Assembly: GCF_004010195.1 (NCBI RefSeq)
Contig: NC_057754.1
Coordinates: forward strand, 4,341,681 to 4,405,680
Direction of reading: 5' to 3'
DNA length: 64,000 bases
Source: Chiloscyllium plagiosum
Taxonomy: Eukaryota
The notes beneath the pieces are model-generated. The model was not told the origin of the DNA and did not search any database. It was given only the letters and a program-made list of their open reading frames with translations. The position numbers and the translations under genes are program-made. Numbering within the stretch: the stretch's first letter is position 1; every line of letters starts with the position of its first letter. Shown one piece after another: positions 1 to 64,000 of this stretch.

Positions 1-363
1 CCCAGGGCATCAGTGTGGACTTCAACAGTTTCCTAATTTCCCCTTCCCGCACCTCACCCTAGTTCCAAACTTCCAGCTCAGCACTGTCCCCATGACTTGT
101 CCGGACTTGTCCTACCTGCCTATCTCCTTTTCCACCTATCCACTCCACCCTCTCCTCCCTGACTTATCACCTTCATCCCCTCCCCCACTCACCCATTGTA
201 CTCTGTGCTACTTTCTCCCCACCCGCACCCTCCTCTAGCTTATCTCTCCACGCTTCAGGCTCACTGCCTTTATTCCTGATGAAGGGCTTTTGCCCGAAAC
301 GTCGATTCCGAAGCTCCTCGGATGCTGCCTGAACTGCTGTGCTCTTCCAGCACCACTAATCCA
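1..363 (+). mobile_element. Penelope-like element 3' terminus (pLTR), runs off the window start
   Basis: Pyrimidine-rich UTR followed by cctgatgaagggcttttgcccgaaacgtcgatt...ggatgctgcctgaactgctgtgctcttccagcaccac; same family recurs near 22745 and 61010. Confidence 0.7.
276..303 (+). ncRNA. Minimal type I hammerhead ribozyme core
   Basis: CUGAUGA-A-GGGC(UUUU)GCCC-GAAACGUC: both conserved boxes, perfect 4-bp helix II, palindromic ACGU in place of helix III, GUC cleavage triplet; helix I weak. Confidence 0.7.
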
Positions 364-987
364 TAATATTTTTATTCTACCTTGGCTCTGTAAGAATTTT
401 TAAGGCCCTTGATAAAAATGGATATCTAACCATCTTTGCTTTGAAGTTTACAAACTCCTCAATCTCAAAAGCCTTTGTTAGGAGGATGGAATGTTCCAAA
501 CGTACAATAAATCTTCACCTGACAAAGCACGTCTTGATATCGCTTCTTGGGTTGGGATGTCTGGTTGGCATGGACGGGTTGGACCGAAGGGTCTGTTTCC
601 TAGCTGTACATCTCTATGACTCTAATTTTAAGATTATTACTCTCGCCATGGATTCCCATCCCACAGCAGAGCAAACATTTTCCCTCTAATCAGTGGCATC
701 GAGTTAATTCTCTGGGAATACAAAGCACAGCAGCTGATGGGATTTAAATTCATTAGATTCGGAATAGAAAGTAATCTCGGCAACAGTGACTGAGAAAATG
801 ATTACTTCCAAATGTTTGTGGAATGCAGGTGTTACTGGAGAAGGTGGTGATGAGCTGCGTTCTTGAACGAATGCAGTCCGTGCGGTGTATGGATTCCCAC
901 TATGCTGTTAGGAAGCGAGGAGGTGAGGACTTTGACACTGCAGGAGCAACCAATGCATGAGCAAAATACCTGGGGGAACTTTTGAGA

Positions 988-1315
988 TTGGCTCAGTGGA
1001 TAGTACTGCTGCCTCACTGGGACTCGGGTTCGATTCCACCCTCGGGCAACTGTCTATGTGGAGTGTGCACGTTCTCCCTGTGTCTGTGTGAGTTCCCTCC
1101 AGGTGCTCCGGTTTCCCCCCCACAGTCCAAAGATGTGCAGGTTAGGGTAGATTGACTGTGCTGAATTGCCCCCTAGTGTAAAGGGATGTGCAGGCTTGAT
1201 GCATTAGGAATGGGGGTGTTTATAGGGTATGGGGGGGTGTCTGGGCAGGATGCTTATGGAAGAGTTTGCGTGGACTCAATGGGCTGAATGCCTGCTTTCA
1301 CTCTCTAGGGATTTT
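988..1315 (+). mobile_element. HE1-type V-SINE
   Basis: A-box tggctcagtgg, B-box ggttcgattcc, V-core cccacagtccaaagatgtgcaggttag, LINE-derived tail. Confidence 0.85.
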
Positions 1316-1908
1316 AAGTTGGGATGGTGAGTGACTCAGAGGAGAGATTTCACCTGTCCCAACATATCTGCTGCTCTGGTCTATCTAGGTATGCAGGTCG
1401 CGTGTTTGGAAGGTTCTGTTGATCACTTGATTGTACCATCTGATTTACTAAATTCCTTGAAAGAAGGAAATCTATTACTCTTAACCCACAGCGATGTAGT
1501 TGACTCTTTCTGAAATGGCCACTCAGTTCAAGGGGCAATTAAGAACGCGCAACAAATGCTGGTGTTGCCAACAGCGCCCGCATACATTGAAAGAACGACG
1601 AAGGGAAAAAAGTCCTTTGATGATTCCCACATCTCAATGTATATCACACCTTAATCTCCGAGACTTGTGGGAACATGGTCCGTATCTCAATGGGACCGGC
1701 CTACAATTTAACCCCATCAGTCCCAGTACCATTATAGTGAGGCTGAATGATCTCAGACAGTGGCCATAGCATGGAGCCTTTGCTGAGGAGCGAACTGGGC
1801 ACAGACATCCAGCAGGAGGCAGCGGAGTTCAATCACCAAGGGAATTTCAGATTCCCAACACAGATTACAGGCAATTCTAAATGTCTGTATCGTCATTTCA
1901 TCTAGGGA

Positions 1909-4900
1909 CAGTGAGATCAGAGTGTACCAGGGATCAATCCTGGGGATCAGTGAGATCAGAATGTATGAGGGATTGATCCTGGGGATCAGTGAGATCAGGG
2001 CGTACCAGGGATCAATCCTGGGGATCTGTCAGATGGGAGTGTACCAGGGATCGATCCTTGGGATCAGTCACATGGGAGTGTACCAGGGATTGATCCTGAG
2101 GATCAGTCAGATGGGAGTGTACCAGGGATCAATCCTGAGGATCAGTCACATGGGAGTGTACCAGGGATTGATCCTGGGGATCAGTCAGATAGGGGTGTAC
2201 CAGGGATTGATCCTGGAGATCAGTCACATGGGAGTGTACCAGGGATCGATCCTGGGGATCAGTCAGATGGGAGTGTACCAGGGATCGATCCTGGGGATCA
2301 GTCAGATGGGAGTGTACCAGGGATCGATCATGGGGATCAGTCAGATGGGAGTTTACCAGGGATCAATCCTGGGGATCAGTGAGATAGGGGTGTACCAGGG
2401 ATCGATCCTGGGGATCAGTCAGATGGGAGTGTACCAGGGATCGATCCTGGGGATCAGTCAGATGGGAGTGTACCAGGGATTGATCCTGGGGATCAGTCAG
2501 ATGGGAGTGTACCAGGGATCGATCATGGGGATCAGTCAGATGGGAGTTTACCAGGGATCAATCCTGGGGATCAGTGAGATAGGGGTGTACCAGGGATCGA
2601 TCCTGGGGATCAGTGAGATAGGGGTGTACCAGGGATCGATCCTGGGGATCAGTCAGATGGGAGTGTACCAGGGATCGATCCTGGGGATCAGTCACATGGG
2701 AGTGTACCAGGGATCGATCATGGGGATCAGTCAGATGGGAGTGTACCAGGGATTGATCCTGGGGATCAGTCAGATGGGAGTGTACCAGGGATCGATCATG
2801 GGGATCAGTCAGATGGGAGTGTACCAGGGATCAATCCTGAGGATCAGTCACATGGGAGTGTACCAGGGATCAATCCTGGGGATCAGTGAGATAGGGGTGT
2901 ACCAAGGATCGATCCTGGGGATCAGTCAGATGGGAGTGTACCAGGGATCGATCCTGGGGATCAGTCAGATGGGAGTGTACCAGGGATTGATCCTGGGGAT
3001 CAGTGAGATAGGGGTGTACCAGGGATCGACCCTTGGGATCAGTCACATGGGAGTGTACCAGGGATTGATCCTGGGGATCAGTCAGATGGGAGTGTACCAG
3101 GGATCGATCCTGGGGATCAGTGAGATAGGGATGTACCAGGGATTGATCCTGGGGATCAGTCACATGGGAGTGTACCAGGGATTGATGCTGGGGATCAGTC
3201 AGATGGGAGTGTACCAGGGATCGATCCTGGGGATCAGTGAGATAGGGATGTACCAGGGATTGATCCTGGGGATCAGTCACATGGGAGTGTACCAGGGATC
3301 GATCATGGGGATCAGTCAGATGGGAGTGTACCAGGGATCGATCATGGAGATCAGTCGGATGGGAGTGTACCAGGGATTGATCCTGGGGATCAGTCAGATG
3401 GGAGTGTACCAGGGATCGATCCTGGGGATCAGTGAGATAGGGATGTACCAGGGATCGATCCTGGGGATCAGTCAGATGGGAGTGTACCAGGGATCAATCC
3501 TGGGGATCAGTGAGATAGGGATGTACCAGGGATCAATCCTGGGGATCAGTCACATGGGAGTGTACCAGGGATCAATCCTGGGGATCAGTCACATGGGAGT
3601 GTACCAGGGATTGATCCTGGGGATCAGTCAGATGGGAGTGTACCAGGGATCAATCCTGGGGATCAGTCACATGGGAGTGTACCAGGGATTGATCCTGGGG
3701 ATCAGTCAGATGGGAGTGTACCAGGGATCAATCCTGGGGATCAGTCACATGGGAGTGTACCAGGGATTGATCCTGGGGATCAGTCAGATGGGAGTGTACC
3801 AGGGATCAATCCTGGGGATCAGTCAGATGGGAGTGTACCAGGGATCAATCCTGGGGATCAGTCAGATGGGAGTGTACCAGGGATCAATCCTGGGGATCAG
3901 TCAGATGGGAGTGTACCAGGGATCAATCCTGGGGATCAGTCAGATGGGAGTGTACCAGGGATCAATCCTGGGGATCAGTCAGATGGGAGTGTACCAGGGA
4001 TCAATCCTGGGGATCAGTCAGATGGGAGTGTACCAGGGATCAATCCTGGGGATCAGTCAGATGGGAGTGTACCAGGGATCAATCCTGGGGATCAGTCAGA
4101 TGGGAGTGTACCAGGGATCAATCCTGGGGATCAGTCAGATGGGAGTGTACCAGGGATCAATCCTGGGGATCAGTCAGATGGGAGTGTACCAGGGATCAAT
4201 CCTGGGGATCAGTCAGATGGGAGTGTACCAGGGATCAATCCTGGGGATCAGTCAGATGGGAGTGTACCAGGGATCAATCCTGGGGATCAGTCAGATGGGA
4301 GTGTACCAGGGATCAATCCTGGGGATCAGTCAGATGGGAGTGTACCAGGGATCAATCCTGGGGATCAGTCAGATGGGAGTGTACCAGGGATCGATACTGG
4401 GGATCTGTCAGATCAGAGTGTACCAGGGATCGATCCTTGGGATCAGTCACATGGGAGTGTACCAGGGATTGATCCTGGGGATCAGTCAGATTGGAGTGTA
4501 CCAGGGATTGATCCTGGGGATCAGTCAGATTGGAGTGTACCAGGGATTGATCCTGGGGATCAGTCAGATTGGAGTGTACCAGGGATTGATCCTGGGGATC
4601 AGTCAGATTGGAGTGTACCAGGGATTGATCCTGGGGATCAGTCAGATTGGAGTGTACCAGGGATTGATCCTGGGGATCAGTCAGATTGGAGTGTACCAGG
4701 GATTGATCCTGGGGATCAGTCAGATTGGAGTGTACCAGGGATTGATCCTGGGGATCAGTCAGATTGGAGTGTACCAGGGATTGATCCTGGGGATCAGTCA
4801 GATTGGAGTGTACCAGGGATTGATCCTGGGGATCAGTCAGATTGGAGTGTACCAGGGATTGATCCTGGGGATCAGTCAGATTGGAGTGTACCAGGGATTG

Positions 4901-5575
4901 ATCCTGGGGATCAGTCAGATTGGAGTGTACCAGGGATTGATCCTGGGGATCAGTCAGATTGGAGTGTACCAGGGATTGATCCTGGGGATCAGTCAGATTG
5001 GAGTGTACCAGGGATTGATCCTGGGGATCAGTCAGATTGGAGTGTACCAGGGATTGATCCTGGGGATCAGTCAGATTGGAGTGTACCAGGGATTGATCCT
5101 GGGGATCAGTCAGATGGGAGTGTACCAGGGATCAATCCTGGGGATCAGTCAGATGGGAGTGTACCAGGGATCGATCCTGGGGATCAGTCAGATGGGAGTG
5201 TACCAGGGATTGATCTTGGGGATCAGTCAGATGGGAGTGTACCAGGGATCGATACTGGGGATCTGTCAGATCAGAGTGTACCAGGGATCGATCCTTGGGA
5301 TCAGTCAGATCAGAGTGTACCAGGGATTGATCCTGGGGATCAGTCAGATTGGAGTGTACCAGGGATTGATCCTGGGGATCAGTCAGATTGGAGTGTACCA
5401 GGGATCGATCCTGGGGATCTGTCAGATCAGAGTGTTCCAGGGATTGATCCTGAGGATCAGTCAGATTGGAGTGTACTGGGGTTGATCCCAAGAATGAGTG
5501 AGATCAGAGTGTACCAAAGGATCAGTGAGGTAGCGGTGTACCAGGGATCGATCCTGGGTATCTGTGAGATCGGTG
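1909..5575. repeat. 39-bp minisatellite, about 94 units
   Basis: Unit GGAGTGTACCAGGGATC(G/A)ATCCTGGGGATCAGTCAGATG repeated head to tail; generates the 1187-aa ORF 1922-5485. Confidence 0.97.
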
Positions 5576-6094
5576 TGTGATGAACTACCATTTTGTCCTT
5601 ATTCGTTCACGGAAGCTGGTGACAAGTCCAGCAGTTACTGACTACCTCCCACTGCCCTTTGAGGAGGCGCTGAGCTGACCCCTTGGCACACCCGCAGTGA
5701 CGTTAGGCAAAGTGTTCCAGGATCTTGACCCAGTGACAATGAAAGACCAACAGTATGTTTCCAAGTTTGGATGGTGCATGGTTTGAAGTGGAACCTGGGG
5801 ATGCCTCTGTTGACCAGAGTTGCAACTGACACAATGGTCCAAAACCTTACACTGTATCATTCCCTGATATCTAATCATGGCTCAAAGAAACAAGAGGCCA
5901 CAGATTTCTGCCAAGCACTCATCAGGACTGACACATGAGAAAAACCAGGAAGGAAACAGTCATTTATAAGTGAGCAAGAAAAGATGGTGGGGAAAGGTTG
6001 GAGTTAGGTCAGGATGGAGATACAGCAGGAGCAGTTGGCTCTCTGATCTTAGTTACACTGGTTACATATGTTCGCCGAGCTGGGAATTTGTGTT

Positions 6095-6134
6095 GCAGAC
6101 GTTTCGTCCCCTGTCTAGGTGACATCCTCAGTGC
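6095..6134 (-). ncRNA. Minimal type I hammerhead ribozyme (inverted copy)
   Basis: Reverse complement reads GCA-CUGAGGA-UGUCACCUAGACAGGGGAC-GAAACGUC-UGC; helix I GCA/UGC is fully Watson-Crick. Confidence 0.78.
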
Positions 6135-6309
6135 TTGGAAGCCTCCTGTGAAACGCTTCTGTGATCTTTCCTCCGGCATTTGTAGTGATTTGTATCTGCC
6201 GCTTCCGGTTGTCAGTTCCAGCTGTCCGCTGCAGTGGCCGGGATATTGAGTCCAGGTCGATGTGCATATTGATTGAATCTGTGGATGAATGCCATGCCTC
6301 TAGGAATTC
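6115..6309 (-). pseudogene. C-terminal fragment of Penelope-like RT/GIY-YIG ORF
   Basis: EFLEAWHSSTDSINMHIDLD resembles the (R)EFLEAWHS...SIN motif ending PLE GIY-YIG domains; frame runs into the terminal repeat and stops at TEDVT*. Confidence 0.75.
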
Positions 6310-6392
6310 CGCTGACAACCGGAAGCGGCAGATACAAATCACTATAAATGCCGGAGGAAAGATCACAGAAGCGCTTCACAGGAGGCTCCCAA

Positions 6393-6432
6393 GCACTGAG
6401 GATGTCACCTAGACAGGGGACGAAACGTCTGT
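6393..6432 (+). ncRNA. Minimal type I hammerhead ribozyme (PLE-associated)
   Basis: GCA-CUGAGGA-U-GUCaCCU(AGAC)AGGgGAC-GAAACGUC-UGU: helix I GCA/UGU, helix II of 6 bp with one mismatch, GUC site. Confidence 0.78.
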
Positions 6433-6804
6433 AACACAAATTCCCAGCTCGGCGAACAGAACCACCACAACGAGCACCCGAGCTACAAATCTTCTCCCAA
6501 ACTTTGAACTGGTTACATATGTAGCAACTCTCATTGATTAGGGCACAGGAATGGAGTTGGGATTGGCTGATTCCACAGCGCTTTCTCCATTGAAGTGTTA
6601 CAGCCAATCGGCCCATGTGTTCACGCTCTTCAAGTGGACTTTGTTACTTTGTGATAACCTCCTGTCTCTTCCCCATACCCTTGCCCGATATTTCCATCCA
6701 AAAAGACCATTCTCTTGAATGTCTTAATTCCACTTGCCTCTACCACATCTCGATAAATATTCCTTTTGCTTAGGGTCCAGGTATGTGAGTCAATTGTACA
6801 TATC

Positions 6805-7313
6805 GGCACGGCACAGTGGTTAGCGCTACTGCCTCACAGCGCCAGGGACCAGGGTTCGATTCGACGTTTGGGCGACTGCCGGTCTGGAGTTTGCAAGTTC
6901 TCCCCGTATCTGCGTGGGGCTTCCTCCGGGTGCTCCCGTTTCCTCCCACAGTCCAAAGATGTGCAGGTTAGGGCGGATTGGCCATACTAAATTGTCCCAT
7001 AGTGTCCAGGGATGTACAGGTTAGGGTGGATTGGCCATACTAAATTGTCCCATAGTGCCCAGGGATGTGCAGGTTAGGGTGGATTGGCCGTGCTAAATTG
7101 CCTCATAGTGTCCAGGGATGTGCAGGTTAGGGTGGATTGCCCATGGCAAATTGCTTTGTAGAGCCCAGGGATGTGTAGGTTAAGTGGATGAGGCATGGAA
7201 AATGCAGGGTTACGGGGATAGGGTAGGGGCTTGGGTCTGGATGAGATGCTCTTTGGAGGTTGGTGCAGACTCAATAGGCTGAATGGCCTCTTTCTGCACT
7301 GCAGGAATTCTAT
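6805..7313 (+). mobile_element. HE1-type V-SINE with about 4 internal 53-bp repeats
   Basis: tRNA-like head, V-core, repeated gatgtgcaggttagggtggattggcc...catagtgtccagg, tail ...gaattctatg. Confidence 0.88.
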
Positions 7314-7434
7314 GATAGTTGTCCAATAGCCTCCTTCATCTGCACACATGAATTGTTGGAGGAAAAAAAGGGCAGAGATTCACTCACTGTGTTTTCTACT
7401 GTACTGGCTGTCACACAGTGAACTGAGAAAGATT

Positions 7435-8252
7435 TAAAAAGGGCAACTTTTTCACAGGGGGTGGTGTGTGTGCAGGATGCGCTGCCAGAGTAAATGGTGG
7501 ATGGGGGTACGATTACAACATTTAAAAGACATGTGGATGGGTATATAAGCAGGTAATGTTTAGAGAAATGTGGCCAAACACAGGCAAATGGGACTAGTTT
7601 AGTTTGGGAAACTTCATCAGCATGGAGGTCATGAATCATTGACGTGTACACAATGGAAACTGACCTTTTGGTCCAACTCATCCATGCCGACCAGATATCC
7701 TAAATTGATCCTGTCCCATTTGCCGGCATTTGGCCCATATCCCTCTCAACCTTTTCTATCCATGTCCTCATCCAGATGCCTTTAAATGCTGTCATTGTAC
7801 CAACTTCCATCACTTCCTCTGGCAGCTTGTTCCACACACGCCCCACCCTCTGTGTGAAAAAGTTGCCCCTTAGGTCCCTTTTCATAGAAGCTCTACATTG
7901 TAGGAGCAGGCCATTCGGCCTACTGAGTCCACACCGACCCTCCGAAGAACATCCCACCCAGACCCACACCATCACATCCCTGTAACTCCAGATTTCCCAT
8001 GTCTAATCCATCTAGCCCATACATTCCCGGACACCATGGGCAACTTAGCATGGCCAATGCACCTAACCTACACATCTTTGGACTGCGGGAGGAAACCCCA
8101 TGCTGACATGGGGAGAACATGCAAACTCCACACAGATAGTTGCCTGCCCGTGGCACTTACAGGTGACAGCGCTAACCACTGAGCCACCGTCTTTCCCCCT
8201 CTCATATGTTGGTCCAAAGTGTCTGTTTCCGTGCAGTGTAACTCTATGACTC
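7435..8252. mobile_element. Nested cluster: HER1/CR1 3' end (+) interrupted by HER1/CR1 3' end (-), itself interrupted by HE1 SINE (-, about 7884-8190)
   Basis: RGNFFTQRV..WN.LPEEV coding remnant on minus strand; plus-strand tail resumes near 8207 (ttggtccaaagtgtctgtttccgtgc). Confidence 0.75.
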
Positions 8253-8641
8253 TCCAAGAATGGAATTGTCAGTGACCAAAGAGTCAAGAGATGAGGGGCG
8301 TGGGGGAATCTGCAGAGGTGTGCGACTTTGGGAACCACAAGTTACAATGTTATGGGCTCCTCCTGAGTCTGCTACACTGCTCCCGCACCACATATTTTTG
8401 GATGCAGACTGAGATGAATTGAATATCATCTTCTGCAAGGAATCAATTGATGGTGTGGAGTCGCAATGGCTACTTTGCTACAACACCCTTTGTGGTCGAA
8501 ATAAGAAGCAGCCCTTCCAGAGAGGAAAGAAAAGTATGGGAATAAACTAATTCAATGGAGGTTATTTGTGTTGTGGATTGTGAGACTCTGCAATAATACT
8601 AACAGAGTTATTCAAAGGCTGCACTTTAAGCTGCCTCCAAA

Positions 8642-9125
8642 ACACACACTCATACACACACACTTCCACACTCTCACATACACACACACACGTGTACACA
8701 CACACAGATATACGCACTCACACACATTCGCACATACACACACATACGCGCGCACGCGTGCACACACACATGTGTGCACACAAAACACAAAAATACACAC
8801 TCATACACAGCCACAGCTAGGCACACACACTCACACATGCACACACACACACATACATATGCATACACACACTCATTCGTACACACTCACAATCACATAC
8901 ACACACGTGTGTGCGCACACACAACACATGCACACACACTCACACACAGCCACAGATCGACACATATATACACAGTCACAAATAGATACACACAGTCACA
9001 AGTACACACCCACACACCTAGATACTCTCAAGTACATACACACTCACAGATACACACACACATATACACTTTCACACGTCCACTCACACACATGCATACA
9101 CACACACACTCTCTCACACGCAGAC
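8642..9125. repeat. Degenerate (CA)n microsatellite
   Basis: About 480 bp of interrupted CA/TA/CG dinucleotides; source of the His/Thr and Cys/Val ORFs. Confidence 0.95.
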
Positions 9126-9706
9126 GCAGGTACACAAGTTCAGCCAGTACGTAGAAAAAGTACTGCACGAGATGGCAAGGACACCCAGATTCCAGAGAAA
9201 CACTTGGCCGTCTGCTTCCTAAGTGTGGCATCCTGCTGTGATCCGGAGTTAGCTGTGCCCCCCCCCCTCCTGTTGAGCTGATGGGCAGGGCTTCTGATTG
9301 GCACAACCCCCCTCTGCCCACATCCGTCCCCACCCCTATCAGCTTACAGCGCCAAAACAAAACAGACCCAGCACTGTACTCCACACTAGCCTTGACCCCA
9401 GTCAGGTTTCGGATCTCAACACTTGTAAGGGCACTGTGCATTCCACTAAATAAATGTTAGTAAATAAAAAAAAGCATTCATTGCGTGCCGAGCTTAAATA
9501 TAGACTACACTTTCTTCAGTACTGTCATGAGCCGTGTTGGACACTGTTCCTTCAATGCCAAAGTCTGGGACTAAAGCCAACCAGGACAACTCTCCTCTGT
9601 CTCCTCGTTGTTTGATAACGGATCCCCTAACCTTTCTATCACTTCCATTCAATGTATTCAATATGAACCACACAGATCAACAACTATGTCCCACCTGACA
9701 CGTGTC

Positions 9707-10025
9707 ATAGAATCCCGTCAGTTTGGAAGCAGGCCATTCGGCTCATTGAGTCCACACTGACCCTCTGAAAACATCCCAACCAGACCCAACACCCTACTCT
9801 ATCCCTGCATTTCCCACAGATAATCTACCTGGCCTAGCACACCAGCGGACACTAAGGGCAATCTAGCATGGCTGATCCACCCTAATCTGCACACCCTTTG
9901 GACTGTGGGAGGAAACCCATGTAGACACGAGGAGAATGTGAAAACTCCACACAGACAGTCGCCCGAGGGTGGAATCGAACCCTGACCCTGGTGCTGCGAG
10001 GAAGCAGTGCCAACCACTGTGCCAT
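9707..10025 (-). mobile_element. HE1-type V-SINE
   Basis: Reverse complement of head, V-core and tail. Confidence 0.85.
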
Positions 10026-10189
10026 CGTACCACAAAACAACATCCCACTGATACAGCACCCACCCCAAAATGATCTGCGGGATATCAGGATAATGCAGGA
10101 ATCATTTAGCTGGCAGATCTGAATGAATTGGAAGCCAGGCTCAATGGGCCAAATGGCCTCCTACTTCATGCTTTCCAATACCCCAAGTA

Positions 10190-11030
10190 AAAGAGACCTT
10201 GGAATGCAGGTTCATAGCTCCTTGAAAGTTGAGTCACAGGTAGACAGGATAGTGAAGAAGGCTGAAAAATGTGTTGCTGGAAACGTTGGTCCCAACCCTC
10301 GGACTCAGCACTGCCTTCCTGACCTGCAATCGCTTTTCCAGCAACACATTTTTCAGCTCTGATCTCCAGCATCTGCAGTCCTCACTTTCTCCTAGTGAAG
10401 AAGGCATTTGGTATGCTTTCCTTTATTGGTCAGAGCATTGAGTATTAGGAGTTAGGGGTCATGTTTCAGCTGAACAGGACATTGGTGAGGCTACTTTGGA
10501 ATATTGCATGCAGTTCTGGTCTTCCTATCAGAAAGATGTTGTGAAACTTGAAAGAGTTCAGAAAAGATTTACAAGCATGTTGCCAGGGTTGGAGGGTTTG
10601 AGCTATGGAGCAAAGCTGAACAGGCTGGGGCTGTTTTCCCTGGAGCGTTAGAGGCTGAGGGGTGACCTTATAGAGGTTTATAAATCATGAGGGGCATGGA
10701 TAGATTAAATAGACAAGGTCTTTTCCCTGGGATGAGGGAGTACAGAACTAGAGGGCATAAGTTTCAAGGGTGAGGGGAAAGATATAAAACGGATCTAAGG
10801 GGAACTTTTTCACACAGAGGGTGGTGCATGAGCTACCAGAGGAAGTTGTGGAGGCAGGTACAATGACAGCATTTAAAAGGCATCTGGATGGGTATATGAA
10901 TAGGAAGGGTTTACAGGGATATGGGCCAAGTGCTGGCAAATGGGACTGCATTAGGTTAGCATATCTGGTCGGCATGGACGAGTTGTACCGAAGGGTCTGT
11001 TTCCATGCTGTACATCTCTATGACTCTATA
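10190..11030 (+). mobile_element. HER1/CR1 LINE 3' fragment with nested PLE-type insertion
   Basis: RDLGMQVHSSLKVESQVDRIVKKA ... ELPEEVVEAGTMTAFKRHLDGYM, tail ctctatgactctat. Confidence 0.9.
10261..10392. mobile_element. Short fold-back PLE-terminus insertion with 13-bp TSD
   Basis: 23-bp inverted repeat 10261-10283 / 10335-10357; tagtgaagaaggc at 10250-10262 and 10393-10405; tail ctctgatctccagcatctgcagtcctcactttctcct shared with the 22672 element. Confidence 0.72.
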
Positions 11031-11179
11031 ATAATGAGAGCATAAACCAAAAATGCTAGAAATTGCTCAGCAGGTCAGGTACTATCTGTGGAGACAGTAA
11101 CAGAGCTAAAATTTTGGGTCGATTGTCAGAAACGTTAGCAATTGTTGATCTGCCAAGTAGAACATACCTAACCAGCACA

Positions 11180-11512
11180 TGGTGTGGCAGTTCAGTGGTT
11201 AGCACTGCTGCCTCACAGCACCAGGGTCCCAGGTTTGATTCCAGCCTTGGGTGACTGTCTCTGTGGAGTTTGCACATTCTCCCGTGTCTGTGTGGGTTTC
11301 CTCTGGTGCCCTGGTTTCCTCCCACAGTCCAAAGATGCACAGGTTCAGGAGGATTGGCCATGGGAAATTGCCCATAGTGCTCAGGGGATGTACATGGGCT
11401 GTTAGCCATGGGAAATGCAGGGTTACAAGGGTGAGTCTGGGTGGGATGCTCTTCAGAGGGTTGGTGTGGATTCAATGGGCCAAATGGTCTGCTTCCACGC
11501 AATATTCTATGT
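11180..11512 (+). mobile_element. HE1-type V-SINE
   Basis: Head, V-core and tail present. Confidence 0.85.
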
Positions 11513-11835
11513 GCATTATCCATAATAACCCATCACTTAGACATGTCATTTGACTTTTCCCCAGCATTTACAAGGAGTTGGTGGCATAGTGTTAAGGTTA
11601 GTAATCCGGTGATCTCGGCGAATACTCTGGGATCAGGTTTGGAACCCTGCTGTGGTGTCTAAGTCAATTAATATATCTTAACAGTGAGGACCACCATGCA
11701 ATTGTCTGTTGCCATAAAAATCCATCTGATGCATTGGAGGGAAAGAAATGGGGCCTATAGGTAACTCCAGGCCCACAACAATGGGGGAATGCTTAACAGC
11801 CTTCTTGAAAATGGTCCCTCAAGTAGGGAACAGGT

Positions 11836-12450
11836 CATAAGACATAGGAGCAAAAAGTAGGCCATTCGGCCCATTGAGTCTGCTCCGTCATTTCATCATG
11901 ACTGACAAGTTTCTCAACTGCCGTCTCTCTGCAACCTTTGATCCCCTTGACAATCGAGAACCTATCGGTTTCTGTATTTAAAATACTCCACAGCCTTTTA
12001 TGGCAATGAATTTCATAGATTCACCATTTTCTGGCTGAAAAGGCTTCTCCTCATTTCTGTTCTAAAGGGTCTTCCCTTTACTCTAAGACTGTGCCCTCGG
12101 GCCCTAGTCTCTCCTACCAATGGAAACATCTTCCCAATGTCCGCTCTGTCCAGGCCATTCAGCGTTCTGTAAATTTCAATTAGATCCCCCCTCATCCTTC
12201 TAAACTCCATCGAATATAGACCCAGAGTCTGCAAACGTTCCTCACATGTTAAGATTTTCATTCCTGGGATCATTCTCATGAACTTTTTCTGGACTCGCTC
12301 TTGAGCCAATAAATCCTTCCTGATGTGTGGGCCCAAAATTGCTCACAGTACTCTGAATGTGGTCTGACCAGAGCCTTTTAAAGCCTCAGAAGTACATCCC
12401 TGCCTTTATATTCTAGTCCTCTCGAAATAAATGCCAACTTTGTATTTGAT
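11836..12450 (-). mobile_element. CR1-clade LINE 3' fragment (second family)
   Basis: ERVQKKFMRMIPGMK..EERL..LGLYSMEFRRMRGDLIEIY in ORF 12013-12336. Confidence 0.88.
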
Positions 12451-12451
12451 T

Positions 12452-12737
12452 AGAAACAGGCCATTTAGCCCAATCAGTCCACAACAGCCTTCTGAAGAGT
12501 AACACCCCCCCCTACATTTACCCCAATTAATGGACCTAACACTGGGGGACAATTTAGCATGGCCAATTCACCTGATCTGCACATCTTTGAACTGTGGGAG
12601 GAAACCGGAGCGCTTGGATGAAACCCACGCAGTCACAGGGAGAATGCGCAAACTCCATACAGACAGTGGCCCAAGGCGGGAATCGAACCCGGGTCACTGG
12701 CACTGTGAGGCTGTGGTGCTAACCATTGTGCTGCCCC
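12452..12737 (-). mobile_element. HE1-type V-SINE
   Basis: Reverse complement of head, V-core and tail. Confidence 0.82.
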
Positions 12738-13289
12738 TGACTATCAACCCGACCTGCAAGTTTACCTGAAGAGAAACCTGGACTAGGGCTCCCAAGTTCC
12801 TTTGCACTTCAGATTTCTGAATTTCCTCCCCAGTTAGAAAATAGTCTGAGTGCTGACCTTGCCGGTAACACCTATATCCCGTGAAAGAACAATAAACCTT
12901 TAATCCATCTCACAATAACTGATTGCTGAATGCTAACCAACACTTCTAAATTTGCAACCACATAATTATCAGCTTTCATAGATGTTGAGTGCAACACACA
13001 CCATCAGCACCAATCTTGACTCCTCAAATATGTCAACGCCTGTACAACCTTTTTAAAAATTCGCCTATGGCACTTGGGTGTAACCAGCAAGGCTAGAATT
13101 TAGTGCCCATCCCTAATTGCCCTTGAGAAGATGGTGGTGAGCCACCTTATTGACAAGTGGTAATCGGTGTGGTGAAGATACACCCACTGTACTATTACAG
13201 AGGGAGTTCGAGGAACAACAGGGAGTCAAAACTTCCAAGTCAAGGTGGTGTTTGAGCTGGAAGGGAACCTACAGGTCCCCCATGTGCCC

Positions 13290-13945
13290 CACTAGTCAAT
13301 CCCCCATTATCCTGGGGGGTTACCATTGGCCAGAAACTGAACTGGACTAGCCACTGTGGCGACAACAGTAAGTCAGAAGCTGGGAATCCAGCAGCAAGTA
13401 ACTCATCTCCTGACTCCCCAAAGCCTGTCCACCACCCATAAGGACCAGGGGCATGGAATATCCCTCACTTGCCCTGGATGAGTGCAGCCCCAACAACACT
13501 CAAAATCATTCACGATAAAGCAGCTCCTGCTTGATTGGCACCACGTTCACAAGCATCCATTCCCTCCACCACCGATGCTCAGTGGCAGCAATGTGTATTA
13601 TTTTACAAGATGCACTGTGGAAATTCACCAAAGATCCTTAGAATGCACCTTTAGACCCACAACCACTTTCATCTAGAAGGAGAAGGGTAGCAGATACAAG
13701 GGTAACACCACCCCCTGTAAGTTTCCCTCCGAGCCACTCGTCATCCTGACTCGGAAATATATCATCCATTCTTTCACTGTCGCAGGGTCAAAATCTTGGA
13801 ATTCCTTCCCTAAGGACATTGTAGGTCAACCCACAGCTGATGGACTGCAGCAATTCAAAAAGGCACCACCTTCTCAAGGGGCAACTAGGGACAAGCAATA
13901 AGTGCTGGGCCCAGCCAGCGATGCCCACATCCCATGAGCAAATAA
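13290..13945 (+). mobile_element. L2/CR1-like LINE 3' fragment
   Basis: aagatgcactg..., ggaattccttccctaa (WNSLP-type motif) and tail gggcaactaggga..caataagtgctgg; same family at about 20040-20500 and 50057-50570. Confidence 0.65.
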
Positions 13946-14096
13946 AGAAAATACAAACAGATAAACAGATGAAGCTTTATCTTGGATAGGTACGGCTTGA
14001 AGTTCAACTCATCCAGGCAAGTGGAGGCCACTCCATCGTACTCCTGACTTGTGCCAGGGGCGCAGATGAACTTCTGAGAGTCTGTGTGAACTTTTT

Positions 14097-15285
14097 GAAT
14101 TGAATTGAATTGAATCGAATTGATTGTCATATGTACCGAGGCATAGTGAAAAGCTTTGTCTTGCGAGCAATATAGGCAGATCACAGAATTAAATAGCATA
14201 GGTAAGTAAATGATAGGTAAACAGCAGCAAAAACAAAAACTCAGGTACAGGCAAATGCTAAGAGCTTGTGAGTCCATTCAGTATTCTAACAACAGTAGGG
14301 TAGAAACTATTACGAAACCGGCTGGTGCTTGTGTTCAGGCTTATCCCCGATAGTAGAGGTTGTAGAAAAATATTGCCGGGTGGGATGGATCTTTGAGAAT
14401 GCTGGCTGCCTTTCCTTGACAGTGGGCCTGGTAGATGGATTCTATAGAGAGGACATTGACCCTTGTGATTGTCCGGGCCGAGTTCACCACTCTCTGTAAC
14501 CGTCTCTGATCTTGAATGGTACAGTTGCCTTACCAGGTAGAGATACATCCAGACAGAATGCTCTCGATGGCACACCTATAAAAGTTGGCAAGGGTATTCG
14601 CCATCATGCCAAATTTTCTCAGCTCCCTGAGAAAGAAGAGACGTTGTTGGGCCTTTGTAACCAGTGCGTCCACATGAAGAGTCCAAGAAAGCTCTTGACC
14701 ACTCCCAAGAGCTTGACACTCTCCACTCGTTCCACCTCTGTGCTGTTAATGTGTAGGGGGGCATGAGTAACATCCCGCTGAAAGTCAATAATGAGTTCCT
14801 TAGTTTTGCTGGCATTGAGAGCTAGGTTGTTCTCAGTGCACCATTTTTCCAGGTTTTCCATCTCCCATCTGTAGTCTGTTTTGTCACCATCTGAGATTCG
14901 ACCGACTATGGTGGTGTCATCAGCAAACTTGTAAATGGCATTAGTCTGGTATTTGGCAACGCAGTTATAGGTATACAGTGAGTACAGTAAGGGGGTTGAG
15001 TACGTAACCCTGGGGGGCTACAATGTTGAGTGTTAATGACAATGAAATATTGTCCCCAATCTTCACTGATTGTGGCCTGTGGGTCAGGAAACTGAGGATC
15101 CAGTTGCAGAGAGTGGGGCTTAGTCCGAGATCACTAAGTTTAGTAATCAGTCTCGAGGGGATAATAGTGTTGAAGGCTGAACTGTAGTCAAGGAGTAGGA
15201 TTCTTACATAGCTGTTCTCAGTGTCAAGATGTACTAGGGAGGAGTGAAGGGCAAGTGATATGGCATCTGACATGGATCTGTTAGT
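14097..15285 (-). mobile_element. Rex1/Babar-clade LINE, 5'-truncated, frameshifted RT
   Basis: [15 protein letters not shown]...[18 protein letters not shown]...APQGYVL, KFADDTT, WCTENNLALNASKTKELIIDF; 3' tail (TTCAA)n. Confidence 0.9.
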
Positions 15286-15481
15286 CAGTGCTGTTTGGTT
15301 TAGGAACCAGGCCTCATAGCATTCCCTTAAAGCAAATCTGTATAATTGAGAGACAACATGCAAACTATGGTCTGGAGTAAGCCACTCAGCTCCGAAGGTC
15401 TGATCTACCATTCAAAATGAGCATAGCTGATCTCACCTTAGCCTCAATGGCACATACCTGCCCTCTCTCCCTAACCCTTAC

Positions 15482-15841
15482 ATAGAATCCCTACACTGTG
15501 GGAAGCAGGGTACTCAGTCCATTGAGTAAACACCAATCCTCCAAAGAGCATCCCAAACTGCTCTACCCCATAACCCTATGGCTAATCCACCTATCCTGCA
15601 CATCCCCTGGACACTGTGGGCAATTTAGCACAGGCAATCCACCCTATCCTGCACATCCCTGGACACTGTGGGCAATTTAGCACAGGCAATCCACCCTATC
15701 CTGCACATCATTGGAGGAAACACACATGGACACAGAGAGAAAATGCAAACTCTACACAGACAGTCTCCCAAAGGTGGAATTGAACCTGGATCCTAGGTGC
15801 TGTGAGGCAGTGGTGCTAACCACTGAGCCACCATGCTGCCC
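15482..15841 (-). mobile_element. HE1-type V-SINE
   Basis: Head at the right end, duplicated 53-bp unit. Confidence 0.82.
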
Positions 15842-16127
15842 TAAATCCCTCACTAATTGAAAATCTATCTCCTCTTCAAATTCAGTCAGCGTCCCCATGT
15901 CCACCTCACTCTGGAGGGGTGTGTGTGAATTCCACATTTTCATCCCCCTTTGAGAGAAGTCATTCTTCCTCAGATTTGTTTTAAATCTGCTGGTCCCTTA
16001 TCCCGAAACGATGACCTCTCATTCTCGATTTCCCCCACACAAGGCAAAATCCTTTCTACCTCTACTTTGCCAACCCCTCTTTAGCAACTTGGATACCTCC
16101 ATTAGATCTCCTCTCGTTCTTCTGAAT

Positions 16128-16942
16128 AGAGTCATACAGCACGGAAACAGACCCTTCGGTCCAACCAGTCCATGCTGACCATAATCCCAAACTAAACTAG
16201 TCCCACCTGCCTGCTCCTGGCTCATATCTCTCCAAACCTTTCTTATTTGGGTAGCACAGTGGCTCAGTGGTTAGCACTGCTTCCTTACAGCACTAGGGTC
16301 CCAGGTTTGATTCCAGCCTCAGGTGATTGTCTCTGTGGAGTGTGCTTGTTCTCCCCGTGTCTGTGCGGGTTTGCTCCGGTTTCCTCCCATAGTCCAAAGA
16401 TGTGCAAGTTAGGGTGAATTGGCCGTGCTAAATTGTCCCATTGTGTTCAGGGATGTGTAGATTAGGTGCGTTAGACAGGGGTAAATATAGGGTAGGGGGA
16501 ATGGGTTGGGTGGGTTACTTTTCGGAGGGTCAGTATGGATTTGTTGGACTGAAGGGCCTGCTTCTACATTATGGGGATTCTATGCTTCTTGCACTTATCC
16601 AAATGTCCTCTGAACATTGTCACTGCACCCGCATCCACTACTTATTCAGCAAGTTCTTTCCACACGTGAACCATCCCTCATGTTTTTTTTAAATCTCTCC
16701 CCTCTCACCTTAAAAATGTGCAACTTAGTCTCGAACTCCCACATCCAAGAGAAAAGACAACGACCATTAACTCTATCTGTTCCCCTCATGATTTTATAAA
16801 CTTCTGTAAGGTCACCTCTCAACCTCCTACACTCTAGTGAGAGAAGTCCCAGCCTTTCTTTATAACTCAACCCTTCCATTCCTGGCAACATCCTGGCAAA
16901 TCTCTTCTGAACCCTCTCCAGCTTAACCATACCCTTCCTACA
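16128..16942 (-). mobile_element. HER1/CR1 3' fragment interrupted by HE1 SINE (+, about 16249-16583)
   Basis: KLERVQKRFARMLPGMEGLSYKERLG..RGDLTEVYKIMRG. Confidence 0.88.
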
Positions 16943-17580
16943 ACACAAACGACTATAGGTCTAAGCTACTCGATTTGTACTTACAAACCCCTCACCTCTG
17001 GCAACTATCTAGTGAACCTCCTCTGAACTGCTCTCCAGTGAGAGAGAGAACTTACGCCCCATCAGTCCATTCTTGAAGTGTTAGCACAAACTTCGCCTAA
17101 GGACTCTACTCCGTCCAAACCAGCACACGATGGCAGTCTGTCTAAATATTCTCACTGTATCCTGGGACCTGTATTTACACTCGCAAATTAAACACAGTTC
17201 CTACACGGACAGGAGCTATTTCTGATTCTGTGAGCACAGCACTCTTCAGGATTTAGTTTCCTGTTTTCTTTTACATGGATATATAAACGTTCTGTTTACT
17301 CCTGCTGTGTACTTTCCCTCGCTGTTTGTATGTCGTTTGGGTCAAGTAAATTGCACACACTAAAGGCTTCCTGTCTTCGTAGGGTTTTTATGGCTCACCC
17401 ACGCAAACAGCTCCTTGGAAAACAGATAAACATCGGAGTTCTTTGGTTACGCCAGGGATTTTCCACAAGATGCTTGACCGTGCTCCGGGCAGTTCAGCAG
17501 GAATAATCGACTCCAAAGTGCGGGACCAGAGGTGCTCGTTTTCTGAAAGGTTAGGGCCACTTTCTGATGAGCCGCAAGTA

Positions 17581-17885
17581 GGGTGACATGGTGGCTCAGT
17601 GGTTAGCACCGCTGCCTCCCGGTGCCAGAGACCTGGTTTCGATTCCACCCTCAGGTGACTTTCTGCCCACATCTGTGCAGATTCCCTCCAGGTGGTCCTG
17701 TTTCCTCCCACATTCCAAAGATGTGCACTTAGGGTGGATTGGCCATGCTATAGTGTCCAGGGATGTGTGGGTTTATCATGAGAAATGCTGGATTACAGGG
17801 TTTGGGCTCGGGTGGTATGCTCTTTGGAGGGTCAGTGTTCACTCAATGGGCTGAAGGGCCTTCGCTCACACTCTAGGGGTTATAT
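17581..17885 (+). mobile_element. HE1-type V-SINE
   Basis: Head, V-core and tail present. Confidence 0.8.
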
Positions 17886-18189
17886 GGAGAGACTTTCACT
17901 CAAAAGTGTGAAATCTTCTGCCTAACAGCTGTGTGTTATCAGGAACATCTGAGATGGTAGGAGTAGGCCATCAACCCATTGAATCTTGATCTGATAACTC
18001 CATTTTCCCCCATAACTGATTCATTGAGTTAAAATGAGTCTATTCAGCCCATCCCCCTTGCGCTGCTCCTACTTGGGGCTTTGAAGTCCAGACACACTGC
18101 ACCTGTTTTCAAATCCCTGTCAAAACCATATTATACTCCCTGCCACTTTTGCTGCCCAGTAGATTCAGGAATGATGTCAAAGATTGGAG

Positions 18190-18960
18190 AGACCACATTT
18201 GGAGTACTGCATGCAGTTCTGGTTGTCCGACTACAGAAAGAGTGCAGGAAATATTTACTAGGATGTCACCTGGTGCCGTCAGGATTCAGTTATAAAGAGA
18301 GGCTGGGACTCTTTGCCCTGGAGCATAGGGGACTGAGGGGGTGACCTTACAGAGGTCCATGAAATCATGAGAGGCATAGTTAAGGTAGACAACAGACAGC
18401 TTTTCCCAATGGTAGGGGAGTCCAAAACTAGACAGCACAGGTTTCAGTTGAGAGGGGAGAGCTACAAAAGGGTCCAGAGGGGTAATTTATTTCACACAGA
18501 GGGTGGTGAGTGTCAGGCTGCTAGAGGTAGTGGTGGAGGTGAGAACAATTTTATCATTTAAGAAACATTTGGACAGGTACATGGATGGGATAAGTATGGA
18601 GGGATATGGATCAAAGGCAGGCAATTGAGACTAGTTTAAATTGTAAAAACTGGGTGTCGTGGGCAAGTCGAACTGAAGGACCTGTTTCCGTGCTGTAAAC
18701 CTCTGTGATTGGAGAGATATATATCAAAATAACTTGCATACTGCATCTTTCACTACAATAGGACACTAAAGAGATTCACCCCCTGCCTCGACGCTCCAGG
18801 GAAAATAGCCCCAGCCTATTCAGCCTCTCCCTATAGCTCAAACCCTTCAAGCCTGGCAACATCTTTGCAAATCTTTTCTGCACCCTTTCAAGTTTCACAA
18901 CATCCTTCTGATCACAGGGAGGCCAGTATTGAACGCAACATTTCAAAGATGGTCCAACAT
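18190..18960. mobile_element. Two HER1/CR1 fragments (+ about 18190-18710; - about 18777-18960)
   Basis: SYKERLGLFALEHRGLRG and KLERVQKRFAKMLPGL remnants. Confidence 0.85.
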
Positions 18961-19117
18961 CTGTGGGAAGAAAGCAGATTCCAGGGACTTTCCATCTAAA
19001 GATCTTATTGCTTGAAAGATCATGACAGGAGAAAGGTTCAATGTCACAGTTTAAGCAAGTAACATTCCAAACAAGGAATACTGACATCGAGTCAAGCATG
19101 AGTGAGTAAAGTGTAAA

Positions 19118-19255
19118 TGAAAAGCGAAAGAACTGCAGATGCTGTCAATCAGAAACGAAAACAGAAATTTCTGGAAAAGCTCAGCAGGTCTGGCAGTATC
19201 TGTGGAGAGACATCAGAGATAACATTTCAGGTCAAGTGAATCTTCCTCAGAACTG
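19118..19255 (-). mobile_element. PLE terminus with degenerate hammerhead (19221-19250)
   Basis: Reverse complement ctgaggaagattcacttgacctgaaatgtt followed by cagacctgctgagcttttccag; same family as the 30165 element. Confidence 0.6.
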
Positions 19256-19443
19256 GAAATTGTAAATTAATCAGACTCAACTGCCCATGAGATAAAGTTC
19301 ACTGCACTCCCTCCACCCCATGCACATGTGTCCAACAAGAAGAGGGTTTATGCGGCTACAGGTAGGACTATCACGAGCTCTGGCCTACAGTATAAAGCTG
19401 TCCACAATCCTGCATAAAACACTATTTTTAAGATGTACCATTA

Positions 19444-20030
19444 TAGAGTCATAGAGTCATACAGCATGGAAACAGGCTCTTCAATCCAACCAGTCCATGC
19501 CGAACATAACCCCAAACTAAACTAGTCCTTCCTGCCTGCTCCTGGCCCATATCCCTCCAAACTTTTCCTATTCACGTACTTATCCAAATGTCTTTTAAAC
19601 ATTGTAATTGTACCCACATCCACTGCTTCCTCTGGAAATTCATTCCACACGTAAACCACTCTGTGTAAAAAATGTGCCCCTCATGTCTTTTTTAAATCTT
19701 TCTCCTCTCACCTTAAAAATGTGCCCTCCAGTCTTGAAATCTCCCATCATCGTGAAACGATATCTGCCATTAACTCTATCTATACCCCTCATTATTTTAT
19801 AAACTTCAATAAGGTCACCTCTCAACCTCGTACGCTCCAGTGAAAAAAGTCCCAGCCTATCCTCATAACTCAAACCTTCAACATAACCCAGCAACATCCT
19901 GGTAAATCTCTTCTGAACCCTCTCTGCTTAATAATATCCTTCCTATAACAGGGAGACCAGAACTGGACATAGCACTCTAGAAGAGGCCTCAGCAATGTCC
20001 TGTACAACCTCAACGTGACTTCCCAAGTCC
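19444..20030 (-). mobile_element. HER1/CR1 3' fragment
   Basis: GLSYEDRLGLFSLERTRLRGDLIEVYKIMRG; (ctctatga)n tail. Confidence 0.9.
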
Positions 20031-21404
20031 CGAGACTGGACTAGGCATATAAACACTGTGGATGTGAAACAGGTCAGAGGTTGGAGATTCCACAGGGAGT
20101 AACTCACCTCCTCACCCACCTCAGCCCGTTCAGAGCTTGACACCACCACCTTCAACACTCACGGCACACCCATAGGAGTAGCTGTAAGGATCATCCAGAA
20201 GATGCACTGCAACAATTCACCAAGGCTCCTTCCAAAACCCTGACCATTGCTGTTTAGAGAGACAGGGGCAGCAGATCCACAGAAACACTGTCCCCTGCAG
20301 GTTCCTCTCTGAACCACTCATCAGCCTCATTTGGAACTTTATTGGTTTTCCTTCGCTGTATTTGGGACAAACCCCTGAAACTCCCTCCTGACAACATCAT
20401 AGGTGCCCTACACCTGCAGAGCTGAAGGAAAGCAGCTCACAACCAACTCATCAGGGGCAATTAGAAATGAGCAGTAATTATCGGCCTATCCAGCTACAAC
20501 CACATCCTATTGATTCCTCTACCCCCAACTAGTGATTTATTTGATGGTGACAGTATTAAGAGAGCTTTACATTCAGATTAAAAGAGTAGAGGGAGCTATA
20601 CACTGTATCTAATCCTGTGCGTCCCATGTCCTGGGAGTGTTTGATGGGGACAGTGTAGAGGAAGCTTTACTTTTACATTACTTCCTGTTTAAAAGAGTAG
20701 ATGGAGCTTAACTCTGTTTCCAATCTGAAATGAACTGTCAGAGGCAGTGGTAGAGGCAGATACATTTACAACATTTAAAAGACATTTGGACAGTTACATG
20801 AATAAGAAAGAGTTAGGGAGATATGGGCCAAACTCAAGCAAATGGGGTTAGCTTAGTTTGGGAAAGCTGATCAACATGGACTAGTCGGGCCGAAGGGTCT
20901 GTTTCCGTGCTCTATAATGAATCTATAATGCTCTGGGTGTTTGGTTCTTGGGAAGAGACATTTCTTGTGCCTTCTCTACATCATCTTGCCAAGCAAACAG
21001 TTGTAGAGAGTGAGATATCTTTATGAGTGAGAGCTTTATGCAAAAAGAAATGTTACACATGTCCTTTTCAACTTCAGTCTCAAATTGGTCAAGTTAAACA
21101 CTTCGCAACTGAATGAACTGCAAAATTCTGAATTTCCCTCTTTTCTTCAAAGTCTTACACTCCACAAGCACCATCTACTGTTTTTGAACCCTTGTTACTT
21201 CTCTCCTATTTCACCCAACACTGGAAATAATCTGAGTTACTTCCCTGAGTTTTGAACTTGGCTTCCTTAAATTTGTTATCAAGAAACCATGAACTATTTG
21301 CCTGGTTTAGGTAAGTCTCTGAGATCCCCGGATGTTTTACCAGTAAAAATCTGCATTTATTTAATGCCTCTAATGCATAAAAAAATCTTATGACACTTAG
21401 GAGA

Positions 21405-21735
21405 CCATGGTGACTCAGTGGTTAGCACTGCTGCCTCCCAGCGCCAGGGACCTGGTTTCGATGCATCCTTGGGCAACTGTCTGTGGGGAGTTTAGCATGT
21501 TCTCCCCGTGTCTGCGTGGGTTTCCTCCAGGTGCTCCGGTCTCCTCCCACATGTGCAGATTAGGGTGGATTGGCCGTGCCAAATGGCCACACAGTGTTCA
21601 GGGGATGTGCAGGCTAGGTGGGTTAGCCACCGGAAACACAGGGTTACAGGGATTAGGTGGGATTGTCTTTGGAGAGTTGGTGTGGCTCCATTGGGCTAAA
21701 TGGCCTGCTTCTACACTGTCGGGATTCTGTGATTC
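21405..21735 (+). mobile_element. HE1-type V-SINE
   Basis: Head, V-core and tail present. Confidence 0.85.
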
Positions 21736-21821
21736 TTCAAAAGTGACACTGACCTACGATGAAAACATAAGAACAGCTATCCCCAGATCTAAATTGTTCA
21801 GAGAAGTCAGCGACTTTAAGT

Positions 21822-22080
21822 AGAACAGAGTTGAGGAGAAACTTCTTCACCCAGAGTGTGGTGGATATATGGAATGCTCTGCCCCAGAAGGCAGTGGAGG
21901 CCAAGTCTCTGGATACTTTCAAGAAAGAGTTAGATAGAGCTCTTAAGGATAGTGGAATCAAGGGTTATGGGGATGAGGCAGGAACAGGGTACTGATTATG
22001 GATGATCAGCCACGATCATAATGAATGGTGGTGCTGGCTCGAGGGGCCGAACGGCCTACTCCTGCACCTATTGTCTATTG
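21822..22080 (+). mobile_element. CR1-clade LINE 3' end (second family)
   Basis: ttcttcacccagagtgtggtggatatatggaatgctctgccc ... gggccgaacggcctactcctgcacctattgtctattg. Confidence 0.85.
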
Positions 22081-22464
22081 AAAGGTTGGAGAGATTTAAT
22101 GAGGGAAGTCGCAAGATTACTGCCAAGGTACGGCTACCAATGGCGAAGTGATGGAAAGTGAGGGCATACTCGAGGCCGGAGGTGCGGGAATGCAGGGATC
22201 TTGAAAGGTCATAGGTGTCGGAGTAGGAAATATTTGAAATGAAGTTTGAGAAACACAGCACTTTCTCTTCGCCCATCCTCATCCTGTCAGTGAGTTACAA
22301 TAGGACAGACCACTGCGGGAAAGCTGAAAGGTTGACATGGTTAACTCAACCCCCTTCTTATCGCATTTGATTTAAAATCTATATCCACGAGACAGTAGCT
22401 AACTACATCTCAATAGTAATGGTGCCCACCAAGGACAAGACATATATTTAAAAGGTAGAGTTTA

Positions 22465-23346
22465 TAGAACAAAGGGATCCAGGAGTATTGGTTCAAAGCT
22501 CCTTGAGAGTGAAGTCACAGCTAGACAGGGTGGTGAAGAAGGCTTTCAACATGTCAGCTTTCACCACTCAGAGCACTGAGTTGGGACGCCTTGTTGCAGC
22601 TATACAAGACATTGGTGAGGCCACATCTGGAATACTGCCTGTAGTTCTGATCGCCCTACTAGAAAGCATACTGTGGTGCTGGAAAAACACAGCGGGTCAG
22701 GCAGCATCCAAGAAGCAGGAATATTCACGTTTCAGGCATGTGCCCTGATGAAGGACCTATGCCCGAAACGTCAATTCTCCTGCTCCTCGGATGCTGCCTG
22801 GCCTGCTGTACTTTTCCAGCACCACACTCTCGACTCTGATCTCCAGTATCTGCAGTCCTCACTTTTTCCTAGAAAGGATGCTGTTAAACATCAAAATAGT
22901 GCAGAAAGGATTTACTAGGATGCTACCTGCACTAGAAGATTTGAGTTGTAAGGAGAGGTTGGTATGTTTTTCCCGAGAGTTTAGGAGATTGTGGGGGTGA
23001 TCTTATAGAGTTCTATAAAATCATGAGAGGCATAGAGAAGGTAACTAGAGGACACAGGCTTTAGGTGAAAGGGGAGAGACATAAAAGGGTCCCGGCGGGG
23101 AGGTGGGGGGCAATTATTTTCACACAGAGGGTGATGAGTGTCTGGAACTGGGCTGCCAGAGGTAGTGGTGGAGACGAGTACAATTTAGTCATTTAAGGAT
23201 CATTTGGACACGCGCATAGATGGAATAGGTATGGACTGATGTGGACCAAACACAGGGCAAATAGGACTAGATTATTGTGAAAATTGGGCTGCACGGACAA
23301 GTTGGGCCGAAGGGTCTGTTTTCATGTTGTAAACCTCTATGACTAT
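22465..23346 (+). mobile_element. HER1/CR1 3' fragment with nested PLE-type insertion
   Basis: VQSSLRVKSQLDRVVKKAF ... VQKGFTRMLP; tail ctctatgactat. Confidence 0.87.
22672..22868. mobile_element. Fold-back PLE-terminus insertion with hammerhead core (22745-22772, +) and 8-bp TSD
   Basis: gtggtgctggaaaa..caggcagcatcc mirrored by ggatgctgcctg..ttttccagcaccac; ctgatgaaggacctatgcccgaaacgtc; ctagaaag at 22659-22666 and 22869-22876. Confidence 0.78.
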
Positions 23347-23949
23347 AGAGAAAATAAATGAGAACCATAGAAATTATCCAGCAGCAAAGGAGGCCATTCG
23401 GTCTATCTTATCCATGCTGACCCAGCAACAGGCTGATGCCCTTTCTAATCCCTGCCTGATGGAAGAGGTTGGGAAGAGGGCATTACCGGGGTCTTTAATG
23501 ATGTCTCCACAGCAATGAGAAATGTAAATGGACGGGAGGTTGACTTCCATGATGGTCCAGGTTGTGCACACAACCATCTGTAGTTCCTTACGGTCCTGGG
23601 CACAGCAGTTGCTGTATCAGGTCATTATGTAGCTGGACAGTATGCTTTCAGTATGCATCTGTAAGGGGTCTGTACACAGTCTGTACTCTGCCCATTATGG
23701 ACAACTCCTGGAACATGTCACTTGATTTGATCAATCACTGGGACGTCCGGCTTACGACAAGCTGTCCCATGCCACTGTTATGCAGTAGCTATTAGAGTGA
23801 TATTTACATTAACAAGCTACTGTCATTATTTCAACGCTCACCCATCACACAACTGAGCCACGTTGCATGTAAACTTCACAGCCAGCGCTATATCAACTGT
23901 ATGTCTCAATGATTGGTCTGATCAAATCAAAGATATTAAGATACACAGG

Positions 23950-24388
23950 ACCCAGAAGAGATTTACCAGGATGTTGTTGGGTATGGAAGGTTTGAGTTAT
24001 AAGGAAAAGCTGGGACCTTTTTTACTGAAGCTTATAGATGTTTATAAAACAATGAGGTGTATAGATAGAGTTAATGTTAGGTGCCTTTTCCCTAGAGTGG
24101 TGAATTTCAAGATTATTTTTAAGGTGAGAGGAGAGAGATTAAAAAAGACATGAGGGACAATTTTTTTCCGGAGAGGGTGGTTCACGTGTGGAATGGACTT
24201 TCTGAGGAAGTGGAGGATGTAGGTACAGTTACAATGTTTAAAAGACATTTGGATAAGTAAACGAATAGGAAAGGCTTGGAGGGATATGGGCCAGGAGCAG
24301 GCAGGTGGGACTAGTTTAGTTTGGGATTAAGATCGGCATGGACTGGTTGGACCGAAGGATCTGTTTCCGTGCTGTAGGACTCTATGAC
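23950..24388 (+). mobile_element. HER1/CR1 3' fragment
   Basis: QKRFTRMLLGMEGLSYKEKLG..; typical tail. Confidence 0.88.
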
Positions 24389-24734
24389 ATTAACTACACA
24401 GTTGCTGTGTCAATGTAGTTGGTCCTCACTCAGCTGACTCTATGTATTTCAATCAGGGACAGGAAGCCTCTAAATAGCCGCACACATGAAGAATGTATTC
24501 TTCTGATTTGATTTATTATTGTCACATACGCAGAGATACAGTGAGAAGTATTGTTTGTATACCATCCAGGCAAATCGTACCTTATGTAAGTACATGAGGG
24601 TAATATAAAAGAATGTAGAACATAGTGTTGCAATGACAGAGAAGGTGCAGATAAAGGTCAACTTTAATACAAGTGAGGTCAGTTCATAAGTCTTATTCTC
24701 ATCAATCATTCCTGTTCTCCCCTATTAACAAGTC

Positions 24735-25645
24735 TCAATGGATCAAGCCCTTTCCCATTCACTCCCATCCAACACAATCCCAATGGACCAAACCCCTTCC
24801 CTTTCACTCCCATCGTACACAATCCCAATGGATCAAACCCTTTCCTATTCACCCCATTGTACACAATCCCAATGGATCAAACACTTTCCCATTCACTCCC
24901 ATTGTACGCAATCCCAATGGACCAAACCCTTTTCCATTCACACCCATTGTACACAATTCCAAAGGATCAAACTCTTTCCCATTCAATCCCATTGTACGCA
25001 ATCCCAATGGACCAAACCCTTTCCCATTCACTCTCATTGTAAAAACCCAAAGTGGACCCAAATCCCTTCCCATTCACTCCCACTGTACACAACCACAATA
25101 GACCCAAATCCCTTCCCATTCACTCCCACTGTACACAACCACAATGGACCCAAATCCCTTCCCATTCACTCCCACTGTACACAACCACAATGGACCCAAA
25201 TCCCTTCCCATTCACTCCCACTGTACACAACCACAGTGGACCCAAATCCCTTCCCATTCACTCCCACTGTACACAACCACAATGGACCCAAATCCCTTCC
25301 CATTCACTCCCACTGTACACGACCACAGTGGACCCAAATCCCTTCCCTGTTCACGCCCATTGTACACAACCACAATGGACCAAACACTTCCCTGTTCACT
25401 CCCATTGTACAGAATCCCAATGGCCCAAACACTTTCTCATTCACTCTCATTGCACATAATCCCAATGAACCAACCCCTTCCCATTCACTCCCATTGGCCA
25501 CAATCCAATGGACCAAACATCTTCCCATTCACTCCCCTTGTACACAAATCCCATGGATCAAACACCTTCCCATTTGCTCCTATTGCACACAATCTCAACA
25601 GACCAAACACCTTTCCATTCAACTCCATTGTACACAATCACAATA
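24735..25645. repeat. 46-bp minisatellite, about 20 units
   Basis: Unit GGACCCAAATCCCTTCCCATTCACTCCCACTGTACACAACCACAAT; homogeneous at about 25054-25345, diverged at the edges. Confidence 0.95.
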
Positions 25646-26574
25646 TACTTAACATCTTCTTGTTGCTGTCTACAATATAGCATCCCCATTGAATCAAACT
25701 CCCTTTAAATTCAGTCCCCTGTCTAGAATCTAAGTCAATAAATCCATCTCTGATTCACAGCCATCCCTCACAATCCCCCATCCAAGTTAAAAATGTTCAC
25801 CACGTATCTGGTGCTGTGCCAGTTAATGGCTTGCCAGGTTTCACTCAGGGCATTTGTGTAAGATCAGTTTCTGTTTGCTGTGAGTCATCCAGTGAATAAT
25901 TCCTTGGGCTGTAGGACAGAGACCTGCAAGTTGGCAGCTTGCATCTACAGGTTAGAGAAATCCAAGACAAGCAGGGCCTGTGTTGGAAAATTTACTTAAG
26001 GGTTCAACTGTGTTTTGTACCATCTGCCCATTCAAACCAGTATCTAATGCAAGCAGTCGACCAGACAACTCTCAGTTCAGTGTCCAACCCACCACACACC
26101 TAGCCAGTAAACGTCCAACTCCCTCAACACAAAACTTATTCTCATTCATCGGATATGGGTATCACAGGCTAGGCTAGCAGTTACTGCCCATCCCAAATTG
26201 ACCTTGAGAGGTTGATGGTGAGCTGCCTTCTTGAACAGCTACAGTCTGTTTAGTGTAGGCCCACCCACAGTGCTTTGAGAAGGTAAGTTCCAAGAATTTG
26301 GCCCCATGAGAGTGACGGAATGATGATATAATTCCAGGTTAGGATGGAGTGTGGCATGGAGAGGAATTTTCAGGAGGCAATGTTCCCATGAATCAGTTGT
26401 CCTTGTCCTAGGTGGTAGATGTCATGGGTACTGCCTAAGGGTCTGTGGTGAATTTCTGCAGTGCACTTTGGTGGTGGTGCACACTGCCGTCGCTGTGTGT
26501 TGGTGGTGTATGGAGTGAATAAGTGGTGGAAAGCGAGCCAATCTAGCAAGCTGCTTTGTCCTAGATGGCCATGG

Positions 26575-27300
26575 AGTCATAGGGTTGTACAGCATGGAAA
26601 AAGACCCTTCAGTCCAACTTGTCCATACCGACCAGATATCTTAAATTAATCTAGTCCCATTTGCCAGCATTTGATGCATATCCCTCTAAACCCTTTCTAT
26701 TCATATGCTCATTCAGATGTCTTTTAAATATTGTAATTGTAACAGCCTCCACCACTTCCTTTGGCAGCTCATTCTACATATGCACTACCCTCTGCTTGAA
26801 AAAGTTGCCCTTTAGATCTCTTTTATATCTTTCCCTTCTCTTCTTAAATCTACATCCTCTAGTATTGGACTCCCCTGACCTGGGAAAAAGACCTTGGCTA
26901 TTTAGTCTTTTCGTGCCCCTCATCATTATATAAACCTCTATAAGGTCAGCCCTCAACCTCCAACACTCCAGGGAAAACAGCCCCAGCCTATTCAGTTTCT
27001 CCCTACGGCTTAAACCCTCCAACCCTGGCAAATCTTTTCTGCACTCTTTCAAGTTTCACAATATCTTTTCTATAGCAGAGAAAGCTGAACTGAACACGGT
27101 ATTCCAAAAGTGGCTTGACAACTATCCTGTACGTTCTTAACATGATACCCCAACTCCTATACTCAATGCACTGACCAATAAAGGTGTACCAAACACCTTC
27201 TTCACTACCCTGACTACTTGTGAGTCCACCTTCAAGGAATTATGCACCCCTATTTTTTGTTTGTTTGGCAACACTCCCTAGGACCCTACCATTAAGTGTT
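26575..27300 (-). mobile_element. HER1/CR1 3' fragment
   Basis: LNRLGLFSLECWRLRADLIEVY..KGNFFKQRVV. Confidence 0.87.
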
Positions 27301-28139
27301 GACCTTCTTGAGTGTTATTGGAGCTACACCCATCCAAGCAAGAATGTTCCATCTCATTCCTGACTTGTGCCTTGTGCCTTATGGATAAGCTTTGAGGAGC
27401 CAGGAGATGAACAAGGAATTCCCAGTTTCTGACTTCCTCTTGTAGTCGTGGTCACCATCCCTTCCTTCATTTTCAGCAGCATCCAGTTTTTGGTGAACTT
27501 GCATTTCAATAGCACCTCTCACAACCTAAAACAATGTGCTCCCAATGAAACATTTGCGTGGTGCAGTCGCTGTTCTAATCTAGGAAACACAGCAGTCCAT
27601 TTTGGGCTGATTAGAGTAGATTTCTACAAAATACTATCTAGAGTCCAACCCAATCCTCACTCACCCTGTCCAGCATCTGGTCCACCTTGCCTATCAACAG
27701 AGTCCAAAGGTGCGCAGGTTAGGGCAGATTGGCCATACTAAATTGCCCATAGTGTCTGGGGATGTGCAGACTCGATGGGTTAGCTATAGAAGATGTAGGG
27801 TTACAAGGTTAGGAAAGGGGTGGGAAGCTCTTCGAAGGGTTGGTGTGGGCTGTATGGGCTGGATGGCCTGTTTCCACATGGTAGGGATTCTAATCAGATG
27901 GATGTAGAGCAGGAGTAGGCCATTCAGACCCTCGATCTGCTATTTAACAAGATCATGGCTTGTCTCATTGCAACCTGAAACCCACATTCTCACCTACTCC
28001 GATAATCTTTTACCGCCGTGTTTAACAATAGTTTATCCATCCCTGTCTTAAAAAGATTCAAAGATTTTTGTTCCCACCACCTTTCAGGAAGAGAGATCCA
28101 AAGTCATGGAAATCTGGTTCAAAGCACAGATTTGTAAAG

Positions 28140-28862
28140 CAGACCTTATATACTTAATGGTAAGGTTCTGGGGAGTGTTGCCAAACAAACAGACCTTGGA
28201 GTGCAGATTTATAGTTACTTGAAAGTGGAGTCACAGGTAGACAGGATAGTAAAGAAAGTGTTTGGTATGCTTGCCTTTATTGGTCAGTGTATTGAGTATA
28301 GCAATTGGGATGTCATGTAGCATCTGTACAGGAGATTGGTTGGTCCACTTTTGCAATACTGCATTCGATTCTGATCTCCCTGCATAGGAAAGATGCTATT
28401 AAATAGTCATAAGGATGTTGCCAGGGTTGCAGGGTTTAAGCTATAGGGAGAGGCTGAATAGGCTAGGGTGTTTTCTCTGGAGCACCAGAGGCTGAGGGGT
28501 GAACTTACAGAGGTTTATAAATCATGACCTGTAAGGATATGGTGAATAGCCAAGGTCTTTTTCCCAGGTTAGGGGAGTCCAAAACCAGAGGGCATTGGTT
28601 TAAGATGAGAGGGGAAAGATGTAAAAGGGACATAAGGGGCAACCTTTTCACGCAGAGGGTGATGTGTGTATGTAATGAGCTGCCAGAGGAAGTAGTGGAG
28701 GCTGGTACAATTACAGCATTTAAAAGGCATGCCAGATGGATATATGAAAAGGGAGGTTTTAGAGTGATATGGGCCAAATGCTGGCAATTGGGACTAGATT
28801 AATTTAGGATATCTGGTCTGTAAGGACGAGTTGGACTGAAGGGTCATTTTCCTTGCTGTAAA
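28140..28862 (+). mobile_element. HER1/CR1 3' fragment
   Basis: RGNLFTQRVMCVCNELPEEVVEAGTITAFKRH. Confidence 0.88.
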
Positions 28863-29029
28863 TCTGTCTCACTGAATAAGGAGAATACCTTTATGTGCAA
28901 TACCTTGTTTTATGATCCGAAGTTCTAGATTCTCCCCTGAAAGGAAACATCCTGTCCACCTCCATCCTGTCAAGATCCCCCAGAATGTCATATCTCAGTC
29001 GATTATGGCCAAGTAATTTTTGAACACAA

Positions 29030-29290
29030 CATGGTTCAGACATAGAGTAAAGCACATTTACACTGAACCTATCAAAAACTCTCAGGACAGGGATATCATG
29101 GGGTTAGATACTGAGTAAAGCTCCCTGTACTCTTTCTCCATCAAACACTCACAGGACAGGGACAGCACAGTGTGAGATACAAAGCAAAGACTCCTCCACC
29201 CTGTCCCCCATCAAACGCTCCCAGGACAGGAACAGCATGGGGGTTAGATACAGAGTGAACAGCTTCGACTCTGTCCCCATCAAATACAGC
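29030..29290 (+). repeat. About 69-bp satellite, 3-4 units
   Basis: ggttagatacagagtaaagctccct..ctgtccccatcaaacactcccaggacagggacagc units. Confidence 0.8.
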
Positions 29291-30164
29291 CCTGATGTAG
29301 AACTCATAACCAGCATAGGAAATAAGCAGAACGTCTTTGCTCATACAGAGGTTAAAAAAAAGGTAAACCACTTTTATAAACCCCGTATTTCGGGTAGATT
29401 GTGCAGAATGCAACTAAGACGAAATGTTGCTGTAGTGAGGTGAGAGTGCCTGTTTAAATAGCATTTAATTCTAAAAAAAAACAAATTAACAACTTAAAAA
29501 TGCATGTCTCGCCTCACTTAAGAAATAATCAGCCACATAAAATGTTTATGAAGATGTGAAGCTGTGACTAACACTTTCACTCAATGCCCAGGAGATGTTG
29601 CTTTTGGCCCTGATCTGCTGTATCATGTGACACTTATTTATTTATGCAATTCTTCAGCAGTTTCACTGTCTGTTCTCTTCCCTGATTCAACTGAGCAGCT
29701 TACATCGAAAGATGAACAGACAACGCAGCTTTGTTCAAGATGTGCCTTCTTAATTCCATCTCAGTCACCCAGTATCCCAACAACTTTAAGGAATACTGTT
29801 GGCTCTTTCCAGCCTCTTCAGGTTAATAGTAGATATTCTTGACAGTGGGGTCGTGCTCACAGACCACTTGCCTAGTGTTCGGCCCACAGTTTAAATAACC
29901 TGATGACTGGGACTTATTAAAACGTGAATCCACTTTCACAGTAGGATCCGGACGTACACTTTTTACAGCTTGTTAAATCAAATCTCATTACTCATTGGGA
30001 AACAGTGAGCGATTTGGCCGTCACAATGTACACTGCTGTGTCCATTCCTCATCACATCTGCAGACCCCTGCAGTCATGACCCACTGCACTGTCTCCTGAG
30101 CTGTTAACTCGTTCCTCGCCAGTGACTTCAAAACACTGGAATTCCTCACAATTTACAGAATTCC

Positions 30165-30383
30165 AGATGGAAGGAATGAAAGAACTGCGAATGCTGTTAA
30201 TCAGAAGTTGCTGGAAAAGCTCAGCTGGTGTGAAGAGATAGCAGAGTTCACGGTTCGGGTCTGGCGACCCTTTCCTCAGAACTGTTCTGAGGAAGGAGTC
30301 ACCGGCCCCGAAAGGTGAACTCTGATTTCACTCCTTGGTCATCGACCAGACCTGCTGAGCTTTTCCAGCAATTTCTGCTTTGG
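30165..30383. mobile_element. Fold-back PLE-terminus insertion with two divergent degenerate hammerheads and 11-bp flanking repeat
   Basis: Symmetry centre ttcctcagaac-t-gttctgaggaa (30283); outer arms ttgctggaaaagctcagc / gctgagcttttccagcaa; ttacagaattc at 30153-30163 and 30384-30394. Confidence 0.72.
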
Positions 30384-30427
30384 TTACAGAATTCTGGAAC
30401 CTTATTAGTATCACCTAACCATTACAC

Positions 30428-31510
30428 AGAGTCATAGAAAACACCATGAAAACAGACCCTTCGGTACAACTCGTCTATGCCAACCAGATATCCTAAAGTA
30501 ATCTAGTCCCACTTGCCAGCACTTGGCCCATTTCCCTCTAAACCCTTTATGTTCAAGTGCCATCCAGATGCCTTTTAAATTCTGTAATTGTACTAGACTT
30601 CACCACCTCCTCCGGCAGCTCATTTTATATATGCACCAGCCTCTGCATATCTTTCCCCTCCCATCTTAAACCTCTACTTTTGGATTCCCAGGGAAAAGAT
30701 CTTGACTATTCACCCTATCCATGCCCCACTTGATTTTATAAACCTCTATAAGGTCATCCTTCAGTTTCTGACACTCCAGGGAAAATAGCCCAGCCTATTC
30801 AGCCTCTCCTGATAGCTCAAACCCTCCAACCCTGACAACATCCTCACAAATGGGGTGGCACAGTGGCCTCACAGCACCAGGGTCCCAGGTTCAATTCCAG
30901 CTTCGGGTGACTGTCTGTGTGGAGTTTGCACGTCCTCCATGTGTCTGTGTGGGTTTCCTCTGGGTGCTCCGGTTTCCTCCCACAGTCACAAAGATGTGCA
31001 GGTCAGGTGAATTATCCATAGTGTTCGGTGCATTAGTCAGAGGGAATAGGTCTGGGTGGGTTACCCTTTGGAGGGTTGGTGTGGACTGGTTGGGCCGAAG
31101 GGCCTGTCCCCACACTGGGGAATCGTAATAATAAATCTTTCCTGCATCCTTTCAAGTTTACCAACATATTTCCTATAGCAGGGAGACCAGAATTGAATGC
31201 AGTTTTCCAAAAGTGGCCTGACCAATGTCCTGTACAACCACAACATGACATCCCAACTCCTATTCTCAATGCACTGACCAATAAAGGCAAGATGTGGAGG
31301 TGCCGGTGTTGGACTGAGGTGGACAAAGTTAAAAATCACACAATACCTAGGAGCAGTGCTCCGAAAGCTAATACTTCCAAATAAACCTGTTGGACTATCA
31401 CCTGATGTTGTGTGATTTTTAACAATAAAGGCAAGCGTACCAAATGCCATCTTTACTACTGTGTCTACCTGTGACTCCACCTTCAGGAAACTATGAACCT
31501 GCACCCCCTC
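30428..31510 (-). mobile_element. HER1/CR1 3' fragment with nested HE1 SINE (+, about 30853-31105) and PLE-type insertion
   Basis: VQVHSFLKVESQVDTVVKMAF..LYRTLVRPLLENCIQFWSPCYRK. Confidence 0.88.
31292..31422. mobile_element. Short fold-back PLE-type insertion with partial hammerhead and 13-bp TSD
   Basis: caataaaggcaag at 31279-31291 and 31423-31435; inverted gttaaaaatcacacaa / ttgtgtgatttttaac; helix II plus GAAA remnant ggagcagtgctcc-gaaagcta. Confidence 0.68.
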
Positions 31511-32332
31511 TCTCACAGGAATTAGGACAGAGGTAATCTGATGTTCACTTTCCCTTTGAAGACCTCTCCACGTAAACAGTGGAGAAACTTAAATAACTTT
31601 TATTCTTACAAAAAGAAAACCCAGACATTTGCTGCTTATTTGAGAAATTCCCAAACACATCACTCAGGGAAAGAAAACAGATTACCGGATTAAAAGGCTG
31701 CCCACTCTCTGGCAGTAGCGTGGGAGCAGGCTGTGGAATGGTACATGACAAAGGCAGGGAACCCAGAGCGAGAACACGCACACACAACAAAACAGCATAA
31801 TTACCACATTTACCTGATTTGGGACAATGAGACTGAAATGTTATATTCTGAGACTTTGAGAAAGTCCCAAAGCCTTGAAGCAACTTTGCCATAATCAACG
31901 ATTTTTGCTAAGAACCAGGTTTTGTTCAGTCACATTTCATTACTGTGGACTAATGGCCAACTATTAAACCCTTGCTGAGTCAAATTTCAAGGCTCCTCTC
32001 CCACTCTGTGAACATACACATTAGGAGCTGAAGTAGATCATTTCAGCAGCTGCAACCTGCTTTCCCATTCAGTGGGACCGTGGTCAATCTGCTGGTGTCC
32101 TGAATTCCATATTCCCATCTATCCTCAAGAACCTTTGAACCTCCTGCCTAATAAGAATTTATCTACCTCCATCTTTATAATCAGTCAAAGGCCCTGTCTC
32201 CACTGCTTTTTGCGACAGAGTCTCGAAGTCACTCCGCCTTCAGAGAAAAGAAACTCCCTTATTCTGTCCAAAAAAGGGTGATCCCTAATTTTAAAACTAT
32301 ACCCCTTCCTGCTGAACTCACTGGCATTGTTG

Positions 32333-32630
32333 GCACAGTGGTTAGCACTGCTGCCTCACAGTGCCAGGGACCCGGGTTCAATTCCACCCTCGGGTGACTG
32401 CCTGTGTGGTATTTGCATATTCTCCCTGTTTCTGTGTGGCTTTCCTCCCACAGTCCAAAGTTGTGCAGGTTAGGCAGATTGGCCATGCTAAATTACGTAC
32501 AGGGTCTGGGGATGTGTAGGCTAGATGGATTAGTCAGTGGAAATGCAAGATTTTGGAATAGTTTGGGTGAACTGGGTCAATGTGGACTCAATGGGCTGAA
32601 TAGCCTTTTTCTGCACTGTAGGGACTCTAC
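32333..32630 (+). mobile_element. HE1-type V-SINE
   Basis: Head, V-core and tail present. Confidence 0.82.
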
Positions 32631-33463
32631 ATAAGAATCTTCTACATAAGAGGAAACACCCTTTCTGCATTCTCCTTGTCAAGACCATTACATTTTGAGC
32701 TTCAATCAAATCACCCTTCATTCCACTGCAATAACCCTAATCCTAATTCTGACCCTAAACAAGCCCAGTTTGTCCAATCTTTTCCTTATCAGACATCCAC
32801 TCATTCCCAGGTATCAATCAAATAAACCTCCTCTGAACCATCTCCAATGGTATTCACGTAAATAAGGAGACCAGATTTTAACAGACTGCACGAAATCCTT
32901 CAGCTTTCTCCAGGTTTGAGTCCCTGATTCTTACTGGGATATAGATCCAACAGAAAATGTCCACTTCTTGTAGCTCACCCAAGCAGTTTCTCTCCAATGT
33001 ATAAGCCCAGTGTGAATTCCATCATCCACTTGACTGGGCATATAGTCTAAGCTGACAGTACCAACACTACCAGAGGAGTACAATTCCATGAAATCTAGGG
33101 TCCCAACCACCTTCTTTGGGAGATGTTGAAAATCCTAAAGTGTTGTTTCTGATAAAGACTGGTGACTGCTTTGTAGGCCTCTCTCACCAATATTTCAGCC
33201 TCGGCCAAAATTCACTGAATAAGTGACCGACAGGCAGCACACCACAAAGGAACATGAACAGGAATGAAAGTAAGAGCCAGTCAAAGAAGCAGAGTTGATG
33301 TAAGTGCTATCTTAAAAGGAGATGGGAGAGGCATTTAGGAAGGGAATAACTTGAGGCTGTACAGGATGTTGGTGATTCCTCTTCTATGGTACTGTGTCCA
33401 GTTCTGGTCACCCAGTTACTGGAAAGATATTGTTAAGATAGAGAGGGTTCAGGAGAGATTTGA

Positions 33464-33760
33464 TTAGATTAGTTTCCCTACAGTATGGAAACAGGCCCTT
33501 CGGCCCAACCAGTCCACACCGACCCTCCAAAGAGTAACCCACCCAGACCCATTTCCCTCTGACTAACACTATGGGGCAACTTAGCACACCCAATCCACCC
33601 TAACCTGCACATCTTTGGACTGTGGGAGGAAACCGGAGCACCCGGAGGAAACCCACACAGAATGTGCAAACTCCACACAGACAGTCACCCAAGGCTGGAG
33701 TCGGACCTGGGACCCTGGTGCTGTGAGGCAGCAGTGCTAACCACTGAGCCACCGTGCCAG
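33464..33760 (-). mobile_element. HE1-type V-SINE nested in a HER1/CR1 fragment (about 33355-33850, +)
   Basis: LINE frame RMLPGMEGLSYKERLDRLG resumes after the SINE head. Confidence 0.85.
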
Positions 33761-34281
33761 CCCAGGATGTTACCAGGTATGGAGGGTTTGAGTTATAAAG
33801 AAAGGCTGGATAGGCTGGGACTTCTTTCACTGGAGCGTAGAAGGTTGAGGGCTTATGCTGAACCTCTGAAGGCACTGCATTCCCTCGGTATTGGCACTGT
33901 GAGTGTAAGTTTAAGACTATGAACTTTGGTTGTCTGGAGTTGGACTCAAAACAACAGACCCTGTAAACTGTGGACAGAGAAGGAAAGTCAGCCGGCATTC
34001 AGCATTCAATACACAATGATACCTGTTGGGAAATGAGGTGCACTGATCAGTTTCTACAGTATATCCCCCACAGTAGATTGGACTGTTGAAATTCACAGTC
34101 CAGGCTTACACTTGAGTGAATTCCTATTTTGAATGGGGCAGGGGAAGGATAGGGAAAGCACCCTGAATGAGTGAGTACATTCAAGAGGGATGGGTTGGAA
34201 ACTGGGATTCAGGAATACAAAATATTGGTAGAAAATTGAAGCATATTGTTCAGAAGATAAACTGCACATGTAAAAGCTTGA

Positions 34282-34612
34282 GGCGATGGGTGACTCAGTG
34301 GTTAGCACTGCTGCTTCACAGTGTCAGGGACTGGATTCAATTTCAGCCTCGTGTGACAGTCTATGTGGAGTTCGCACATTCTCCCCGTGTCTATGTGGGG
34401 TTTCCTCCAGGTGCTCTGGCTTCCTCCCACAGTCCAAAGATTTGCAGATTAGAGTGGATTGGCCATGTTCGATTGTCCCTTGGGATGTACAAGCTAGGTG
34501 GATTAGTCATGAGAAATGTGGAGGTAGGGTTGGTGTGTCTGGATGGGATGCTTGTTGGAGGGTCGGTGTAGACTTGATGGGCTGACTGGCCTGTTTCCAC
34601 TCTATAAGGATT
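34282..34612 (+). mobile_element. HE1-type V-SINE
   Basis: Head, V-core and tail present. Confidence 0.83.
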
Positions 34613-35085
34613 GTTTGATCCAAGGCAAAGATGTATTACACTAAATAAGATATATTTAGGTGCTACTGATCAGGTCCGATTTGTGAGAAAAAGTTCATAT
34701 ATTATTAAAAATCTCGTGTACACACACAATTTCCTGGCTAACACCCTGAATTTTAGACACACATTTATAGTGGAGATGCCATATGTAAACTATTGTCTGC
34801 AACAACGTAGTTGCAGACATTGGCCAACAGGGAGTGCTGTGAGCAAACATCTGTTTTGTCTTTCTCTCTCTCAACTGACTTGGCCAAACATGCACAACAG
34901 AAAGACCTCACTTTCTCAAATTAAGTTCATGACAAGACTTTCATCTGAGCCCCAGATCCAACCACCCCTAATCTAAATGGATGTAATACTGCAGGTGCAG
35001 CAGAGTGCTGCACTGTCAGAGGCTCCCCTGTTTTTGAGGGCATTAGAAATAATAAAGCAAACATTTTTGGCCATCAGTTCATTTA

Positions 35086-35425
35086 GAATCACGGAATCCC
35101 TACAGCGTGGGGCAGGCCATTCAGCCCATGAAGTTCACACCAACCATCCAGCCAGCCCAGACCTTCCCCCTACCCTGTAACCCTGCATTTCCCATGGCTA
35201 ATCCACTTAGCCTGCACAACCCTGAACACTATGGGGCAATTGAGTTTGGCCAATCCAGCCTAACCTGCACATTGTTGGACTGTGGAAGGAAACTGGAGCA
35301 CCTGGAGGGAACGCACACAGGTACGGGGAAACATGCAAACTCCACACAGTCGCCTGAGGGTGGGGTCAAACCTGGATCCCTGGCGCTGTAAGGCAGCAGT
35401 GCTAACCACTGAGCGCCACACCACC
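35086..35425 (-). mobile_element. HE1-type V-SINE
   Basis: Reverse complement of head, V-core and tail. Confidence 0.83.
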
Positions 35426-35988
35426 CCCACTTGTCACTCAAACATCGCAGCCAGAAATAGACGGACTGGTCATTCTCTAGCCTCTGGAGGCTACAATAAC
35501 AAATGACAGCCACAATGCCTACATAATTATAGTCAAAAGCCTTCGAACTGTGATTCATTCTCAGGAGCACTTTAAAATGTTTATTTGTACAAGCTCTTTC
35601 TTTCCTCCTTTGCTTTTTGAATTACAGCTACTAAGTTGTTGAAAGCAGAGATTACCAGACCTCTTTCCCTCCATCTGCCTGTTGGTCTGTACCCACATTC
35701 CTGTCAAGTGCTCCATGCCACACTAATAGAGGTAATTATTCTGCAAATATAACTGACCCCTAGGAGCCAAAGCACAGCACAGCAAGGTTCCACATCCACC
35801 CAGTGCTGCGTATAATTCTATTTGAAGCGAAATGATCCAAGGAATCATGATTTAAAATAATAATTACATGACGTCAATTTTATTTTCAATTTACACAATC
35901 ACACTGTTGAACACTGCCTGCTAATCAGGGGAAATACTGTCAGAGTTGGGAACTTAACATTTTCCATTTCAGACCGTATCAAACAATC

Positions 35989-36568
35989 AGGTTAGATACA
36001 GAGTAAAGCTCTCTCTACACTGTTCCCATCGCACACTTCCAGGACAGGGGCAGCATGGGGTCAGATATAGAGTAAAGCTCTCTCTACACTGTCCCCCATC
36101 AAACATTCCCTGGAACAGGGACAGCACTGGGTTAGATACAGAGTAAAGTTCTCTCTACACTGTCCCCATTAAACACTCCCAGGACAGGGACAGCACGGAG
36201 TTAGATACAGAGTAAAGCTCCCTCTATACTGTCAATTTCAAACATTTGCAGGCAAGTTACAGCACCGTGCTAGATACAAAGTAAAACTCCCTCAACACTT
36301 CCCCCAACAAACATTCCCAGGACAGGGACAGCAATGGATTTGATAAGAGTAAACCTGTTTCTATCTACACTGTCCCCATCACACATCCCCAGGAGAGGGA
36401 CAGCATGGCGTTAGATGCAGAGTAAAGCTCTCTCTACACTATCCCCATCAAACACTCCCAGGACAGGGACAGCACAGGGTTAGATACAGAGTAAAGCTCC
36501 CTTTACAATGTCCCCATTACACACTCCCAGGATACCAGGATGGGAGGGGAGGTTAGACACAGAGTAAG
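35989..36568 (+). repeat. About 69-bp satellite, about 8 units
   Basis: GGTTAGATACAGAGTAAAGCTCYCTCTACACTGTCCCCATCAAACACTCCCAGGACAGGGACAGCA, spacing 69-71 bp. Confidence 0.92.
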
Positions 36569-37344
36569 ATGTATAATGATTGCTTGTCTTGCTGGTTATC
36601 CTACTTTTACAAGGATTTGAAGACAGCACAGAGGAAGCAGATGTGATTTAGTCGGATCGATTCAGAGATGTGATGCGTTCATTAACTGTTTTATTAAAAG
36701 TATAAAGAATGCTGAAGAATGTAGGTTAGGGAGGAGAACATTAGAAAGTGTTCACAATTTTGAGTCGAGTCAATAGAGATAAGTTGGGAAAAAGCAAGTG
36801 GAACCACTTGGCTTTCTGTTGAGGATGGTCACCAATAAGGCAGAGAGAAAGCTTGGGAGAATGTCGTTTTCTTTAGGTAAAATATGCGTCGGGACATGGG
36901 TTACTTGACCATAAACTGCGGATGCAGCAAAACTCATAAGAGGTCTTACATTGGAAGTGGATAAATATTTGAAAAGCAAACATTTCAAAGGGTATGTGGA
37001 ATGAGCACGGAGATAGGAACATGTGGCTAGCTCTTTCTAGGAGTTAGTGTAGGATGAAGTGAACTAAAAGGTCCACTGTGCTGTAAAATTCTCCCGTTCT
37101 CTGATACGAAACAGCGCCACGTCAAAAGACTGTGGGACAAGTTGAGTTCTATTTTACCAAACATACCTTTTGGTGTTTGGTTAATATTTTAGAAATTCCC
37201 TCGCAACCCAGGGTAAGTCGGACGTCTGGGCCAACACTGGACAGATGAAACCGCAGAGCTGGAGACTGGGCCTCTCGCCAGGCAGAGCAGCGTGGGTTCA
37301 AATCTCAGACCCAGAGGAACGGGGCACAATCCAAGCCAGCAAAG

Positions 37345-38150
37345 TGACCTGAGGGGCAACCGTTTCATGCAGAGGGTGGTGCGTTTGTGGAATGAACTGC
37401 CAGAGGAAGTGGTGGAGGCAGGTACAACTTACGTTGCTTTGCCAGAGGAATGGCAAATAAAGATACCTTGGTGTTCACTTCAGAGTTCATGAAAAGCTGA
37501 GTTGCAGGTAGATACAATGGTGAAGGAGGCGTTTGGTATACACGTCTTTATTGGTCAGTGCATTGAGTATAGGGATTGGAAGATCATATTGCGGCTGTAC
37601 AGGACATTGGTTAGGCCACTTTTGGAATACTGCATTCAATTCTGTTCTCCCTTGCTATAGTGAAAGATGTTGTTAATATTCAGAGGCTTCAGAAAAGACT
37701 TACAAAGATGTTACTAGCGTTGGAGGATTTGACTACAGGGAGAGGCTGCATAGGCTGGGGCTATTTTCCCTGGAGTATCAGAAGCTGAGGTCACCTTTAT
37801 AAAATGATGAGGGGGCAAGGATAGGGTGAACAGCCAAGGTTTCTTCCCCAGGGCAGGGGAGTACAAAACTAGAGAGCATAAGTTTCAGGTGAGAGGGGAA
37901 AGATTTAAAAGGGACCTAAGGGACAACATTTCCATGCAGACAGTGGTGCCTATATGGAATGCGCTGCCAGAGAAAGTGGTGGAGGCGGGCACAATTGTAA
38001 CGTTCAAAAGGCAACTGGTTGGATATTTCAATAGGAAGGGTTTACAGGGATATGGGCCAAATGCTGGTAAATGAGACTGGATTAATTTCGGATATCTGGT
38101 TGGCATGGACGAGTTGGATCTGAAGGGTCTGTTTCCATGCTGTACATCTC
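37345..38150 (+). mobile_element. HER1/CR1 3' fragments (rearranged)
   Basis: WNELPEEVVEAGT at about 37390 and again (WNALPEKVVEAGT) at about 37960. Confidence 0.85.
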
Positions 38151-38456
38151 AGTGTGGGTGGAGAAGAATTCTGCAGGCCTTTAGCAATGAGATCTTTCAC
38201 ATGTTCCTGAGTGGGAGGGAGGGCGGTGTCCTTAAAAGACCACAGCCTCCTGCAGCAGGCCCAACCTTCATCCACATCTCACCACCAGTGTACCACGAGC
38301 CAATGTTTAGCCCTCAAGTAACATCCACTGAACTAAAACAAATCACCCGGTTGCCATTTTGTTGGATCTTGCTATGCATCCTACATTCTGACAGTAATGT
38401 TGTTTCAATAAGTACCTCATTGGCTGTGGGGTACTTGTAGGCGCTCCAGGGGCAAA

Positions 38457-38766
38457 TCATAGAATCCAGTGCGGAAGCATGCCATCCAACCCATATCAAC
38501 CCTCCAAAGAGCATCACACTCAGAGCCACCCTCTTACCCCCATCACCCTGCATTTCCCATGGCTAATCCATTAGCCTACACATCCGAGGACAATTTAGCA
38601 CAGCCAACCTGACCTAATTTTCACATCTTTGGATTGTGGGAGGAAACCCACACAGTCGCAGGGAGAATGTACAAACTCCACACAGAAAATCGTCTATGTC
38701 TGGAATTGAACCCTGGTCCCTGACGCTGTGAGGAGCAGTGCTAACAATTGAGCCATTGTGCTGCCC
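38457..38766 (-). mobile_element. HE1-type V-SINE
   Basis: Reverse complement of head, V-core and tail. Confidence 0.8.
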
Positions 38767-38899
38767 GAAGTACACCTCTCCCTTCCCACTGTCTTATGTA
38801 CTGATTTACTTTATGTACTTACGTATATTATGTACTTGTGACACGATGATTATAGCGAAGTTTCTCACACTATGGCTCAAGCTCGAATACAAATGTAAG

Positions 38900-39225
38900 G
38901 AGATGGCCTGGTGGTATCATCACTGGACTATTAATCCAGAAACCCAAGTAATGTTCTGGGGAACTGCGTTTGAATCCCATAATGGCAGATAGTGGAATTT
39001 GAATTAAAGAAAAATCTAGAATTAAGAGTCTAATGATGACCATGAGTCAATTGTTAGAAAAGCCCATCTGGTTTACTAATGTCCTTCAGGGGAGGAATCT
39101 ACTATCCGGACCAGATCTGACCTTCATGTGACTCCAGACCTACAGCAATGTGGTTGACCCTGGGCAATTAGGGATGGGCAATAAATGCTGGCCTCCCCAA
39201 CGATGCACTCATCCCATGAATGAAT
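38900..39225 (+). mobile_element. Second tRNA-headed SINE family with L2/CR1-like tail
   Basis: Head ggcctggtggtatcatcactggactattaatccaga..gtttgaatccc; body gtgactccagacc.acagcaatgtgg; tail gggcaattagggatgggcaataaatgctgg. Other copies at about 11578, 40160-40625(-), 53240-53890(-), 54875-55285, 57635-57955(-), 59445-59720. Confidence 0.7.
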
Positions 39226-39539
39226 GTAACAACAGGGTAAGCTAAGCAAGTATCCCATCATCAAGAGTATGCCACAATCCATGATGAAAGACGGGGGAAA
39301 AGAATCAGATTTTTAAACTGATGTGCAAATGAAAAGTGACAAAAAAAACTCTTTCGCTGGGCAAGTAGTCTGGGTCTGTAATGAATTACTTGGAGGTAAG
39401 TTCAATTGAGGCATTCAAGGGGGGCATTGGATGATTATTTACATATAACTGGTGGGTAGGGATATGAGGAAAAGATAGGAAATTGGCACTAGAGGATAGA
39501 ACCAGTGCAGGCATGATGCGCTGAATGGCACTATAACAA

Positions 39540-39862
39540 GGGTGGCACAACGCCAGGGACCGAAGTTTGATCCCACCCTCAGACAACTGTCTGTGTGGAG
39601 TTTGCACATTCTCCTTGTGTCTGCGTGGGTTTCCTCTGGGTGTGCTGGTTTCCTCCAACAATCCAAAGATGTGCAGGTTAGGGTGAATTGGCCGTGGGAA
39701 ATTGTCCCATAGTGTTCAGGGATGTGTAGGTTAGGTGCATTAGTCAGAGGTAAGTGTGGAGTAGTAGGGTAGGGGAATGGGTCTGGGGGGGTTACTCTTC
39801 ACTGGGTCAGTGTGGACCTGTTGGGCCGAAGGGCCTGTTTCCACACTGTAGGGATTTTATGA
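39540..39862 (+). mobile_element. HE1-type V-SINE
   Basis: B-box, V-core and tail present. Confidence 0.83.
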
Positions 39863-42050
39863 ATTTCATTCATCTATGAATTCTGTGATTCTTTGATCAC
39901 CCTCGGCCGAGGGAGCCACCCTGGCTCAGGACATGGGGAGTGCTCCTCCACTCTTAGTGAAAGTTTAATCCTCAAGGTTGGGGGGAGGGGGAATGGACAT
40001 GAAAATAGGGAGGTCACATTGACCCCAGCCAGCACAGGCTTTGGACTCATGATGTGGGCCTGACTGAATTAACTGACCAGCCAAAGTAGCTGCCCATCAG
40101 CTTCCAATCGTAAGTGCGCACCTTCACAGTATGAGGCCATCACTAGATTTGTCATCCCACAGGGCGGTTAAGAGTCAACCGCATTGCTGTGGAGTCTGGA
40201 GTCACATGTAGTCCAGACTGGATCAAGGATGGCAGAGAAGGGCAAAATTTTTACACGGAGGGTGGTTCGCATGTGAAATGAACTTCCTGAGGAAGTGACG
40301 GACGCGGGTAAAGTCACAACATTTAAAAGACACTTGGATCAGTACATGAATAAAAAAGGTTTGGCGGGATATGGGCCAGGAGCAGGCAGGTGGGACTAGT
40401 TTAGTTTGGGATTACTTTTGGCATGGACTGGTTGGACCGAAGGGCCTGTTTCCTTGCTCTATAAAGAACATCCGCATACCAGATGGGTTTTTGACCAACA
40501 GTCAGCATCATTAGACTCTTCATTCCAGATTTGTATCAAAATATGGACTTGAACTCTAACCCCAGGACACTAAACGAATCTCTGGATTAACAGTTCGGCG
40601 ATAATGCCAATAGGCCATCACTTCCCCAGTGCCAACAACCTTCATCATCTAGGTTAGACGTGGACCGTAAACTGGTATTTTATCTGGGGAGTGGGGGGGA
40701 GAGGGCAAGAGGTGAATGGTGCTGCCCACACGCAGAAGACACTGGGAGCATTAGCCCTAGGTATGAGTTTCAAAGATCACAGCATGCCCGAGCTGCTAAC
40801 AGCAGTCTGATTCATTGACACAGGCAAAAAGGAAAAGCTGTACAAAACCCCACCCTTTTCCCACGACCTGTTCAGGCAAGTCCCCGGATGATATCAGAGA
40901 AGGACATGGGCGCAGGTTATCAAGTCAGGAGTTAAGGAAATTGGTGTCACTGCTGCTTTCCCCTCAGGTACATTGTGATTTGTGTTTTCCGTGAGCTGAA
41001 ACTGTATCGGCATCGGAAACTGGCAATGATTTTCCAGCCTCCAGAACACTTTTCAAAATCCAAATCCTTTCACAGAGCAACTTAAAGCAGTTTAAGTACA
41101 GGAGAGCTCCAATCACTGTCACTGACACGGCAACAGACAGGGCATACTACAAGTCCACAGCTGTGACAGTGAGAGTGTGAAGAGATTAAACCTTCTCATG
41201 CTGCGTAGAGAGTTGCACAGAGTTCTTAAAGTCAGGACTTCCCCAAACCAGAGGGTTGGGGACCCTGAGTAGAGTCACGAGTTGAGATTTCCATAAGGTG
41301 CAGGGGCAGATGCAGGCCATTCAGCCCATTGAATCTGCTCTACCATTCAATACGACTGTAGCTGATCTGATCCTCCCCTGGTCTCTGAGCCAGCAGTGGT
41401 TGAGTCTATAATCGGTCTCCAATTTCTCATAGAGGACTCGTGGCAATGGTCAAGCCTCAAGTGGAGGGTGGGGGAGAGGGGTAAGAAAGGTTTGGCAGTT
41501 TTGGAGCTGCCTTAATTTCCATCAGGACAAACAGATAAAGGTGAAAGGCACTCCTCCTCACCACTCCCCCAATCCAGGAGCATCAACTTCCCATTGTACT
41601 ACCAAGTGGGAAGCCCTGAGATGATCAGACTATTCCACCACAAACATGCATCACAGCCAAACTAGATCTTTCTCCTCACTTTTGGTGGGGGGAAGTGTTT
41701 TAGATTGCAATACAGAACATGGAATCCTTGCTTGGTGATCTCCACAACACCCAACTGTGCCACCCAAACTGTGCCCACTCATGTCCCCACCAGTCAGTAA
41801 CCTGTGTCATGGTCCCAATATCACACAAAAGCTTCATTTGGAAGTATCTATAGAGGCTAGGGGCACATGAGATCATCAACAAACCAAAGCAGAAATAAAC
41901 TGAGGGGGTAGGGGCAGAGTAGAGTAGACAGAAGGAGTAGGGGATGTGGCTGGATGGCCTCTTGCAGTCCCAGTCAAATTGCCTTAAAAACTGAACTGCC
42001 AAGGGATGGAACAATGGTCCCTCTCGCCTACGGGCTGGACAAAAATAAGG

Positions 42051-43325
42051 CCGGCGTGGTAACTCAGTGGGTTAGCACTGCTGCCTCACAGCGCCAGGGA
42101 CTCAGGCTCAATTCCAGCCTCGAGCGACTGTCTGTGTGGAGTTTGCACATTCTCCCCGTGTCTATGTGGGGTTTCCTCCCATAGTCCAAAAACGCGCAGG
42201 TTAGGGTGGATTGGCCATGTTAAATTGTCCCGTAGTGCCCAGGGATGTGCAGGTTAAGGTGGATTGGCCGTGCTAAATTGCCCCATAGTGTCCAGGGATG
42301 TGCAGGTTAGGGTGGATTGGCCGTGCTAAATTGTCCATAGTGTCCAGGGATGTGCAGGTTAGGGTGGACTGGCCGTGCTAAATTGTCCCATAGTGCCCAG
42401 GGATGTGCAGATTAGAGTGGATTGGCCGTGCTAAATTGTCCCATACTGCCCAGGGATGCGCAGGTTAGGGTGGATTGGCCATTGTATGTTGTCCCATAGT
42501 GCCCAGGGATGTGCAGGTTAGGGTGGATTGGCCGTGCTAAATTGTCCCATAGTGTCCAGGGATGTGCAGATTAGAGTGGATTGGCCATGCTATATTGTCC
42601 CATAGTGTCCAGGGACGTGCAGGTTAGGATGGATTGGCCGTGCTAAATTGTCCCATAGTGCCCAGGGATGTGCAGATTAGAGTGGATTGGCCATTGTATA
42701 TTGTCCCATAGTGCCCAGGGATGTGCAGGTTAGGGTGGATTGGCTGTGCTAAATTGTCCCATAGTGCCNNNNNNNNNNNNNNNNNNNNNNNNNNNNNNNN
42801 NNNNNNNNNNNNNNNNNNNNNNNNNNNNNNNNNNNNNNNNNNNNNNNNNNNNNNNNNNNNNNNNNNNNNNNNNNNNNNNNNNNNNNNNNNNNNNNNNNNN
42901 NNNNNNNNNNNNNNNNNNNNNNNNNNNNNNNNNNNNNNNNNNNNNNNNNNNNNNNNNNNNNNNNNNNNNNNNNNNNNNNNNNNNNNNNNNNNNNNNNNNN
43001 NNNNNNNNNNNNNNNNNNNNNNNNNNNNNNNNNNNNNNNNNNNNNNNNNNNNNNNNNNNNNNNNNNNNNNNNNNNNNNNNNNNNNNNNNNNNNNNNNNNN
43101 NNNCAGGGATGTGCAGGTTTGGGTGGGTTGGCCGTGCTAAATTGTCCCATAGTGCCCAGGGGTGTGCAAGTTAGGGTGGATTGGCCATTGTATATTGTCC
43201 CATAGTGCCCAGGGATGAGCAGGTTAGGTGGCTTAGTCATGGGGAAATGTGGAGTTACAGGGATAGGGTGGGATGCTCTTCAGAGGGTCAGTGCAGACTT
43301 GATGGGCTGAATGTCCACACTGTAC
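42051..43325 (+). mobile_element. HE1-type V-SINE with expanded 53-bp internal tandem array (contains an N gap)
   Basis: Head 42051-42125, V-core, at least 12 visible 53-bp units either side of N 42769-43103, tail to about 43325. Confidence 0.9.
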
Positions 43326-43784
43326 CGGTATAATATTTTAAAATTTCAAAAGTACACTTTTTTCATTTTAAAAAAGTGTTTGTACACACACAAATGGTTC
43401 TGTCCAGTAGCAATCAAGGAAACAAAAACACTGGAGCTTGACTCTATCCAAACAAACCATCTCTTCCACACGTAAGAGCACAGATGCGCGCTTCTGAGGC
43501 ACTCGGAAGGTCCGAGAACTGAGGGTGACCCCCATTTAACTTCAGCAGGACGACAGTAACCGCAGGGAGGTGGACGGGATAGGGGGTAGTGATTCGCTGT
43601 GAAACTGTCATTCCTGCTAACCCTCTCCAGTCTTCCTATCCCTACCGACTATCTTCGGGCAAGACTGCCCCTGGACTGGGGAGATATCAGAGAAAGCTTG
43701 GAACGCAGCAGTGGGGGGGGAGTGGGGTGGGAGAGACAGGGGCAGGAGAGAGAGAGGGAGGTGTCAGTTAATGCTGTCACTTAC

Positions 43785-44034
43785 CCACTCGGAAGCCAGA
43801 ACCCGTCAGGGTATCAGCAACATGTCCATTCTCACTGATCAGGGTGGTAGTGTTACCCAGTTGGCAGCTGTCTTGGCACTGACCCTTCAGGCAAGTCCGC
43901 TGGCAGATGGTCGGCGTGAAGACCACCTTGAACCGTTCTTGCCATTGGTCGTTAGCTCGGACAGAGACCCACGCTAGACAAGCCAGTCCTAGACCCACCA
44001 ACAAACCGAGAGTCTTTGAATCCATGGAACGCAT
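43785..44034 (-). CDS. LTBP3: First coding exon of a latent TGF-beta binding protein (LTBP3-like): signal peptide plus N-terminal 4-Cys region
   Basis: Translation [83 protein letters not shown] matches the LTBP3 N-terminus as I recall it ([23 protein letters not shown]...[17 protein letters not shown]). Hydrophobic signal peptide; ends at canonical phase-1 donor GTG G|GTAAGT (intron starts 43784). Alternative ATG at 44025 (MDSK). Confidence 0.88.
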
Positions 44035-44900
44035 ATCAACATCCCCGGGTCCAGGAGAGAGAGGGAGGAGGTGGTTCTCTCTCTCTCTCTCCTTCTCTCG
44101 CTGCTGTCTTCACAAAAACTCCCCAACAACACACTGCACTCACAGAATGCTTGGTTTGACTAGAACTGTGGGACTGGCTCCAAATCTTACATTGGAAAGA
44201 AAGGGGGTGTGTCCTGGATTACACTCTGTTCCAAAAGAGACAGAAAAAAATATGCATTGCAGAACAAAAACAAAAAAAAATCCAAAGACGGTTTCAAATT
44301 GCAAAAAAAATTTTTTTTTAAAGTGTGTGTGTGCACTTTTTTGCAAAAAGAGCAGACCCCTAGACGTGATCTGGCAGTGGGCCAGGATAATTTTTTTTTT
44401 TAAAAAAAGGGTATTGCTGCGTTACTGAAGCTGGGATTTTGCAAACGCACTCCGGGGTCAGCTGTATATTGTCAGTCCTTCTTCCTGGAGCTCGGTGGAT
44501 TTAGCACTGGATTTCCAGGTCAGGTTCCATGCAGTACTCTCCACTACGCCACCCACACTGACACCGTTCCCCTCGACTGCCCAGAAGTTTCCTCCTCCAC
44601 CTCCTCCCGGAGCGATCCCAACAAACTTCAGTCCCCCAAACTAAAAAAAACAAAGGGATGTAATAGCAGCTCCCCTGGTTTCCTCAGCAATTTCTAGTTT
44701 TCAGAGTTCCCTTCGGATGCAGAAAAAGAAAACAATCCGTTGCTTTGATTTAGAATTGCATTTATTTGGACAGATTATAGCTCCGGTTCTGTCAATTTAT
44801 CGCTTTATAAATTGAAATGAAAAAGTATCTATAGAAATAATCATCTCAGTGGAGACAACGCCACAGCCGTCAGCGGCAGGAGTGTGCAATTTCAGCGTGA
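44035..44900 (-). promoter_or_regulatory. Probable 5' UTR and promoter region of the LTBP gene
   Basis: Repeat-free sequence directly upstream of the signal-peptide ATG, with CpG-containing stretches (about 44400-44640), a purine/pyrimidine microsatellite and homopolymer tracts. TSS cannot be located from sequence alone. Confidence 0.5.
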
Positions 44901-45030
44901 CAAGTTTACATAGGTACGTTTCAGTTTAAATATGGGGAGTTTACAGGAGGTATGCTCAGGTCTTTAATATGTTAGGATAGAATACTAAAATTCAAAATTA
45001 AAATACCGATTATTTCTCTGGGGAAACAAC

Positions 45031-46063
45031 CATAGAATCCCAACAGTGTGGAATCAGGCCAATCGGCCCGTCGGGTCCACACCAAAAGCATCCCACCCAA
45101 TCCCTGTAACCCTGCATTTCCCATGGCTAATCCACCAAGCCTGCACATCCCTGGACACTATGGGGCAGTTTAGCATGGCCAATCCACCCTAACCTGCACA
45201 TCCCTGGGCACTATGGGACAATTTAGCACGGCCAATCCACCCTAACCTGCACATCCCTGGGCACTATGGGGCAATTTNNNNNNNNNNNNNNNNNNNNNNN
45301 NNNNNNNNNNNNNNNNNNNNNNNNNNNNNNNNNNNNNNNNNNNNNNNNNNNNNNNNNNNNCAATCCACCCTAACCTGCACATCCCTGGACATTATGGGAC
45401 AATTTAGCACGGCCAATCCACCCTAACCCGCACACCCCTGGACATTATGGGACAATTTAGCACGGCCAATCCACCCTAACCCGCACACCCCTGGACATTA
45501 TGGGACAATTTAGCACGGCCAATCCACCCTAACCTGCACATCCCTGGGCACTCTGGGACAATTTAGCACGGCCAATCCACCCTAACCTGCACATCCCTGG
45601 GCACTCTGGGACAATTTAGCACGGCCAATCCACCCTAACCTGCACATCCCTGGGCACTATGGGACAATTTAGCACGGCCAATCCACCCTAACCTGCACAT
45701 CCCTGGGCACTATGGGACAATTTAGCACGGCCAATCCACCCTAACCTGCACATCCCTGGGCACTATGGGACAATTTAGCACGGCCAATCCACCCTAACCT
45801 GCACATCCCTGGGCACTATGGGACAATTTAGCACGGCCAATCCACCCTAACCTGCACATCCCTGGGCACTATGGGACAATTTAGCACGGCCAATCCACCC
45901 TAACCTGCACATCCCTGGACACTATGGGGCAATTTAGCACGGCCAATCCACCCTAATCTGCACATCCCTGGGCACTATGGGACAATTTAGCACGGCCAAT
46001 CCACCCTGACCTGCACACCTTTGGACTGTGGGAGGAAACCAGAGCACCCGGAGGAACCCCACA
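45031..46063 (-). mobile_element. HE1-type V-SINE (head missing) with expanded 53-bp tandem array (contains an N gap)
   Basis: At least 14 visible reverse-complement 53-bp units, many identical; N 45278-45360; V-core end at about 46020-46063. Confidence 0.9.
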
Positions 46064-46799
46064 ATTGTGGTGACTTCACAGTTTGAAGGGGCACAGTGCT
46101 TTACTTCTCTATTTATGAAATTGAAAAAAACTATTGTCATACCTAATGGTTTATTTCAAAAAGGCTAATTAGCCTTTATCATTCCCTACAAACTGCAGAC
46201 AAAAAAAAGGACAGAATCTCTTTTAGAAGTCTATCCCAGTTAGCACAGTGATTTGAACCTGGATCTACTAGAACAGTATCCAGGTCACTGCACTGCTAGC
46301 CCAGTGGCAATACCACGAGACCATCACCTCCCCACAAACTATCAATGGTATAATGGATTATGGGAACATAAAAGGCATTAAAATATTCGACCAGTTATGA
46401 TCATATTAAATGCCAGGGCAGGTTTGAATCGGAGAATTGACATGGCGTTGAGGGAGGGTAGTCAACCATCATGCTCACACTGGATGTCTAGCTTGAAGGT
46501 GACTCCTGTTCTTATATTCCTATGTTCCTAAAATGGTTAGCGCAGATTCTCTCAGGAGCTTCCCAAAGCAGGGATCACTCACTCAAGTCTACGGACCTCC
46601 ATTGAGATGGGAGTGGGGGATGGAAGGACCATACAGCAGACCTTTGGGGGAAAGGGTGCACAGCTAGGCTGTGGCTTAATCCATCCAACTGGGCGATGAC
46701 ATTATCTGGACATACCAACATTACATGCAGCATAGGCGGCTCCGTGGTCAGCACTGCTGCCTCACAGCGCCAGGGAGCCAGGTGTATGCCTGCTGTTAG

Positions 46800-48180
46800 G
46801 ACAGCAATCTCTTCCTCAACGTCAGCAAAACAAAGGAGCTGGTCATCGACTGCAGAAAGTGTAGTGGAGGGCATGCCCTCGTCTGTAACAACGGTGCTGA
46901 GACAGAGATGCTGTCAAGTTCCTGGGAGTGATGATCACCACCAAACTGTCCTGGTTCATCCATGTTGACACTACGGTCAAGAAAGCACAACGATGCTTCT
47001 ACTTCCTGAGGAGGCTAAGGAAATCTTGCCTGTCCACAATGACACTTGCCAATTTTTGTAGATGCACCATTAGAAAGCATCCTATCCTGATGTATCACAG
47101 CTTAGTATTGTAAAACTCTGACCAAGACCACAAGAAATTACAGAGAATTGTGAACACAGTCCAGTCCATCACACAAACCAGCCCCCCCACCCATTGATTC
47201 CGTCTATACTTCCCGCTGTCTTGGGAAGGCAGCCAACATCATCAAAGACCCCTCCCATCCTGACATATACTCTCCCAAACTCTTCCATCAGGCCGAAGAT
47301 ACAAAACTTTAAAAACACGCGGCAAAAAATTCAAGACAGTTTCTTCCCCACTGTTATCAGGCTTATGAACGGACCTCTCGTATATTAAAGTTGATCTTTC
47401 TCTGCACCTTCTTGGGTGGCATGGTGGCCCAGTGGTTAGCACTGCTACCTCACAGTGCCAGGGTTCAATTCCATCCTGAGGTAACTGACTCTGTGGAGTT
47501 TGCATCTTGTCTGCTTGAGTTTTCTCCCAGTACTCTGGTTTCCTCCAATAGTCCATAGATTGTGCAGACTAGGGTAGATTATCCATTGTGTCCAGGGATT
47601 AGATTAGATTATCTACACTGTGGAAACAGGCCATTCAGCCCAACCAGTCCACACTGACCCTCCCAAGAGTAACCTACCCAGACCCATTTCTCTCTGACTA
47701 ATGCACCTAACACTATGGGCAATTTTAGCATGGCCAATTCACCTGAGCTGCGCATCTTTGGATTGTGGGAGGAAACTGGAGCACCCGGAGGAAGCCCATG
47801 CAGACATGGGGAGAATGTGCAAATTGCAAACTGGTAATCACCCGAGGCTAGAATCAAACTCAGGTCCCTGGTGTTGAGGCAGCAGTACTAACCACTGAGC
47901 CACCATGCCACCCCACAGGGGATATGTAGGCTAGGTGGATCAGCCATTGGAAATGCATGGTTACTGGGATATGATGGCTCTGGGTGGTATGCTGTTTGGA
48001 TGGTTGGTGTGGACTCGATGCACAGCTTTCACACTGTAGGGATTCTTCTTAGTAGCTGTAATACTGCATTCTGTTCTATTACCCTGAGGGACTTACATAA
48101 GGTATGATTTGCCTGTATAGCACCCAAAACAATACTTTTCACTGTATCTCAGAACATGTGACAATAATAAATCAGATCAA
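46800..48180 (+). mobile_element. Rex1/Babar-like LINE 3' fragment with HE1 (+, about 47414-48045) containing HE1 (-, about 47604-47914)
   Basis: HVDTTVKKAQRCFYFLRRLRK..DSFFPTVIRLMNG; 3' UTR resumes near 48050 and ends ...tgtgacaataataaatcagatcaa. Confidence 0.8.
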
Positions 48181-48745
48181 GTTTTGAGGTTTGGCTAATA
48201 ATCTAGGCACAAATCCTGCCATTGCTTCTCAATGATGTCCACACCCAGCAATGTAGAATTTTAAAAAAATATAATCCCTGCCCCTCCTTCACTCTCTATA
48301 CCTTTACTCACCCCTCCTGAGATTGCAGGATCATTTCCTCTCCCGGGTCTAACTTCCCACCACCAACCCCTGGTGTGGGTTACCAAAAATGTGGATAAAG
48401 TATCTACAGGATGAGACCAAATAGACAAATGAGTCTTTCACATCCCAAGTCGTCTTGCAAATTGGATGCACATTGAAACCATCCAGGATTATCTTCAAGT
48501 ATCAATCACGGATTGATACAGCACAGGATGAGACCATTCAGCCCATGGCGTTGATGTTGGCCCTTTGGCGAGTTATCGAAATCATTCCACTCTCCTCCTC
48601 TTTCCCCCTCCCCAGACCTTGTAAAATGGTATTCCCTTATGAGTAAATGCCCAATTCTCTCTGGAAAGTTAACGTTGAACTTTCTGTTTATTTACTGGAG
48701 CGTTGGAGGTTGAGGAAGGGTCACATGACTCATTAAGTCTGATTT

Positions 48746-49070
48746 AGAATAGAATCCCCAAAGAGTGGAAACACACCATTCAGCCCAACGAGCCCACATC
48801 AACCATTTGAACAGCATCCCCCACAGACCCATCCACATCCTCGTACCCTATCCCTGTAACCCTGCATTTCCCATGGCTGACACACCTAACCTACACTAAG
48901 GGCAATTTCCCATGGCAAATCCACCTAACCCACATGTCTTTGGACTGTAGGAGGAAACCAGAGCACCCAGCAGAAACGGGGAGAATGTGCAAACTCTACA
49001 CAGTTGCCCAAGGGTGGAATCGAACCCCTGTTCCCTGGCACTGTGAGGTAGCACTGAGCCACTGTGCCTC
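48746..49070 (-). mobile_element. HE1-type V-SINE
   Basis: Reverse complement of V-core and tail. Confidence 0.8.
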
Positions 49071-49124
49071 CACAGATACTGTCAGACCTGCTGAGCTTTT
49101 CCAGCTATTTCTGTTTTTCTACGA

Positions 49125-49485
49125 GGTTGAGAGGTCTATAAAATCATGAGGAGTACAGATAGGGTTAATGGTAGGTGTCTTTTCCCTTAGGTGGGGAATT
49201 TCAGGATTAGGGGGCATACTTTTAAAGTGAGAGGAGACAGATTTAATAAAAGACATGAGGGGCAATTGTTTTGCACAGAGGGTGGTTTGCATGTGGAATG
49301 AACTTCCTGAAGAAGTTGTAGGTGCAGGTATAGTTACAACATTTAAAATACATTTGGATAGGTACATGAATAGGAAAGGTGTGGAGGGATATGGGCCAGG
49401 AGCAGGCAGGTGGGACTAGCTTTATTTGGGATTATGTTCGGCACGGACTGGTTGTTTCTGTGCTGTACGACTCTATTACTCTATA
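49125..49485 (+). mobile_element. HER1/CR1 3' fragment
   Basis: gaggtctataaaatcatgag ... tggaatgaacttcctgaagaag ... tail. Confidence 0.85.
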
Positions 49486-50755
49486 ACAACTCACTCGCAT
49501 TAAAATAAAACTTTCGCCCCGGGGTCCCTGCAGAAATACTTTGCGCCTCTTTGAATTTGACATGAAAATGATGTCTCGACTCCATGAGTCAGTCAGATGT
49601 TAAACGTTGACTCTGGAGAATGTAGCTGTACCCGTCTCTATGGGGAGGCCTCACTGATGTTACACTATGTGCAGTATAACTTTGTAGACGGTCGATAAAG
49701 TTTAGTTTTACACGGAGGAAGGTCTCGATACAGTTCCATAGTTACAGGTCAAGCACGGAGCAAGCAGGTGGTATATAAATCTCAGACGCATCAGCACAAT
49801 GGGGGGGGTTTCTGTCTCTGTGTTACACTCTGCACCCCGTTGGGCCCAGTACATCATTACTCCATTCTGAAGCCTCTTTTTCTTGGCTCACAGCTTGCAC
49901 AGAAATTCCCAAAATGCATACTCTTTCCGTGCTGAGAACAGATGAGGAAAACATCTGAAAAATAAGAGATCTGTGACGGAGACTCAGGCCGGTAATGACA
50001 ATTTGCATTCATTTGTATCTTTACGGTGATAAAACATCCTGAGGTCCTTTTAGGGAGGCACAAGTCAGGAGTGTGAGGGAACAATCCTTACTTGCCCCTG
50101 GATGGGTGCAGCTGCAACAACACTCAAGAAGCTCGACACCATCCAGGACAGAGCAGTCCCCTGCTCAATTGGCACCAACACGCACTCTCTCCACCACTGA
50201 CGCTCAATAGCAGAAGTGTGTACTGTCTATAAGATGCACTGTAGAAATTCACCAAGGCTACTTAGACAGCACCTTTCAAATAAGTGACCAAAACCATCTA
50301 GAAGGAGAAGGGCAGCAGATGTATGGGAACACCATCTCCTGAAAGTTCCTCTCCGGGTCACTCACCATCCTTGACTTGGAAATATATCGTCGTTCCTTCA
50401 GTGTCACTGGGTCAAAATTCTGGAACTCTCTCCCAAGTGGCATTGTAGGGGGACATACAGGGCAAGATGTTCAAGAAGGCAGCTCACCACCACCTTCTGA
50501 ATGGATAATTAGGGACAGGCAATTAATACTGGTCCAGCCAGCAATGCCCATAATATGGATAAATTTAAAAAAGAGATCAGGCCAAGTTTGATGCTGAGCC
50601 AGAGAAGCAGCTTTGAGTCCACATGAATTGGTCAAAAAGGTAGCTACTTTGCATCATTGTAAAGGAGAGGGACACAAGGTGGATTGAGAAGAAAATTCCT
50701 GAACTTACAGCCTAAGTGGAAAAATATGGCTGCCGTTGGTGGGAAGAATGCCTGT

Positions 50756-51747
50756 CAGGCAAGATGGCAGTGGAGTGGGGCACCTGACTAGAGCCTGTCC
50801 CTCTGATCACTTTTCTTTCTTCTTTTCTTGTTTTTCTTCTTCCTTTTTCTTAGTTCTTTCGTTTCTTTCCTTTCTTTACTTACCTTCTGGAGGGAACTCG
50901 GTCGTGGAGTCAGTGACAGCGGTAGCTGGGGAACTCTGATGGTTGGCTATGAGGCAACTAGTCTTGGTTTGTTGATGGCCGGAGTGGTACCAGAACAGGA
51001 CTCTGCAGCGAGGCAGCTAACGTGGCGACAGAGCACAGCAAACCCAGCTGGGGCCCAGCGCAAACCTGGACGGCAACCAGTAGCTAAAGATGGCGGCAGC
51101 GGCAGTCGGTCACGAAGGATGGCGGCAGCAATAAAGTGGCAGCCGTGGTTGAAGCCGAGCGAGTGGCAATGAAGCCTGGCGAGCCTGATGGAGATCAGCA
51201 GTGGCAAAGGCTGCTGGCCTGCCCGGAGGGGTGTTAGCCCAGAGAGGGTGGACGAGCCAGTGCTGGGGAAAGCGAGCCCTCTTGGGGAAAGCCCAGTTTG
51301 GAGTGTCTGCAGGCCCATGGCTTAAGAAAGGACTGAAATGTTTGACATTTTAAACTTAATTTCTCTATGTTTTATACTAAGAAAACCGTAATGCTGAACC
51401 TTGTAAAACTTATTTCTTTATTTTTCGCCTTCTGTCACTAAGATTTTGTACCCAGGTACTTTGTATCTAAGATGGCGCCTTGTCATAGAGTTGCTCAGCA
51501 CGGAAACAGCCTTCGGTCCAACTCATCCATGCCAACCAGATATCCGACATTAATCTAGTCCCATTTGCCAGCACTTGACCCATATCCCTCTAAACCCTTT
51601 CTTTTCATACACCCATCCAGATGTCTTTTAAATATTGTAATTGTACCAGTCTTCATGTGGAGACATTGTGTACTTTTCACTGTATTCTTGTACCCTGTAC
51701 TTAGGCCCACACGACACTGAAACCTCAATCTAAATCTAAAATCTAAA
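50756..51747 (+). mobile_element. Probable non-autonomous LINE derivative with Rex1-like 3' end; nested HER1/CR1 tail (-, about 51482-51650)
   Basis: Starts caagatggc, T-rich tract, GC-rich body, ends tacttttcactgta...(tctaaa)n, similar to the Rex1-like 3' ends near 48135 and 14150. Confidence 0.5.
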
Positions 51748-52122
51748 CGACCAGGGTGGAGACATGGGGATGGAATGAGGTGAGGTCAGAATCAGAAGGT
51801 AATCGGTTCTCACTTACAGTGGAGAAAGTTATAGACCTGGAGGGGAGGGTCTTGCTCTGCGGCATAAGGGAGGCCGTGACGGACATGGACACAAGAATAA
51901 AAACTTTAATTTGAGATTCTCCTGGATTGGGAGGGTGGTCAGCTAGTAGCATTTTCAACTCTGAGGCAGGGGGTTGACTTCAGAGACTGGGTGAGTGCAC
52001 CACATTCAGAAATACACTGCTTCAGATGGGGCATTGAGTCAAAACTCTGTCTGCCCTCTCTGGTGGAGGTTAAAGGCCAGCATTCAAAGAAAGGCCATGC
52101 AGTGACATACAAACATGGACAA

Positions 52123-52446
52123 CGCAGTGGCTCAGTGGTTAGCACTGCTGCCTCACAGCACCAGGGACCTGGGTTCGACCCCACCCTTAGGCGACTGTCT
52201 GGGTGGAGTTTACGCCTTCTCCCCGTGTCTGCATGGGATTCCTCCCACAGTCCAAAGATGTGCAGGTTAGGGCGGTTCAGCTGTGATAAGTTGCTCCATA
52301 GTGTCCAGGTATGTGCAGGTTAGGTGGGTTTGGCATGGGCAATGCAGGGTTACGGGACAGGGTAGGTCTGGGTGGGATGCTCTTCCGAGGGTTTCTGTGG
52401 AATTGATGGGCCGAATGGCCTCCTTCCACACTGTAGGGATTCTATT
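52123..52446 (+). mobile_element. HE1-type V-SINE
   Basis: Head, V-core and tail present. Confidence 0.85.
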
Positions 52447-52958
52447 AATGTACAGATCAGGAGCAGGAGGCTCCTGCTCCACCATTCAATAAGATCACAG
52501 CATCCTTGTTCCTGCGTACCTCCACCATCCTTTTCCTCACTTGTTAGTCAAAAATCTATCCAGATCAGCCCTAAAAATGGTCAATGGCCTCACCTCTACC
52601 ACTCTCAAAGACTCGTGACGAATGTATAAGAAAAAGTCTCCTCATCTCCACCTTCAACGGGAGACCTGACATTTTAAACCGTGTCCCCCAATTCTAGAGT
52701 CTTCCACAAGAGACCACAACCTCTCAACCTCAACCCTGACAAGTCCCCTTAGGATCCCACGTTAAAAGATCGCCCCTCTTTCTTTCAAACTCCACTGAAT
52801 ACAGAATTGACCTTTCCTCATAAGACGAGCCTATTGTCCCAGGAAACAAATTGTTCTTCCAAGGGCCAACTATTCTCTGACAACCAACACGTGCAAAATC
52901 GAAAGGCTCAAATGGACTCATATGGCTCATTCATTCCACTTGGGGAGGTCATTCCACT

Positions 52959-52995
<37 letters not shown>
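52959..52995. repeat. Poly-G run (37 nt)
   Basis: Uninterrupted G tract. Confidence 0.9.
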
Positions 52996-52996
<1 letters not shown>

Positions 52997-53351
52997 GGTG
53001 CGATTTCGCTTGTGCACCCACATAACAAATCCTACACTTCAAAACAAAATACTTTTGCATTTACAGCGTTCTGTAAATTAGCCAAGAGACACTACAAGGC
53101 ACTGAGGAAATATATTTGCCTTGCCAGAAACACACACATCCCACGGTGCGTGGAAAAACAAGAGATCCTCAGCGTGAAATTGGAAATTGTCAGTGAATAG
53201 CTTATCACAGAGCTGCTCATGGATATATTTGCTTTCTTATTCATTCACGAGATGTTTAATCCAGCATTTACTGCTCAATCCCAATTGTCCAGAGGGCAGT
53301 TGAGAATCAATGACATCACTGGAGTCACATGTACACCAGACCAGGTCATTT

Positions 53352-53660
53352 GATTCGATTCCCTACAGTGTGGAAACAGGCCCTTCGGCCCAACAAGTTC
53401 ACACCGACCCTCTGAAGAGTAACCCACCCGGTCCCATTTCCCTCTAACTAATGCACCTAACACTACGGGCAATTTAGTATGGCCAATTCCCCTGACCTGC
53501 ATATCTTTGGACTGTGGGAGGAAACCTGAGCACCCTGAGGAAACCCACGCAGACACGGGGAGAATGTGCAAACTCCACACAGACAGTCGCCCAAGGCTGG
53601 AATCAAACCTGGGACCCTGGTGCTGTGAGGCAGCAGTGCTAACCACTGAGGCACCGTGTC
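53352..53660 (-). mobile_element. HE1-type V-SINE nested in a second-family SINE
   Basis: Near-consensus reverse-complement copy. Confidence 0.87.
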
Positions 53661-54182
53661 ATCCAAAGATGGCACTTTCCTTCCCTAAAGGTCAACGGCA
53701 AACCAAATGGGCTTTTCCAACAATCAGCAACCACCCATGGTCACCATTACACCCTTCATTCCAGATTATTTTAAAAATTGAACTCAAATTCCACCATCGG
53801 CTGCATTGGCATCTGAACATGTGTCCTCAGGACACTACCTGGGTCTCTGGATTAACAGCCCAGTGATAATACCACTAGGTCATTGCCACCTCCGTGTCCA
53901 GAGGTCACAATGGTGGCCATGTTTGCTACAAAACAACAGTGACTACTCATTTCAAGAAACTATGAGATGGCAATGAAACATTTAGAGGCTCTGCTGAGGC
54001 CATCACTCCAGGAAATGTGAGCTTTTCTTTGAGCGCAACAATGCCTGGTCCTGAGACAAGAATGCGTCTGTCGCCATCGCAAGACATTTTGCATTGATGA
54101 ACCATCTTAGAACATTCTTAAATAAACAAATCACTCCAGGCACTTGATAGGAGCGATTACCAAAACAAATATGACACCTAAG

Positions 54183-54602
54183 GACATGTGCAGGTTAGGG
54201 TGGATTGGCCGTGCTAAATTGCCCCATAGTGCCCAGGGATGTGGAGGTTAGGGTGGATTGGCCGTGCTAAATTATTCCATAGTACCCAGGGATGTGCAGG
54301 TTAGGGTGGATTGGCCGTGCTAAATTGTCCCATAGTGTCCAGGAATGTGTAGGTTAGGGTGGATTAGCCATCCTAAATTGCCCCATGGTGTCCAGGGATG
54401 TGTAAGTTAGGGTGGATTGGCCATGGGAAATTGTCTCGTAGTGTCCAGAGATGTGCAGGTTAGGGTGGATTAGCCATGCTAAATTGCCCCATAGTGTCCA
54501 CGGCTGTGCAAATTAGGTGCATTAGTCAGGGGTAAATATAGAATAATAGGGTAGGGGAATGGATCTGGGTGGGTTACTCTTCAGAGGGTTCTATGGATTC
54601 TA
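54183..54602 (+). mobile_element. 5'-truncated HE1 SINE with about 6 internal 53-bp units
   Basis: Tandem gatgtgcaggttagggtggattggcc units followed by the HE1 tail. Confidence 0.85.
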
Positions 54603-54823
54603 TGTAACATGGTCAGCCAGGTGGTCCTTATAGAACATGAGTTCCCTGATTGGAACTGATTAATCTGGTCCAATCAGGGAGCCCTGGCTGACAGATATAA
54701 ACAGGAGAGACTGATATTTCTGTTCACTCCAAGAGCTGCCTCTGAGGGAGCTGGATGAGTGTCAAGCACTCTCCACCTGTAAATAAAGGGTGACAGGATA
54801 CCAGCCTCTGCAGAATTATTTCA
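54603..54823 (+). mobile_element. Probable solo LTR
   Basis: TGTAA...TTTCA termini, ATTGG/CCAAT boxes, gatataaa TATA-like motif and AATAAA in LTR order; no TSD seen. Confidence 0.6.
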
Positions 54824-55060
54824 GCAGGAAGGGTGACCAAAGGTTAGTCAAAGATCTAGGCTGGAATAAGCAGGGGTATGTTGTAATGTCTCTGGTCAAG
54901 TAACCCAGAACCTCAAGTTAATCTAATGGGGTACATGGGTTCAAATCCTACCATGGCAGATGGTGAAACTTGCATTCAATAAAAAAAAATTGCAATTCAA
55001 AGCTGGTCTAACTGTCAATTGTTATTCAAAAACCTATCTTTAGGGAAGGTAGAAGGAAAT

Positions 55061-55148
55061 CTGATGAAGTGTTATCTAGACTCGAAGTATTAGCTTGCTC
55101 TCTCTCTACAGATGCTGCCTGACCGGGTTTCGAGCATTCAGTGTTTTC
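55061..55148 (+). mobile_element. Short PLE-terminus-like insertion with decayed hammerhead and 9-bp TSD
   Basis: ctgatgaagtgttatctagactcgaagtatt..cagatgctgcctgacc; aggaaatct at 55054-55062 and 55149-55157, interrupting a second-family SINE. Confidence 0.55.
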
Positions 55149-55844
55149 AGGAAATCTCCCATCATTCCCTGGTCTGGCCTACACGTGACTCCAAACCCAC
55201 TCCAACATGGTTGACCCTTAAATGCCCTCTGGACAATTAGGGATAGGTAATAAGTGCTGGCCCAGCCTGCATTCCCATGAATAAACAATGAAAACCCACA
55301 TCCCTACTGAATTCAACCAACAGTTTGCACTTTCATTGTCTCTGCAGTGGTTACAGGATTTGGCCCAGGTCCTGTTACTTGTCTGCTCTTGCCTGAGCTC
55401 AGACCATGTTAGATTGGGTGTCTGGCTTGGCCCAGAAGAACTGAAGCCTCCGTGGAGCCAACAATATAAATTCCAAGGCTGAGGTACTTGGCTCTGCTGT
55501 GAATCCCTTACTACTGTTACTGATTTTCTTTCTCTGTCTGTTGCTGAGCGCCAAAAGCCAGGAGCTGTTCGAGGGCTAAACTAAGTGACGGGGCTCTGCG
55601 CACAGCAACTTGTGAGCCCCCTAATCCTGCCTCTGTCCACGGGAGGAGAGGCACCGCCTCAAAAAGAGGGACAAAAACATGTGACTCTGGACTCACTAAT
55701 TCTGTCATTGCTATTTCCCCTGTCTGGACCCTGAGTTTCTCTTCCTGCCTCCCAGCATAACTCCTTCCCATTCCTGTTGGACTGTTTGCTTGCTGATGCA
55801 AGGGATGTTGAGTAAAGCCCTCTCTCCACTCTGATGCATTGTTG

Positions 55845-56260
55845 GAGGGTGTGAGGTACAGGGAGAGGTTGGGGCTATTCTCCTAGGAGAGTCGCAGGCT
55901 GGGTGGTGACCTTGCAGAGATTTATGGAATCATGAGGGGCATGGATAGGGTGAGTAGCCAAGCTCACTTCCCCAGGATTGGGGGAGTCAAAACTAGAAGG
56001 CATAGGTTTAAGGTGAGAGGGAAAAGATTTAAAAGGGACAACTTTTACACGCAGAGGGTGATGCCTGTATGGAATGAGCTCCCAGAGGAAGTGGTGGAGG
56101 CTGGTACAATGACAACATTTAAAAGGCATCTGGATTGGTACATGAACAGGAAGGGTTTAGGGCCAAATGCTGGCAAATGGGACTTGATTAGGATATCTGG
56201 TCGGCATGGATGAATTGGACCAAGGGGTCTGTTTCTGTGCGGTACACCTCTATGACTCTA
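55845..56260 (+). mobile_element. HER1/CR1 3' fragment
   Basis: WNELPEEVVEAGTMTTFKRHLDWYM; tail. Confidence 0.88.
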
Positions 56261-58547
56261 ATATGGCTTGCATGTCTCCCAAGAATTCAGAACCAAGTTG
56301 TGACACATTTTCTATAAAGTCCTTTGGAGCCATGAGCCAGAGGTGTATTTTGATCGATATCTAACTGCGCTGAATTGGGAGCACAGACAACAAGCTAGAA
56401 ATTCAGTGAATTGGGGGATATCCACCGAACCACTCAATTAACATTGTCAATTTAGTTCATTTACTGCGCAACCAAACAGATTGGTCTCTTTAACCGTCAT
56501 AGTCCCACCAAATGACTAGAAGTGGTTGATCCAAAGCTAACAATTACTTCACCCACATGACCAATGCTGGATACATTGCCGTTTTGCTTAGCAACAGTTT
56601 TAACAACATTACTTCTAGTCTTTTGGCAGTACAGATTCTGAGCATTGTTGTGGTATATGAATTTCAGTGCCAGAGTGATGTCAGGTATGAAAGGCTCTAT
56701 ATTACAAAGCCTGATGGATTGCAACAAACAGCATATTCCTTGAGCTGCCCACAACAAGTAAGGTACTGTATGTACCCAAAGTACATTGTATTTGCAAAAC
56801 TACTGTCTATCATTAAATGCGATTCCAAAATTGTACAGCATTTATAGAGTCATACAACATAGAAACAGACCCTTCAATCCAACCAGTCCATGCCAACCAT
56901 AAGCCCAAGCTAAACTAGTCCCACCTGCTTGCTTCTGGCCCCTATTTCTCCAAACCTTTCCTTTTCATGTATCTATCCAAATGTTTTGTAAACATTGTAA
57001 TTGTACCCACATCCACCACTTTCTCAGGAAGTGTAAGGACTTTGCATTTATATAGCACCTTTTGTACTACAAAGCTCTTTACAGCCAGTGAAGCGCATTT
57101 TGAAGTTTAGGATAATTGTTATTCTCCATAGTGGAGAAATATGAAGGGTCATCTTAATATTTGCAATAAGTTGTACTGTTGTTAAAGATAGACATTTCAT
57201 CATCCACACAACAGGTCAGTTTGCAAAAAAATCAGTTTATGGGGAAAAATAAAATGATATTTTTCAAAAGGAAAGTGCTGATTGGTTGGAAAAAGGATTC
57301 TGATTGATACAGGTGTCGCACTAGTTAATGATGAGTGACAGTTAACTGACAGACTCTCTTCTTTGGAAACAAGTAGAGCAAGATTGAATAAGATCTTTAA
57401 AATTATGAAGATGTATTAACTAAGACCTAAGGTTCCACTTATGGACCATAAAGCAACAAGGACTGAAGATTATCTGACATAAGATATCATTGCCCTGGAA
57501 TATTAACTCTGTTCCTTGCTCTACTGATCTTTTCTGTTTTCAAATGCATAGGGATGACAGGGATGGAAGGGTATACTGAGAAGACTAGATGAGGAAGAAT
57601 GGGATGATAACAATGACAATGGTATTGGTTTTTTTATTCATTCACGTGATGAGGGTGTCACTGGCTATAGCAGCATTTATTCCCCATCCCTAATTACCCA
57701 GAGTGCAGTCAGGCGTCATCCACATTGCTGTGGGTCTGGAGTCACATGTAAGCCAAATCAGGTAAGAATGGCAGTTTCCTTCCCTAAAGGGCATCAGGGA
57801 ACCAGACAGGTTTTCCTGACAATTGTCACCATAAGACTCTTAATTCCGGATTTTTATTGAATTCTGCCATGTCAGGATTTGAACCCGGGTCCCCAGGACA
57901 TTACCGTGGGCTATGGATTAACAGTCCAGCAATAATACCACTAGGCCATAGCCTCCCTATTGAAGCAAGAGATCAGTCATTATCTACAATGGTGGGTAGG
58001 ATTGAGGGGCTGATTGGTCTACATCTGCTCCCTATGTTCCTAAATGCTACCAGAGATCATTTAGACCAAATAGCCTGTTTCTGTGCTGTAGACGTGATGC
58101 AATATAAGCAACAGAGCTTCATTTAGTAGCTAGCTGTGGCACAAGATGACATTTGGTCATTAGCCTCCTGGAAAAATGGCAGTGGCTTAGGGAGAACATC
58201 GAAACAAATTTCAAAGACTCAAAAGTATTCCGACAGCTCACCTGTTTCCTCACAGTGCTCCCTCCCCCCCCATACCTCTCCCACCTCCCATGAAACTTAA
58301 CCACTATTGAGTTGACTCACCTACAATGATTTACCTCCACCAGCGGTTTGCAGAAATCTCCTGCTAAGCATTCCTTCTGCTCAGTCAACCCAGTCCCAGG
58401 CGCATAACTTGAATGTTTTGCAAACACAACAGGACTTTCTTCAGAGGCGGTGACCTATGAGGTTAAGACCAGAGTGAGAAAGAGTCAAAACCATTTCACG
58501 ATTTTTCATTGAATCATGCCAACAGAAGTTTGAGAGAAAAAAGCTAG

Positions 58548-58638
58548 TACACCAGGTTAAAGGTAGTCGCCAGGTTAAAGGTAGTCGCCAGGTTAAAGGT
58601 AGTACACCAGGTTAAAGGTAGTACGCCAGGTTAAAGGA
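58548..58638. repeat. 19-20-bp minisatellite, about 5 units
   Basis: ccaggttaaaggtagt(a)c(g/a) repeated. Confidence 0.9.
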
Positions 58639-58710
58639 GTAAATTCACTCCTGTCTGGTACTGTAAGGTTCATTTGCATCTCAGTGTCAATTCCTATCCA
58701 CTTAAAAACT

Positions 58711-59390
58711 AGATTCCCTCCAAGATGGAAACAGGCCCTTCGGCCCAAAAGTCCACACCGACCCTCCAAAGAGTAACCCGCCCAAAATCATTCCCCTACA
58801 TTTACCCCTGACTAATGCATCTAACACTATGGGCAATTCAGCATGGCCAATTCACCCTGACCTGCACATCTTTGGATTATGGGAGGAAACCAGAGCACCC
58901 GGAGGATACCCAATCAGACACGCGGAGAATGTGCAAACTCCACATCGACAGTCACCCAAGGCAGGAATCAAACCTGAGTTCCAGGTGCTGTGAGGCAACA
59001 GTGCTAACGACTGAGCCACCGTGCCACGTCAACAGATAAAACACAATGATTCATAGAGTTGTACAGCATGGAAATGGACCATTCAGTCCAACTTGTCCAT
59101 GCCGACCAGATACCCTAAATTAATCCAGTCCCATTTGCCAGCATATAGCCCATATCACTCTAAATCCTTCTTATTCATGCACCCATCCAGATGTCTATCA
59201 ATTGTAATTGTACCAGCCTCCACTTGTCTGGCAGCTCATTCCATATGCACACCAACCCATATGAATGAGTTGCTCCATAGGTCCCTTTAAATCTTTCCTC
59301 TCTCACCTTAACCCTACGCCCTCTAGTTTTGGACTCCCCTACCCTGGGGGAAAAAGCCTTGACTATCCGAGCCCCATCATGATGTTATAA
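58711..59390 (-). mobile_element. HE1 SINE (about 58711-59027) adjacent to a HER1/CR1 3' fragment (about 59052-59390)
   Basis: Reverse-complement SINE head/core and LINE tail motifs. Confidence 0.83.
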
Positions 59391-60074
59391 TTCATGCTGC
59401 TCTCGTATTATACTGCCAGTGCGTCTCTTATTTAACAGGAAATGTGGTGGTTTAGAACTAAGTGGCAAAAGCCACAAGAACATGGGTTCAAACCCCATGT
59501 GACAGATGGTAAAATCTGAATTAAATAAAACATCTGGAATTAAAAATCTAGCCTAATTTAACCACTGGCAATTTTTGTTAAAAAAACTGGTAACCTTTAA
59601 GGAAGGTTACCTTGTCTGGCCTACACGTGACTCCAGACCCACAATGAAATGTCTGCCTTCTGAGCAATTAGGTATGGGCAATAAATGCTGGCCTGGACAA
59701 TGATGCCCAAATCCCATACATGTACAGTAGGTAAGTGAGTGTGATTCACACCTGTCTAGTACTGTGAACAGGCTGTGCATGTTTGTGTCAGTTCTTGAAT
59801 ACGTACAATATAAGTCAGATAAAAGAGAACGACGGGGTGAAGTGATGTTGTTGAAAGGGTCTGTTGCACTTGCACTGGTCTTGACCATTGTAGGTCAATT
59901 TCTATGACACAATATTGTCTTGCGACGTCAATGGATGCTATCAAAATCTGAGTGGCTTCTGATAGGAACACCGTAGAGCAGTGTCTAGTGTAAGTATGGG
60001 GATTCACTCAGAGCACAATCTGAAATCCTAGAAACCTGCCTGTCCTTCAATACGTCCTTCACTCTGTTGAACCA

Positions 60075-60340
60075 GTTCAAGGTGAGAGGGGAAAGACTTA
60101 AAAAGAGAGGTAACTTTTTAACACAGAGGGTGGTGCGTGTATGGTACGAGCTGCCAGAGGAAGTGGTGGAGGTGGTACAATTACATTTATAAGGCATCTG
60201 GATGGGTACATGAATAGGAAGAGTTTAGAGGGGTGTGGGCCAAATGCTGGCAAACGGGACTGGGTCAGATTGGGATGTCTGGTTGTTGCGGACAAGATGG
60301 ACTGAAGTGTCTGTTTCTGTGCTGAATGACCCGATGACCA
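60075..60340 (+). mobile_element. HER1/CR1 3' fragment
   Basis: gagctgccagaggaagtggtggagg...; tail. Confidence 0.85.
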
Positions 60341-61008
60341 TGGGGCGATTTAGTGATTAGAGCTTTCCATTTGGCCTCAGGAAGATGAGGGGGACATCCA
60401 AGTCTTGATTGGTGGCATCACTGAATTGGAGCTTTTAGGCACCATGTAGCTCCTTTCTTGGACCCTGTAAAGAATATCCTCAAGGAGATGGTCATCTTCT
60501 AAACTGCCAGTGGAAAACAACGACCAGATAATGTGTCTCAGGGATGTGGGTTGAGGGTTAAATCTTGGCCCCGGGTTCTGGGAAACCTAGACTAAGGACC
60601 ATAGGTCCTTCCCGAGGGCAGACAAGGACCGCGCTTCAATATCTCAACTGAGAGATGGCACCTCCTGTGGTGCAGCCATGCAGAGTCAATCTGGATCAGA
60701 AGCCTCTGGGATAGGAGGCCGAAACCAGTTCAGGTAACACATTACTGCAGAAAGGGGAGAGAAAGTCAAGGGGGGGGATTTGGTGTTCAAAATCACAGGA
60801 GACTTTCATTGGGTACAACAAGCAGAAAGTTTATCTGGTCGCAGAGAGGGAAAATGTTTTCAGCAGCAAATTGCAAAGTCCTGGCATGGTGGTCAAAACA
60901 GTCTTTCAGGATGGAATATACAAAATACAGAAACATCTACAGGGCTTATGGGAAAAGAGCAGGGGTGTAGTGGTGAAAGACCAGTTTGCCAGACTGTTTC
61001 CTGGGACT

Positions 61009-61096
61009 CCTGATGAATCGACGTTTGTCCGAAACGTCGATTTTCCTGCTCCTCAGATGCTGCCTGACCAGCTGTGCTTTTCCTGCACCACTCTAA
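61009..61096 (+). mobile_element. PLE terminus fragment with hammerhead core (61010-61038)
   Basis: ctgatga-atcgacgtttgtcc-gaaacgtc then gattttcctgctcctcagatgctgcctgacc; same family as 276 and 22745. Confidence 0.62.
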
Positions 61097-61104
61097 CCAT
61101 GATT

Positions 61105-61895
61105 CTTGGGATGGCAGGACTGGCATATGAAGAGAGACTGGATCAGTTATGACTGTACTCACTGCAGTTTAGAAGAACAAAGGGGGATGGATGGATGGTT
61201 AGCACTGCTGCCTCACAGTGCCAAGGACCCAAGTTCAATTCCAGCCTCAGGCGAGTGTCTGAATGCCTTTGGACATTCTCCCTGTGTCTGTGAGGGTTTC
61301 CTTCCACAGTCCAAAGATGTACAGGTCAGAGTGGCTTGGCTGTGCTAAATTGCCCCATAGTGTCCTGGGATGTGCAGGCTAGGTGGGTGAGCCATGGGAA
61401 ATGCAGGGTTGTAGGGATGGGGTGGATCTGGGTGTGATGCTTTTCGGAGGGACACTGAGAACTCAATGGGCCAAATGGCCTGCATCTACACTGTGAGGAT
61501 TCTATGATCTCATAGAAATCTATAAAATTCCAACAGGACGAGAGAAGGTAAACAGGGCAAGGATGTTTCCAATCACCAGGAACGGGGTTGGGGGTGGGGG
61601 TGGGGATGTTGCAGTCCAATGATTACAGAGTAGGCCATTTAGGACTGAGATGAGGAGAAATGCCTTCACCCAGAGAGTGGGGAGCTTGTGGAATTCTCTG
61701 CCACAGGAAAAGCGGGTGAGGCCGAAACATTGAATGTTTTTAAGGAGTTAGATATAGTTCTGAAAGTATTCAAAGGGGAAGGGGGCAAAAGCACCAACAG
61801 GGGACTGAGTTGGATGACCAACCTTGATCCTATTGAATGGCAGAGCAGACTCGAAAGGGCCGAATGGCCTAATCCTGTGTTGTATTTCTCTGTTT
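61105..61895 (+). mobile_element. CR1 3' fragment interrupted by HE1 SINE (about 61193-61508)
   Basis: GMAGLAYEERLDQL remnant before the SINE; tail gggccgaatggccta. Confidence 0.82.
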
Positions 61896-62904
61896 CGATG
61901 AATGGGACCAATTAACAATTCATCCAAAAGGACCAGTAGAGCGACTATAAGCTGAGTAATCTCCTTTCATGCACTATGATTCTGTGATTTCACTTACAGT
62001 CCATGAAGAGAGGGGATGCCAAGACAGTTAACAAAAATAGGCCCCGAGAACATGGACGGTCCACGGCTCTGGGAGATTTTTGCAGCCCAGGATGTCGTGT
62101 GCAAACATCCCACTGGGGGCCCTACGGCTGACCTCCGTACTGCCAGAACGCTGCTAAACACACTCCCTCAATGTGAGAAATGAAATGCTTTTTGGTTCAT
62201 TTCTTTCCCCTCCCTCTATAACTTGGCAAGCTGCTCCAAATCTCAGAGGACAGTCTTCTACCAGTCCTTGGCAGGGACAGCAGGCAATTATTGCGAGTCC
62301 ATCTCTTGCTTATTTTGAGGCTAACCGTTGCCAGGGAGACCAGTTGGAAAATCAAGAGACCATGGGACAAGCATCCTCCTGTCATTCAAAGATAGAGAGC
62401 AGGAGCTGCTGGCCAGACTGCGTGTAGTTTAAATTTGTGCTTACTTCAAATGTCAAACCTCTCCACAAGTATCTGCAACTGGACTTCCTCAAATGCAGGA
62501 TAGTGACTTCTGGGTGATAGTGTCTCGCCTGTACAAGTGCCTGCACTTTTAATTCAGTCTCCATCAATATCACCGAGTCAGAAATCCAACGTCTAGCTTT
62601 CAAACCAGATAAGAGCCTCCAACCTTATGCTAGCAGCCAACTGCAGGGAAGGACATGAGGTCACAGGAGCAACACATCTTTTGATGTTTAAACCGGCAAT
62701 CCAACTTGGCAAGTGACAGGATCAGGTTGGAAAACATTTACAGTGCAGTTTGAAGTACCAATCCAAACAGCTTTCTCCAAATGCTTCCTCTCCAAATGGG
62801 GATTCTCAGGCTCTGGGACTGAATGATAACATTTAGTTTTGAGAAATGAAGGTAAGGATTAGTGACTGTTTTTGTTACCAAACTTGACCCATGATCTGGG
62901 GGGC

Positions 62905-63495
62905 AGGTGCAGAATAGGGTTAGATACAGAGTAAACTTCCCTGTACATTAGCCCCTTCAAATGCTCCCATGACAGAGCCAGCACAGAATTAGATATAAAG
63001 TAAAGCTAACTCTCCACTGTCCCACTCAAACACTCCCAGGGCAGGTGCAACACAAGGTCAGATACGGAGTAAAGCCCCCTCTCCACTGTCCCAATCAAAT
63101 GCTCACAGGGCAGGTACACCAAAAAGTTAGATACAGAGTAAAGCTCCCTACAAACTGTCCCATCCATCACTCTTAGAACAGGTACTGAACGGGGTTAGAT
63201 GCAGGGTAAAGTCAACACTGTCCCGACAAACACTCCCACGACAGGAACAGCATGGGATTAGATAGAGTTCTCTCCCTCCACTGTTCCAGTCAAACAGTTC
63301 CAGGGCAGATTAGATAAATAAAGCTACCTCTACGCTGTCCTTGTAAAGCACTGGGACAGGGACAGCTTGAGGTTAGATACAGAGTAAAGTTACCTCGACT
63401 CTTACAAACTGAAAGTAAAGCTCCCTCCAGATTGTCCCAATCAAACATTCTGAGGACAGGTACAACACAGGGTTAAATACAGAGTAAAGCACTCT
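62905..63495 (+). repeat. About 69-bp satellite, about 8 diverged units
   Basis: Recurrent ttagatacagagtaaagct..ccactgtcc..aaacactccc motifs. Confidence 0.85.
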
Positions 63496-64000
63496 CACGC
63501 CAGGGACTGTAGAGGGAAAGGTTTCCCCATAGCAAAAAATTCCAAAATTAGAAAGTGTGCCTTACTTCACTGCAAACCCAGGGCCTCAATGTATGAAACT
63601 GCCAAGTACTTCTCATTAGTGATGGTTCGATGTCTTCTAGAAACTGGGTAATTTCATACAAAATGTTTTGCAACAGCTGAAAGAGGAAACCTTTATCTCT
63701 CATTGAGGGGTGGTTTTGAACAACAATGGAGGAAAGGCTGGTTCAACCATTGAACAGCCCTGTCCGCCACCTTAATGTTGAAATAACTAATTGTTCAAAT
63801 GAATATAATTCCCTTTGCCCAAAGCTTGTGGTAAGCTCTTTGGCAAGTATTTGTTTTTTGTTGCTCTTCAGTATTATTTGAGGGAGAAATGTTCGTCAGG
63901 TCGTAGGACCAACCTCTCCTGTAAGGATTCTGCAGAGATCTTTTATCTTAATTTGCGAGATCAGGTGGACTCTTTAACTGATTCTCTTCAGCTTTTTTCC

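Follow-up and report, generated by a model that had tools for sequence, protein, structure and literature searches.

The LTBP3 locus and its features

The window, by which we mean the whole 64-kb stretch of DNA analysed, holds a unit of about 450 bp in which two pieces of a Penelope-like element (PLE) meet head to head. The unit lies 37 kb downstream of the first coding exon of LTBP3. This exon was first located by motif search, and in it the ERFKVVF region follows directly on the signal peptide; the exon substantiates the LTBP host gene named in an earlier note on this DNA. Because no other exon of the 1223-aa shark LTBP3 (P0006) is found in the window, the unit probably sits in LTBP3 intron 1, which would then be longer than 43 kb. 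Two N gaps (42769-43103 and 45278-45360) flank the exon, the former lying between exon and unit. A Pfam scan of 440 of the 448 stop-free frames in unique sequence gave no EGF or TB domain, which is uninformative, as the true LTBP3 exon was missed as well. The features of the locus are as follows.

43785-44034, minus strand: first coding exon of LTBP3, from signal peptide to ...FRV, with phase-1 GT donor; 99% to P0006
6057-6071, plus strand: left TSD (13-15 bp), its TGT overlapping the arm start; direct repeat 15/15, junction inspection
6069-6310, minus strand: inverted, 5'-truncated, tail-less PLE copy of 242 nt (147-nt arm and 95-96-nt "loop")
6309-6118, minus strand, with stop at 6117-6115: last 64 aa of the PLE ORF; 53/64 identical to P0002
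6095-6134, minus strand: minimal hammerhead, sense in LTBP3 pre-mRNA; helix I GCA 6134-6132 / UGC 6097-6095
Parts of the minus-strand motif: core 6131-6125, unpaired U 6124, stem II 6123-6106, GAAACGUC 6105-6098; predicted cut after 6098
6303-6314, no strand: head-to-head junction; an 8-bp palindrome (6303-6310) closes the inverted copy
6312-6458, plus strand: arm part of the direct, 5'-truncated PLE copy; last 33 ORF codons, stop at 6410-6412, then terminal-repeat sequence
6393-6432, plus strand: minimal hammerhead; GCA 6393-6395, core 6396-6402, unpaired U 6403
Parts of the plus-strand motif, continued: stem II 6404-6421, GAAACGUC 6422-6429, UGU 6430-6432; predicted cut after 6429
6459-6509, plus strand: one-sided AC-rich "tail" of about 50 nt, reaching the family 3' end at 6508/6509
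6508-6522, plus strand: right TSD, direct repeat

Anatomy of the unit

The inverted arms (6069-6215 and 6312-6458) are 147 nt long, complementary at 143 of 147 positions (97%) and separated by 96 nt. Their four mismatches are all transitions and leave perfect runs of 33, 28, 13, 43 and 26 bp. Positions 6057-6071 and 6508-6522 form a direct repeat identical in 15 of 15 letters. As a TSD it is to be counted as 13-15 bp long, because letters at its edges can belong to the element or to the arm. The final TGT of the left copy is also the opening three letters of the inverted arm, and the first one or two letters of the right copy are possibly element-derived, other family copies ending at 6508/6509. 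The loose ends of such copies cluster at 6506-6509, and fewer of them fall at 6465-6471.

From left to right, the unit consists of a TSD, the tail-less inverted copy of 242 nt, the junction, the tailed direct copy of 198 nt and the second TSD. The tail of about 50 nt occupies one side only, the left half being devoid of it. Each half thus holds sequence that is absent from the other: the tail belongs to the direct half alone, and 95-96 nt of ORF further upstream to the inverted half alone. Read from its sequence, the unit is a pair of 5'-truncated copies joined head to head, one tailed and one tail-less. The earlier note had described inverted arms around a loop, bounded by a TSD; the arms, the 96-nt spacing and the TSD hold, while the "loop" turned out to be more PLE coding sequence on the minus strand. 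Past 6310, the family sequence diverges from the unit and runs on as ordinary PLE ORF (17-41 records per DNA run). The join itself can be read either as an extra G and a 3-nt CTG match to the family continuation, or as a blunt joint with one untemplated base.

Identity of the element

On the minus strand, spacer and left arm encode 64 residues followed by a stop codon, and these match C-termini of shark proteins (five hits among 14 candidates). The right arm codes for the last 33 of the 64 residues. The match at 53 of 64 residues is to P0002, a shark protein in which RVT_1 (E 3e-6) is directly followed by the endonuclease motifs VVYKIPCKDC, YIGQTGR and RIHEH; the relative P0004 gives a weak GIY-YIG hit (E 0.027). 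The zinc finger pattern CX2-5CXXC is absent from the linker in three of three relatives examined. An extra zinc finger in the stretch that links RT to EN is described as a trait of Neptune and Nematis (PMC8557442). RT and GIY-YIG domains without such a finger therefore indicate the Penelope/Poseidon layout (PMC8557442), with the provision that the window copy comprises the last 64 codons only and that the layout is read from relatives.

Judged by sequence, then, the unit derives from an endonuclease-bearing PLE of Penelope/Poseidon type. The PLE origin proposed in the earlier note is borne out by the 83% identity of the ORF C-terminus to a shark protein with RT and GIY-YIG. The family is highly repetitive and is represented by 10,350-14,620 contigs per DNA run, a figure that does not amount to a copy number. 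Two shark gene isoforms, P0001 (5'-nucleotidase-domain protein) and P0005 (MAP3K7), end in the endonuclease C-terminus of the PLE; these ends are either exonised PLE pieces or artefacts of gene prediction.

Hammerhead motifs

The core CTGAGGA-T-stem II-GAAACGTC, with a stem II of 18 nt, is present on both arms, at 6396-6429 on the plus strand and at 6131-6098 on the minus strand. This pattern occurs three times in the window against 0.00 occurrences expected, and in none of 100 shuffles; its presence on both arms agrees with the previous claim of one complete hammerhead core per arm, one on each strand. Several features of a minimal hammerhead (min-HHR) are present, namely the CUGANGA and GAAA boxes, an NUH cut triplet, an unpaired base after A9, the G10.1-C11.1 pair and palindromic 15.2-16.2. 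This anatomy supports the designation as a minimal type I hammerhead with palindromic, loop-less helix III. Helix I has 3 bp only, GCA/UGC in the minus-strand motif and GCA/UGU in the plus-strand one, where T6432 occupies a position at which the family has C.

An ATG (6402-6404) stands at the start of stem II. Counted from it, +28 is the base after which the cut is predicted, and +108 is where the element ends. The 36-residue frame that begins at this ATG and runs to the element end is interrupted by one stop in the right arm; over the part of it that the inverted arm contains, it is free of stops. The Rfam check proposed in the earlier note yielded no hammerhead family match, whether 1.6 kb was scanned at E<=5 or 111 nt at E<=10. 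When two motif copies were co-folded without constraints, the active dimer did not form; since the hammerhead core is outside what nearest-neighbour folding models, this result carries no weight.

Single minimal hammerheads are reported to show no detectable cleavage in vitro and their dimers low cleavage (PMC4209133). By analogy, the lone motif on each half of the unit is most likely inactive. Dual minimal hammerheads on opposite strands, about 100-700 bp apart, were described already in 2014 and were considered to be probably truncated PLEs (PMC4209133).

Related units and other repeats in the window

Two further head-to-head PLE units, from other hammerhead-bearing families, bring the number of such units to three in 64 kb. 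In addition, there are solo ends of the second and third families.

22659-22884: second head-to-head unit; arms 22672-22746 and 22752-22826 (83%), tail to about 22868, TSD 14/16
30153-30399 (about 30173-30383), reverse orientation: third head-to-head unit, of a further family, with the tail on the left
276-356 (plus strand), 61008-61092 (plus strand) and about 19110-19258 (minus strand): three solo hammerhead-bearing ends

The eight hammerhead motifs of these three families have 11 invariant core columns in common, and stem II differs by family. The TSD of the second unit, like that of the main unit, has a terminal TGT that is also part of the tail-less arm. Both units of the same orientation (2/2) display one asymmetry, in which a putative outer start and a tail would belong to one target strand and a putative inner start with a short TGT/ACA match to the other. 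In the third unit, the TSD is degraded, its copies of 20 and 16 nt differing by a 4-nt gap. The second unit is enclosed by another repeat, which may be CR1-like.

Repeats of other kinds are found nearby. A 39-bp minisatellite extends over about 3.7 kb (about 1900-5580) with strong GC skew; its stop-free frames of 1232 aa and 688 aa are probably without coding meaning. Just upstream of the unit, at 5700-5779, lies a high-copy repeat of about 45 nt, at which depth peaks sharply in each of the three DNA runs. At 14622-15411 on the minus strand, two overlapping frames with weak RVT_1 matches represent a decayed LINE fragment.

Presence in two species and age

Both junctions between flank and element were found in X2 and X6, DNA runs of two samples of organism A, and in X12, a run of organism B. 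Aligned letters differ from the window at 1 in 804 and 5 in 778 positions in X2/X6 and at 25 in 821 (3.0%) in X12. At the right junction in X12, 41 letters reach into the element, beyond the 31 letters of our bridging rule; at the other five junctions, 21-25 letters do. Presence of both junctions in A and B means that the insertion predates the A/B split. An empty-site joint was not seen among the 15 joints listed, of 37, from the three DNA runs, whose contigs drop rare alleles.

The divergence of the arms, 4/147 or 2.7% (95% range 0.7-7.0%), matches the divergence between species A and B. Judged against the family majority, the left arm acquired three of the mismatches and the right arm one; changes in TSD and arms are uncompensated. 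Variants private to this copy stand at 6139, 6153, 6182 and 6432. From these four mismatches, we infer that the arms diverge as expected under neutral decay. With the pedigree rate of the epaulette shark, 7e-10 per generation (PMC10587355), the divergence corresponds to some 20 million generations (range 3-250 million). The age of the unit is thus in the millions of generations, the error being too wide for a finer statement. The earlier suggestion of a young insertion is not supported, both junctions being present in a second species about 3% diverged; the unit is young only relative to older repeats.

Predicted RNA duplex and RNA reads

The unit is predicted to fold with an MFE of -330.8 kcal/mol (z = -31). 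Forcing the hammerhead helices would cost 76-82 kcal/mol in the full unit vs 4.6-7.2 kcal/mol in a lone arm. The long duplex masking the ribozyme, as envisaged in the earlier note, is thereby supported at the level of folding, which predicts a 147-bp RNA duplex excluding the hammerhead fold. The duplex of each strand contains two A-C mismatches. In the minus-strand transcript, i.e. in LTBP3 pre-mRNA, the antisense arm would come first and be followed by the sense hammerhead of the left arm; the duplex would be spliced out together with the intron. Masking is unlikely to matter, because a lone minimal hammerhead without a partner on the same strand is reported to be inactive anyway.

RNA reads were taken from X21, one poly(A) single-cell run of which about 2/100 of reads were sampled. 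It gave 306 reads, of which 88% run on into unlike sequence and none (0/306) lies on the unique flanks 5780-6059 and 6540-6810. For both these reasons, they are reads of the family and uninformative on the locus. At 6420-6459 they are strongly biased towards one element strand (143 vs 9), the element-sense one by the strand rule used. Read ends do not pile up in X21, which is weak evidence either way on cleavage. Differences of A>G type at 6139 and 6153 and of T>C type at 6339, 6363 and 6432 were considered as RNA editing and rejected, the same differences being present in DNA contigs of the family.

One could imagine that the unit has been given a function by its host. Intronic dsRNA would then serve as an ADAR or Dicer substrate, affecting LTBP3 splicing or small-RNA silencing of PLEs, while the ribozyme would be kept off. 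The stability of the predicted fold and the high cost of the hammerhead within it agree with this, as do the early transcription of the antisense arm on the minus strand, the A-C mismatches in the duplex of either strand and the retention of the unit in two species. Antisense small RNAs against Penelope are, moreover, reported from rotifers (PMC3846280). We nevertheless consider such a function very improbable. The divergence of the unit is that of neutral decay, with uncompensated changes in TSD and arms, and a lone minimal hammerhead leaves little to mask. The differences seen in RNA reads are accounted for by DNA variants of the family. Intronic duplexes are also common here: the window contains 27 inverted pairs (40 nt or longer, within 1.5 kb), and the unit is the best matched of the 25 listed.

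How the unit arose

It is very probable, in our opinion, that the unit is a dead-on-arrival PLE stub of an architecture already published, fixed in at least two shark species, neutrally decaying and most likely inert. We suggest that it was formed by twin priming. The GIY-YIG nuclease would nick both target strands 13-15 nt apart, and both target 3' ends would then prime reverse transcription on element RNA. One start would be placed at the outer site (6509), giving rise to the tailed copy. The other would lie some 50 nt further upstream, at an inner site (6458-equivalent) where 3 nt match the target, and would produce the tail-less copy. Both cDNAs would stop early, after 198 and 242 nt, and would subsequently be joined head to head. 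Their overlap would make up the 147-bp inverted repeat, and each half would receive a terminal-repeat hammerhead. We infer twin priming from the geometry of the unit and from one in vitro study of another species. Some features agree less well with our reading: the 3-nt target match, where that study reports start sites without homology to the cut DNA, the long tail, the 3-bp helix I and the absence of an Rfam match.

The inverted copy might also have been made by snap-back, that is by a single cDNA or RNA folding back and priming itself, if the asymmetry is due to deletion at a later stage, to a second jump between templates or to the use of an antisense template. Arkhipova and colleagues take palindromes at inverted junctions as a sign of self-priming on an antisense template (PMC3846280). 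Of 236 positions in the inverted copy, only one holds an 8-bp palindrome, and the end of this palindrome coincides with the junction, a circumstance noticed after the fact; however, it is native coding sequence and lies off-centre with respect to the axis of the inverted repeat. The arms are in the same state at sites variable in the family (6339/6188 and 6361/6166), as if copied from one template, but two RNAs from a single source element would give this result just as well. The tail and the 96-nt spacer are each unique to one half. Simple self-copying is thereby ruled out and snap-back, which we find unlikely, needs an extra step; by the same token, the label "fold-back" given in the earlier note misdescribes the mechanism.

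Two other explanations concern the nature of the unit as a whole. It could be a non-autonomous mobile element of its own, similar to a MITE or a retrozyme, as it is bounded by a TSD, has long inverted arms with hammerheads and belongs to a very abundant family. Still, the 64-kb window contains no second copy of it, other copies of the family continue past 6310 as PLE ORF, and the 15 of 37 joints listed are scattered and do not repeat the junction. By definition, a non-LTR retrozyme has two or more consecutive hammerhead-bearing units in tandem on one strand (bioRxiv 10.64898/2026.07.22.740005), whereas the unit has one motif per strand and no tandem. We regard its mobility as a unit as extremely improbable. 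The probability that the inverted repeat is an artefact of assembly is, in our judgement, practically negligible. Assemblies are known to have difficulty with inverted PLE structures (PMC8557442), and no single contig covers the whole unit, but there are four differences between the arms, the TSD is an exact repeat and three independent runs from two species yielded both junctions of flank and element.

Significance of the putatively twin-primed PLE stubs

Returning to the stub itself, a single locus carries little weight; it is a clean example of the published Penelope pattern, which recurs twice more in the window. Its value is that of a fossil. The asymmetry of tail and no tail, the geometry of hammerhead and ATG and the element end at +108 match the only Penelope element that has been reconstituted in vitro. 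The origin of the inverted PLE copy, by self-priming or by two-ended priming, is unsettled, and the abundant shark units may bear on it. Our literature search, which covered few subscription papers and did not include Repbase, found no paper dealing specifically with hammerheads of shark Penelope elements or with the editing of hairpins formed by PLEs.

A bolder proposal, which we think rather improbable, is that two-ended priming by shark Penelope mass-produces near-perfect intronic hairpins, each made in one step. These would act as substrates for ADAR and endo-siRNA production, silencing the family, and would neutralise hammerheads in pre-mRNA; the asymmetry of start sites would record how a Penelope dimer handles the target strands. 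If this were true, PLE hairpins of sharks would be the counterpart of inverted Alu pairs.

Comparison with known systems

Inverted Alu pairs give rise to intronic dsRNA from inverted repeats and are plausible ADAR substrates. The shark unit resembles them in being predicted to form a long, near-perfect duplex in a pre-mRNA intron. Unlike them, it would have been made in one insertion event, with a spacer of 96 nt and 97% complementarity.

The motifs on the arms correspond to min-HHRs of Cervera and De la Pena (2014, PMC4209133) in the CUGANGA and GAAA boxes, in one unpaired base between 9 and 10.1, in the G10.1-C11.1 pair and in palindromic 15.2-16.2 without a helix III loop. They differ in a bulged stem II and in a helix I of 3 bp vs 4-5 bp, the latter being the length in Schistosoma minimal hammerheads; a variant from D. 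virilis has a helix I of 2 bp (PMC4209133). No shark is named in the part of that paper available to us.

Insertions of EN+ PLEs are typically described with an adjacent inverted 5'-truncated copy, a one-sided tail of 30-40 bp and a TSD (Arkhipova et al. 2013, PMC3846280; Craig et al. 2021, PMC8557442). The shark unit shares with them the inverted copy on the 5' side, the one-sided tail, a short TSD, heavy 5' truncation and a short palindrome at the junction. It departs from them in having about 200-240 nt of element per half and no full ORF, and a tail of about 50 nt vs 30-40. At 13-15 bp, its TSD also exceeds the 8-10 bp given for the rotifer cases.

An experimental parallel is offered by PAc, a Poseidon element from Anolis carolinensis (Frangieh et al. 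2024, PMC11167929). In this element, both target strands are cut and extended, and the tail is delimited by two internal sites at which reverse transcription starts. The ATG of PAc stands at the start of stem II, the hammerhead cut lies 26 nt downstream and an RT start lies 111-118 nt into the ORF; the hammerhead cuts only with protein and is dispensable for insertion in vitro (PMC11167929). In the account available to us, PAc was studied as a full tandem element and with no model of an inverted copy, whereas the shark unit is a head-to-head stub. PAc starts are, furthermore, reported as non-homologous to the cut DNA, and the shark unit has a 3-nt match at its inner end. In other respects, the shark family resembles PAc: RT is succeeded by GIY-YIG, an ATG, the putative ORF start, again stands where stem II begins and the predicted cut is at +28 vs about 26. 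The element end, in an AC-rich stretch, is at +108 vs about 110 nt into the ORF, two end points bound the tail, and AT-rich sequence comes after the 3' ends of family copies, as in PAc.
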